A DNA stretch of 64,000 nt from Octopus sinensis (Eukaryota): assembly GCF_006345805.1 (NCBI RefSeq), contig NC_043001.1:129022001-129086000 (forward strand). Direction: 5' to 3'. Positions 1 through 64,000 of this stretch are shown here, piece after piece. The position numbers were made by a program, and so were the translations under genes. The notes below the pieces were generated by a model. That model made no database searches and was not told where the DNA came from. It worked only from the letters and a program-made list of their open reading frames with translations. Each line of letters begins with the position of its first letter. Positions within the stretch are counted from its first letter, which is position 1.

Positions 1-307
1 TTTACAAAGTTCTATGTACATGAATAAATTCTAAACAATAACAAAATCCAAAGTTTAATCAATAAAAATTTCTCCAAAACACCTCTCCATAACAATCAAC
101 CGTAAAAATCTAAGTACAACTCCACTCAAACCCACACACCTGAGGAAAATGGCTTGGGTGACAGAAACTTTGAAGCCATTGTTAATTACATTCTTGTTTA
201 AAAATAATAAATTTATACTCTACAAAAGTATAGAGCAACCCATCAGATTAATAAAAAATTGCTTTTATTATAATTAGACATAAAAACAAACAGTAATATA
301 TATATAT

Positions 308-367
<60 letters not shown>

Positions 368-371
<4 letters not shown>

Positions 372-739
372 AATTATAAGCATAATTATAATTAGGGTTC
401 AGCAAAAATTGCTTCACCACATACTGAAATTTAGAATAGCTGTTAAATACTATTCCACTACCATAAGATATCTCCCAGACAGTAATACTCTCAACTCACA
501 CCGGTAAAGAGGAAAAAATAACAAATCCACCCGGCTTTGATTAACTCAGAACGTGTATATGGTTAATCAAAGCCGGGTGGATTTGTTATTTTTCCTCTTT
601 ACCTGTGTGAGTTGAGAGTATTACTGTCTGGGAGATATCTTATGGTAGTGAAATAGTATTTAACTGCTATTTCTAAATTTCGGTATGTGGTGAAGCAATT
701 TTTGCTGAACCCTAATTATAATTATGCTTACAATTATAG
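368..739. repeat. Long fold-back inverted repeat (~178-bp arms, 16-nt loop) next to a (TA)n tract
   Basis: 368-545 (ctataattataagcat...ggctttgattaac) is the near-perfect reverse complement of 562-739 (gttaatcaaagcc...atgcttacaattatag). A (TA)n tract at ~296-364 abuts it. Confidence 0.95.
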
Positions 740-861
740 AATTTTTGTATAAGGTTACCGATAATGGTTCTTTAAATATACCGAACTACTTATTAAAATT
801 ATTAATTTTACACTTTATTATTATAATAATTATTATTATTATTATAATTATTATTATATAT

Positions 862-1174
862 GTTAGTTAGTTATTTAGTTAGTTAATTTTTTGGCTCAAA
901 CAGCAAAAAGCAAGGCCATGTAGGGGGACATGGAGTTATGTACAGGGTGGTGTTCATGCAAAGAGTTCAGGCCATTTGTGGTCAAGGGAGACTTTGAACC
1001 GAGCGGTCGTCGGCATCTTCACTATCTTGTCCGGCAGCTTATTCCACGGATCCGCAACCCAGACAGAGAAAGCCCCTCTCCTTCGATTGAGATGAAATCG
1101 TCGCAGATAGAGCTTTTCGGAGTGACCCCGCAGCCGACGCTCTGGAGCAAGAGTGAAGAACAGCTCTTTCGAGG
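862..1174 (-). mobile_element. 5'-truncated CR1-type LINE, 3' end of ORF2 plus 3' UTR
   Basis: Minus frame RRLRGHSEKLYLRRFHLNRRRGAFSVWVADPWNKLPDKIVKMPTTARFKVSLD fits the CR1 C-terminal RGH..KL...FS.RV...WN.LP...FK..LD pattern. It ends in a (TAAC)n tail. Confidence 0.8.
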
Positions 1175-1354
1175 ATATATATATAATTTTGTATGTGTAA
1201 CATAACAATTTAGGAAAAAACCGCATTGGTTTCATATTATTAATATATATATATATATTAATTATTTTGGTGAAGTCAGACTCTTGCTGCTCAGCTCAAA
1301 TCAGTCTCTCACCTGTGGGTGCATGGGTGCACATGCTCTTCAAGCACATAATAA

Positions 1355-1402
1355 CTTGCCTGAGGAACCTATGCACCTACAGTTGAAACTCATAGTAGCA
1401 AG
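1355..1402 (+). ncRNA. Minimal type-I hammerhead ribozyme motif
   Basis: CTTGC-CTGAGGA-AC(ctatgcacctaca)GT-T-GAA-ACT(cat)AGT-A-GCAAG. Stem I is CTTGC/GCAAG, the CUGANGA and GAAA core is intact, and the cleavage triplet is GUA. Stem II is weak. Confidence 0.65.
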
Positions 1403-1618
1403 AGACTGACTGGATCAAAATTAAATATCATTTTTGTCTACAATGATATTGAGCACTCTTTTTTTCTGGCAGTCAACACTAAACAGATATATGTGTGCAT
1501 GTGCGTGCATGTGTATGTATATGTATGTATACTTTATGTATATAAATGTTGATATTCAATGCTTGTTACAGCTGGAACAAAACAATGATGATGTTGACAT
1601 TATGGCTGATTAACCTGT

Positions 1619-2250
1619 TTCTTTACTACCCACAAGGCGCTAAACACAGAGGGGACAAACAAGGACAGACAAACGGATTAAGTCGATTACATCGACGCCA
1701 GTGCATAACTGGTACTTAATTTATCAACCCCGAAAGGATGAAAGGCAAAGTCGACCTTGGCGGAATTTGAACTCAGAACGTAATGGCAGACGAAATACCT
1801 ATTTCTTTACTACCCACAAGGGGCTAAGCACAGAGAGGACAAACAAGGACAGACAAAGGGATTAAGTCGATTAGATCGACCCCAATGCTTGGTTGGTTGG
1901 TTGGCATCCTTTCTGTCTTGGGAGACAATGGAGTTGCGCATGAAGTAGTCTAGTCTGGCTTTTATATTTCATGTCCTGATACATTTCCTGCTGTGGCTGT
2001 GTAGTCCTATCCTGGACAAACACTCCCTCTGGCAGGTACCGCAACTGTAACGAAGACTGTTCCTGGCTGGTTGTAGTGCCATAGTCTCTTGTTTACGTCT
2101 CTTCCTTTCTTTCCATTTCTCCTCTCTCTCTCTGTCACTCCTTTGTATTCCCTCTTAAAGTCGACCTTGGCGGAATTTGAACTCAGAACGTAACGGCAGA
2201 CGAAATACGGCTATGTATTTTGCCCGGCGTGCTAATGATTCTGCCAGCTA
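1619..2250 (-). mobile_element. Dimeric tRNA-derived SINE (family B) with a 20-bp TSD, interrupted by an RTE fragment
   Basis: B-box-like GAGTTCAAATTCC and central CCTTTCATCCTTTCGGGGTYGATAAATTAAGTACCAG. The direct repeat attatggctgattaacctgt occurs at 1599 and 2251. Confidence 0.85.
1889..2156 (-). mobile_element. RTE-clade LINE 3' fragment
   Basis: Minus frame ...WKERKRRKQ...YSCGTCQRECLSRIGLHSHSRKCIRT* matches the RTE C-terminal C..C.R.C.SRIGL.SH motif. It ends in a (CCAA)n tail. Confidence 0.8.
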
Positions 2251-2654
2251 ATTATGGCTGATTAACCTGTGCTTTCAAAGACTTCCGGAATAAAAATATT
2301 CCTTATTCAGAAAACAAACAATGACTGATAACAGAAAGAGCATTCATCTGTAAATTCCTGCCTGAAATAACTCCTCATTTAACCCATGATAAGATGGGAA
2401 ACAAATGAACATCCAATGAACAAACGAACCAATGAAAATATGTGTGTGCATGTGTTTGAGTGTGTGCCCAACAAGGATCTTACAGTTTCCATCTAGCACT
2501 CCCATTCATGCTATCGTAGAAAATACCTGTCACAGTGCCATGCAAGGTAGGTGGAACAAACAAATGTGGTTGTGTGTGAAATCTATTCAGATTCCATCGG
2601 TGCTAACTTTACCTGTCGTCTTTCTGAGGTTTATCAAGTAAGTAACAGTCATAT

Positions 2655-3065
2655 ACTCTTTACTCTTTTACTTGTTTCAGTCATTTGACTGCGGCCATGC
2701 TGGAGCACCGCCTTTAGTCGAGCAAATCGAACCCCGGGACTTATTCTTTGTAAGCCCAGTACTTATTCTATCAGTCTCTTTTTGCCGAACTGCTAAGTGA
2801 TGGGGATGTAAACGCACCACCATCGGTTGTCAAGCAATGCTAGGGGGACAAACACAGACACACAAACACACATACATATATATATATGTATACATATATA
2901 CGATAGGCTTCTTTCAGTTTCCGTCTACCAAAACCACTCACAAGGCATTGGTTGGCCCAGGGCTATAGCAGAAGACACTTGCCCAAGATGTCACGCAGTG
3001 GGACTGAACCCAGAACCATGTGGTTGGTTAGCAAGCTACTTACCACACAGCCACTCCTGCGCCTA
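2655..3065 (-). mobile_element. tRNA-derived SINE family A, full length
   Basis: Head ggcgcaggagtggctgtgtggtaag...gggttcagtcccac (A/B boxes), internal (TA/TG)n and a (GTAAAAGA)n tail. More than 10 copies occur in the window. Confidence 0.9.
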
Positions 3066-3257
3066 TAATAGGGTCTAGTAAATTTCTTACATTACCCTCC
3101 TGTGTTTCATTTTTTAACCCTGTGTCGGCTCTTGATTAAGCATATCTATGATAAAAAAACATTCCAACCATGTCCTATCCAGTTTTTTTCTTATGTACAT
3201 GTAACTTAGGACCCTTGCCTGTTTTCCAAGTAAGGAATATTTTTTTTAACTCCAGAA

Positions 3258-3568
3258 GGCATAGGAGTGGCTGTGTGGTAAATAGCTTGCTTACGAACCA
3301 CACGATTCCGGGTTCAGTCCCACTGCATGACACCTTGGTCAAGTGTCTTCTACTATAGTCTTGGGCTGACCAAAGCCTTGTGTCAGGCAAAATGCTTAGC
3401 AGTATCTTGGTTGTCACTACATTCTGATTTCAAATTCTGCCGAGGCTGACTTGGCTTTCATCCTTTTGGGGTCGAGAAATTAAGTACCAGTGAAACACGG
3501 GAGGCAACATAATTAACTTAATCCCTCCCCCAAATTTCAGGCCTTGTGCCAATAGTAGAAAAGATTAT
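3258..3568 (+). mobile_element. Family A SINE head joined to a family B SINE body
   Basis: 3258-3382 matches the family A head and 3384-3568 matches the family B body and tail. Confidence 0.7.
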
Positions 3569-3844
3569 TGTTATTATCATCAGGGTGTTGCATTATTTTA
3601 TTTAGAATTCTTTAGTTTTCATTTTTGTGCAGTTATTGGAGGTTAATTAAATTGACTTGACTCCTTCCAAATTTATCAACTTGTACCAAAGATAGAAATA
3701 ATTATGATAATTATTATTATTACCACTGCCTTCATGTTGCTGAAAACTAAGTCTTTGAATTTCTTTGTGCCACAACCCAGGCTATACCATCTATTAATTT
3801 CCCTCCTAGGTCTTCTACTAACTGCTGTTATTCCATCCTTCATT

Positions 3845-4272
3845 ACTCTTTTTACTCTTTTACTCTTTTACTTGTTTCAGTCATTTGACTGCGGCCATGC
3901 TGGAGCACCGCCTTTAATCGAGCAACTCGACCCCGGGACTTATTCTTTTTGTAAGTTCAGTACTTATTTTATCGGTCTCTTTTGCCGAACCGCTAAGTAA
4001 CGGGGACATAAACACACCAGCATCGGTTGTCAAGCAATGCTAGGGGGACAAACACAGATACACAAACACACACACGCATATATATATAGATATATATATA
4101 CATATATACGATGGGCTTCTTTCAGTTTCCATCTGCCAAACCCACTCACAAGGCTTTGGTCGGCCCGAGGCTATAGTAGAAGACACTTGGCCAAGGTGCC
4201 ACACAGTGGGACTGAACCCGGAACCATGTGGTTGGTAAACAAGCTACTTACCACACAGCCACTCCTGCACCT
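3845..4272 (-). mobile_element. SINE family A, full length
   Basis: Colinear and highly similar to 2655-3065. Confidence 0.9.
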
Positions 4273-4544
4273 ATTGGGTAAAATTTATTTTCTAAAATTT
4301 TTATTTTCATGAAAAAAAAATTTTGTTTTTAAATTTGAGAATGGGGCAAAAAAAAAAAATGAAAGAGAGACAAAGATATTGCAAGTGAGATATGTCAACC
4401 TTCTCTATCGTCTGCAAAGAGCTTACTTCTAATGATACACAGTAAAAGGAATGCATCAAAGGCCTCAACGTTGCTTGTTAGCCTCTAGTGAGAATTGGTA
4501 TTTAACAGCAATCTAAACAATTAGGGACGTGGACATCTTCAAAC

Positions 4545-4588
<44 letters not shown>

Positions 4589-4600
4589 GTAATAATAAAT

Positions 4601-5154
4601 GCCCTGATGCAGTACCAGGCAGTGGCTCTCATGGCTTCTGATCTTAACTGATTGGAAGTGTTATCATGTACATTGTTTTGTCTTGGTATAAAAGATGGGC
4701 TACAGCAAATATTCTGCTCAATACCACAGATTTGCTTGTCAGTTGTTTGACCTTAACCAGTTGAGCATGTCCCTTCGTGGCTGACAATATGTGCATCTCT
4801 GATCATGAGCAGAAGTAGTGGGGGAGCATCATAGCCATGTGTTGAGAGGGATTCTTTGGGGTTTGAATAGTTCACCTCTGGAAACATGGGTGGTTCTTTC
4901 AACATCCTTAAACAACCTATATTTAGGGACCGTTTGAGCGGGATGGGCTACTCAATCTGAAGAAAATTCTAACTGGGCCCCACCTGCAAGGTCATGTGCT
5001 GTTTATCTTGATATGAGATCACCATGTCGCGCACATATGGTTGTGATGCATGTGCCTGGTGTACCTTTATCAGACGGGTAGTCATGATGGGTATATTGGG
5101 CTTCGTATATTTTACCCCAGTGTCACTTTGATGGCATGCACTGCTCTCTCACTC
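4601..5154 (+). mobile_element. ~555-bp non-coding element inserted in (AAT)n, apparently full length
   Basis: Runs gccctgatgcagtacc...ctctctcactc and is flanked on both sides by (AAT)n. Four more copies are present. Confidence 0.85.
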
Positions 5155-5408
5155 AATAATAGTAATAATAATAATAATAATAATAATAGTAATAATAATA
5201 ATAATGATAATAGTAATAATAGTAATACTTTTAAAATATCACAATAATAATTGTTATATATATATAAAATTTTGGTATTGTGCTATAATTTTCATTTTTT
5301 TTAAAACACTTCACATAAACCTTTAAAATTAAAAACTGAAAAATTAACCAATATTTAAGAAAGTTTTTGTTTTATTTTTTTATCTTCTTCTTTAATTGTA
5401 TATGTATG

Positions 5409-5446
<38 letters not shown>

Positions 5447-5770
5447 TATGCATTTTTGTTTTTAGTTAATGAAACACATGGAAATTATATCAATTTCATT
5501 GGGGCTCTTTAAGATCAAATGAATTGCTTAATAGCTTTAAGTGGATGTTCTGGCCTTTGTTAGTTTTGTGTGTGTGTTTGAGAATGTGTGTGCAAATGTG
5601 GATTGTATATTTTATGACTGTTTTGTTATGTCTGTCTCTTTTACATATGTATATGCATACACAAACACACACATACACACACACATATACATACATAACA
5701 CATACACATATAGATAGTTATTTGTATAGAATGCATGAATATATACAAATATATATAAATATACATATAT

Positions 5771-5821
<51 letters not shown>

Positions 5822-6169
5822 CATATATACAAAGGCATACAAGAACACAAGCATATTGCAAAGATAAATTCAACTAAATCACCAACCAACCAACCAACCA
5901 ACACAGTCACTACCACAATACCATTACTATGACCATCATCACCAACATGACCACCACCACCACCACCACCACCACCACTATCATCATCATCACAACCACT
6001 AATGTTGCTGCTTCTACCTCCACCCCACCGCCACCACCACCACCACTGCCACCATGACTGCTACCACCACCAAATCAACAACTATAATGACCACAGTCAT
6101 ATAATACATTTACTGGTTATGAGCTTAGTGATACTTGTATCAGTAGTTTATATCTTCAGCCAAGCTCCA

Positions 6170-6201
6170 CCTTTATATATATATACATATATATAAAACC
6201 T

Positions 6202-6268
<67 letters not shown>

Positions 6269-6310
6269 ATATGTATATATATATATAAAACCTTATATGT
6301 ATATGTATAT

Positions 6311-6349
<39 letters not shown>

Positions 6350-6422
6350 ATATGTATATATATATATTATAACCTTATATGTATATATATATATATAAAA
6401 CCTTATATGTATATGTATATAT

Positions 6423-6462
<40 letters not shown>

Positions 6463-6606
6463 ACCTTATATGTATATATATATATAAAACCTTATATGTA
6501 TATGTATATATATATATATAATATATATATATATATATTATATATATAACCTTATATGTATATATATATATATAACCTTATATGTATATATATATATATA
6601 AAACCT

Positions 6607-6651
<45 letters not shown>

Positions 6652-6705
6652 CCTTATATGTATATATATTATATATATATATATAAAACCTTATATGTAT
6701 ATGTG
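6170..6705. repeat. Compound minisatellite AACCTTATATGTATAT(GT)(AT)n
   Basis: The marker ccttatatgtatat recurs more than 10 times, separated by variable (AT)n. Confidence 0.9.
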
Positions 6706-7896
6706 TATATATATATGATATTTTTCACCCCCCAAAGCACACATTTGTTATTTGATAGGTTTCTTCCTTCTATTGTTTTGGTTTTTGTCATTAAGCTTTT
6801 TTTCTAGCGTCAAACTAATTTTCCAGCTACCATAAAATACAAGCATTGCAACAAATGAAAAACAAAAAAAGAAACAATAACAAAAGTTATTGCTTCAACA
6901 TATAAACATGGCCCATCACCATGAGTGTTTGTTGTTTTTTTTAAATTTTTTGTAAATTTTTCAAAAATATAAATACAAAAAAATTTAAAATAACAAATGC
7001 TAAAATAGAAAAAAAAACAGAAAAATGAAAAATGGCAAAATGTAAATGTTTCTTTATGACTTTCGCTGTTAATTGACAGGTTTTTGTGGTGATGTGTTTT
7101 CTTGTTTTATGTTGTTGTTATTATTATTATTATTTTTGTTGTAGTTGTTGCTATAAATTGTTTTTGTTATTAAGAGTGCATAATAATAAGAGCAGAATTG
7201 GTAGAGTGATTGACAAAATATTTTGTGGTATTTAGTTATGTCCATTTATGTTCTGAGTTCAAAACTTGTTTTGGGTTGACTATGCCTTTTCAACTCTCCA
7301 GGTGTGGTAAAAATAAAGTACCAGTCAGGTTTTGGGGATGGTTTAATTGACTAATACCACCCACCTGCCATCCAATTTCAGGTCAAGCTCTTATGTTTTA
7401 AACAGCTGTCCTGTGCCTATGTTAAAAACAGTTTCTATTTTCGCAATTGTTATTATTTTATATTATTAAAGTGCAGCCAAAGCAGTGGGCTGGCAGAAAT
7501 GCTTAGTAGTATTTTGCTCGTCATTCTGTTCTGAGTTCAAATTCTGCCAAGGTCGACTTTGCCTTTCACCCTTTCGAGGTTGACAAATTAAGTACCAGTG
7601 AGCTAGTTTTCACCACATTTCTTAAAAATCATGTCAGAGGCCTTGGTCTCAGGACCACTCATGTCTAGAAACTGAGACTGGGGGTAAGCAAGGGCATGCT
7701 CCCCATAGAAAATCAAGCTTCACAAAAGCCTCATGATAGCAAAGGAGAATGGGTACCAGCCAGCCCAAAGGTTGGGCTGGGCTGCACCTGCCTACCTCGG
7801 TTGCTATGGCATTGAGGTAGATCCGGCCACTCCTGGTAACAGGGACAAAATCTAGATTTAAAACACTGGATTATTATTATTATTATTATTATTATT

Positions 7897-8363
7897 GAGT
7901 GAGAGAGCAGTGCATGCCATCAAAGTGACACTGGGGTAAAATATACGAAGCCCAGTATACCTATCATGACTACCCATCTGATAAGGGTACACCAGGTACA
8001 TGCATCACAACCATATGTGCACAACATGGTGATCTCATATCAAGATAAACAGCGCATGACCTTGCAGGTGGGGCCCAGCTAGAATTTTCTACTGGTCGAG
8101 TAGCCCATCCCACTCAAAAGGTCCCTGAATAAGGATTGTTTAAGGATGTTGAATGAAACAACCATGTTTCCAAAGGTGAACTATCCAAACCTTCATGAAT
8201 CCCTTTCAACACACAGCTATGATGCTCCCCCACTACTTCTGCTTGTGATCAGAGATGCACATATCGTCAGCCACTAAGGGACATGCTCAACTGGTTACGG
8301 TCAGACAACTGACAAGCAAATCTGTGGTATTGAGCAGAATATTTGCTGTGGCCCATCTTTTAT
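7897..8363 (-). mobile_element. (AAT)n-targeted element, 5'-truncated copy
   Basis: Reverse complement of most of 4601-5154, with the 3' end abutting (ATT)n. Confidence 0.85.
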
Positions 8364-8681
8364 GAACACTACCTTTTGAATTTCTGCCATTTTTGGGTTT
8401 CCTGGTATCTGAGTTAGGTAGCAATCAGCCCCTTTTGCTATCATTCATTTGCTATTATTATTATTATTATTATTGTCATCATTGTTATTGTTATTATTAT
8501 TATTATCATTATCACTTTTAAGGTGATGAACTGGCAGAATCATTAGCATGCCAAGCAAAATGTATAGTTCTGTCAAGATCAGCTTAGCTTTTCATTCTTT
8601 CAGACTTGATAAAATAAGTTCTAGTCGAGCACTAGGTCAAAATTTCAGGCCTTGTGCCTATAGTAGAAATTACTGTTATTA

Positions 8682-8761
<80 letters not shown>

Positions 8762-8767
<6 letters not shown>

Positions 8768-9124
8768 TCCACCTTAGTGAAGGCAGAGGTATTGTTTCCA
8801 GTCATGTTTGTTTGTTTGTCTGTGGACAAGATATCTCAAGAACTGCTGAATTTGGCTGAAACTTTCAGGGATGTTTGGCCTCGTGACTGGCACAGACTGA
8901 TTTGATTTGGGGATCAATCAGTTACCAGACAAGGATTCTGGATTATTTTTCCTATTTTTTTTATACTTAATTTTTGAGAGCAGTCAGGTTCATTTTTAGT
9001 ATTCTCATTTGTATGAGCAATCGAGTTTATTTTAGATATTCTCATTTTAAAAATCATCTCTGGCTAATCATTGAGAGGATGTTGGTGTTGCCTTGGCAGA
9101 TGTTTGCACCCTGTGAGTGTTCTT
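8762..9124 (+). mobile_element. HINE/DINE-1-like non-autonomous Helentron-associated element
   Basis: Starts ttacctccacc...ggcagagg, has a (GTTT)n/GTCT core and gaaacttt, and ends ttggcagatgtttgcaccctgtgagtgttct (subterminal IR plus 3' hairpin). Confidence 0.6.
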
Positions 9125-9142
9125 CATCCTCTTATTATTATC

Positions 9143-10215
9143 AAGGCAGCAAGCTGGCAGAATTGTTAGTATGCCGGGTGAAAAGCTTAGCAGTATTTCA
9201 TCCATCACTATGTTCTGAGTTCAAATTCCACCAAGTCTGACTTTGCCTTTCATCCTTTTGAGGTTGATAAATTAAGAACCAGTCAAGTACTGGGGTGGAT
9301 GTAATTGACCACTCCCCATCTCCAAAGTTACTGCCCTTGTGGCAAAATTTGAAGCCATTATTATTATTATTATTATTATTATTTATTCATAGTAGAAACT
9401 ATTATTGTTATTATTATTTTTATTATTATCATTTTTAAGATGGTGAGCTGACAGAATCATTATCACATAAGACAAAATGTTAGCAACTTTTCTTCCAACT
9501 ATTTACATTCTGAGGTAATTGGTTCATTCTCACCCCAGAAATTGTTGGCCTTGTGCTAACATTTGAAATTTGAAATCCTCCTCCTCCTCCTCCTCCTCCT
9601 CCTCCTCCTCACCACCATCCCACCCACCCCACCCCGCCCCACCACCACCACCATCATCATCACTACCACCACCACCACCACCATCATCATCATTCTTTAA
9701 GATGGCAAGCGAGCTGGCTGAACCATCAGCATGCCGGGCAAAATGCTTAGCGACATTTCCTCCGTCTTTACGTTCTGAGTTCAAATTCTGCTGGTGTCGA
9801 CTTTGCCTTTCATCCTTTTGGGGTTGATAAAATATGTCCCAGTTGAATACTGGGGTCGATGTTATTGACTTATCCCCTTCCCTGAACTTACTGGTTTTGT
9901 GCTAAAATTTTAAACCATTATTATTTTTTATATCAAGGATGGTGGACTGGCAGACTGATTGAAGTACCAGACGAAATGCCTTGTGGCATTGCTTTTATTG
10001 CTTTACATTCAGAGACCACTAAGGTCAACTTTGCTCTTCCCATTGAGGTCAACTTTGCTCTTCCCACTGAGGTCAACTTTGCTCTTCCCACTGAGATCAA
10101 CTTTGCTCTTCCATCAGGGTTGATAAAATTAAGAAGCAGTCAAGTACTGGGGTCACTGGAATTGTCTAAACTTCTACCTCAAAACTGCTGGAGTTGTGCA
10201 TAAATTAGAAGCTGC
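9143..10215 (+). mobile_element. Cluster of degenerate family B SINEs (9143-9357, 9440-9572, 9700-9918, 9940-10215)
   Basis: Repeated gctggcagaa...gagttcaaatt...ctttcatcctttt...agtactgggg...ccttgtg motifs. Confidence 0.75.
10021..10112 (+). repeat. 24-bp x 4 tandem expansion inside a SINE
   Basis: The unit gaggtcaactttgctcttcccact is repeated four times. Confidence 0.9.
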
Positions 10216-11153
10216 TACTGCTGCCACTGCCGCCACCACCACCACCACCACCACCACTGCCGTCGCTATCACCACCACCGTTACTTTAAAACTAAACTAG
10301 TTGTGAATAATTTGAAGAGGGCACTTTGGCAAAAATAGTCATCTTCTACGTTCTCTGTCCTCTCCACCAGCTTAAAGCCATTATATCCTGTAAAGAAACA
10401 TCCATCTTCTTCCAGGTATTTAAATTTTCATGGTATGTCACATGCTTTTTTCTTTCTGCTTCTTCTTCTTCTTCTTCTTCTGCTTCTGCATGCGTGTCTT
10501 CTCCTCTTCATAATATTCTATCTCTCTCTAAACACATATATATGTATACACACACACACACACACAAACATAAATACACATATATCTGTTGGATGAAACC
10601 TCTACAATAAATCTGAGGTACCTTACTCAGTTACTCATACCATCTTCATCTCTGTCTATCTGTGTCTATCTCTCCTCCTCTTCCTCCTCCTCCTCCTCCC
10701 CTCCCCTCCCTCTCTCTCTTTCTCTTTGTCATTACATTCATCTTCATATTCTTTCTCCCACACACATAAACTCTCTCTTTTTCCCCACCATTACACTTCA
10801 GTTTTCCTATTCTCTTTCTCCAAACTATCTTACTATCTTCTATTGCAACACTGTCAAGCTCAAATCTCACTCACACTCTTCCTCTCAAAGCCCCCCTCCC
10901 TCCACCTTTCCTCCCTCCCCTCCTCTCCTCGTCTCTTTGTTTAACACTTACAGTGTCTTTATTTCCTTATTTCTGCCTTTTTTTCCTTTCTACCCAACTG
11001 TTAATTTATCAGGGTTTTTTTTTTTTTTCCGCACACATATTACTCTCTTACAATCTTTCTTCCTTGGTCTCTCTTGGTTTCATTCCTTTACACTAATTCT
11101 GAACCACATGCATACACCTATACATGAAAATACACCCTCACACACAAACATGT

Positions 11154-11197
<44 letters not shown>

Positions 11198-11253
11198 ACT
11201 GACAAATCTACTCTATCACCCCTATCTGTTTGTCTGTCTGCCAGTCACTCAGG

Positions 11254-11319
<66 letters not shown>

Positions 11320-11352
11320 GTCTATCTGTCTGTCTGTCTATCTGTCTGTCTA

Positions 11353-11403
<51 letters not shown>

Positions 11404-11404
11404 C
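11254..11404. repeat. (TCTA)n/(TCTG)n microsatellite
   Basis: Direct reading of the sequence. Confidence 0.95.
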
Positions 11405-12577
11405 ACCTAAATCTATTTCCCTCTCTCATCGTATCTATATCTTTCCCTCTCTCATCGTATCTATATCTTTCCCTCTCTTACTATCCTCAATCACTTTTCT
11501 ATATCTCTCACCACTACTCGCACCTTTCTATCTATTTCTCTCGGTTCTCTTATTTACAAGACAAAATACATCATTTGACAAGATGAAAAACAAAAAAAAA
11601 CAACAAAAAAACAAACAAAAAACCCCCCAGAAAAAATGATAAAAAAATAAAAAAGGTAATGGAGGATGCAATAAATATAAATTTAAAAAAGAATAATTTT
11701 TTAAAATTTAATTTTTACTACTTTTTTAAATTCGTTCTTTCTGTCTCTCTTTCTTCATTTCCACCTTCTTTTCCCAACCCATTTTTTTTCCCTCTCTACT
11801 CTGGCTTCAGGTATGCTATTACAGAGTGGCAGTTCCCCTGATTTTTACCGAAGACAAACTGTCATTGCTGAGTCAAACTATTACTACAAAATACTGTTTT
11901 CATAGAACAACAACAACAACAACAACAACAACAACGACAACAATAATAATAATAGTTACTCTTATATTAGTAGAAATTACCATTATCATAAGATAATCAT
12001 GATTATTATAATATTACAGTTTATATGTTGGTACACATGCGTCTCCCAAGTGTCGTAGGAAGCGATTAAGAGGGCTGACTACAGGAAAAGTATCAGGCCA
12101 TAAAATGCTGCATCAGAAAACCGTCCAACCCATACCAGCAGAGAAAAGTGGACATAAAACGATGATGATTGTGATTGTGGTTGTGGGTGGCGCCACATCC
12201 AAGCCACTGGGTCCCATGTCCTCACTATATGTATGTATATGTGGAAGCATGGAAAACTGGATATTATGGTTATGATTGTAATCTCACACCCACATACATG
12301 CACACACAGTTATAAATGTAATATTATTATTTATAAAAAGGATTACATTCCAAGTTGTACCCCGCTGGAGCACTTGTGAAACTACCAGGTTTCACCCGTA
12401 TGAATATAGATGTTTTATCTTTTAGGAGAAAACTATCTATACAAGTTGAAATTCTTGACCAAGTATACCAGTCGCAGAGTATGGATGTATCAAAACAAAG
12501 ACTTTTGTGGTATTATTTAAAATTTAATGCCATAAATTCCAGTCTTTGTTTATATATAATAAATAGTAAATAATATA

Positions 12578-12609
<32 letters not shown>

Positions 12610-12614
<5 letters not shown>

Positions 12615-13037
12615 GCATATATGGGTGCAAGACATCAACAATGGTGCAAATAACATGAAATATGTAAACAAATGAGTTAAATACGTAAACGACGAGAAAA
12701 AAATGGAAAACAGGACAAGTAGACACAGAGAAATGACCCTTCATCAGTTGTCAACTGTCTGTCTATTCCTCATTTTGAGCATTCAACGACAATATGAGTC
12801 TTCAAAGACAGTTGCTCCCATAAATTCTCAAATAAAATTCTAAAATAAATTCTAAACTAAAATTTAGGATTTATGGAGGGTCAAAGTCGGGAATAAAAGC
12901 ATGATAGTGAAAACATACAAGGAAACTGAACGAAAACAAACATGGAAAGTCATTAGACCAGAACGAGAGGAAAATAGTGAAAGCTGGGAGTAACATTTTT
13001 TGAAAAGAGAAAAAATAGGAGAGAGAAAGAGAGTGAG

Positions 13038-13068
<31 letters not shown>

Positions 13069-13172
13069 GGGAGAGAAAACAAGTCCGCTCTTTTGAACAT
13101 CAGTGCAGGAAAAGAAAGTTGGTTATGTGAGGAAAAGAAAGATGGACAATGGTCATGTGTGAGCAACGAGAG
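12610..13172 (-). mobile_element. Dispersed repeat abutting (TA)n, possibly a Penelope-like terminal fragment
   Basis: A second colinear copy lies at 23247-23610 (ggaaaacaggacaagta...acccttcatcagttgtc...ggagggtcaaagt...ggacaatggtcatgtgtgagcaac). Confidence 0.65.
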
Positions 13173-13515
13173 AGAGAGAGAGAGGGGGGAGCGGTGAAGG
13201 AAGGAGTGGAGAAAAATGGAATTAGAGAAAGATGGAGGAAGAAAACAGTATAGAGTAGAGAGTTGCATCAAAAAGGTGAGGATAAACTTACTTGAAAATG
13301 GATGCATCACGTTCAATTAAATAATAGATATGAATAATAAAAGTTGTTGTTTCTAATATGCATGTAGCAATAAATTAGGTAACATTCTTTCTACCAGAAC
13401 ACAGAACAGCCACTGTTACAAATTCTACTCACACCAGATTGGGCAGACCATTTACAATTTAGGTGGTCTTATAACATAGATAAAAGTCTTACATTCAATA
13501 TAGAGATATAGAGAT

Positions 13516-13948
13516 AGGTGTAGGAGTGGCTGTGTGGTAAGTAGCTTGCTAACGAACCACATGGTTCTGGATTCAGTCCCACTGTGTGGCACCTTGGGCA
13601 AGTGTCTTCTGCTATAGCCTTGGACAGACCAAAGCCTTGTGAGTGGATTTGGTAGACAGAAACTGAAAGAAGCTCATTGTGTATGTGTGTGTGTATATAT
13701 ATATATATATGTATGTATGTGTGTGTATATGTTTGTGTGTCTGTGTTTCTCCCCCTCCCCCATCATCGCTTGACGACCGATGCTGGTGTGTTTACATTCC
13801 TGTAACTTAGCGGTTCGGCAAAAGAGAACGATAGAATAAGTACTAGGCTTACAAAGAATAAGTCCTGGGGGCAATTTGGTCCGACTAAAGGTGGTGCTCC
13901 AGCATGGCCACAATCAAATGACTGAAACAAGTAAAAGAGTAAAAGGGT
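13516..13948 (+). mobile_element. SINE family A, full length
   Basis: Same head, core and tail as 2655-3065. Confidence 0.9.
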
Positions 13949-14216
13949 ATATACTAAAAATGACAATCAGAAACTAGTAGTAAATAAAGTGGTAACATTG
14001 TGCTGGATGCACACCACCAACAGTAAATGTAGAGAAATGTGGTGTCCTAACAGCATTCACCTTGCCTGCCTTTGCTGTTTCTGCCACTAGAACCTAGAGG
14101 TAAACAAGAATAGACAGTGGAAAAGAGCAATATGTCTAAATATTTGCTGTATATCCCAAAGCAATGCAACATGACATGTTAGAGTGTACAGTATGGACTC
14201 TAAGTAGATAGAGATA

Positions 14217-14441
14217 TTCTTTTATTCTTTTACTTGTTTCAGACAATTTGACTGTGGCCATGCTGGAGCACTGCCTTACAGGTTTTTTTTACTTGAAGGA
14301 ATTAACCCCCAGGACTTATTCTTTGTAAGCCTAGTACTTATAGGTGTCTTTTGCTGAACTGCTAATTACGAGGATGTAAACACACCAACATCGATTGTCA
14401 AGCGATGGCAGGTGCAAACATGGACACAAAGACACACAACC

Positions 14442-14488
<47 letters not shown>

Positions 14489-14632
14489 GGATTGTTTTGG
14501 TTTCCATCTACCAAATCCACTCAGAAGGCTTTGGTTGGCCCGAGGCTATAGTAGAAAACACTTGCAGTGGGACTGAACGTGGAACCATGTGATTGGGAAG
14601 CAAGCTTCTTACCACACAGCGATGCCTGCACC
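14217..14632 (-). mobile_element. SINE family A
   Basis: Colinear diverged copy. Confidence 0.85.
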
Positions 14633-14889
14633 TATCTTACCACACACATCTGCGACTAATAATATGGTATGATTCGAAAGATAAATTTGAAGGTTGTGCC
14701 TTATTGTTATGCTAATAATCAGAATGACACTGGACTGTTTGATCAGGGTTGAGGTGTGAGAGTGGGGATTAACACAACAACAACAACCACTTTCTATATA
14801 CCATAGAACTACTTAGCTGTGGCTACACAACTACTACAGTTCTATGGTATGCAAGCTAATGAGATTGTTCTATTTGAGCATTAATTCTT

Positions 14890-15465
14890 TGGCAGAAACG
14901 CTTAGCAGTATTTCGTCTGTCGTTACGTTGTGAGTTCAAATTCCGCTGAGGTCGACTTTACCTTTCATCCTTTCGGGGTCGATAAATTAAGTACCAGTTA
15001 CGCACTGGGGTCGATGTAATCGACTTAATACCTATGTCTGTCCTTGTTTGTCCCCTCTATGTTTAGCCCCTTGTGGGTAATAAAGAAATAGGTATTTCGT
15101 CTGCCGCTACGCTCTGAGTTCAAATTCCGCCGAGGTCGACTTTACCTTTCATCCTTTCGGGGTCGATAAATTAAGTACCAGTTACGCACTGGGGTCGATG
15201 TATTCGACTTAATACCTATGTCTGTCCTTGTTTGTCCCCTCTATGTTTAGCCCCTTGTGGGTAATAAAGAAATAGGTATTTCGTCTGCCGCTACGCTCTG
15301 AGTTCAAATTCCGCCGAGGTCGACTTTACCTTTCATCCTTTTGGGGTCAATAAATTAAGTACCAGTTACACACTGGGGTCGATGTAATCGACTTAATACC
15401 TATGTCTGTCCTTGTTTGTCCCCTCTATGTTTAGCCCCTTGTGGGTAATAAAGAAATAGGTATTT
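14890..15465 (+). repeat. Head-to-tail trimer of the 184-bp family B SINE body
   Basis: gtattt unit starts at 14908, 15092, 15276 and 15460. The units are nearly identical. Confidence 0.95.
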
Positions 15466-16657
15466 AAATCAGCCATATCCTGCCCAAATCTTTTGCCTGT
15501 CTTATGCTTAAACCATCCAGCTCTGGCCTCTCACACCTACTCTGCAATGTTATTCTAAAAATAAACAATGACATCAGTTTTCAGTGATGTCATAGCTATG
15601 AGATAATACATGATAAATTCAAAACAATGTGGATATTTAAGCATTACAGTTGACAGAAAACTCTGAATGCTAAAGAGTAAAACTTCCAAAATCTCTCTCA
15701 TATCACATCATACAGTCTAGAAAAAAGGAAAAAAGGCAGGACACAATAGATAATGTATTCTTAGATGTCCTTAAAAAAGGTGGTCCAGGCTAGAATTCTG
15801 AGTGACATCTTACAAAAGGAAGGATGGTCCTGGTTGGAATACCTTACCAACTTAAACAAGGCAACAGAGAAGACAAATGGGATGGAGAGTCATTGAAGCG
15901 GTCATAGGATATGTGACGAAACTAAAATAATAATAATAAAGCTGAAGTGAACTCCCACTTATATTTACTGAAAATAAGACTGGATACTCATGGTTGGAAC
16001 GCCTCTGGTCAGCTCAGTCAAAGTAGATCTAGAGTTTAGCAACAACATCATCGACACCACTATGTGACAACTACCCCCATCACCCAAACCACTAGTAATT
16101 CTACTACTACTGTTAATTATTAATGCTACTATTACCACTACTACAACAAGAACAATAACTAACATCACCACTACTGCTACAATACACTGCGTTTGGTACT
16201 ATAGTTACCACTGAAATTGCAATAATTATAATTACTACCAATACCACCACTGCCACTACTAATGTAACAACTACCGCTATTATTACTATTATTACTATCA
16301 TTACCCCTGCACCAACAGTGGCACCAACACCCCCACGAGTGCCACTGCCATCACCACCAACACTGCTGCTGCTGCTACTATTATTTCTACTACTACTACT
16401 ACCAACACCAATGCTGCTAATTACATGTTTGAAAACCTGTCAGGAGTCAATAAAAATTTAATAAAACAAGAAATAAAAACAGTAAAATAAATAAAATATA
16501 AATAAAAATTAAAAAAAGTAAATGAATAGAGTCAAGATGTTTCTGGAAACTGTTAGTAGAACTGACAAAATATTCTGAGAAATAAAAGAATAAAAAATGT
16601 AGGGGTGGTGGGTGAGGATACTGAGGAAGAGTTGAGAGGTAACAAAATTGAACGATA

Positions 16658-17015
16658 TGAGGTGGTATTAAAATGTTCCTGGACTAGTTCTGTAGCGCAC
16701 CAACAGATGGCAGCACAGAGTTGTGTGAGCAGTGAGAGCAGGCAGGAACCTTCATGAAACAGTGTGCTGAGTTACATTGCAGTGTTTACATCACAAGTAG
16801 AGAATTTTGTGTTTTTGTGATCACGTGTATGCGGTAGTCTGCAATTTTGTTATGGACAGGAACAAAGAGCCAACGTGAAATTTTGCATTGAACTTGGGGA
16901 AGTCTGCTACAGAGACACTGAGCATGATTCAGCAAGCTTATGGGAATGAGGCAATGGGTCGTACACAATGTTTCGAGTGGCATGGGTGTTTCAAAAGTAG
17001 AAGAATATCCCTGAA
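16658..17015 (+). mobile_element. Mariner 5' remnant (TIR plus N-terminal HTH)
   Basis: TA followed by TIR tgaggtggtattaaaatgttcctggactagtt. Translates with a frameshift to EQRANVKFC..LGKSATETLSMIQQAYGNEAMGRTQCFEW. Confidence 0.85.
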
Positions 17016-18022
17016 TGAAGGCAGCAAGCTGGCAGAAATGTTAGCACGCTGGGCAAAATGCTTAGAAGTATTTCGTCTGCTGCTACGTTCTGAGTTCAAA
17101 TTCCACCGAGGTCGACTTTGCCTTTCATCCTTTCGGGGTTGATAAATTAAGTACCAGTTATGCACTGGTCCTCACTCATGAGTTTCTCATGAGTTGTGGT
17201 TGATGTTTAGCCCCCAGATGAATTCTCACCAAGCAGACTTATGATCAAAGACATTCTCAACATTTTCTTTTAAAAGTGACATATTTTGGACTACATTATT
17301 GAATAAGATATATCTGCTACTGTATAAAAATAGCATCTTTTTCTAATCATAATCTTTCAAAGAATTTTTCTTGTAATTCTAAAAGGTTGTCTTTACTCTG
17401 ATTTGCAACTGGTTTTTGGATTGTTTTAATCTGAAACTTTTAACATTAATGGGAAAATTGTCCAATTCATGCCATAATTATGTACTATAGTTATGATATA
17501 ATGAATTTGGAGCACTAATTATGTGGCCAGAGTTCAAATATAACCATGCACTTAATATGCTGCATTACTTTTTGGAAACAAAAACTGAAGAAGTGTATGC
17601 TGATGTATGGAGAAATAAAATATGATGTAAAAACTAATGTTTTGGGCTAGTGTCTTCATCCAATGTCTTTTTTCAATAAGTATCTTGCCTCAAATGTTAT
17701 CACTTCAATCACATCTCATAGTAGAACATTACTCACATCTAAATATATGTGTATTGTTCAACTGTGAGACGCTACTTTCATTGCTAACATTTACTGATAT
17801 GTATTGACTAACATGGACTGTTCTTCAGCCTGGACATCTTCTGTTCTGTCACTCCTGCATCTCCAGAATAAATTAATTATAAAATATTCTTTGACTTAAA
17901 ATTTTTGGTTTGCTTGAGTGACTTTTAGAAAATGATGTCTGTGAAATTGAATTCTTTTCTAGCTTTTATTCAAGTTTCATTGTAACAAAACAAAAGTTTT
18001 TTTTTTCTGCTGATAAATAATT

Positions 18023-18187
18023 GGTACAGGAGTGACTGTGTGGTAAGTAACTTGCTTACCGACCACATGGTTCTGGGTTCAGTCCCACTGCATGGTACCT
18101 TGGACAAGTGTCTTCTACTACAGCCTCGGGCCAACCACAGCCTTGTGAGTGGATTTGGTAGACGGAAACTGAAAGAAGCCTGTTGTA

Positions 18188-18236
<49 letters not shown>

Positions 18237-18462
18237 TTCTATGTGTTTGTGTGTCTGTGTTTGTCCTCCCACCAACATTGCTTGACAACCAATGCTGGTG
18301 TGTTTACGTCCCTGTAACTTAGTGGTTTGGCAAAAGAGACTGATAGAATAAGTAATAGGCTTACAAAGAATAAGTCCCGGGGTAGATTTGCTCCACTAAA
18401 GGCAGTGCTCCAGCATGGCCGCAGTCAAATGACTGAAACAAGTAAAAGTAAAAGAGTAAAAG
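18023..18462 (+). mobile_element. SINE family A, full length
   Basis: Colinear copy. Confidence 0.9.
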
Positions 18463-18532
18463 AAAAATTGTTTGAAAAAATACTTTCCCTTGTTCTTTAG
18501 TATGACATTATATTGTTACTAGTTTACTAATG

Positions 18533-18880
18533 TGAAAGCACATGGCTCAGTGGTTAGAGTGTCAGGTTCACAGCCACACAGTAGTTAGTTTGATTCCTGG
18601 ACAGGGCTGCGTGTTGTGTTCTTAAGTAAAACACTTCATTTCACTTTGCTCCAGTTCACTCAGCTGTAGAAATGAGCTGTGACGTCACTGGTGCCAAGCT
18701 GTATCGGCCCTTTGCCTTTCTCTTGGATAACATTGGTAGTGTGAAGAGGGGAGGCTAGTATTCATGGACATCTGCTAGTCTCCCATACACAACATGGCCC
18801 GGACTTGTGCCTCAGAGGTTAACCTTCTAGGTGCAATCTCATGGTCATTCATGGCCAAAGGGGGTTTTTACCCTTTATCC
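18533..18880 (+). mobile_element. tRNA-derived SINE family C
   Basis: A box tggctcagtggttagag and central ttgctccagttcactcagctgtagaaatgag. A colinear copy lies at 44484-44808. Confidence 0.8.
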
Positions 18881-18899
18881 TAGTTTACTAACAAATACC

Positions 18900-19310
18900 T
18901 TTAAAATCTTAGGCCGTACTATCACTGAGAATCTCTCCTGGCAAAACATGTCCTTAACACAGCAAGTACTTCATCCCAAAGATTGCTCCTTTTCTTCAGA
19001 ATTAGAACATATTCCAAACTTCAACAGCTGCTGACATTCTACAAGACTGAAATGGAACTCACAATGGATGGGATGGTGCTGCTGCAATGCACAAAGACAT
19101 CCTTGACCACACTCAAAGAAGGGCCAATTAAATTACATTGGCCCTCAATCACAAAAGGACATACTCTAGCTTCTTCTTGTCCACAGGCAAGCTGTTGTCT
19201 CTCTTACTCTGACCTTTCTGTTGTAATGGCCTGCAAGAACTGACCTGCTACAATCGAAACAGAACATTAACAATTTCAAGCTCACTTGTCTGAGATCTAC
19301 TAAGGTTATG
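18900..19310 (+). pseudogene. Highly decayed RTE-like LINE 3' coding relic
   Basis: Fragments NLSWQN...QVL, KDILTTLK and HW resemble the RTE C-terminus. Multiple frameshifts are present. Confidence 0.4.
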
Positions 19311-19338
19311 GACATTTCTTTTCCTCCACACTCAGCAA

Positions 19339-19398
<60 letters not shown>

Positions 19399-19479
19399 TA
19401 TATATATAAATATACCAGAGTAAAAACATAAATGTGAAACAAGGTGGAAAAAGAGTACTCAAATACCAGTGGTAGAGTA

Positions 19480-19640
19480 ATATGCTTTATTTAAAAGCAG
19501 CAGAAAATTCAACAAAACCTGTTACTCTGAGTTTCACGTTCCCGTTCGTCGGACAGTTTTTGCTAGAATTCTAGCAAAAACTACCCGACGAACGGGAACA
19601 GGTTTTGTTGAATTTTCTGCTGCTTTTAAATAAAGTATAT
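19480..19640. repeat. Fold-back palindrome centred on gaattc (19566-19571) within (TA)n
   Basis: ctttatttaaaagcagcagaaaattcaacaaaacctgtt... is mirrored by ...aacaggttttgttgaattttctgctgcttttaaataaag. The right arm has a 17-nt deletion. Confidence 0.92.
19513..19562 (-). ncRNA. Minimal type-I hammerhead-like motif with a U4C core variant
   Basis: Minus strand: CAAAAACTGT-CCGACGA-ACG(GGAA)CGT-GAA-ACTC(A)GAGT-A-ACAGGTTTTG. All three stems pair, with a GUA triplet. Confidence 0.7.
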
Positions 19641-20028
19641 ATATATATATATATAATATACATACATGTGTGTGTGTGTGTGTGTATTCTGAAGAATAAA
19701 ACTAAAGTTATTTCTTAGTCTAATATAATGAAAAATATCTGTCATTTGAAAGGTGATAAATTATTTTTTGTTATTTTGGAAGCATATGTATAAATTCTTT
19801 TTTTTTTTTAATCAAAGTTGGTCTATGATAGAGAGAGAGACAATGGATATCACTTTTAATGTCTGTACCAGACTGATAAGGACTACTGTCCAGCTTGGAC
19901 AACAGTAATACCACAAGTACCACCACCTCTGCAGCCATCACCACCACCACAACCACCATCACTGTCTCCATCACCACCAGCTTTGCATTATTTTTATCAA
20001 ATCACTGAATTTATTTTTGCATATTCAA

Positions 20029-20068
<40 letters not shown>

Positions 20069-21040
20069 GTTATTATTATTATTATTAGTGTTTTCTTTGT
20101 AACCATATAATTTCATTACATTTCCATATCATCAAGTATTTTTAACACAAAACATTACATCATTATCCTGTCGTAATCATTGTAATTATCAACATTATTT
20201 GCAATTTTTTAATTAATTAAGATAATAGATGGGTTTCGTTAGAGATGAAAATATGAGAAATATGAAAAAAAAAAACTAAGACAAAATAAATAAAATAAAC
20301 TTTCATGCATAATTAAATACATCTCTCAGCCTCTCCTTTTTTTCTGGAGTGGGTGGGAGTTTCACAGAAATGACTTAGTTCCACCAATCTTCTTCAAGTG
20401 TTGCACACGATGGTAACAAATGAACAGGGAGCCTCAACAGCCTGCTCCATTTGTTAGAAATAACAGCCAAATCTCTCTTAACTTACAACCCAAGATCTTA
20501 AAAATGCAAACACATTGAATAATTATGGTCTAGTGCACCTGAGATGTGGAATTTCATAAAAGGGAAGACAAAAGAATGCAAGAAATACGAAAATAGTGTT
20601 GGAAAAAACTCATCCTATCCATGTTGGCATTTAAAGGTAGACGTGATAATGATGATGATGATGATTTATTTCGTAATGTGTATGCCTATAAGAAGGCATT
20701 AATATAAAGCTAGGTTTTATGAAGGTTTTGCATATATCAGAAGTTAAAAAAAAAAAAATGTTTGTTCCTGCAGTCCTTTCAGAATTATATAGACAATTGT
20801 AGTTTGAATTTGGAGACCAGTGTTATAGACACCTAACCAATAAAGTATGACATCACAGAAGAATTGACATCCACCACCAGCACCACAACCATGGTCAGCA
20901 GCTGCACCGTCACCAGCGCCACCACCACAACCAGCATCATTATCGGCATCAGCAGCATTAACATCATCATCATCAGCAGCAGCAGCAACACCACCACCAC
21001 CACCACCACCACCACCACCACCACCACCACCACCACCACC

Positions 21041-21072
<32 letters not shown>

Positions 21073-21214
21073 CAACACCAACACCACCACCACCACAATC
21101 CCCACAACCACCACAATCACCACCACCACTGCCACCACCATCACCACTTTCTGCTGCTAGTGCTACTCTTCCTCCCTGCTCCAGCTTCCGTGACCAGGGT
21201 GTTTTAATTTGTCA

Positions 21215-21490
21215 AACCAGGAACTTTTTTTGTCTGCCGTCAGTTTTTGTAGGTCCACAGTTGCAATGTCGTTTGTCTCAGGCAATAACATGAAGCTATC
21301 TGAGTAGTCTTTGCCCTTTTGTGAGGGTATGGACGACTCCAAAATACAATAATGTCCAATAGGTGTCCCTCATGACAAGCAGAGGCCAACAAAGTCTACT
21401 GTGTGCCCAGCAGCAATTGTAGAGATGGGTGAAATATGTCCATAAATGTTCTCTTTGATCAAGACATTTCACACTCTCATAAGAATCAAG
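21215..21490 (-). pseudogene. Decayed RTE-like LINE 3' coding relic
   Basis: Minus fragments PISTIAA...DFVGLC and TVDLQKLTADK...W resemble the RTE/RTEX C-terminus. Stops are present. Confidence 0.4.
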
Positions 21491-21933
21491 GTGTCTGTAT
21501 CTTATAAAGATAATATATCTGTGATGGTAGATTGGCAGAGAGAATAATGCAAAAGGAATATTTGCAGTATTCGTTCTAGCTGTTTACGTTTATGATTTCA
21601 AATCCAGTTAAGGTCAACTTTGTTGCCAATGCTTCCGGGATTCGCAAGAAAAAATATTTGCTCAGTACCCAAATTGATGTAATTGAGAGCAACCTCCTCC
21701 TCACAAGGTTTTTCTTTCGTTCGTTCATTAACCTCATGCATTTCTTCATCATTTGCAGCCTTCAAAACCATTGCTCGAAGGAGGCATTCCAAAGAAAGAA
21801 CAAAAGAACTGCTATGAGAAAGAAGTGGAGAGGAAGGAAGAAAGAGAGCGAGCAAGACAGATACATACACACACACATGCATGCAGACACACACACACAC
21901 ACAAATACATACATACATACATACATACATACA

Positions 21934-21996
<63 letters not shown>

Positions 21997-22650
21997 TCAT
22001 ATGTCAGAGTGAGAGAATGAAAGAGACTTTGGATACAATTCACATTCAGGCATTATATTCCATCCAGGTAGAATCTATCACTGTTAATGCTGTTATTGCT
22101 ATCCTGTTGTTGATGTTGTTGAAGTTGATGTCATTGCTGTTATGGCAAAAGTATTAACAGGGGCATGTTTTCAATGACATGTGGCATTCATTAATGCTTA
22201 ATGATGGATCAATCAAATCCCCCACCCCCACCCCCCACCCACTCCCAAAAAAGATTCATAAATAAATTATTACAAAATTGAATCACTGAGTCGAGGGGAA
22301 GGCGAAGAGGGAGAGGGAGAGGATGGAAGTAGCCCTCCCTACCACCACCACCACCACCACCACCACCACCACCACCAATGTTTTGTTGGTGGTGCAATGG
22401 CTGATGATGGAGATGATGATGATGATGATGGAGATAATGTTGGTGACACTCATGATGGTGATGATGCAGAAGTGGCTATTACATTTGGTGAGATAATAAT
22501 GACAAGAAGGAGAAAGATGGGCAATAAAGGGTTCAAATGCTGACTGTAGCCTGGTCATCCCTGAAATCACAGAATTGATGATGATGATGATGATGATAGT
22601 GATAAATGCACACACACACACACAAATATATAAATGCATATATTATATAT

Positions 22651-23038
22651 AGGTGCAGGAGTGGCTGTGTGGTAAGAAGCTTGTTTCCCAACCACATGGT
22701 TCCATGTTCAGTCCCACTGCATGGCACCTTGGGCAAGTGTCTTCTAGTATAGTCTCAGGACAACCAAAGCTTTGTGAGTGGATTTGGTAGATGGAAACTG
22801 AGAGAAGCCCATCATATATATATATATAAGTATGTATGTGTGTGTCTGTGTTTCTCCCCACCACCATTACTTGACAACCGATGCTGGCATGTTTACATCC
22901 CTGTAACTTAGTGGCTTGGCAAAAGTTACTGATAGAATAAGTATCAGGCTTACAAAGAATTAGTCCTGGGGTTGATTTGTTTGACTAAAGGCAGTGCTCC
23001 AGCATGGCTGCAATCAAATGACTGAAACAAGTAAAAGA
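22651..23038 (+). mobile_element. SINE family A
   Basis: Colinear copy. Confidence 0.9.
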
Positions 23039-23246
23039 AAAAAAAAAGATATAGTGATCATGATAGTGACATATGTAGACATTACTCCCCCACCTTTCTC
23101 CACCTGATTGATAACAAAAATATTGGTGGTTATGACGATGATGATGATGATAAGTGGTTTGCCTATTGAACTTTAAAATGACAATTTTATGAAACTAACG
23201 AAGCTGTATTTGAACTCAAAATCTATTATTCGTATTCACCTGAAAC

Positions 23247-23610
23247 CATGGAAAACAGGACAAGTAAACACAGAGAAACAACCCTTCATCAGTTGTCGTC
23301 TGCCTATCTAATCTTCATTTCAAGCATTCAGTGATAATCTGAGTCTTCAAAAAGACTGTCACCCCCATAAATTCTAAGATAAAATTTCGGATTTACGGAG
23401 GGTCAAAGTTGGGAACAAAACAATGACAGTGTAGACATACAAGGAAACAGTGAACGCTGGGAGAAACATTTCTTTTTTAAAAGACAAAAGATAGAAGAGA
23501 GAGAGAAAACATGTGCACTCCCTTAAATGTCCATGCAGGAAAAGAAAGATGGCCACATGAGGAATAGAAAAATGGACAATGGTCATGTGTGAGCAACAAG
23601 AGAGAGATAG
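23247..23610 (-). mobile_element. Second copy of the 12610-13172 repeat
   Basis: Shared colinear blocks with the first copy. Confidence 0.7.
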
Positions 23611-23692
23611 AAACTGACTACTCTATACTGTTTTCGTTTTCCTTCCTTCTCTAATTCCCTTTTTATCTCTCTCCCTCCTTCACCATTTTCTA

Positions 23693-23730
<38 letters not shown>

Positions 23731-23747
23731 CCTCTTTCCCTTTTTCT

Positions 23748-23870
23748 CTTACAGAAAACGACTTCCAGGCTGAATTCCAAAGGTGGCAGATATGTTGGGA
23801 CCAATGTATTTCTGCACAAGGCGACTATTTTGAAGGAAACATAACTAGTCCTGGAACTTTTTGATACCAC
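23748..23870 (+). mobile_element. Mariner 3' remnant (C-terminus plus TIR)
   Basis: TENDFQAEFQRWQICWDQCISAQGDYFEG, then aactagtcctggaactttttgataccac, the inverse of the TIR at 16658. Confidence 0.85.
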
Positions 23871-24369
23871 TGAAGAAGAAACTTTGTAGTGCAATCTACA
23901 GAGTAAAGATATGTTGTTTGATGCTTCTGTTAGTTCATATACCTTGCCTATACTTGCACTTACAAATTAAGACAGACCAATCTAGTTGTATCCGTGCTTC
24001 TGTTATATCATATATACTTAAAGCTAATGTTCTTTCTAAGTCTGAAAAAATGTGTAACTGATCTCTGATGAAGTTAAAATACTGAAACTAGCCACATTGT
24101 TTTCTTGGTTCACAGAAAAGGAAAGATATATTTTAACCAATAATGTTTCTGTCTTGTGTCTCTATTTATATCTACTTCCTTCTCTTCAAGTACACACACA
24201 CACACAAACAGACACGCACACACACACACACATCAAATAGATAGACCCACTCACCAACTGAAAAAGTACACAAATTATCAAAGTCTTCAATGATTCAATG
24301 TTAATAACAAAAGGCAAAGTAAGATAAATATTTCTATTACCATATGATCATAAAAAATTCTGCTAAATG

Positions 24370-24375
24370 TGAATG

Positions 24376-24407
<32 letters not shown>

Positions 24408-24447
24408 ATATATCTATATGTATGTATGTATGTTGTATGTATGTATG

Positions 24448-24486
<39 letters not shown>

Positions 24487-24660
24487 ATGTATGCATGCAT
24501 GTATGTATATATATATATATATATGCACATATAAATATATATGTACATATATATATGTATATATATATATATGTAGATGTGCTTGTATATATATATTTAT
24601 ATATATATGTGTATACGTATATATGCATATATATATATATACATATATACATATATACAT

Positions 24661-24758
<98 letters not shown>

Positions 24759-24772
24759 TGTATGTATATATA
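24370..24772. repeat. Compound (TA)/(TATG)/(TG) microsatellite
   Basis: Direct reading of the sequence. Confidence 0.95.
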
Positions 24773-25345
24773 TGGTATCTAAAGATGAGAGCAGAGAAAA
24801 TAAATATTAATAGTTAGTGCAGAAAATAGCTATAGTTAAGGTAAATTAATGCATGATATGCTTGTCGAGTACTAACAAAACAATGATTAATATAATTATT
24901 TATTAAGAAAACCACTGTGGAAATTACTGTACCAGTGCTATATTAAATATATTAGTTTTGAAATGGTGTTGTTTATAGACAGGTGAATATTGATGAAGTA
25001 GACATGTAATCAAAAGCTTTCCAGTTGTGACCATCTCTTCTTTTTAGGAATATCTCACGTATGCCTTTCTCATTTAAGTCTGAAGAATCTGGTTTGGGAA
25101 AATTTGGTTGCTATTTGAAGTATGTTGATAACACACACACACACACACACACACACCACACACACACACATGAGTGAAAGAGGCTTCTTTCAGTTTCTCC
25201 CTACCAAATCAAGTCACTCCTGGGAGCTATAATAAAAGACATTTGTCCAAGGCTCTATAAAGTGGGGTTAAACCTGAAACCATGTGGTTAGTAAGTGAAC
25301 TTCTTAACTACACAGCCATGCCTGTACATACACACCCCACCCATA

Positions 25346-25376
<31 letters not shown>

Positions 25377-25377
25377 G

Positions 25378-26337
25378 CTTGCAAGAAATGAAGCCAGTAT
25401 GCTCCGTTGGATGTGTAATGTCAGTGTTCATACCCGACAGAGTGTAAGTGCCTTGAGAGAAAAGTTGGACCTAAGAAGCATCAGATGTGGTGTGCAAGTG
25501 AGGCGTCTACGCTGGTATGGACATGTAGTAAGAATGGATGAAGATAGTTGTGTGAAAAAGTGCCACGCCCTAGCGGTTGAGGGAACCTGTGGAAGAGGTA
25601 GACCCAGGAAAACCTGGGACGAGGTGGTGAAGAATGACCTTCACGCTTTAGGTATCATCGAGGAAATGACCAGAGACCGAGACCTTTGGAAGTATGGTGT
25701 GCGCGAGAAGACCCGGCAGGACACGTGAGGCTATAACCCATGGCCCCTACCTGGAACGTAGTCAGTCCACCTGTGCATACCTTCCTTCTTGGGACACTTG
25801 TGAAGACCTGTTGAGGCAAGTGAAAATCAAATCAAATTAAAATCAAAATCGATGAACATCAATGGAATTTGTATTTTTGGTGGTACCAGTGCTGGTGGCA
25901 CATAAGAAAACCATCCGAACATGGCCGTAGCCAGTACCGCATCGACTGGCCTCCGTGCTGTGGGCACGTAACAAACACCATCCGATCGTGGCCGTGCCAG
26001 CCTCGCCTGGCCTCCGTGCCAGTGGCACGTAACAAACACCATCCGAGCGTGGCCGTTCGCCAGCCTCGTCTGGCACCTGTGTCGGTGGCACATAAAGTAC
26101 ACCATCCGAGCATGGCCGTTCGCCAGCCTCGTCTGGCACCTGTGTCGGTGGCACATAAAAAGCACCCACTACACTCATGGAGTGGTTGGCGTTAGGAAGG
26201 GCATCCAGCTGTAGAAACACTGCCAGATCTGACTGGCCTGGTGCAGCCTTCGGGCTTCCCAGACCCCAGTTGAACCGTCCAACCCATGCTAGCATGGAAA
26301 GCGGACGTTAAACGATGATGATGATGATGATGATGAT
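25378..26337 (+). mobile_element. 5'-truncated RTE LINE: open ORF tail (to 25728) plus a 3' UTR with ~60-bp tandem repeats and a (GAT)n tail
   Basis: EASMLRWMCNVS...RRLRWYGHVVRMDED...GRGRPRKTW..VV..DL...DRDLW is the typical RTE C-terminus. The gtggcac...accatccga unit recurs four to five times at 25895-26165. Flanked by (TA)n. Confidence 0.9.
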
Positions 26338-26349
26338 ATATATATATAT

Positions 26350-26745
26350 AATGTAAAGTATACTAGCCATCTCAATATGGCTAACCACTAAGGGTGGGTG
26401 TTACTGTAGCTTTTAGCCCCAGGAGATCATCGTCTCCAGCTGGCTTTAGGCACACTTTCTGTGCCCTTATGGTATTTGCAAAGGGAGGTCATCCTTCTCT
26501 CGTAAACCTAGGTGATATGCACGGACTGCAGTTTCCAGGTATTTGCCTGTCTTACGAGAGAAACTGCAGTCCATGCGTATCACTTAGGTTTACGAGAGAG
26601 GGATGACCTCCCTTTGCAAATACCATAAGGGCACAGAAAGTGTGCCTAAAGCCAGCTGGAGACGATGATCTCCTGGGGCTAAAAGCTACAGTAACACCCA
26701 CCCTTAGTGGTTAGCCATATTGAGATGGCTAGTATACTTTACGTT
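26350..26745. repeat. Near-perfect fold-back (~186-bp arms, 24-nt loop) in (TA)n
   Basis: 26350-26535 is the reverse complement of 26560-26745 with only a few substitutions. Confidence 0.97.
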
Positions 26746-27076
26746 GTCGAGCGGTTACTGTCTACATCTCGTTCAGAGATTTATTATTGCTATATATATA
26801 CACACACACATACATATATTTATTATTTTATTCCTTTTCTTGTTTGAGTCAGCTGACTGTGGCCATGCTGGAGCACCACCTTGAGGGGTTTTAGTTGAAC
26901 AAATCGACCTCAGGACTTATTTTATCAATATCTTTTACTGAACTGCCCATGTTATGGGGACTTAAACACACCAACACTGACTGTCAAGTGGTAATGGGGG
27001 ACATATACAGACACAAAGATACACACATAAAATATATACACATACAAACATACATACATGCATATATATATATATA

Positions 27077-27978
27077 TCTACTATATATGTGGGAAATTCT
27101 GTCTGTGGGTGTGTTTGTGGAGTTGTTAGCTAACTCTTCCTACATTGTTTTATCGATTTTGATGAAACTTGACACATGAGTAGAACTCATGTCTGGAAAC
27201 CTTATGGCATACTCAGATTGTTGAAAAAAGTCGATAATAGAGCCCCTGGAAGGCATCCTTATATATATCTAAGATACTTCATATTAATAGCCAAGGGAAA
27301 TAACTAATTCGCCCAGATTTTAACAAAGGGAAATAATGCATTCATTTTCCTAAATCATTTGGTATAAATCAAATTCAGTACGCTTATTTCTTAGTATTTA
27401 AACTGTTAGTGTTATTTTTTGCAATTTATCCAGTACAACCCTTAAACAAGTAAATAGTATTTTCCTAAACAATAGATCCACTTATTTAGGTTAGTGACTT
27501 ATTCACAAAAAACTAACACTAGTGCCACTGAGGGTAATATTCTCTGGGAATGCACAAAAGCCCTTTTCAGAGTTATTTACTTTGAATTGTTATTATCTCA
27601 TATCTGATTAGTTTGTTATTATGTAACATACTTCACGATTTTAGTATATATACCTTATTAGTATTTCCTCCTAAGTTCTATATACTCTGGGAACACATTA
27701 AAACCCTTTTCAGGGCTACATTATTTGAATTCTTACTATCAGGTAACTAATTTCATATTATTACATAACTGACTTCACAATTTGGTATTCATAACTTATT
27801 GGGAATTCCTAAAAACAAAATCCTGTGTAAGATAGTTCAGTATTCTCTGTAAATGCACAAAAACCGTTTTAAGAGTTACATACTTTGTATTGTTGGTATT
27901 GGATTAGCAAAACAATTATGAGAATGGATCAAAGGGATAAGCCCTGCTTTTCCAGGAATTACCAGGTACGTCAGCTAG
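27077..27978 (+). mobile_element. Non-autonomous Helitron (~900 bp) inserted in the (TA)n of a family A SINE
   Basis: 5' TCTACTATATA and 3' decayed hairpin plus gtacgtcagCTAG. SINE halves lie at 26830-27060 and 28010-28145. Three internal degenerate ~150-bp repeats. Confidence 0.65.
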
Positions 27979-28189
27979 AATATATATATATATACACACA
28001 CATATATATATACAATGGACTCCTTTCAGTTTCTGTCTACCAAATTGTTTGACTTAAGGCTATAGTAGAAGACACTTGTCCAAGGTATAATGCAATGGGA
28101 CTGAACCCAAAACCACGTGGTTAGTAAGTAAGTTTCTTAACACACACACATATATTTGTGTGCGCTTCCAACTTGTTAATGTGTAAACA

Positions 28190-28543
28190 TGTCGCATACC
28201 TGGCACCCGTGCTGGTGGCATGTAAAAAGCACCTTTCGGGTGTTGGGCCTCATGGAGGCAATGACAAATGACTGCGACATTTGGCAATATGCTGTGCTTG
28301 AGAAAGAAGATCCAGCAAGCTGAGTGAAATCACAGTTGTGGCAGATATTGGTGTCATGCAACTGGCACCTATGCTAGTAGCATGTAAAAGCACCCATTAC
28401 ACTCTTGGCGTTAGGAAAGGCATCCAACTGTAGAAACCATGCCAAATCAAACTGGAATCTGGTACAACCCCTCAGCTTACCAGCCCTGGTCAAACTATCC
28501 AACCTATGCCAGCATGGACAGTGGACATTAAATGATGATGATT
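28190..28543 (+). mobile_element. RTE-related 3' UTR/tail fragment
   Basis: ttggcgttaggaaaggcatccaactgtagaaac...ccaacctatgccagcatgga...(GAT)n, as at 26180-26337. A similar copy lies at 55716-56110. Confidence 0.7.
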
Positions 28544-28569
28544 ACAGTATATTAATTGCTTATAGTAAT

Positions 28570-28912
28570 CAGTCATGCAGCAAACACCAGAGAGTGTATT
28601 GTAGATCAATCTGAAGGTGGATTTAGCCAGTGTAAGATTACACAAGACCTTGGGATTCCTCTTGCCACAGTCAAATAGAGTGATTGTACAATTCACCAGC
28701 AAAGCAAAGAAATCAACAGCACCCTTCTCAAGTCAACCTGAGCCCTCTGACAGGTGTTTTTGGGCCATTCAGAGGATTGCTGAAAGCACCTGATGTTGCA
28801 GAGAAGCTCCAAACGACTTGGAGTAATTCTGTCTTCTGTGAGGTATCTCCATCAACTTAGCTACTATGGCAGACTGGCCAGAAGGAAACCTCTTCCTCGA
28901 CCAGAAAATACC
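28570..28912 (+). pseudogene. Tc1-like transposase relic (DNA-binding region)
   Basis: Fragments RECIVDQSEGGFSQCKITQDLGIPLATV and VRYLHQLSYYGRLARRKPLPRPEN. Confidence 0.75.
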
Positions 28913-29814
28913 TAAAGAAGAAAGGAGAAATAGATCTTTTAAAAATGATGGTGTCTAGTTTTGAGGTGTCTGTGTATTCTATCGAATGCACTAAATGCTT
29001 CATTTAAGTGAACAGTCTGTACTAAGCAAAACAAACACATGGCCAACTGTAATTCTGTAATGATTCATTTTAATATATAATGCAGTCATTCATGGGTTAG
29101 AGGAATGCATGTTATTAAGACATTGATTTTGTTGCTGAATTACCTTTCTGTCACTAATTCTTACCTGTTTTTATTTAAAGGAGTTTTCCTTCCACTTGTC
29201 TTCAACAGTGCAGAACAATTAGATGATTTTTTGACAAGGAAATGTCAATAAAAGCCACTGCCTATTGTTCCACAATTCTCACGTAAATCCCTCCTTTTCA
29301 CATAAATACATACATACATACTTACATATATATAATATTTTAAATGATTTATTTAAATTGCTATTGCACACATATTTCAATAATGGATTTAATATATGTT
29401 CATATAATAAATAACCATCATTTCTTTGTCAATTGAAATGTAAAGATGTAAAAATGTAAAAATGAAAAATAAATCTTTTAAATATTATAAAACATTATTG
29501 ATTTTTTTTTTATATGAACTGATCACCTAAGTAAAAAGTTTTTTTTCATAATTCACATCTTTTCCATACCGAGTTTCTATGTTACAGTCAACTGCTTCTG
29601 TCTTAAAACAATTTGATACATCTTTTCATTGAAATTTAACTACACACACACATGACATGCCTTGTACAGTTTCTGCACCCTAAAGTCACTCACAAGCATT
29701 ATTTGGCCCAATGCTATAGAAATTATTTGTCCAAGGTGCTGTTGAGAGGGATTGAACTCAAAGACATGTGGTTGTAAAGCAAACCCCCTTAGTCATGCAA
29801 CTATGCATTCACCC

Positions 29815-29845
<31 letters not shown>

Positions 29846-30298
29846 TGTATGTATGTATGTATGTATGTATGTATGTATGTATGTATGTATGTATGTATGC
29901 ACGTATGTATGTATGTATGTATGTATGTATACACGTATGTATGTATGTATGTATGTATGTGTGTATGTATGCACTTATGTATGTATGTATGTATGTATCT
30001 ATGTGTATGTATGTATGTATGCACGTATGTATGTATGTATGTATGTATGTATGTATGTATGTATGTATGTATGTATGTATATATGTATGTGTGTATGTAT
30101 GTATGTATGTTTGTATGTATGCACGTATGTATGTATGTATGTATGTATGCACTTATGTATGTATGTATGTATGTATGCATGTATGTATGTATGCACGTAT
30201 GTATGTATGTATGCACTTATGTATGTATGTATGCACTTATGTATGTATGTATGTATGTATGTATGTATGCACATATGTATGCATGTATGCATGTATGT
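29815..30298. repeat. ~480-bp (TATG)n microsatellite with recurrent gcac interruptions
   Basis: Direct reading of the sequence. Confidence 0.97.
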
Positions 30299-30956
30299 TA
30301 ATCAATTAAATTTCCTGAAATTTAAGTTCTAATTTATAAAAATTCACCTTTTTTTTATGAAATTTGATTGCTTAATTGTGAAATATTAGAGTTATGAAAG
30401 TGCAAAAAGAAACACCTTTAAATAAATGCCTCCATCCCACTCCGCTCCACATTAATAAGAATAGCAAAACTCAGCTGAAATGACTAATTACTTATTGAAT
30501 ATTCTAAATATATTCTTGTTATTATCATTATTTTTTTATTATCATATAACATGTACTACATTGATGTAGTATATTTGTTTGTCTTACTTCAAATTCTGAA
30601 ATTTATATTAAAAAGAGATCTACATGCTGTTTATTGTATTTTCTTTCTTTTCCCCTTTTTTTTTTGAGAGTTAAGTACAAAAGACTGTAATTTGAAGTAT
30701 TCATTAGACATTTTACACAAGGTGCTTTTCTTTTTTCTTTTACTTTCTGCCCTTTTTTAAATATAATTTTTAAACCTTTAGTTTGAATTTCGATAAAAGA
30801 TACCAATCTTACTGATTTTATCAATATGAGCATAGAAGTATACAAATTTACACACACACACACACACACACACATACATTTATGTGTATATTCCTTCATT
30901 TCATCATCATCAATTCATTCATTACTATTGTTGCTGTTGTGGCTGTTGTTGTTATG

Positions 30957-31004
<48 letters not shown>

Positions 31005-31477
31005 GTGTGAGAGAGCAGTGCATGCTATCAGAGTGACACTGGGGTAAAATATACAAAGCCCAGTATGCCCTTCATGACTACCCATCTGATAAGGGTACAC
31101 TAGGCACATGCATCACAACCATATGTGTGCGATATGGTGATCTCATATCAAGATAAACAGCACATGACCTCGCAGGTGGGGCCCAGCTAGAATTTTCTTC
31201 TGGTCAAGTAACCCATCTCACTCAAAAGGTCTCTGAATAAGGGTTGTTTAAGGATTTTGAACGAAACACCCATGTTTCCAGAGGTGAATTATTCAAATCC
31301 CAAAGAATCCCTCTAAACACATGGCTATGATGCTCCCCCACTACTTCTGCTCGTGATCAGAGATGCACATATTGTCAGCCACCAAGGGACATGCTTAACT
31401 GGTTAAGGTCAAACAACTGACAAGTAAATCTGTGGTATTGAACAGAATATTTGTTGTAGCCCATCTTTTATACCAAG
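31005..31477 (-). mobile_element. (AAT)n-targeted element, 5'-truncated copy
   Basis: Reverse complement of most of 4601-5154, abutting (ATT)n. Confidence 0.85.
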
Positions 31478-31501
31478 CTCTATAAAAGTTACTTTATTGT
31501 A

Positions 31502-32412
31502 TTCAGATGAGGAATAATTCATGAGCATTTCCTTCAAATTTAAAAATGCATGCAGAAATAAAACGCATTGGCAAAAAGTTTCATGTTATTTGAGAGAGAA
31601 GGTTTAGCTTGATAGGACAACATGTTTTGATTTTTAAAATTCTATTGATTTTAGTGTATTTTCTGATCATTAATATGGAATGTCAAGTGGACAAAACTGA
31701 GCATTTTCGACACTATTTGCTTTTTGCATTTGGTTGAGGAATCAAGTCCACCAAAGCAGCTTATAAGATTTATGCTGTTTATGGAGAAGGAGCAATGCCT
31801 CAGAGTACTGCCTGCCAATGGTTTTTGTGCTTCAGAAATGGGAACGTTAACCTCAAGGAAAGATCACATCAACCAACTGAGTTCAATGAAGAGCAACTGA
31901 ATCAATTTCTTCCCAAAAATCCACGTTAGACAACCAGGGAATTGATAGAGTAGATGGACTGTGATCAAACAACTGTGGTGAACCACCTTCACTCAATGGG
32001 CAAGGTTCACTCAATGGGCAAGGTTCGACGAACCTTGGTTGACTGGTGTGTGATCTGTCCTTGAGTTCAGAATTTCCATTTTTGAAGTGTGAAAACCAAC
32101 AGTGGGCAGTACCTTGAAGCATTGCTCCTTCTCCATGTACACCACAAATCTCACGAGCAGCTTCCTTAACACCTTAATTAAATGCAAAAAGCAAATGGTG
32201 TCGAAAATGCTCAGTGTTGTTCACTTGACATTCCATTTTAATGATCTGAAAATACACAAAAATCAACAGAATTAAAAAAAAATCAAAACACACTATCTTG
32301 TAGAGCAAGAAACTCTCTTTTAAATAACATAAAAACATTTTGCCAATGCGTTTTATTTCTGTGTGCATTTTTAAATTTGAAAGAAATGCTCATGAATTAT
32401 TCCTCATCCCAA
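31502..32412. mobile_element. Two mariner 5' halves in inverted, tail-to-tail orientation
   Basis: The TIR gatgaggaataattcatgagcattt is at both ends. The plus arm encodes MECQVDKTEHFRHYLLFAF...VYGEGAMPQSTACQWF..F.NGN...TVVNHLHSMGK. The minus arm encodes MECQVNNTEHFRHHLLFAFN...HCWFSHFKNGN. Confidence 0.9.
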
Positions 32413-33314
32413 TCTTTAGTTTTGTCTATCTATAGTCTAAATTCACACCCCAATCTTTGTCATGATCAACATTGCCATTAATCTTTCAGTGATTGATGTA
32501 ATGAGTATTAGTATAATTAAATATAATTAAAAGATACTGGACAAGTACTAATTAGTGCTAATGAGTCCTAATTAGTACTAATGAGTACTAATTCATTTAG
32601 CAAATGAAAGTATATACGTTTAGAATGTATTAAATCTTACTATAGAATATTTGAAGGGTTAGAATTACGAATTATTAACAAATGTATAATAATGTTTGTT
32701 ATGAAACAACTGATTTTGAAATGGTTGCCTGAATCCTGTTCTTATAAAAATAACTTCCACTCAAAAAGCCTCATAGCCATCACTTGCAAGTGTGTATGAT
32801 TTGTTGGTACATGCTTTTGCTAATTGCCTTAGATTTAGATGTTTATGTAGTTGTGAGTTGACACAGACACTCTGATGGATCTCCTCCCTTCGACCCAGCA
32901 GGATATCCAGGATGTGACAAGTGGAAGGAGAAAAGGTTGCACTAGTACTTGTATGGTGCTCGTTTTCATCTGAGCAGACTGAAGCAACAGGAAATGAAGC
33001 ATCTTGCCCAAGAATACTGTACAGGAATTGAACCCATAACCTTAAGATCATGATAGATAAATCCACCTACAACGGTATACTAATTACTCTGTCATAGGTA
33101 ATATTTTTTTTTTCTTGAAGAAATTAATATTGGTCTTGCAAGCTAATGAAACACTGTTCAGTTCTACATTGCTTTTGTGGTTCTTTAAATCCCAGTTCAG
33201 CACTGGTACCCGGCAGGTTTATGATCAAAAGCATTCCAGTATGATAATCGTGTATTTTTTAAGACATGCAGTTTCTCAATGCTATTCTCTCAGAAAATGC
33301 TTAAGTTAGGAATT

Positions 33315-33568
33315 CATCATCATCATCATCATCATCGTTTAACGTCCATTCTCCATTCTAGCATGGGTTGGATGGTTCGACCGGGAATCTGGGAAGCCAG
33401 AAGGCTGCACCAGGCTCCAGTCTGATCTGGCAGTGTTTCTACAGCTGGATGCCCTTCCTAACGCCAACCACTCCGTGAGTGTAGTGGGTGCTTTTTACGT
33501 GCCACCTGCACAGGTGTCAGGTGAGGCTTGCAACGGCCACGAACGGATTGGTGCATTTTACGTGCCAC
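33315..33568 (-). mobile_element. RTE-related 3' UTR fragment with a (GAT)n tail
   Basis: Reverse complement of the 26150-26337 region. Confidence 0.8.
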
Positions 33569-33822
33569 TCATTGTTACTGTTGATGTTGTTTAGTCCAGG
33601 TGAACCTTGCTTGTGCAGATCTATGATTCAAAGCATTCTAACTGTAACCAACTCACCTTTTTAGAGGGCATTCTAGGATTACATTTTGGAACGTGTCCTC
33701 TTTATTAAGATAGCAAGAAATGAATTGGGAAATATTAAGCTGCTATTTCTAGGAGAATAAATTACCATATAGAGACTCCCTAGATGGTTCAACAGTGTAG
33801 CTGTTTATCATAGTGATAATTT

Positions 33823-34207
33823 GTGGAGGCGCAATGGCCCAGTGGTTAGGGCAGCGGATTCGCGGTCATAGGATCGCGGTTTCGATTCCCAGACCGGGCG
33901 TTGTGAGTGTTTATTGAGCGAAAACACCTAAAAATGCTCCACGAGGCTCCGGCAGGAGATGGTGGTGATCCCTGCTGTACTCTTTCACCACAACTTTCTC
34001 TTACTTCCTGTTTCTGTTGTACCTGTATTTCAAGGGGCTGGCCTTGTCACTCTCTGTGTCACGCTGAATATCCCCGAGAACTACGTTAAGGGTGCACGTG
34101 TCTGTGGAGTGCTCAGCCACTTACACGTTAATTTCACGAGCAGGCTGTTCCGTTGATTCGGATCAACCGGAACCCTCATCGTCGTGACCGACGGAGTGCT
34201 TCCATCC
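33823..34207 (+). mobile_element. Young tRNA-derived SINE (family C-related head) with an 11-bp TSD
   Basis: A box tggcccagtgg and B box ggtttcgattccc, CpG-rich. agtgataattt occurs at 33812 and 34208. An older relative lies at 39260-39580. Confidence 0.85.
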
Positions 34208-34356
34208 AGTGATAATTTATACCTAAAGTTATTGGACTGATTCACAGAGTGTGTATGTGTGTATTATTTATATTATATATATTATGTATATATAAAAGTG
34301 GGTTGACAAAAGAAAGGAAGAGGCACTGAACACATCTAGTAGGAGTTACATATATT

Positions 34357-34751
34357 CTTTTCTACTCTAGGCACAAAGCCCGAAATTTTTGGGGAGGGGA
34401 CCAGTCAATTAGATCGACCCCAGTACACAACTGGTACTTAATTTATCGACCCTGAAAGGATAAAAGGCAAAGTTGACTTTGGCAGAATTTGAACTCAATA
34501 TAATGACAGATGAAATACCTATTTCTTTATTACCCACAAGGGGCTAAACACAGAGGGGACAAACAAGGACAGACATAGGTATTAAGTCGATTACATCGAC
34601 CCCAGTGCGTAACTGGTACTTAATTTATCGACCCCGAAAGGATGAAAGGCAAAGTCAACCTTGGCGGAATTTGAACTCACAACGTAACGGCAGTCGAAAT
34701 ACCGCTAAGCATTTCGCCCGACATGCTAACGTTTCTGCCAGCTTGCCACCT
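34357..34751 (-). mobile_element. Dimeric family B SINE with a 17-bp TSD
   Basis: taggagttacatatatt occurs at 34340 and 34752. The two bodies are joined at aaagaaatag|gtattt. Confidence 0.9.
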
Positions 34752-35029
34752 TAGGAGTTACATATATTATTATTTAAAACAGTTTAATTCAGCCCCATGC
34801 AACTTAAGGTCTTGTAGGGTTCTTACTGAAACCTAGTCATTGAACTCAGCCAAATCAGGCCATCTGACTCTGTAGGCTAAGTTTCTATCAGAAGCCTATG
34901 AAACTTTCAGTTGCATAGGGCTGACTCAAATTGTATATGTTTTGTGTGTGTGTGTGTGTGTGTGTGTTTGTGTGTGCATGCACATGTGTATGTATATGTG
35001 TGCATATATGTGCAAGTGTACACACACAC

Positions 35030-35249
35030 ACTCTTACTCTCTTACTCTTTTACTGGTGTCAGTCATTTGACTGCGGCCATGCTGGAGCACCGCCTTTAGT
35101 CAAGCAAATCGACCCTGGAACTTATTCTTTGTAAGCCCAGTACATATTCTATCGGTCTCTTTTGCCGAACCGCTAAGTAACGGGGACGTAAACACACCAG
35201 CATCGGTTGTCAGGCAATGCTAGGGGGACAAACACAGACACACAAACAT

Positions 35250-35300
<51 letters not shown>

Positions 35301-35465
35301 TACGACAGGCTTCTTTCAGTTTCCGTCTACCAAATCCACTCACAAGGCATTGGTCGGCCCGGGGCTACAGCAGAAGACACTTGCCCAAGATGCCATGCAG
35401 TGGGACTGAACCCGGAACCATGTTGTTGGTTAGCAAGCTACTTACCACACAGCCACTCCTGCGCC
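35030..35465 (-). mobile_element. SINE family A, full length
   Basis: Colinear, low-divergence copy. Confidence 0.9.
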
Positions 35466-36832
35466 ACACACACACACACTTAGAAAATGGGCATTGGTCA
35501 GTCCAAGATTTGGTAGAAAACACTTGCTCAAGATGCTGTATGGTAGGATTGAACCTTGAATCAAGAGGTTGTAAAGTGAATTGTTTAACCACACAGCCGT
35601 GCCTGAAGCACCCATATTGACTTATTTAAAGAAAATTGTTTGACCACATAGCGTTACCATTTAGTCTCTCTTCAGAATCCTATTTATTCCTTGATTTGAA
35701 ATATTTGAACTAACAAACATGGAAATAAAATTTGGTTGATTTAAAAAAAAAAAATTTTTTTTGGTTTAAAGAAATGAAAAAAAAAAAACAAACATCAAAG
35801 TGCTTTCTTGACCTTTCCTGAATATCTGACCTTTTACATTTTTAAAATTCTTTTCTATTTTTTTATATATTTATATTCGTTTATTATTTTGCTTTTTTTT
35901 TTTTTCAAATTTTTTTACAACCAATGCGACTGTAATATTATCCGCTTCATTTCTTTCCATAAAGTAAACTAATAGGACCAGGGAAGTATGTGCATGTGTG
36001 TATGTGTGCTGGTGTATGTGTTTCTGTGTGTGTATGTGAATGGGGTGGTGGGGGTGAGAGTAAACCAACACCAACAACAACAAAAACATATTCGATGCTT
36101 TGAACAAATTTTTCCTTGTTTTTCTTTATTTTTTTTTGTTTTTCTTTTGGTGGTGGTTGATATTTATCTTTCCTTTTGCGCACTTGTGTGAGTATGCGTG
36201 AGTCTGCGAGAACATGTATGTGTGTGATATTTTCCACTATTTTAGTACGGACCATTAGTTTACATAATGTTAAGTGTGTTCGCTATTGGTAACTGTGTTT
36301 AATTAGTTAATTTATATTTGTGTATGAGTGCATGTATATGTGTGTGTGTGTGTGTAGTGTATGTGTGTGCACATATCAATCTTTCTATAGATGTGCATGA
36401 TTGTGTGTATATATATTTGTATGTGTTTTTATCTACAAGCCTGTGTGTATCTATGTATGTATACATATATATATATATCTATATATACACACACATACAT
36501 GCATATGAATATACACACATATATGTATGTCTATGAATGTGTTTGAATTTATTCATTTATATGTATGTATGTATATATGAATGCATGTATATATATGTGT
36601 GTTTATGAGTTTCTATGTGCAGACATGTGTATGCCATAAGCAAAATTACTATCACAATTATAGCTCTACATTTTCTATGGATGAAAAAAGAAAATAACAC
36701 AAAAAAATCTAATCCTAACAGAAAAGATTAGATATGATATACACACAGACACACAGAGATAAATGCACAAACATACAGACTTAAATATATACACATGCAT
36801 ATATATATATATATACACACACATACACATAT

Positions 36833-36931
<99 letters not shown>

Positions 36932-37102
36932 TGCATGCAAATATATAAAAAAAATAAAAATAGAATAAAGAAAAGAGACCCTCGACATTAACTTTTGCCA
37001 AAAGAAAATTCAATTTTTCAAAATATATAAAGACTTTTATTCTTCAACAATTAACACTCTACTGAAAATGTGAAGCAAGAAGCAAGATTATTATTGTTAA
37101 TA

Positions 37103-37154
<52 letters not shown>

Positions 37155-37379
37155 CCTTATTATTATTATTATTATTATTATTTATTTATTTTTTAATTTT
37201 TTTTCTGCAGCAATTCATATTAATGATGCTTGAAGAAAACCTGTAAATGAAATGAAAGGCAGTGAGCAGAATGGTGGGGTGGGGATGGGGGATATGACAC
37301 AGAAAAAAAAAGAAACAAATAAACAGACAAATAAACAGTACAACAACAACAACAACCAAATACACACACACACACATAT

Positions 37380-37441
<62 letters not shown>

Positions 37442-37718
37442 TGCTGATCTCCCTTGAAGATGTTGAGCAGAAGAGAAGAAGTGACTAAATGGACATGAAT
37501 ATAGATGTCTCTCGGCAAATAAATACTAGACATCTTTTATCTTGAAAACTCAACAACTGGCCTGAGATGAAGGTTACAACTAATTATTACAAAGAACTCT
37601 TCTTCCTCCCCTGGAGGGCTATGCCGTGACTAGATTTTTGGAAGAATCAAGAAGAGATCTAAGTTATTTAAAGACCATCAAAACTAGTTGTTTGTAATAG
37701 TTGTTGTTGCTATTATTA

Positions 37719-37758
<40 letters not shown>

Positions 37759-40034
37759 TATTATTATTATTTTATTATTATTATTATTATTATTTTATTA
37801 TTATTATTATTATCCTTATTATTATTATTACTATTATTATTATGATTATGATTATCATTACAGAATGGTAAGTGCCAGAAACAGTAGATGCCAAATAGAA
37901 ATATGTTATAGTATATTTGGTTATGTCCTTTTACATTTTGAGTTCAAATCCTGATCAGATCAATTTAACTTGCGACATTCAAGAGTCATTAAAAGAAAGT
38001 ACCAGTGAAGAACTGGAGTCGATGTGATTTTATGCCTATCTTTTGCATCTATGTTAGAAATCCTTCTTCTCCTCATTGGAGAGGGAAGTGCTGTTCTCGA
38101 GTGAGTTTTTGAAATGTGGGTGAAAGTTAAGAAAATTGCATGAGTGGATAGTACCTCTCTAAGTGTAGACCTTTGAGTCAGAGAAAGGGGACTTGTCCTT
38201 GGTTTTCAGGGAGATTTTGGACTGTGGGTTTCCTTGATTATTCCCAGAGGTCATCCTGTATCAGGAGGACTACATTTCTATCATCCCCGCCCTTTTTATC
38301 AAACCTTTAATATTTGATCTGGCTTAAGTTCATGTTCAAATCCCAACAAAGCCAAATTTACCTTTAAACCTTCTGGGGTTCAATAAAATGAAATACCAAA
38401 CAAGCAACTATGTCTATGCTGACTATGTCCATATGGATCAATCCCCAAAACATTAAAACAACAAGCTATGAAACAATGAGGGAGTACTTACCCGGTCACA
38501 TGCTCTACTAGAAATAGCAACCACATATCTTTCCAGCCCTGTTAAGCTTAAGAACACATTGAATCATGTGGTCCTAGTTAACATTAAAGGGGTAAGATGG
38601 CTATTGGAATATAAGGCTTTTTGTCATGTTCCCTTAACCAAACTAAATGACAACAATTTAATTTAGAGACAATTCAGTAAAATATTTCCTTTAATGTAAA
38701 TTAACTGAGAGAAATCAAGATTGTGAAAAATATATAAAACCAAATTACTGATAACTTCATTTACTTTAGCACTGAACAACTGGATGATAAAAACATGTGT
38801 GACAAAAAAATTTTTAATGAAATGTTTCTAAGAAAAAGAACTATTTATAGACAAGCTTTGTGTAAAATAAAACTGTAATTCATATCACTGCTGACATGCA
38901 TGTCATAGGTTCAATATGATATCACTGATGTAAAGACATTAACATACCAGGAAAAATGCTCTGTGGCATTTTATCTGTCTTCATGTTCTGAGTTCAAATC
39001 CTGCTGAGACCAACTTTGCTTTTCATGCTTTTGGGGTCGATAAAATATATACCAGTTGAGAACAGGGTTCATTGCAACTGACTTACCCGGCTCTGCTGAA
39101 CTTGCTGGTCTTGTGCCAAAATTTGAAAACAATATCTGTTTCTTTATTACCCACAAGGGGCTAAACATAGAGGGGACAAACAAGGACAGACAAACGGATT
39201 AAGTCGATTACATCGACTCCAGTGCGTAACTGGTACATCTATGTATTAGTGTTCAAAAGGTGAAGGTGCATGGTTTAATGCCTAGGGTATTTGGCTCATG
39301 ATCATAAAGTCGTGAGTTCAATACCTGGTGGTGTATTGTGTCATTGAGCAAGACACTTTATTTCACATTGCTTTAGTCCACTCAGCTGGCAAAAATGAGT
39401 GGTGTCTGTATTTCAAAAGCCCAGCCTTGTCCCATTGTGTGACATGCCAAATCTTCCCAACAACTATGTTACTATGTTAAGGGAACATATGTCTGAGGAA
39501 TGCTCAACTACTTGCATATTAATTTCATGTTGATTGAATCAACTTGAACACTTGTTGTCATAACCGACAAAGTGCCAGTGTCCAAAAGATAAATCTGTGG
39601 TAGTTTCAATGAATTTGATAATCTTTCTAATTCTTTATGGAAGTTTTGAAAGCCATATTGTTTTCAATATTTTGAGTGACATATTTACACTTCTTATGAA
39701 GAATTAACGTCAAAGCTATCCACTGTAGAAAGGAACAGCAGATATAAATAGCTGAATTTAGAAAGAAAATCTACAAATTAGTAAGGGCATCCAGCCTTAG
39801 AAACCGTACATCAACAGACTGCTGGAGTCTGGACAGCTCCCTGCTAGCTAGCTCCAAGTCAAACCATCCAATCTGTGCCAGCATGGAAAGCAGATGTCAA
39901 ATGATGAGGATGATGAAATATATATATAGGCATATTGCTTGTATGTGTTTTCAGAGATGTTGCTATAGAAAATATGTCCTCAGAAGCTGTTATACCCTAT
40001 GTATCATTATATGTTTGCAGTTTGCTGTTACACC

Positions 40035-40556
40035 TGTAAAGGGAACTGGTTGCTTCTTTACACTTTTGGGGTGCAACTTGGGTGCAACACAATTTCCTTT
40101 CTTTTTGTTTCTAGAAACTACCAGTCAGGAACGAAACGCAAGTTTAAAAATATATACAATTATTTATTCTCTGTTTCGACAATGAAACACGATGGTATAC
40201 TGGTATCCACCTAGTTCAACACAGCAAGGCTGAATTCTAACGTTGGAAAGCTTCTTACAACAATTCAGCGGCAACAGAACAGGTTAAATCCTAAGCATCT
40301 GGGACAGGAGAATAGGCTGAACACACGTTTGAAAATAAGTCCTTTCTCTTCTATCGCCGTGTCTCAAGTCCCCGACGCTATTAAGGAATGCGATAGAATT
40401 TCTTCTTCAGTCTCTAGCGCATGTGCATGAGGGAACTTTCTTATGCCTTTCCAGAAGGTTCCAACCCCGCACACGCACACTGAAGAAGGACGCTCCGCAC
40501 ACGCACACTGAAGAATGACGTTGCGTGTGCGCACACTGGAATATGACGTCACTACA
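40035..40556 (-). mobile_element. Solo LTR (522 bp), probably Gypsy-type
   Basis: TGTA...TACA termini with a 4-bp TSD CACC (40031-40034 and 40557-40560). A minus-strand AATAAA lies near 40163-40168. CpG-rich, with an internal ccgcacacgcacactgaagaa x2. Confidence 0.7.
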
Positions 40557-41269
40557 CACCCGATGAATTGAATGTATTCCTTACCAGTCGTATGTCTAGT
40601 GAAAATTACTAACTAATAACAAACAAAGGCTTCAGCCTTCATACATTAATTTCTGGTTGTGATTTTTCTGCAAGATTAACATGTTGTCAATCCTCTTCTC
40701 ATTATTCTGCTTAGTATACACACACGAATGCACAAACATGCTTGCATGCACAAAAGAAAGCAATATCGTTTGAGTTGTTAATCTATAAAATTGCATCTGT
40801 CTCAGGGCCATGCCAATTTATGGGTCATGGGTTCAATTTCAACAACAGTTGTTTCATTGTTTTTATCGTCTTTTTTTTCTTTTACTGATAATAAATCTTT
40901 CATATGTTGCACTATCACTACACTTTCCCTTCTGGCTAACTATGCACCTGCACTGATGATGCACTAATATAGCTGAAATGCATTATTCATTCAATGCAAT
41001 CTTGATTCACGATTGTCTCAGTTCTTAAATCTGTGCTAGATAAGTACCTTGCTGTTCTTTCTAGTTACCTATGATGTTTTTGTGCAGTGATAGCCAGCTT
41101 TTTCAGCCTTTGGTGCCAAAATTTTAATTTCCCAAATAACCTTGATATTGGAATGATACATACATACATACATGCATACATATATTTTAGCTTCAGGCAA
41201 ATGCTTGTAGATAAGCTTTTTATAATATAACATTGCAAACAGGTGTTTTTTTTTAAAGTTTATAACATA

Positions 41270-41690
41270 GGCGCAGGTGTGGCTGTGTAGTAAATAAATC
41301 TGCTTCCCAACCACATGTTCGTTGGTTCAGTCCCACTGCATGGCACTTTAACCATGCATTTTCAATTATAGATGAGGGCCAACCAAACTCTTGTGAGTGG
41401 ATTTGGTACCTGGAAACAGCAAGAAGCCTGTTGTATGTGTGTGTATATGTGTGTGTATGCCCACACATGTATCTTTCTGTCTGTGTTTACTCACATCACT
41501 ACCAGACCACTGGTGTTGGTGTGTTTACGTCCCCATAACTTAGCTGCTTGGCAAAGGAGACCAACAGAATGAGTACCAGGCTTTAAAAACATAAGTACTA
41601 GGGTCAATTTGCTCAACTAAAATTCTTTAAAGCACTGCTCCAGCATGGCTGCAGTCTAATAACTGGAACATGTAAAAGACAGAAGATAAA
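41270..41690 (+). mobile_element. SINE family A, diverged
   Basis: Colinear copy. Confidence 0.8.
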
Positions 41691-41793
41691 AGATAGATAT
41701 CATTACTGACATGTAGGCCATAGATGCAAAATTGCTACTCTAATTTACATTATTTACAATTGATGAATATTTGTCCTCATCTTGTTTGTTGTT

Positions 41794-41839
41794 AACACAA
41801 CATTTCGGCTGATATACCGTCCAGCCTTCATCAGGTGTC
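41794..41839 (-). ncRNA. Minimal type-I hammerhead ribozyme motif (Penelope-like form)
   Basis: Minus strand: GACAC-CTGATGA-A-GGCTG(gacggtatat)CAGCC-GAA-ATGT-T-GTGTT. The core is intact with a 5-bp stem II. The minimal stem III ATGT is likely a CpG-decayed palindromic ACGT. Confidence 0.75.
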
Positions 41840-41929
41840 TTGAGGAAATTTCAAACCTGGGTTCTCATTCCTAAAGTATTTTTCGATGTTATTATTATTA
41901 TTATTATTATTATCATTATTATTATTATT

Positions 41930-42004
41930 CAGGTTACTGCCTGGAATTGAACTCAGAATCTTGGGGTTACTAGCCCGCACTCTTAATCACTATGCCATAT
42001 GCCC
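41930..42004 (-). mobile_element. tRNA-derived (Thr-AGT-like) Pol III head of the hammerhead-bearing element
   Basis: Minus strand: TGGCATAGTGATTAAGAG (A box), GGG-CT-AGT-AA-CCC (anticodon arm), GAGTTCAATTCC (B box). There is no intact acceptor stem. Confidence 0.65.
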
Positions 42005-42420
42005 ATGGGCATATGGCATAGTGTTTGTTAAGTAGTGATAGGAGTAAACACAGACATAAAGATACATGTGCTTGCATACACACAGTTCTGAGTTCAAATT
42101 CTGCCGAGGTCGACTTTGCCTTTCATCCTTTCGGGGTCGATTAAATAAGTACCAGTTATGCACTGGGGTCGATATAATTGACTTAATCCGTTTGTCTGTC
42201 CTTGTTTGTCCCCTCTGTGTGTAGCCCCTTGTGGGCAGTAAAGAAATAAGTACTGCATTTACCACTCAAAAGTTGATGTTGTTGTTGCTGCAGAGCCATG
42301 GATCAGTTCTGATTAAGCAGAACTGATCAAAAACATTCCATCCATGACCATCCCATTATTTTAAACATTTACGACTGCTTATACTATCCAAAGTGTCCTT
42401 TTCCATAAGATGATAAAGAT

Positions 42421-42638
42421 TTAATCCTTTGACATTTAAATTGACCATATCTGGCCAAAATATTCTACCTGCTTTATGTTCAGATCTGGTCCCTTACACC
42501 TACCCTACAATATCATTCTAAAAATTATCAGTTAGGTCATAAAAACCTGAAAGCTATAAGACAATGAATAATTAATTCTAAAAATGTGAATACATAAGAT
42601 TTACATTTGACAGAGTAATCTGAATGCTAAAGGGTTAA
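42421..42638. mobile_element. piggyBac-like MITE
   Basis: TTAA-tcctttgacatt...aatgctaaaggg-TTAA. Related copies lie at 14881-15680 (split by the SINE trimer) and 60330-60430. Confidence 0.6.
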
Positions 42639-43214
42639 TTTGGGAGAAATTTAGCTTCTATTTCTAGCAGGTCTGGCAACCAATTAGAAGGGCTTTCCCC
42701 TCTTTAGATCTCAAAAGTTGTATGTCAGCCTCAGGTGTGTGTGTGCGCGGGCATGCATGCATGCATGCATGCGTGTGTGTGCAAGTACGGTGGGGGTATA
42801 ATCAATTTGTACCAAAGCTAAAGGTCCCTATTATTGAGTGTTGTTGATATAGCTGGTGTTACCGTTCTTGTTGGAAGTTTTTTTACTGTTGCTTCTGCAA
42901 TTCTTCTTCTGCTTCATGTTATTGTAGTCCTCCTTTGCCAATTTTTGTTGTAGTGATAACTGCTATCACTATTGTTGATATTGTTGTTGTTGTCGTCATC
43001 ATCATCATTGTCATTGCTATTACTGTTGTAGTTGTTGTTGTCACCATTGTATATTTTTTTGTTTCGTTTTTCTCTTGTCATTGCCGGCATCATTTCAGTG
43101 TTCCACTAGGTAACTATTGTCTTTCAGTGTATGTTACTTTTTTTTTTGCACGATCATTTTTATATTGTTCTTGCTTGTTGTTATTGTAGCAGCTGTTGTT
43201 TTTGTTGATATTGC

Positions 43215-43248
<34 letters not shown>

Positions 43249-43894
43249 GCTGTTGTTGTTGTTGCTGTTGTTGAGATCGATATCAGGAAATTAGCATTAG
43301 TTCATTACCATTGCAGAAGGTGAGAACAATTTCAATCTAATTGCGCAGAAGTGATATCTGCTGCAATATCATCCCAACTACCCCCACCACCAACCTCCAT
43401 CACTGCCATTCCCCCTACCCACCTGGAACACCTCACAACCAACAGCCCCAGCACCACTCCTAATTTACCTCTCGCCCCCATCAAACGCCTCCTCTTGCTA
43501 ACCCCAGTCCACACTTACCAAGCTACCTTCAACGAAACATCTTCACTGCACATTATATGCATTCAAATACATATATACGACAAACTCCGGAATTGATTGA
43601 TGTTATATTATCTTTTGTCTGTTCGACGTTTCGTTACTTCTCTTGTTCTGTTTTTTTTTTTAATTTTGTTTTGCTTTGTTAATTAAAAAAAATTAATTGA
43701 TTAATTTGTTTTTATTTATTTATTTAGCTAGTTTTATTTTTTTAATTGTTGTGTTTAAGTTTGGTAAAATAACAAACGGAATGGAATGCAATTTGAGAAA
43801 CACAAAAACAACAGATCAGTAGAATTTGATGCAAACACAACAGAATGATGTGTAACATCTTGGAGAGTTGTTATTCTTGTTGTTATAATTGTTG

Positions 43895-43935
<41 letters not shown>

Positions 43936-43938
<3 letters not shown>

Positions 43939-44438
43939 TAGTTTTATTTTTATAGCGTGCTTTCACTTCACTACCGAGCGCAGCTCTGTGTGCCTTGGGT
44001 ATGTGCTGTGATTTGTTGTGATGCTCTGATGGTTATCGTATGGAAAGTGTTCTGCGTAGGATGTGTGCAATGCCTAGTAGTGCAATTTTCTGTATGTTAT
44101 ATGTGTTTGTAAGTCCTCGTGTTTTTGTTATGTATTTGTCTGAATATTTTTTTATCATGCCTAATGCACCTACTATGATAGGAATTGTTTCTGTTTTCAG
44201 GTTCCACATTCTAGTTACCTCCATTTCCAGGTCTTTGTATTTTGAGAGTTTCTCCATTTCTTTTAGAGACACGTTGTCATCTGCCGGTATTGATACATCA
44301 ATTAGAAAGCATTTTTTTCCTTCATGATCTCTGACAACTATATCTGGTCTGTTGGCCTTAATTTCTCTATCTGTGTGTATCGGCATATCCCAGAGTATGG
44401 TTGCTTTCTCGTTTTCTGTGACCTTTTCTGGTGTGTGC
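43936..44438 (-). mobile_element. 5'-truncated R4/Dong-like non-LTR retrotransposon: restriction-like endonuclease domain plus 3' UTR
   Basis: Open frame ILWDMPIHTDREIKANRPDIVV...LIDVSIP.D......EKLSKYKDL...IPIIVGALG (RPD...D and K..KY RLE motifs). Embedded in (ATT)n on both sides. Confidence 0.9.
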
Positions 44439-44483
44439 ATTATTATTATTATTATTATTAGTAGTAGTAGTAGTAGTAGTAGT

Positions 44484-44808
44484 AGCTCAGTGGTTAGAGC
44501 ATCGAGCATACGATCGTGTGGTTGTGAGTTCGAATCCCGGACCGGCTTGCGTGTTGTGTTCTTGAGCAAGACACTTTATTTCACGTTGCCCTAGTTCACT
44601 CAGCTGTAGAAATGAGTTGTGAGTCACTGGTGCCAAGCTGTATCGGCACCTTTGCCTTTCCCTTGGATAACATCAGTGGTGCAGAGAGGGGAGGCTGGTA
44701 TGCATGGGCGACTGCGGGCCTTCCACAAACAACCTTCCCCGGACTTGTATCTTGGAGGGTAACTTTCTAGGTGCAATCCCATGGTCATTCATGACCGAAG
44801 GGGGGTCT
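44484..44808 (+). mobile_element. SINE family C, younger copy
   Basis: A box gctcagtggttagagc and B box gagttcgaatccc. Colinear with 18533-18880. Confidence 0.85.
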
Positions 44809-45472
44809 CCTCAGCAGTAGCACGGTGGTGAGCTGGCAGAATCATTAGCATGCCGGATGAAATGCTGAGCGGTATTTTGCTCATTGCAACATTCTGAGTT
44901 CAAATTCTGCTGATTTTGCCTTTCATCCTTTCGGGGTTTATAAATTAAGTACTAGTTACGCACTGGGGTCAATGTAATCAATTATCTGCCTCCTCCAAAT
45001 TTCAGGCCTTGCGCCTATAGTAGAAAGGGCTACTGTTATTATTACTACTATTAGTAAAGTGGCAAACTGGCAGAATTGTTAGCATGCCAGGCAAAACGCT
45101 TAATGGTATTTGGTCTGTCTTTATGTCTAGAGTTCAAATTTCACTGGGGTCAACTTTCCCTTGCATCCTTTTGGGATCAATAAATTAAGTACCAGTTGAG
45201 TACTAATACTGCTCAGTGCCAGACCAATCTGCCTTGGGTGGCCCTACCAGGAACCAAAGTTCCCAACAGCATAGCTCTGACACAGCCTGTTTACATCACC
45301 CTACCACTTTGAGGGGGAGTTGAACTGTAGGGTAGCGTGGGCTGCAATGGTTTGTGATGCCATCAGGACCAGAGATGAAGCCGGCTCAACCTGCCCTGGG
45401 TGAATGCCGTCACAAGTACAAGTAAGTATAGATCTAATAAGCTGACCTGCCAAGTTTTGTTATTACAGATTG

Positions 45473-45638
<166 letters not shown>

Positions 45639-45699
45639 AGAGATCTATAACAGCATTCTGAACACCCTTGCTTATCACAGCTAAATAGTTTGCAGAATG

Positions 45700-46356
45700 A
45701 ATTCAAGACATGAAGAAATTTGGAAGCTTGCTATGCAATAAAGTTTTGTGTTAAACTGGGCAAAAATGCTTCAGAAACTTATGATATGCTCCAGACTACC
45801 TGTGGATTAACTTGCATAAGCCAAGCATCTGTTTTTCACTGGCACAAGAGGCTGGGCAAAGAAAGTCAACCAGGAAGCTCATGATGATCCCATTCTTTTT
45901 CACCAGCAAGAGCTTCAGTGGGTTCCCTCTATCCTGATAATCAACAAAGAATATTTAGTGGGAGGTTTTGAGGCAGTGTGGGAAGAAGTCTCATCGCAAA
46001 ATACCAGAGCATCTGAACCAGGACAATGCATCAGTCCATAATTCCATCCTGGTAATCAATCAATTATTTGAGAGAGATGGGCAGGAAAACTGTCCTTCAC
46101 CCCCCTCTATTGTCCAGACATTGTTTCCTGTCACTTTTGGTTGTTCCCCAATCTGAAGGAGATGAAAGTTGGGACAAGAGTCCTGGACACCTTCATTTTG
46201 AAGGACTTCCATGGGGCCTTTAGGAAGCGGCTGAAGCACTATAATAAGCGTATTGAAGTCAGAGGATCCTACTTTGAAGAACGTTAAAGTTTTGTACTTT
46301 TTTGAAATTCATGTCTTTCCTGAAAAGGTCTCAAAACTTCCGGAATGCACCTTGTA
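45700..46356 (+). pseudogene. Internally deleted mariner transposase relic with 3' end
   Basis: Fragments YAIKFCVKLGKNASETYDML, QDNASVH, HPP..CPDIVSCHFWLFPNLK (YSPDLAPCDF-like) and KRIEVRGSYFE. Ends aaacttccggaatgcaccttgta. Confidence 0.85.
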
Positions 46357-47522
46357 CTTATGCTTCAATGTGCCACTGAATTGCTGCTAAATATTTCAAA
46401 AGGAACATGTTATCTGATTGTTTCTAAGGATGCTATATATTTAACGTTCGTATATTGAATGGTTATGAATTGAAAATGTGAAGTAATTTATGTATGAAAA
46501 GCAGAAAAATGAAAAAAGACGAAAGAAATATAAGAAAAGAGACGAGAAGGAAAGAAATGAAGAAAAATATGAAAATAATGAAGTTTAGAACAATCATATA
46601 TTAATATCGATTTTAAAAATTTATTGATTTGAAAATAACTCTATATTAATGATATATGTAAGTGAAGTAAGAGAAGAAAAGGGGAGGAAGGAGAGAGTAA
46701 AGAAATACGTAAAAACAGAAAGGGCTAGCTCATTTATGTAATATGTAGTTTTACAGAAAATTTATATAAATGCTATATTTAAAAAGAGGGAAAAAAATAG
46801 AAGGAATACCAAAAAAAAAAAATATGAATTGAAAAGAAAAAGAGAGAAAGGACAAAAAAGTTTGAAAACGCTTTGTATATCAACTCTGAAGAGTAAAGCT
46901 ATGTAAACAATAACTGCAAAGTGTTAAATATAAGCTTTTAAAGATATAACATTAATTATAGAAAATTATTGATGTGTAAATGTTTGATGATATGGAACAG
47001 AGCAAAAGCCTGTATTTGTTTTTAACATATAATTAATAATATATAATTAATTAATAGTGAGGACCTTGCAATTCTTCAGTGGTATTGATGGTTTGTATCT
47101 GCAAAATTAAATAAATTCATATCGATTTTGTAACTATTATGTAATAAAATAACCTGCATTTCTCCCCCCCCCCCCCCTTATATGCTTAAATTATATATAT
47201 GTGTTTTACATAGAGCCATTTGCCTGTTTGATGGCTCTGTATACATTCTGAGTTCTAATACTGCCAAAATCAACTTAGTCTTTCATCCTTTTAGAGTAAT
47301 TAAATAAATGCCAGCACTGTACTGTAGTTAATAAATTCTCTTTCTTTTGTTCTGTCTGTTTGCCTCTTTACTTTAGAAGAAATTAACTGTGGTCAGACCA
47401 GGAGTGGGGTAGACTCTTCATGAACTAAAAGAGCCTAGGACATACTGTATACCGCTGCAACAATTCCTATGACTCTATCAGGAGTTGGAGTCCCAAGACA
47501 GGTCAAGGCAAATATGCATGCT

Positions 47523-47554
<32 letters not shown>

Positions 47555-47562
47555 ATATATAT

Positions 47563-47775
47563 AGTTAATCCAAACAAGAAAGCACAAAAAACACAACACC
47601 ACGAGGACGTGGAACAAATATAGTATTATTGGACGCTCAGGAAAGAAGGAAAGAAGGAGGGTTTAACGTTTCGAGTGGAGCTCTTCGTTGGAAACATAGG
47701 AGAAGGAAAGATCCAGAGAAGGGAAGACAGAGGAAAAAAAATCGCCAACGGTACACAAGAGGTCACATTTTGAAA
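47563..47775 (-). mobile_element. Short Penelope-like terminal fragment abutting (TA)n
   Basis: CpG-rich island next to (TG)/(TA)n that contains a hammerhead-like motif. Confidence 0.5.
47661..47695 (-). ncRNA. Minimal hammerhead-like motif with a variant or decayed core
   Basis: Minus strand: GTTT-CCAACGA-A-GAG(ctcca)CTC-GAA-ACGT-T-AAAC. The core has two deviations from CUGANGA. Confidence 0.5.
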
Positions 47776-49019
47776 GACCGGAGGCACAAGTGTGGCTGTG
47801 TGGTAAGAAGCTTGCTTCCCTACCACATGGTTCTGGGTTCATTCCCACTGCATGGTACCTTGAGCAAATGTCTTCTACTATAACCTCAGACAGACTAAGG
47901 CCTTGTGAGTGGATTTCGGAGACAGAAACTGAAAGAAGTCAGTCCGTATGTGTGTGTGTGGGTGTGTGATTTCTTGCTGAACAGCCACGCAAATGATTTG
48001 TTTATAGTGATCAAATGTTTACGTTCACATAAGCTCACTCCCTCCATCAAATCGACATTACCTGTATAGGTGCATTGTGTGCCACATGTAAAGTGATGAA
48101 ATCATCGCAGAGCAACATGAAATGAAGTGCTTTGCTCAAGAACGCAACAGTGTGCAGTGTGGGTGGTAGAGACACTAACGCAAATACACACACACACACA
48201 CACACATACAGAATTCTTTCAGTTTTTGTCAACCAAATCCATTCATAAAGTTTTGGTTGCCCTGCAGTTATTGTAGAAAACACCTGGCCAAGGGGGAACT
48301 GAAACCAGAACCTTGTGTCTGCTTCTGTATGTATGTGTTGACATCATTGATTAAAACCCTTCAGTGCAATGCCCCAGCATGGTCACTGTTCAATGACTAA
48401 AATAAAAAGAAAGAATGAAAGAGTATGTCATATCCACAAATAGATCAAAATATTTAATACAATCAACAACGAGAAATACTTCGAGGGAACAATTTTCTAT
48501 GATAAGGCATCAATATCTCAAGCTGGTAGCATAGAAATATTGATTTCAAAGTTTGGCACAAGGCCAGCAATTTCAGAGGAGTGGGTAAATCGATTACATT
48601 GACCCCAGTGCTCAAGTGGTGCTTATTTTATTGAACCAGAAAGGATGAAAGGCAAAGTCGACCCTGAAAGGCAAAGGTGACCTTGGTGAAATTTGAACTC
48701 AGAATGTAAAGACGGATGAAATGCTGCTTAGCATTTTGCCTGGCATGCTAATGATACTGTCAGCTTGTCACCCTAGTGAGCATGGAAATATTAAAATCCT
48801 ATATTGTATAATCCAAGTCAGTTTAAGAGCTGTTTACTCAAATATAAATTCATCTTCAAGGACAAAGGAATAAGAAACAACATATCCTTATAAAGCTGAT
48901 ATGGTCAATTACTGAAGCTAATATGCCTTACATAAAGATGAAGATAGAGACACAAATGTGTGGGCACACAAACACATGCACACGTTTATGTGAAGGTGAA
49001 GATGAAAACAAAAATATAA

Positions 49020-49560
49020 ATATTTGTAGTCACCCATAATCCCAGAAACCATAACATCTTATATTCAGTTCCAATCCCATACCACTTGTCAAATCTCAGA
49101 AAAATAATTAAAGAATCACAAATTATCAAAAGGTGAAGACAACCACCAAATCTTAAAAGACAAAGGCAAAATTCTTATCAGAAAAAGAAATAACATACGT
49201 AACAAAATGTAGTGACTTTTAATTTTGAGCCACGTGAAGTAATGGAACAGAGCAAATTTTTTTTAAAAAATTGGTAAATTGGGAAGGAATTGCAAAACAA
49301 AAGATCTCATTTGCTATATCACATTCCCACAAGGCAATAAAAATTATATTGGCCAAACAGGATCAAAATTAACACATCAGTTTGGAACATATAAGCAACA
49401 AATCAAGGATTCATCTCTTATAAATGTGAACATTCTACATATTTGGGCAAATGGGAAATTTAAAATATTCCCTTTTTCTAAATAAAGGAAGAAAATGATC
49501 CACTATGAAAGACAAAACAAAAATACCTTATCAGAATTCAAAAACCAAAAATGAAGTAGA
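49020..49560 (+). pseudogene. Penelope-like element relic: RT-EN linker and GIY-YIG endonuclease
   Basis: FVVTHNP, RQPPNLKR and NCKTKDLICYITFPQGNKNYIGQTGSKL...KQQI...FKIFPF match the PLE GIY-YIG pattern. The relic is frameshifted. Confidence 0.85.
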
Positions 49561-49615
49561 AAGAGTCAACACTGTTATCAAAAGGAAGTTTCCTCTATAC
49601 AGATTACTCTATAAC

Positions 49616-49658
49616 ATGTGTGTCTGAAAAGCTGTAGCCAGTAAAAGCATGTACACAT
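49616..49658 (+). ncRNA. Decayed hammerhead motif just 3' of the Penelope ORF
   Basis: ATGTGTGT-CTGAAAA-GCTG(tagc)CAGT-AAAA-GCATG-TA-CACAT. Stems I and II are recognisable, with G8A and G12A core changes. Confidence 0.5.
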
Positions 49659-50458
49659 CATGAATGAATCTTTCCAAAAAATTTGTGTTATTATTTTCTT
49701 TTGATATAATAATAAGTTTTAATTTAAGAAAATCTTGCTTCAAATATTGTGACTGTATTAAGAATTCTTTCTAAATAGAATTTCTTAAAAACACACACAT
49801 ACACACATATATACACACTCTCACACATACACATACATACATATATATATATACACATATACACACAGATGCATATATATGTGCATATATTCATATGTAT
49901 ATGCATATATATATGTATATATATATATACATACATACAAATATATATATATGTGTGCATGTATGTATGTATGTATGTATGTATTAGAAAAAACACATGA
50001 ACATAAACTTTCTTTATTTTTAATTTTTTAATTAAAAATACTTGCCAAATTATAAATCAGATAGAGATTAAATAGAGGGAAAAAAATTACTAGTAGATAG
50101 TGTCAAGACTGATTTAATTTCTCCCTCTCACTCTATGTCCCTCCCTCCATCTCAGAGTCACACCTCTGTCTTCATCCCCTAATTGTGCCCTGCTACAATA
50201 GTCACTCAGTCTTGACTGAGCACTGTACTAAGATCAGATGAACTGATGTGAATCTCCGTATTGCAGTACTAGTGTTGGATGTGGGTGGGTGAGGGAGGTG
50301 GTGAAAAAACATTTAGGGAAATGATGAACTTTATTGAATTGCATAGTATGAAAAAGATAGCATACATGTGTGGCTGTAGGTACATATATATGCACACATA
50401 TATACATATATAAATGCGTGCACACTCATATGTGCATATACATACATACATGCATACG

Positions 50459-50490
<32 letters not shown>

Positions 50491-50677
50491 TATATACACA
50501 CATACATGTACATATACATGTAGGCATATACACACATCTGTGTATATAAGTATACACACACACATATATATATGTATATATGTAAATATATATACACATA
50601 CACATATATGTACATATATTATGTATGTGCACATACATACATACACACAAACACACACACGTATATACATACATACA

Positions 50678-50737
<60 letters not shown>

Positions 50738-52069
50738 ATATATGCGTCTGTTGTTTTTTTCCTCATTCTTCTCATTGAATGTGGCAGAATTATATCCAAA
50801 CGGAAAGATTAGCAAGGTCATGAAGTAATTGGTTGACAAAGGAATGGTACAAAGAATATGAGACTGCAAGGGTGATTGATGATTATAAACACACACATCA
50901 TCTCACACACATATACACAAATACACACAGATTGAAACTCATGCATACAAACACACACTCACATGCAAATACACACACACACACATATCCATACATTTAT
51001 ACATGCACTTATACATACAAAACGAAAATAACAACAATAACAGTAAACACCACCACTTCGACCAAAAACCATAATCATCATCATCCTCATCATCATCATC
51101 ATCATCATCATCATCGTCGTCGTCGTCATGAAATCTTAAACAACCCAGTTCCAACTGATCCAATTCCTTTTCCTTGAACAAATGGGGTTTCTAAACTTAC
51201 CTCATTCCTCATTTCAATTAACAAGGATGATTTAAAAGATAATGTCTTTTAAGAAAATAATCTTTACTAGTTCTAAATAATTAACAAAAATATACAAATA
51301 TATAAATATCAGTGAAGAAAAAAAACAAAAAGAAAACCTGAAAATATAACTGTAAAAAAAATAAAATAAAAAACATTTTGAGAAAAAGAACCAAATACCA
51401 ACCCCCTCAACATCAACTTGTCCCCCACCCTACATACCTCCAATGAAATAACTAAACACTACACCCTTTCTCTTCGAATTACCTTGCTCCACTCCTTTCG
51501 CATACTATCCAACATCTTGATAAAAAAAAGGAATAAATAACTGAAACAGCTTCAGTTGATATTTATAAGAAGGAAGTAAATAAGGTCTAAAGTAAGTTAA
51601 AATAAATATGAGAAAACGGTAAATAATTACATATTGAGGTAAAAGATAAATACAGAGCAATGATGATGACAGCGACAATGATGATGATGATGATGATGAT
51701 GATAATAATTATAGTGTTGTTCATAGCAATAACAAGAATAGCTAACCGAACAAACAATCTTTAGAGTATTTGTTTTCTTTCAGTTTCTTGATTATCTAAC
51801 TTGATTGATCAAAGACAACGATATAATTGTTAATTTTCATTGTTTGAACCTGACACTGCAGCACTGAAATTGCATTGTTACTTCTGAACATTTAGTTTGT
51901 TGGACTTGTTGTTGTTGAACTTGTTGTTAAATCATTATTTTCATTATTAACTTTCTGAGTAATATCTAATATTAGTTTTTTTCTTGAATGTATCTTTGAG
52001 ATCTTGACACATTTTTTTTTGCAATGTGTGTGTATGTATACATATATGCGTGTATATATATATATATAT

Positions 52070-52111
<42 letters not shown>

Positions 52112-52330
52112 CTGCATATTTTAGATGCAAGTGCAATTGTGTAGTAAGAAGTTTGCTTCCCAACCACATGGTTCAGGGTTCAATCCCACTGCTTGGTACC
52201 ATGGGCAAATGTCTTCTACAATAGCCTCAGGCCAACCGCCAAAGCCTTCTGAATGGATTTTAGTAGCCAAAACCTGGAAGAAGCCCATCACACACACACA
52301 CACACACACACACCACACACACACACACAC

Positions 52331-52377
<47 letters not shown>

Positions 52378-52421
52378 ATATATATATATATATATAATAT
52401 ATATATATGTATATGTATATG

Positions 52422-52486
<65 letters not shown>

Positions 52487-52745
52487 TATATATGTATATA
52501 TATATATTTATAAATAAGGATAATATCGATATTTAAATATTGATCTTATCAAGTGGTCAGCATGGGAATAAATACCATACAAAGGTAATAATTATTTAAA
52601 ACTATAAATAAGGGTATCTGAGAGATATGACCATACCGAAGTAGCAGTCAAGACCCCGACTCCAAAAACCACCTTAGATGTTCATATCATGCCATGAGAT
52701 AAGACAGAGAGACAAAATAAACTAGTAAGAAAGATTTTACTGGAT

Positions 52746-52806
52746 AATTCAAGATCCTGGATTTCTGATTTTGCTTCAAATAAGCTCTGTCTTCGTCAGT
52801 TGAATT
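52746..52806 (-). ncRNA. Type-I hammerhead ribozyme motif with a canonical core
   Basis: Minus strand: AATTCAA-CTGACGA-(agacagagcttatttgaagcaaaatca)-GAA-ATCC(A)GGAT-C-TTGAATT. Perfect 7-bp stem I and an AUC triplet. Stem II is imperfect. Confidence 0.7.
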
Positions 52807-52931
52807 TGTCAGATGGGTACATAAATACAAATATATATGCAGAACATACGTTATACTTACATATACGAACGTCCTTACATACATATATATGCACGTATGT
52901 ACAAAACCAGTCCAAATTGCCCGCCATATGT

Positions 52932-53023
<92 letters not shown>

Positions 53024-53028
<5 letters not shown>

Positions 53029-53193
53029 ATAAAATAATATGTTACAATTACTCAATAGTCAAGATAAAACTCTGAGTTTCAGATGCCGAAGTGGAAATCT
53101 GAAGAGATGGTGTTGTGGATTTCCACTTCGGCATCTGAAACTCAGAGTTTTATCTTGACTATTGAGTTATTGTAACATATTATTTTATAGATA
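53024..53193. repeat. Fold-back (~76-bp arms, 18-nt loop) in (TA)n with a hammerhead core at the turn
   Basis: 53024-53099 pairs with 53118-53193. The plus strand 53099-53149 reads CTGAAGA-GATG...CATC-T-GAA-ACTC(A)GAGT-T. Confidence 0.9.
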
Positions 53194-53630
53194 AATTTCC
53201 TCTATTTACATAATATTGAGGTCTCTTTCTTTCTTTTGTTATCTTACCGTTTTTACCAATATATATATATACATATATACTTGTGGCAAACTATTTTCAG
53301 GATAGAGATGCAGGTAATGTTACAAATAACTTTCCCACATGTAAAAAGAAATGGTCTAAGACAGCATTAGGTATTGTGGCATCTCATAGTCAAATATGCA
53401 AAGCTATGGATATTAAGACTGCATTTTTATACCTTTAGGCTATAATGAAACTTTTAAAACATGTATACTGAGGCTTCAAAATCCTGGTATCAAATAATAA
53501 AGAAATTTGACTGGAATAAAAGAATAAGTTTGTATCAACATACATACCAATAAAAATTATGAATACACACACATACGTAATACACACGCATAAACATATA
53601 TATATATATATATATGAATACACACACATA

Positions 53631-53666
<36 letters not shown>

Positions 53667-53669
<3 letters not shown>

Positions 53670-53975
53670 TTATATATAAAACTGAAGTTGTGTGTGTGAG
53701 TGTCTGTCTACTCCGATTTAGATTCCTAACTACTCCCACATTTTGCGGTGCAGTTTAACCAAAAGCGGGTATCTTATAGTGGTGATTCATATCAAGCCCT
53801 TCTGGGTATTAGCGTGCATCTACAATGAGTCTACGATTTAAAAAAAAAGTTTACCATCCTTTTTCCGTATTTTTAATGCATTTTTTGCTCGGTTTATATA
53901 AGGGAAGGAACTCTCTAAAATGCTTATATAGTTATTTCCCTTACAAACCCGAGCAACGCCAGGCGATACTGCTAG
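53667..53975 (+). mobile_element. Non-autonomous Helitron (~310 bp)
   Basis: 5' TC, 3' subterminal hairpin cccgagcaacgccaggc then gatactgCTAG. Inserted between A and T in (TA)n. Confidence 0.85.
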
Positions 53976-53999
53976 TATATATATATATATATCAATATG

Positions 54000-54194
54000 A
54001 AATAATGAATTAAATAGAGAAATAACAATTGACAATCTAACAAGTTATTACATTATAATATAATATACTATAAAATGTAATATAACATAACTAATTTTTT
54101 AATCGTATCTTATATTTTATTGTTTATTATATTATATTATAATGTAAGAAATTGTTAATTGTCAATTGTTATTTCTCCATTTAATTTATTATTT
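54000..54194. repeat. Diverged AT-rich fold-back next to (TA)n
   Basis: aaataatgaattaaatagagaaataacaattgacaat pairs with attgtcaattgttatttctccatttaatttattattt. Confidence 0.85.
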
Positions 54195-54388
54195 GAAATT
54201 TGTATTTATACTCATATTTCTATGGTATTCAACTGCCGTACAAGTGAATTGGATATTCAACACCTCTTTGAAGGAACTGTCTTTTCCTTTCATTTGTTAT
54301 ATATAAATATATATAGACACACATACATACCTATAAAAATAAGTACACATACACACATACATACCTATAGAAATATATATATATATAT

Positions 54389-54672
54389 ATAAAAATAAGA
54401 AAAAAACACCTTTTATCAATTCAAAATGAACAATTAAATTATACCATCTAGAAAATTACATATAATAGAAATATTAAAATTAAAATAACAATATCAATAA
54501 TGTTATTCTACCAATTATATACGTTTTTATTATTTGTTTTGCAATTTACTTAATTATTGATATTTTATTGTTATTTCAATTTTAATATTTCTACTATATG
54601 CAATTTTCTAGATGGTGTAATTTAATTGTTCATTTTGAATTGATAAAAGGTGTTTTTTTTTCTAATTTTTAT
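54389..54672. repeat. AT-rich fold-back (~110-bp arms) in (TA)n
   Basis: aaaaaaacaccttttatcaattcaaaatgaacaattaaattataccatctagaaaatt pairs with aattttctagatggtgtaatttaattgttcattttgaattgataaaaggtgttttttt. Confidence 0.9.
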
Positions 54673-54766
54673 GTATATATATATTATATTGTGTGAAATT
54701 TGATTTAGTATTTCTAAATTAAATTTTTTTCCCCTGTAAGTTTGGATTAATATTCCCTCAAATAAT

Positions 54767-54808
<42 letters not shown>

Positions 54809-55258
54809 TCACACATAAATAAAAAGTGTATATACACACATACATAAGTATCTATAAAAAGATGTAAGGCAGAAGCAGACATGTGGTTTAGGGATCAGTC
54901 TCAGTGTACAGTACCTAAAGCAAGGGTCTTCTACTATAGCACCAGGTTGACCAATGCTTTGTGAGTGAATCTGGTAAATGGAAACTGTGTAGAAGCCCAT
55001 CAGATATAAAAATATATGTGTATATGTATGTGTGTGCATATGTGTGTATTTGCATTTCTTCCTCCCACCTACTGCTTTACAACCAGTGCTGGTTTGTTTA
55101 CATCCCCTGGCAGTTCAACAAAAGGGACTGACACTAAGTACCAGACTTGAAAGATAAGTACTGGATTAAATTATTCAAATAAACTCGTGGTTCTTTATCA
55201 GGGTTCATATGACCCATAGGGGGTCCATATAAAATTTTGTTTTTAAAATTATGTGCAT

Positions 55259-55632
55259 AGATGCAGGAGTGGCTGTGTGGTAAGTAGCTTGCTTACCAAC
55301 CACATGGTTCTGGGTTCAGTCCCACTGTGCGGCATCTTGGGCAAGTGTCTTCTACCTTGTGAGTGGATTTGATAGATGGAAACTGAAAGAAGCCCATCGT
55401 ATATAAGTATATATAAGTGTGTGTGTATGTTTGTGTGTCTGTGTTTGTCACCCTAGCATTGCTTGACAACTGAGGATGGTGTGTTTATGTCCCTGTCAAT
55501 TAGCAGTTCAGCAAAAGAGACCGATAGAATAAGTACTAGGCTTACAAAGAATAAATCTTGCGGTCGATTTACTCGACTAAAGGCAGTGCTCCAGCATGGC
55601 CACAGTCAATTGACTGAAACAAGTAAAAGAGT
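55259..55632 (+). mobile_element. SINE family A nested in an older element
   Basis: Colinear copy with a small internal deletion. Confidence 0.88.
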
Positions 55633-56684
55633 AATAGTTTGGTTATACTTCTAAAATACCAAAAAATCTTTTAACAATTTTTTATACTGTTTCTAATAAT
55701 TTTTAACTCTAAAAACAAGTAAAAAGCACCTTCTGAGCATTGGGCCTCATGGAGGCAATGTGCTGGTTTCATGTATCTAGCAGCTCTGCATGTAAAAAGC
55801 ACCTTTCAAGCATTGGGCCTCATGGAAGTAATGACAACTGATTAAGTTCCTTGGTGATATGCTGTGCTTGAGAAAAAGACCCATCAAAACAAGTGAAATT
55901 GTAGTTGTGGCAGATACTGGCACCTATGCTGATTGCACGTAAAGGCACCCATTACACCCTCAGAGTGGTTGGCATTAGGAAGGGCATCCGGCTATAGAAA
56001 CCATGCCAAATCAGACTGGAGTCTGGTGCAGCACCTCAGCTTACCAGCCCTGGTCAAACTATTCAACCCACGCCAGCATGGACAACAGAAGTTAAATGAT
56101 GATGATGATGAGGTTTGAAATAGCTATGAGAGCCTAGTAATATAAAATAGGAACTAAAGAGGTTGATAAGCAAAAAGTGGTTTAGAACCACTGCATTAAA
56201 TCCTTCAAGATGGTGCTCCAGCATGGCTGCAGTTGAAATACCAAAACAAGTACAAGATAAAAACTAAAACAATTTACACACATACATGTCTATAATAATG
56301 TACACACATATTCATATCAATAAAAATATGTATACACGCGTTTTCTCATTAGAAAATTTGCTAATTGTTATTGCCATTGTTTCAGTTTTTAGTTTTTTCT
56401 TAAGAATTTGACTAACAATATTTGAAATTTAATTTTGTGCCAAAACTATGTCACGGTAAAAAGAAATAAAGTTGCATATGTGATAATGATAAAGAGGCAA
56501 ACAAAACTGGCTATTATTATTATTATTATTATTGTTATTTCCACCGAGGTCAACTTTAACTTTCATCCTTTTGAGGTCGGTAAATTAAGTACCAGTGAAA
56601 TACAGAGGTTAATGTAATTGACTAGTCCCTGCCCCCAAATTTTCAGGCCTAGTGCTTTTAGTAGGAAAGATTATTATTATTATT

Positions 56685-57129
56685 GAGTAAGAGAGCAGTG
56701 CATGCCCTCAATATGACACTAGGGTAAAGTATATGAAGCCCAGTATAACCATCATGACTACTCGTCTGATAAGGTGTACATCAGGCACATGCATCACAAC
56801 TATATGTCCACAACACGATGATTGTATATCAAGATAAACAGTGCATGGCTTCAGAGGTGGGGCCCAGTTAAAATTTTCTTCAGGTCAAGTAGCCTATCCT
56901 GCTCAAAAGGTCCCTGAATAAAAGTTGTTTAAGGATGTTGAACGAAACACCCATGTTTCCAGAGGTGAATTATTCAAACTCCAGAGAAGTCCTCTCAACA
57001 TATGGCTTTGATGCTCCCCCACGACGTCAGCTCATGATCAAAGATCATGATCAGCCACTAAAGGATATGCTCAATTGGTTAAGATCAAACAACTGACAAG
57101 CAGATCTGTGGTACTGAGCAGAATATTTG
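56685..57129 (-). mobile_element. (AAT)n-targeted element, diverged 5'-truncated copy
   Basis: Homologous to 4601-5154 and located in the (ATT)n tail of a family B SINE. Confidence 0.85.
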
Positions 57130-57236
57130 GGGGTCGTTAAAATAAGTACCAGTTGAACACGGGTGGATGTAATCGACTTATCACTTCCCCTGAACTTGCT
57201 GACCTTGTGCTAAAATTTGAAACCATTATTATAATT

Positions 57237-57790
57237 GAGTGAGAGAGCAGTGCATGCCATCAAAGTAACACTGGGGTAAAATATACGAAGCCCAGTATAC
57301 CCATCATGACTACCCATCTGATAAGGGCACACTAGGCACATGCATCACAACCATATGTGCATGACATGGTGATCTCATATCAATATAAACAGCACATGAC
57401 CTTGCAGGTGGGGCCCAGTTAGAATTTTCTTCTAGTCGAGTAACCCATCCTGCTCAAAAGGTCCCTGAATAAGGGTTGTTTAAGGATGTTGAACAAAACA
57501 TCCGTGTTTCCAAAGGTGAATTATTCAAACCCCAAAGAATCCCTCTCAACAGATGGCTATGATGCTCCCCCACTACTTCTGCTTGGGATCAGAGATGCAC
57601 ATATCATCAGCCATTAAGGAACATGGTCAACTGGTTAAGGTCAAACAACTGACAAGCAAATCTGTGGTACTGAGCAGAATATTTGCTGTAGCTCATCTTT
57701 TATACCAAAACTAAACAATGTATATGATAACACTTCCAATCAGTTAAGATCAGAAGCCATGAGAGCCACAGCCTGGTACTGCATCAGGGC
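57237..57790 (-). mobile_element. (AAT)n-targeted element, full-length copy
   Basis: Same two ends as 4601-5154 (gccctgatgcagtacc and ctctctcactc). Confidence 0.88.
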
Positions 57791-57824
<34 letters not shown>

Positions 57825-57847
57825 TATCATTATTATTATTATTATTA

Positions 57848-57891
<44 letters not shown>

Positions 57892-59465
57892 TTGTTATTG
57901 TCAATATCACTGTTGTTATTGTTGTTACTAGTGGATATGCGACAAATGAGTTGCAGGTTAAAAACAAAGCAAAACAAATAGGAAAAAAAAACACAAACTA
58001 AGAAATGTTAAAAGAATAATTATGACACAAAAATGGCATAGAAATGTAAAAAAGTATTTTTTTAAAAAAATGTAATTTGGAAATTAAATAAAGGTAATTA
58101 GAAGGTGAAAATGATAACGAAAAGGGAAATATATAATGAGAAATTAAGCTTTATCACTTAAGAAATGTTTTCTCTCTTTCCACCTGAACCTTTACAAGAC
58201 CTTATGATTGATTAGATCAGTAGTATTGGTGGTTGTAATTGTGGTAGAGAATGTGGTTGGAATGTGTACATGTGTGGGTATAGCAGAGTTGCTTTATTAT
58301 AATAGGGTTAAATGTGCTGGTAAGATATTGATCAGCAGTATAGGTTCAAATATTGTGTGTGTGTGTGTGTGTGTTTGTCTGCTTGTGTGCATGTGTGTGT
58401 GTGTATATATATTTATGTGCATGTATGTGTGTATTTCTGTGTGCATGTGTGTATATATATATTTACGTGTATGTGTATGTATATGTGTGTATGTGTGTGT
58501 ATGTGCATGTATAAGTGTGCGTACATGTATGTGTTAGTATATGTGTATGAGTGGTAGGGTTGCTTGCTATATTAGGGCCAAAAGTACTGGCAAGATAAAG
58601 ATCAGCAATATTCAAGTATTCTCTTCATTCATTCAGCATCCAGTTCTTTTTCTACACGGCATGGGTTTCAATGATGATTTACTTCAGGTGTGTGTGTGTG
58701 TGTGTGTGGAAGGTTATAGCTGGATGTGTGGAGGGTTATAGCTGGATACTTTTCCTGTCACCAACACTTATCTGTTTTCTGAGAAAGCATTAGCTTTATA
58801 CCACAGGTATTTGAAAGTGCCGGGCAACTGGTCAAAATATGGACAAAATGTCAGCATCAGCAATGTTTCACTGATGAGGTGACAAGTGTGGAATTGATGC
58901 ACATCTAAATGTGTACACATGCATGCACACACACACACACACACACGCACACACTCACATACACACTACCATACACAACTACACACACATGTGTATTATC
59001 CTCATGGTCACCATCATTTTAATGTTCACTTTTCCAGGCTAGCATCGGTTGGACAGAATTTGTTGAGGCAGATTTTTCTATAGCTGCATGTCCTTCCAAT
59101 CACCAACTCTCACTTCTTCCAAGTTAGGTAATATTTCCTCATGACCAGACATGCTTCCATGGAAGTTTGGTAATGAAGGACATTGCTTGCATGACACACG
59201 ACACTCATTTGCAGCGATCTCGCAATGTCAAGGCAAGAAGATAATTAACAAACACACAACACACACACACATACACATGCACACACGCACACATGCACAC
59301 ACACATATCCATATACATCTGTGTGTGTGTGTGATAGGCTTCTTTCAGTTTCTGTCAACCAAATCCATTCAGAAGACCTTGATTGATAATAGAAGACACT
59401 TACTAAAGATGTCGTGGAACTATGTGTTTGAGAAGCAAACTTTTTACCTTAAAGCCACTCTTTTT

Positions 59466-59503
<38 letters not shown>

Positions 59504-60053
59504 TTGGTTGAAAAACCTTCTTGGACAGAAAATATCAAAAATTGCCTTTTTTTACCAATATTTCTATGCTACTATTTATAGCTTTATGTGAGCCTTGAGA
59601 GCTACTATTCCAAAAAGGAGATATTTTAGGCTCTTTCAAAATTTTCTAAATTCTAATGATGTCAATAACTTTATTACTATTATTAAGTTAGTGTAAGGCA
59701 GTGAACTGGCAGTATCGTTAGCATGCCAGTCGCAATGCCTACTGGCATTTCATCCATCTTTACATTTTGGGTTGAAATTCCACCAAGGATGACTTTGCCT
59801 TTCATCCTTTCGGGGTTGATAAAATAAGTACTAGTTAAACACTGGGGTTGATGTAATTGACTTAGCCCTCCCCAGAAATTGCTGGCCTTGTGCCAAAATG
59901 TGAAACCATTATTAAGTTAGTGTTTGGAATTTAAACTAGCATGAAATTTTGATGGAAGGTTTTAATTTAAATCATTGTAAAACAAAAATGTTTGTACGAT
60001 AGAACCAAGGACAGTCTCAGGTGGGTTGGTATAAAAAGGGTTGGTATAGAAAG

Positions 60054-60283
60054 ACGGCGAGCTGGCAGAAACGTTAGCACGCCGGGCGAAATGCTTAGCG
60101 GTATTTCGTCTGCATACGTTGTGAGTTCAAATTCCGCCGAGGTCGACTTTACCTTTCATCCTTTTGGGGTCGATAAATTAAGTACCAGTTACGAACTGGG
60201 GTCGATGAAATCGACTTAATACCTATGTCTGTCTTTGTTTGTTCCCTCTGTGTTTAGCCCCTTGTGGGTAGTAAAGAAATAGG
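60054..60283 (+). mobile_element. Young family B SINE monomer
   Basis: CpG-intact head ggcgagctggcagaaacgttagcacgccgggcg. ggtataaaaagggtt is duplicated on both sides. Confidence 0.88.
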
Positions 60284-60955
60284 TATAAAAAGGGTTAAGC
60301 AAGAGGGTTGCAGTTGCACATCGAAGCATAACCCTTTAGCATTCAGATTACTTAGGCAAATGTAATGCTTAATATTCATGTTGCTTTTAATTAATCATGC
60401 ATTATCTTGCAGCTTCAAGACTTCCAAGATGTGAAGATAAGTTTCTAAACAAAAATTGTTTAGAAACTGGTCTTTTGGTTTTAAAATAATCGTGTTTTCA
60501 AGAATGAATAAAATTTAAGACAGATTTTAATTTTTTTCTGTCAGAGTTACAAGGATAGCCTAGTTTGGTGCACAGGAAAATGTTTGAAGGTAACAAGATT
60601 ATCTACTTTTTAAACCTAACAGATTCTTTACTCTACACAAACATAACAAAGTTCATGATATTAGTGTTAAAATACATCATTAGTTTTAGTTCAATAAACC
60701 CTGTGTAGAAGTCTTAGAAGAAACTCAGAAGTGTTCCTTTCTTTTGAAATGAGAAGAGTTGAGTGAGGGCCAAGTGACCATCTTGCAAATAAAAACTGAT
60801 ATGATGCTGGAACTACCTAAGGATGGTCCAATGTGCAGTGAGGATGGTCTTATATGCTTTAATACATATGACATCACTTTGTGCTTGATATACAGTGACA
60901 ACCTCAGTTATCTACAACATGGAAAACTTAAGGTTATTCTTAATGAATAATTTTA

Positions 60956-61466
60956 GGATACATCACGAAAGAGTAGCCTATGGAAAAATTGTGAAAGGGT
61001 TGCTATGCAACATATTGGGAAAGAGAATTTCTGAGATATACTGTTAAAGAACAGCCCTGTGATAGATTGTGAAAAAGAAGCCACAGGACATTTAGTGAAA
61101 GAGCAGTCTTATGACACACTGTAAAAGGGGTGTCCAAAGACATATTGTGAAACAGAAGTGGTGGGATATAGTGTAAAAGAGGATCTGCAGGACACTCAGT
61201 GAAGAAGCAACCTTAGGACACATTATGAAAGAACAGTTCCAGAACACACTGTAAAAGAGTAACTGTGGATCACATTGTGAAAGAGGGTCCGAAGGAAATA
61301 TTGGGAAAAAATAGCCCTGGGATACATTTTGAAATAGTGGTTCTGGATACATTGGCAAAGAGCAGCCAAGGGACACATTGTGAAAGAGGGGTCCTTGAGC
61401 ATATTGGGAAAGAAGAGCCCCAGTGACATATTGTGAAAGATCAGCCCTCAAATTCATTGTGAAAAT
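60956..61466. repeat. Degenerate ~26-bp tandem array, ~20 units
   Basis: Consensus is approximately GGACACATTGTGAAAGAGCAGCCCTG. Example units: ggacacattatgaaagaacagttcca, ggacacattgtgaaagaggggtcctt, gtgacatattgtgaaagatcagccct. Confidence 0.85.
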
Positions 61467-63016
61467 GAGAAAAATATCTCCTAACCAGTTAAAAAAAGTG
61501 GAATGAATTGGTTTTGCATAAGAAAGAAAGAGAAAAAAAGAATAAAATTTAAGGCGGAACCAGTTGTTGGAGTTTGAAGATTTTTTTATTGATTTAGCCA
61601 AGAGGAAGTGCTTGAATTTATGGCCATTGAAGGCTCTCTAAAATCTAGAATTTTTTCTAATTTTGTTGTTTAATATTTATTAATATGTGAAATTATAGAA
61701 GAAAAAATTGGAACAGGTTAAGCTAATGGAAAAGTAAATTCTTGATTGGCATGCCATACTGAAATTAATCTACAATCTTAACAAAGAGAAAATAAATCTA
61801 TACATGTGGTGGTAATTCTGGGCTTTCATACACTGGAAATTATGAAATGCAGATAGAAAAAAAGTGATTTAAACTAACACCAGAGAAAGTTTTTAAAAAA
61901 TGCGAAAGTGCCCATGCTCTGAAATATGCCAATCCATACAAACAGGACAATCAAAACTAATTGACCACAATAATGTATTGCAAAAAGAAACGAAAGTAAT
62001 AACCAGTTATAAAGATATTGGAATATAGATAACTAGGCATGGCTGTAAGCTTGAGAAGTTTGCTTCTCACTTAGTATATTGTTCCAATGCATGGCACTTT
62101 GGGTGAGTGTCTTCTAGTATAATGCTTAGCTGACCAAAGTCTTGTGAATGGATTTGATAGTTGAAAACTGAAAGATTACATTTATGAATTTGTGTTGCAA
62201 GAGAATGGACTAAGTGGAGCAGGAGGATACACATGGATGGAAAGCGTTGCTGAAGAGGTCACAGATGGGTGACAAAAGATTACCATCAATGGACATAAGA
62301 TAAAATAAGAACAGTAATAAATGAGTGAAGAATGAATATATAATATGTGTGTTTATTTGGGGGAGGAGGTGGAAAACGACCATCCTGAAATATAATAATA
62401 TGAAAGAAGATTGTTATATTTATATAGGCAAGGTATGTATGTGAACAAATGTGTCCATGAGTTTGCATAGATCAGTGTTCAGTTGCACAAAAGTTACAAG
62501 AGTTGGCATCGTTATCAGTTCTCATGGCAAGGCACTGGCCATTCATTTCTTCCCTTCAATGCCATATAGAATAAGAGGTCCTTATTTGAAAAATTGGTAT
62601 GAATTAGTGTCAGTAAGGGCATCTGGTTGTAAAACCATGTTTCAGATAACATACTCATACAAACCATGCAAGCGTGGAAAATCTGATGTAAGCAAGCAAG
62701 TGAACGAAGAATGTTGGGACAGAAGACAGAAATAATCCATTTCATAAAAAGTATCTTAGGAATGGTTAAAAATGATGAAGACAATTATAAAATTGAAAGA
62801 CTTACAAGTATTTGCAATACACTAGGAACTCTACAAATAGTAGGTAGACTACTTTCGCTACAAGAGAAAATACAAAGCTAAAAGAAAATTCTACACATAT
62901 CCAAGGTGCACTTTAGAGGGCAGTGAAAACATGCAATAAAAACAAAACCACTGAATAATAATAATAACAACAGCAACAACAGCAGCAGCAGCTACAAAAA
63001 CAACAACAATAACAAT

Positions 63017-63403
63017 AGATGCTTTCTAATTGATGTATCAGTACCAACAAATGACAACGTTTCTCTTATAGAAACTGAGAAACGTTCAAAATACAAAGAT
63101 CTGGAAATAGAGGTAACTTGAATGTGGAGCCTAAAACCAGAAACGATTCCTATCATAGTAGGCACATTAGGTATGATATAAAAAAAACATTCAGAGAAAT
63201 ACATAACAAAAGCACCAGGAATTACTAGTATATATAACATACAGAAAATAGCACTACTAGACACTGCACACATCCTACGTAAAACACTTTTACTACAGTG
63301 AAAATAAGAACACCACAATAAACCACAGCACATACCCAAGGCACACAGAGCTATGTTCGGTAGTGCAGTGAAAGCACATGATAAAAATAAAAATATGACT
63401 ACT
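63017..63403 (+). mobile_element. Decayed R4/Dong-like 3' fragment, same family as 43936-44438
   Basis: CFLIDVSVPTNDNVSLIETEKRSKYKDLEIEVT*MWSLKPETIPIIVGTLG, followed by the same 3' UTR and (AAT)n. Confidence 0.85.
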
Positions 63404-63404
63404 A

Positions 63405-63463
<59 letters not shown>

Positions 63464-63486
63464 TAATAATAATAATAATAATGATG

Positions 63487-63544
<58 letters not shown>

Positions 63545-64000
63545 TAAATCCTACCAGGAATGAGACCAAACCTGAGTCAAACCAAAATTTTATTAATAAT
63601 AATAATCCTTTCTACTGTACATACAAGGCCTGAAATCTGAGGGAGGCATTTAGTGATTATATCAACCCCACTACTTGATTGATACTTATTTTATCAACCC
63701 TGAAAGGATGAAAAGCAAAGTCAAGATTGGTGAAATTTGAACTCAGAATGGAAAGACCAGAGGAAATGCTGCTAAGCATTTTGTCCAACATTTTAACAAT
63801 TCTGCCAGCTTTGCTGCCTAAATAGTAATAACAACAACAAAAACAACAATAATAATAATGCTAAGTTTTTAAAATTTTTACATCAAGCAAAAATTCATCA
63901 AATCAAAACAAAAAAATCAAATTTAACAAAATTTCATCTTTAAAGAAGCAGGTATTTCGCATCTCCCCAGAAAGTCTGGAATTAAAATCCATAGTTCTTT

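Follow-up and report, generated by a model that had tools for sequence, protein, structure and literature searches.

Is a hammerhead ribozyme core with C in place of U at position 4 (U4C) the normal state of a repeat family or the damage of a single copy, and could such a ribozyme still cut? The question is raised by a motif in the 64-kb stretch of low-GC, microsatellite-rich Octopus sinensis DNA analysed here (the window), for which an earlier note had described stem I with nine of ten pairs, stems II and III and the core CCGACGA. Our analysis found every one of these parts on the minus strand (19562-19513), where three helices surround the core in a type I hammerhead fold that is open at stem I (Table 1). 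C3, G5, A6, G8, A9, G12, A13, A14, the A15.1-U16.1 pair and H17 are all present (19552-19523, minus); the U4 of the CUGA turn, a standard feature of type I hammerheads, is replaced by C4, and the G10.1-C11.1 closing pair of stem II is missing, with A-U there instead (A.G in up to 20% of the contig depth described below). U4C itself is already known in hammerheads (available part of PMC3088659), which limits the surprise, and the requirement for cutting in the hammerheads of Penelope-like elements (PLEs) is itself in question (PMC8557442, PMC11167929). We refer to the repeat that carries the motif as family 1 and to a second repeat with a related core as family 2.

Table 1. Coordinates in the window of the two hammerhead motifs and of the fold-back insertion that contains the first of them
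Feature	Position	Strand	Basis or detail
Family 1 hammerhead with C4 core, Hydra-type layout	19513..19562	-	sequence, folding, layout against available rows of File S2 of PMC8557442
Stem I	19562-19553 with 19522-19513	-	9/10 pairs, one A.G mismatch
Core strand C3-C4-G5-A6-C7-G8-A9 (CCGACGA)	19546..19552	-	C3 = 19552, C4 = 19551
Stem II ACG-GGAA-CGT, 3 bp with GNRA loop GGAA	19536..19545	-	sequence
G12-A14 (GAA)	19535-19533	-	sequence
Stem III ACTC-A-GAGT, self-complementary, free 1-nt centre	19532-19524	-	predicted pairing between two copies
A17 at 19523; predicted cut after A17 (GUA triplet)	19522..19523	-	inferred from hammerhead numbering
Long arm, 5'-truncated 3' end (pLTR-like) of family 1 repeat; AATAAA 19491-19486	19412..19568	-	sequence, contig coverage
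Short inverted (mirror) arm, CCGACGA 19585-19591, ends in (TA)n	19569..19640	+	sequence
(TA)n tract, left flank	19340..19411	.	further (TA)n beyond the right arm, starting at about 19636
Family 2 minimal type I hammerhead: extra A after A9, G10.1-C11.1, 2-bp palindromic stem III	47662..47695	-	sequence, contigs
Family 2 high-copy repeat extent	47586..47775	-	17,878 X4 contigs aligned on 47570-47790

Predicted folding of the family 1 motif

Stem III of the 19513-19562 motif has a loop of 1 nt and so cannot close in a monomer; it could form only between two copies. The predicted monomer MFE (-7.0 kcal/mol) is not the hammerhead fold, and stems I and II alone reach -4.7 kcal/mol. For the dimer, the model gives -20.6 kcal/mol to the active fold and -25.6 kcal/mol to the MFE. 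Because stem II is weak without G10.1-C11.1 and the active dimer lies below the dimer MFE in stability, C4 could tip the family 1 motif to inactive. Folding also bears on the idea that C4 compensates for a misfold, in that a U4 core strand would pair with the A-centred stem III and C4 would break this trap: the folding model gives the U4 version of the 50-mer a fold of -10.6 kcal/mol in which the core pairs with stem III, and the C4 version no such fold. We regard this idea as very unlikely, since C4 makes a core-burying hairpin of its own (pair probability 0.47), the U4-bearing motif at 53099-53149 and the Hydra-clade hammerhead Penelope-3_HM have the same A-centred stem III, and the argument is not applicable to family 2.

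A strict hammerhead descriptor, defined after the match at 19513-19562 was known, matched the window once, at that site, and had no match in 100 block-wise dinucleotide shuffles, and a loose descriptor gave three distinct matches in the window versus 28 in the 100 shuffles. Rfam searches returned no hammerhead at gathering score for the motifs of the window, none at E up to 1 over the whole window among the 150 of 153 matches listed, and none at E up to 10 in the local stretch around 19513-19562. The Rfam matches listed for the window are microsatellite and hairpin look-alikes; a motif with a canonical core at 41834 is likewise unmatched.

Fold-back insertion in (TA)n

The motif sits in a head-to-head fold-back flanked by (TA)n tracts. 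Upstream of C3, each arm has about 16 nt. At the 3' end the long arm continues for about 68 nt past the point where the mirror arm stops, and 17 nt running from G12 to the cut site are missing from the mirror arm. The earlier note had taken the CCGACGA of the mirror arm as a sign that the change predates the fold-back; the heptamer is indeed kept there, but the mirror arm lacks those 17 nt and is no independent witness of the family state, because it comes from the same insertion as the long arm. At the 17-nt deletion there is a 3-nt microhomology (AAC, 19597-19600), the predicted cut site being one of the permitted breakpoints, and two single contigs of run X4 (see below) join the arms at 19523. 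Together these observations are a hint of cutting, albeit a weak one because of the microhomology. The long and mirror arms are predicted to fold as one hairpin (-101.7 kcal/mol) that buries the core, and on this model the 19513-19562 copy is likely inert, its ribozyme masked by the mirror arm: when the minus strand is transcribed through the locus, the mirror arm would be made first, and the long hairpin would then bury the ribozyme. No second copy of family 1 or family 2 was found in the window, the mirror arm excepted.

Position 4 in two high-copy families

We aligned contigs of public runs to each element at 80% likeness, using four of 24 runs per family and five runs overall. For family 1 these were X1, X4, X9 and X15, with 6,298, 8,068, 4,370 and 618 contigs aligned; for family 2 they were X4, X9, X15 and X20, with figures taken from the changes listed. 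X1, X4 and X9 are DNA runs, X9 carries another species label, and the assignment of X15 as RNA is a guess. Family 1 is a very abundant repeat with thousands of copies. Expressed as shares of summed contig depth, which are not copy counts and are biased towards the window's allele, U4 in family 1 amounts to 14.5% (X1), 4.7% (X4), 2.5% (X9) and 47.6% (X15), perhaps undercounted as only about 9 nt separate position 4 from the family edge, and C4 is found in 52-97% of depth. The values of X1 and X4 differ threefold. Because the stem II CpG of family 1 decays at 1.0-4.6% per side, U4 in X4 and X9 is at the level of CpG decay.

In family 2, whose U4 share measured in the same way is 22.9% (X4), 38.6% (X9), 6.1% (X15) and 32.2% (X20), the window copy has the core CCAACGA (47691-47685, minus), with A5 where the family has G5. 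The earlier note had suspected a decayed CCGACGA here, and the contigs bear this out: position 5 is G in 84.2% (X4), 82.8% (X9), 98.1% (X15) and 100% (X20) of depth, and CpG decay of C4-G5 is the simplest explanation for A5 in the 47691 copy. The stem II pair that is broken in the window's copy is restored in 61-92% of depth, and the catalytic G12 is A in 20.8% (X4), 0.1% (X9), 1.4% (X15) and 12.7% (X20).

Thus, C4 is the majority form of both repeat families and not single-site damage: it prevails in all eight run-by-family counts, the highest U4 share being the 47.6% of X15, the run guessed to be RNA. The earlier note had proposed that U4C may be fixed in two families, and had named copies mostly of the CTGACGA type as the outcome that would speak for decay at this locus. 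Our counts agree with a family-level C4 in both cases and not with fixation, given a U4 share of 2.5-47.6% for family 1 and of 6.1-38.6% for family 2. The view that a canonical CTGACGA hammerhead has decayed at this one locus can draw on the existence of these U4 copies, and on two further hammerhead-like motifs in the window that have U4 (41834, minus, and 53099, plus), yet it is already contradicted by the C4 majority and by the direction of CpG decay, which leads from C4 to U4 and not the reverse, and we consider it extremely improbable. Since the motifs at 41834 and 53099 have U4, C4 is a trait of the families and not of the genome.

The U4 share of X15 lies above that of the DNA run with the same species label in family 1 (47.6 versus 4.7%) and below it in family 2 (6.1 versus 22.9%). 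We rejected the notion that the expressed copies are the U4 copies, as X15 trends in opposite directions in the two families and depth summed over contigs is a crude gauge. We also rejected A-to-I editing as the source of C4, since the ribozyme strand shows a U-to-C change and DNA runs have it too.

Elsewhere in family 1, the changes that reach at least 10% in some run fall mainly on positions that a hammerhead leaves free. N7 is changed in 13-70% of depth, the centre base of stem III in 24-53% and position 11.1 in up to 20%; loop II is GCAA, still a GNRA tetraloop, in 34-65% of depth in three runs and in 0.1% in X9. The stem I mismatch of the window copy is paired in 82% of X9 depth, and in this run a stem I change from A-U to G.U is also among the larger changes. 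Among the changes listed there is none of at least 2% at C3, G5, A6, G8, A9, G12-A15.1, U16.1 or A17, although changes at G5 and G8 may be hidden by the nearness of the family edge. Because the changes cluster at free positions and none is listed at G5, G8 or G12, the hammerhead fold of family 1 looks to be under selection. Depth is steady across the predicted cut, with 1.77, 2.15 and 2.03 million in the X1 bins.

Probable relationship to Penelope-like elements

The family 1 motif likely lies in the 3' pseudo-LTR (pLTR) of a Hydra-type PLE, and we infer membership in the Hydra clade from the RNA layout and the insertion pattern. In a by-eye comparison with the rows of File S2 of PMC8557442 available to us, family 1 agrees with the Hydra layout near the 3' end, position 4 excepted. 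The locus itself shows insertion in (TA)n, an inverted 5'-truncated partner and an optional tail; according to the available part of PMC8557442, inverted 5'-truncated copies and optional tails are hallmarks of PLEs, and Hydra elements insert in (TA)n. The Hydra-clade hammerheads Hydra-2_aMil, Hydra-2_aJap and Penelope-3_HM resemble family 1 in their type I order, in a stem II that is short and a stem III that is a 4-bp palindrome around a single centre nucleotide, and in their place near the 3' end, (TA)n target and inverted truncated partner, and Hydra-2_aMil also has the CTGT/ACAG stem and the A17 of family 1. ACTC-N-GAGT occurs in five of the 26 Hydra-clade rows seen in File S2 and U4 in all 26, whereas family 1 has mostly C4. 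The motifs of both families (for family 1, the core plus stem II motif) had no text match in the portion of the PMC8557442 supplement that could be searched, and a degenerate motif had no locus in metagenome and prokaryote genome contigs. Among the open reading frames of the window, read by eye, none for a reverse transcriptase (RT) or a GIY-YIG endonuclease lies beside the family 1 or the family 2 motif. Further away, an open frame at 44033-44575 (minus) has motifs suggestive of a non-LTR retrotransposon, namely of its C-terminal domain, a restriction-like endonuclease, and a presumably similar antisense endonuclease-like piece is found near 63300-63576.

Family 2 agrees with the consensus of the min-HHRs, the minimal hammerheads known from metazoan PLEs (Cervera and De la Pena 2014, PMC4209133, as far as available): it has the extra base after A9, G10.1-C11.1 and a palindromic 15.2-16.2 without loop III, and shares the short stem I. 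Family 1, for its part, is without the G10.1-C11.1 of the min-HHR consensus. Both families are predicted to act as dimers, as are the min-HHRs (PMC4209133, same part), in which C4 occurs in none of the 56 representatives of Fig. S3, the search having fixed the core, and the core variant described is U3-A8. The hammerhead of the Poseidon element PAc from Anolis carolinensis (Frangieh et al. 2024, PMC11167929, available part) lies in a pLTR like that of family 1. RT starts at two internal sites in PAc, giving copies with and without a tail, and the two arm lengths in our locus suggest likewise; the PAc hammerhead has been bench-tested and is protein-assisted, whereas cutting by that of family 1 is a prediction from sequence and folding.

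Possible activity of the C4 core

A natural U4C viroid hammerhead (Ambros and Flores 1998, cited in PMC3088659 and PMC4075628) still allowed infection, and its in vitro activity was considerably lowered, according to the available text of PMC3088659. The core change is the same as ours, but in the viroid it is a sequence variant, whereas here C4 is the majority in two high-copy genomic repeats that have minimal dimer-type folds. The viroid in question is reportedly peach latent mosaic viroid. Of the two roles that the earlier note had offered for C4, a slower ribozyme draws on published work, and a structural signal for the RT would be a conjecture. Our literature searches yielded no PLE family described as having mainly C4 cores; such cores may be listed in Lunse et al. 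2017 or in Arkhipova et al. 2017, both of which are said to describe many PLE hammerhead variants. Position 4 is not addressed in the available parts of PMC11167929, PMC6765202, PMC6155905, PMC3376415 and PMC3907566.

One interpretation of these families is neutral: C4 would cleave like U4 in a dimeric, protein-assisted setting, and its prevalence would be a founder effect of two successful masters. The coexistence of U4 minorities with C4 in both families agrees with this, as do two published observations, each from the accessible part of its source: a C/T degeneracy at position 4 among the 1,305 hammerheads of a 2026 survey that used a CYGANGA descriptor (PMC13481778), and the lack of any position-4 change among 46 ribozyme-escape point or single-base mutants of phage MS2 (PMC4075628). 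We nevertheless find it unlikely, as U4C is said to lower activity considerably (PMC3088659) and U4 is found in 56 of 56 metazoan PLE-type representatives and in 26 of 26 Hydra rows, even if the core had been fixed in the searches behind these sets.

We judge it likewise unlikely, if anything slightly more so, that the motif is a dead relic kept as a structure, i.e. a three-way junction bound by the RT/endonuclease or in a packaging step and no more cutting. Such a relic would fit the finding that genomic copies of family 1 continue through the cut site. It would also fit results on the Anolis PLE, whose insertion in vitro is independent of cutting and for which no RNA reads end at the cut site (PMC11167929, part available), and the low activity that all CUGA-turn mutants of a type III hammerhead, except for the C3-G8 swap, had in a pairwise scan (PMC9901934, part available). 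On the other hand, G5, G8, G12-A14 and U16.1 are without listed change while free positions vary, which indicates a catalytic and not only a helical constraint; C has been reported as a tolerated change at position 4 (PMC3088659, PMC4075628); and the Anolis catalytic mutants insert unimpaired and thus lend no support to a core-specific binding role (PMC11167929).

On balance, we lean towards a functional reading: the motif would be a high-copy type I hammerhead, likely of a Hydra-type PLE 3' pLTR, whose C4 core is probably slowed yet working and in need of a dimer or a protein. The slower but infectious U4C viroid variant (PMC3088659) and the MS2 escape mutants, none of them changed at position 4 (PMC4075628), speak for this reading; the CUGA-turn mutants of low activity (PMC9901934) and the weak stem II of the motif speak against it. 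PLE hammerheads are described as weak and dimeric in the part of PMC4209133 available, their function is called unclear in the corresponding part of PMC8557442, and in the Anolis PLE the hammerhead is protein-assisted and cutting dispensable for insertion in vitro (PMC11167929). C4 would have arisen in an active master lineage and been amplified with that lineage. Copying by the RT of the element would set in downstream of the ribozyme and continue across the cut site, left uncut or re-ligated, and because of this a slower cut would cost the element little; with depth undiminished past the predicted cut, most templates would be uncut or re-ligated. Any PLE should show such read-through, which is hence not specific to C4. 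Occasional dimer- or protein-assisted cutting would process tandem transcripts and would keep G8, G12 and the stems under selection.

A bolder and rather doubtful proposal is that selection for a dimmer switch led two unrelated, extremely abundant PLE-like families of one animal genome convergently to U4C. Were it true, slow cutting would leave a full-length RT template, spare host transcripts that bear copies and favour massive spread, and the fixed CUGANGA core of PLE searches would have hidden some of the most abundant ribozymes. Descriptors built on CUGANGA would miss whole high-copy families, and families that keep the catalytic G residues with a mostly rate-lowering base at position 4, alongside U4 minorities, provide a natural C4/U4 pair for testing whether PLE hammerheads have to cut.

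Other motifs and repeats in the window

The motif with C3 at 41834 (41795-41846, minus) is a minimal hammerhead with a canonical CTGATGA core and a 6-bp stem II, adjoins a (TTA)n tract and represents a third PLE-like family. A second head-to-head fold-back in (TA)n is located at 53027-53190, where the plus strand has a Hydra-type hammerhead. Its core, CTGAAGA (53099-53105), is canonical, its stem III is ACTC-A-GAGT (53140-53148), and the 5' strand of its stem I is seemingly replaced by the inverted arm. The window also contains a SINE-like dispersed repeat of about 160 bases, found at 60100-60260 and in more than 25 other places, three copies of which are arranged in tandem at 14908-15437.

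Follow-up and report, generated by a model that had tools for sequence, protein, structure and literature searches.

Minus-strand positions 52746–52806 of the 64,000-nucleotide stretch of DNA analysed here (the window) raise a two-part question: is the hammerhead-like motif found there genuine, and is its helix III—four base pairs around a single nucleotide—built for cleavage in tandem or dimeric transcripts, as an earlier note on this DNA had proposed? The elements from which that proposal started are all present on the minus strand: a 7 bp stem I, CTGACGA, GAA, ATCC-A-GGAT and C17. The type I motif was recovered by a descriptor match, and scores 19.8 bits (E 0.0026) under R1, a covariance model made from 24 metagenome rows. 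Stem I closes the ends of the motif, with the 5' arm (52800–52806) pairing with 52746–52752. The core CUGACGA occupies 52793–52799, the stem II region spans 27 bases (52766–52792), and the odd palindrome AUCC-A-GGAU that forms helix III lies at 52754–52762, centred on 52758. The core CUGANGA, GAAA and an NUH cleavage triplet are all found, and cleavage is predicted, from hammerhead numbering only, on the 3' side of C17 (52753), between 52752 and 52753.

The label "canonical core" given to this motif holds for the core, GAA and helix III; stem II, which had been left unmentioned, is broken in the window copy. An extra A stands on either side of the stem (52792 and 52766), giving A.A beside the core, followed by two pairs and then a C.A mismatch where the outer 3 bp (52789–52791 with 52767–52769) should form; beyond these lie a 3×3 internal loop, an inner helix of 4 bp and a 5-nt loop. 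Folding prediction yields no paired stem II for this copy (pairing probability of the outer stem at most 0.08). Because stem II has decayed, the window copy is probably inactive, whether as a monomer or as a dimer.

Could the motif simply be a chance match in repeat DNA? The window is AT-rich, microsatellite-rich and of animal type, the copy at 52746–52806 folds no better than its shuffles (z +1.16), and odd palindromes are common in themselves: those following GAAA are weakly enriched (nine observed and 4.8 expected, a count reached in 14/200 null windows; with a central A, five observed and 1.7 expected, 6/200). Scanning the window, and positions 52650–52900 on their own, against Rfam also gave no hammerhead match, and Rfam missed 5/6 intact PLE-type (Penelope-like element) controls too; miRNA matches in the same scan lay below gathering scores and were set aside as microsatellite or palindrome artefacts. 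Against a chance origin, none of 300 order-4 Markov windows matches the tight descriptor (stem I of at least 7, stem III of 4, loop of at most 1; chosen post hoc), and a looser one (stem I of at least 4, stem III of at least 2, loop of at most 4, strict core) finds two matches in the window versus a null mean of 0.023, with 1/300 Markov windows reaching this. Moreover, an independent model ranks four window sites first to fourth, and letters from related copies repair the structure (both below). In viral contigs the pattern gave noise: a scan with a degenerate form returned 120 loci, 33 of which were complementary, and the three with a stem I of at least four pairs were all non-complementary. 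A chance origin is largely refuted, and we consider it extremely improbable; the motif is genuine.

The motif sits within one copy of a non-coding repeat of ~430–470 bp (52505–52932, minus strand), bounded by (TA)n tracts at 52495–52506 and 52935–52962. Matching contigs number 1796 (X1), 2113 (X2), 1365 (X5) and 63 (X7) in four public runs, and the repeat is therefore high-copy. These runs come from relatives (share of sampled words at most 0.31), and X7 is RNA by guess only. Two points emerge from the recruited copies. Firstly, the damage to stem II is absent from the majority letters of the family. At 52790, 52769 and 52768, other letters dominate in the three large runs (98.7–99.8%, 74–92% and 81–89% of depth, respectively), and these majority letters restore the three outer stem II pairs; the family letter at 52767 gives G-C or G.U, such that G10.1-C/U11.1 with a paired stem II is present in the family (majority letters, unphased). 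Secondly, the perfect 7 bp stem I exists in the window copy, while its seventh pair does not belong to the family: position 52806 reads otherwise in 99.5–100% of depth (three runs), so that the family has a stem I of 6 bp, then a 3×3 loop and a distal helix. The 3' arm of that distal helix (52740–52743) pairs with 52809–52812, with 4 bp in family letters and 3 bp in the window copy. Given family letters, both stem I and stem II are predicted to fold at a probability of at least 0.85, and the motif as a whole folds modestly better than shuffles (z −1.26); these letters are per-column, unphased majorities from relatives, and in X2 the one at 52809 is in the minority (43%).

Among the 40 differences between copies that were listed (of 101), the invariant core bases, both helix III arms and the six stem I pairs are unhit. 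Variation is seen in loops II and III and at core position 7: the base at 52795 alternates between C and U (U in 41–48% of depth in the three large runs), and the one-base loop of helix III (52758) is G in 30–35% of depth. The search for tandem copies suggested by the earlier note was also productive, with head-to-tail joints going back 395 and 422 bases in X1 and X5 (single contigs); opposite-strand joints occur among the repeat contigs as well. The window itself holds a single copy. No match between the repeat and an RT or endonuclease was obtained, and a metagenome scan for the motif of this family itself returned 0 matches. The repeat is likely either a truncated PLE 3' end or a non-autonomous PLE derivative.

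The helix III design recurs in the window, as the earlier note had stated, in motifs that share no BLASTN similarity: each of the four sites represents a separate, unrelated repeat family. Model R1 ranks them first to fourth within the window; for the three ACTC sites, but not for 52746–52806, helix III was built into the model, and the ranking is circular in that part. The second family (19519–19556, minus strand; R1 E 1.4e-07) is a type I hammerhead with a 3 bp stem II and ACUC-A-GAGU. The ACTC-A-GAGT announced for this place is present (19524–19532, minus), and its core is the non-canonical CCGACGA (U4C). The motif sits in a head-to-head inverted repeat (19480–19640) between TA tracts. Its core carries A10.1-U11.1, and the left arm of the inverted repeat lacks exactly 17 bases bearing GAAA and helix III. 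The third (53099–53149, plus strand; R1 E 0.08) has the core, stem II and, at 53140–53148, the expected ACTC-A-GAGT. It is the right arm of a DNA palindrome (53021–53196) cut at the core, and for that reason it has no stem I. The fourth (1355–1402, plus strand; R1 E 2.5e-07) has a 5 bp stem I and an intact core; it was rightly suspected of decay, given that stem II is broken and that the inner pair of its ACTC-A-TAGT (1388–1396) is mismatched, leaving a predicted homodimer helix of −0.1 kcal/mol. Tracts of (TA)5 or longer lie within 330 nt on both sides of 3/4 window sites, versus 8.6% of random sites.

Several other features of the window were recorded. Positions 41791–41842 (minus strand) carry a minimal PLE hammerhead of the classical kind and of different design, with an extra A, 5 bp in stem II and a helix III of four bases, AUGU, that is likely a CpG-decayed ACGU; it has no flanking TA tracts. 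Four long DNA palindromes (358–751, 26350–26745, 53984–54210 and 54372–54690) each begin at a (TA)n tract and resemble head-to-head PLE ends; a relaxed descriptor finds no hammerhead in them. Positions 14858–15465 hold three tandem 184-base units of a dispersed repeat, in which R1 scores no hammerhead, and relics of Mos1-type transposase HTH domains occur at 16879–17139 (plus) and 31886–32173 (minus; Pfam HTH_48, E 5.2e-07 and 9.9e-10).

Beyond the window, a metagenome scan for the core plus GAAACTCAGAGT returned at least 119 loci and at least 124 matches from several unrelated families; at least 59 matches have stems I and II of at least three pairs each. In 5 among the 119 loci listed, an endonuclease C-terminus precedes the ACTC-A-GAGT hammerhead on one and the same strand, at a distance of 113–219 nt. 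Relatives of this endonuclease end with at least 650 residues (12 of 120) carry DKT, CxCx5C and YxDD in 12/12 cases and RWK in 11/12, and 11/12 have no cysteine between GIY and YIG. PMC8557442 describes such a set as the signature of the Hydra clade of PLEs, and we read it accordingly. Stems I and II covary across 24 motifs hand-picked among the 119 loci listed (0/500 shuffles reach the score); helix III is fixed by the search pattern, so that the result concerns these two stems. In two loci (L189:15–680, plus; L219:31–619, minus), tandem junctions run from an endonuclease end through a hammerhead to the start of the next ORF, an order that would place two hammerheads on one transcript. Five further loci (L135, L142, L161, L207 and L226) contain two opposite-strand matches within ~100 bases, a head-to-head layout like that of 53021–53196.

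These data bear on whether the family motif still has a function. It could be a fossil of an old Hydra-type element, cleaving in no form, while the repeat spreads, or once spread, without needing it. Each of the four window sites has suffered damage or truncation, one of them bears U4C, which lowers in vitro activity (PMC3088659), and stem II unusually has A.A at its base; Naiad PLEs, too, proliferate without hammerheads (PMC8557442). A fossil would not, on the other hand, be expected to vary across copies in a way that spares the core and the stems (as judged from 40 listed differences out of 101), nor does the covariation of stems I and II across the metagenome motifs favour it. We judge a fossil to be distinctly improbable.

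Which clade of PLEs gave rise to the repeat? No PLE protein remnant was found near the four window sites, either among about 84–88 frames compared with Pfam or with 22 Hydra-type proteins and their profile. Pfam reports no RT or GIY-YIG in 30 metagenome frames nor in seven full-length Hydra-type proteins; it is blind to the Hydra clade, and sequence motifs and BLAST were therefore used instead. The absence of an RT and GIY-YIG ORF beside the window copies is as expected for truncated copies. A weak, broken GIY-YIG-like relic lies at 49339–49583 (plus strand; tblastn E 0.096, profile E 0.11), ~3 kb from the 52746–52806 motif and on the opposite strand. The full Hydra ORF—RT and C-terminal GIY-YIG, with RWK, DKT and CxCx5C and without CCHH—was encountered only at the ACTC-A-GAGT metagenome loci. 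Because no PLE protein was found beside the window copies, the clade assignment draws solely on the design of the RNA and on its insertion target. The 52505–52932 copy combines insertion in (TA)n with a 9-base odd palindromic helix III, a trait read from a published table rather than a formal clade definition, and the tandem and inverted 5'-truncated arrangement typical of the clade is seen in the contig joints and in the palindromes 19480–19640 and 53021–53196. The repeat likely derives from a Hydra-clade Penelope-like element.

The published record also bears on helix III itself. File S2 of Craig et al. 2021 (PMC8557442) tabulates 25 Hydra-clade families in 26 rows (one family appears twice). 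By our own count of that file, helix III consists of 4 bp and a 1-nt loop in 16/25, is a 9-base 3+3+3 structure in 3/25 and has a 2-nt loop in 6/25. The arms include actc/gagt, acca/tggt, acac/gtgt, actt/aagt and acta/tagt, with ACTC-A-GAGT in Penelope-3_HM and ACCA-A-TGGT in the Octopus family Hydra-1_oBim. Both the sharing of the 4+1+4 design among families and the covariation of stem III claimed from the window are real, and are already in print for Hydra-clade PLEs. A Hydra motif, ACUA-U-UAGU, is likewise drawn in Fig. S3 of Cervera and De la Pena 2014 (PMC4209133), with a 3-nt loop. Our literature search found no paper discussing or testing the 4+1+4 design, a subject that Lunse et al. 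may cover. Three 10–11-base strings from the window sites were not found in the PMC8557442 supplement. The 52505–52932 repeat is a new family, whose U15.2-A16.2 pair is missing from the published Hydra-clade table.

Whether the design serves dimer cleavage turns on the energetics of helix III, for which we have nearest-neighbour estimates only. The helix is self-complementary, and the predicted AUCC-R-GGAU homodimer is stable (−7.6 kcal/mol with a central A, −9.9 with a central G). The earlier argument that a 1-nt loop is sterically unfavourable does not compel a dimer: opening the inner pair leaves 3 bp and a triloop at +2.1 to +2.4 kcal/mol, an energy equal to that of the canonical helix III of 2 bp and a tetraloop (+2.4) and far below the +6.0 of the 1 bp amphibian form. 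Hammerheads with 2 bp and a tetraloop are reported to cleave as monomers in invertebrates (PMC7229834), and a dimer is not forced, because the opened helix is as stable as this monomer-active design. The same element might, accordingly, carry a hammerhead that cleaves as a monomer, with 3 bp and a triloop in helix III and a contact between loops II and I, as in invertebrate retrozymes, the palindrome being a secondary trait. The 6 bp stem I, internal loop and distal helix of the family would suit this, as would the ~0.8 per min at which a coral retrozyme monomer cleaves (PMC7229834) and the U.U inner mismatch of three Hydra families (PMC8557442). A monomer has no need, however, of an inner pair that is kept complementary in 16/19 nine-base Hydra families by three pair types (C-G, A-U or U-A), and published work describes PLE hammerheads as cleaving weakly and as needing a dimer (PMC4209133, for a minimal one; PMC6765202). 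We consider monomer cleavage unlikely. Dimer cleavage is plausible because the inner pair covaries across families and yet cannot form in a monomer with a 1-nt loop; the nine-base families are related, and the 16 complementary inner pairs are not 16 independent events. The claim that these motifs are built for tandem or dimeric transcripts is thus upheld as to its plausibility for intact copies, with head-to-tail joints in two runs and a stable predicted homodimer, but not as to an obligate dimer.

Overall, we favour with reasonable confidence the explanation that 52746–52806, in its (TA)n-flanked repeat, is part of a defunct copy from a Hydra-derived element that favours cleavage as a dimer. 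The motif, the repeat family, the majority-restored stems and the tandem and inverted joints are observed. From these, a master copy may be transcribed through two units, and the two AUCC-R-GGAU palindromes are predicted to pair as one intermolecular helix III of 8 bp, with two purines mismatched at its centre; this pairing would complete both hammerhead cores. Cleavage after C17 would then, by analogy with the literature, free a unit-length RNA, which a Hydra-type RT/endonuclease acting in trans could reinsert into (TA)n. Intact copies would likely cut most efficiently with two tandem motifs pairing their 9-base palindromes, and the window copy would be a likely dead product of this cycle. 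A doubtful extension is that the odd palindrome acts as a two-state part, giving slow cutting as a triloop monomer and fast cutting as a mismatch-centred dimer, and also as a family barcode: no duplex is predicted between AUCC and ACUC. Were the barcode real, Penelope families sharing a genome could process their RNAs without mutual interference, and a transcript might be cut or poisoned in trans by dispersed copies of its own family.

The significance of the 52505–52932 family is modest. The 4+1+4 helix III may serve as an RNA marker for ORF-less Hydra-type fragments missed by Rfam, and an inner pair that covaries while being unformable in the monomer offers a clean test case for PLE hammerhead dimers.

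How does the family compare with known systems? Like Hydra-clade PLEs (PMC8557442), it has type I topology, a 9-base odd palindrome with a 1-nt centre, an extra base on each side of stem II (as in many families of the clade), a (TA)n target (as in almost all) and a position ~100–250 nt from the 3' end. It differs in that helix III starts with AU, where all 25 tabulated families have AC; in that the extra bases are A.A, rather than the U.U or G.C tabulated; and in a stem II with an internal loop; no linked ORF was found. With the minimal PLE hammerheads of PMC4209133, for which dimer cleavage was proposed, it shares CUGANGA-N, G10.1-C11.1, a palindromic helix III, dispersed single copies and inverted pairs. 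The typical minimal hammerhead has a 4-base even palindrome and no helix III of its own, whereas a monomer helix III of 3 bp is possible at 52746–52806. Animal non-LTR retrozymes (PMC7229834; bioRxiv 10.64898/2026.07.22.740005), proposed to be non-autonomous PLE derivatives, likewise have a non-coding unit, a few hundred bases long, that carries a type I hammerhead. They occur as monomers and some head-to-tail copies, an arrangement that the single-contig joints may reflect. No long tandem array of the 52505–52932 repeat was seen in the window or in the contigs analysed, and it resembles PLEs in its inverted joints and its (TA)n flanks.
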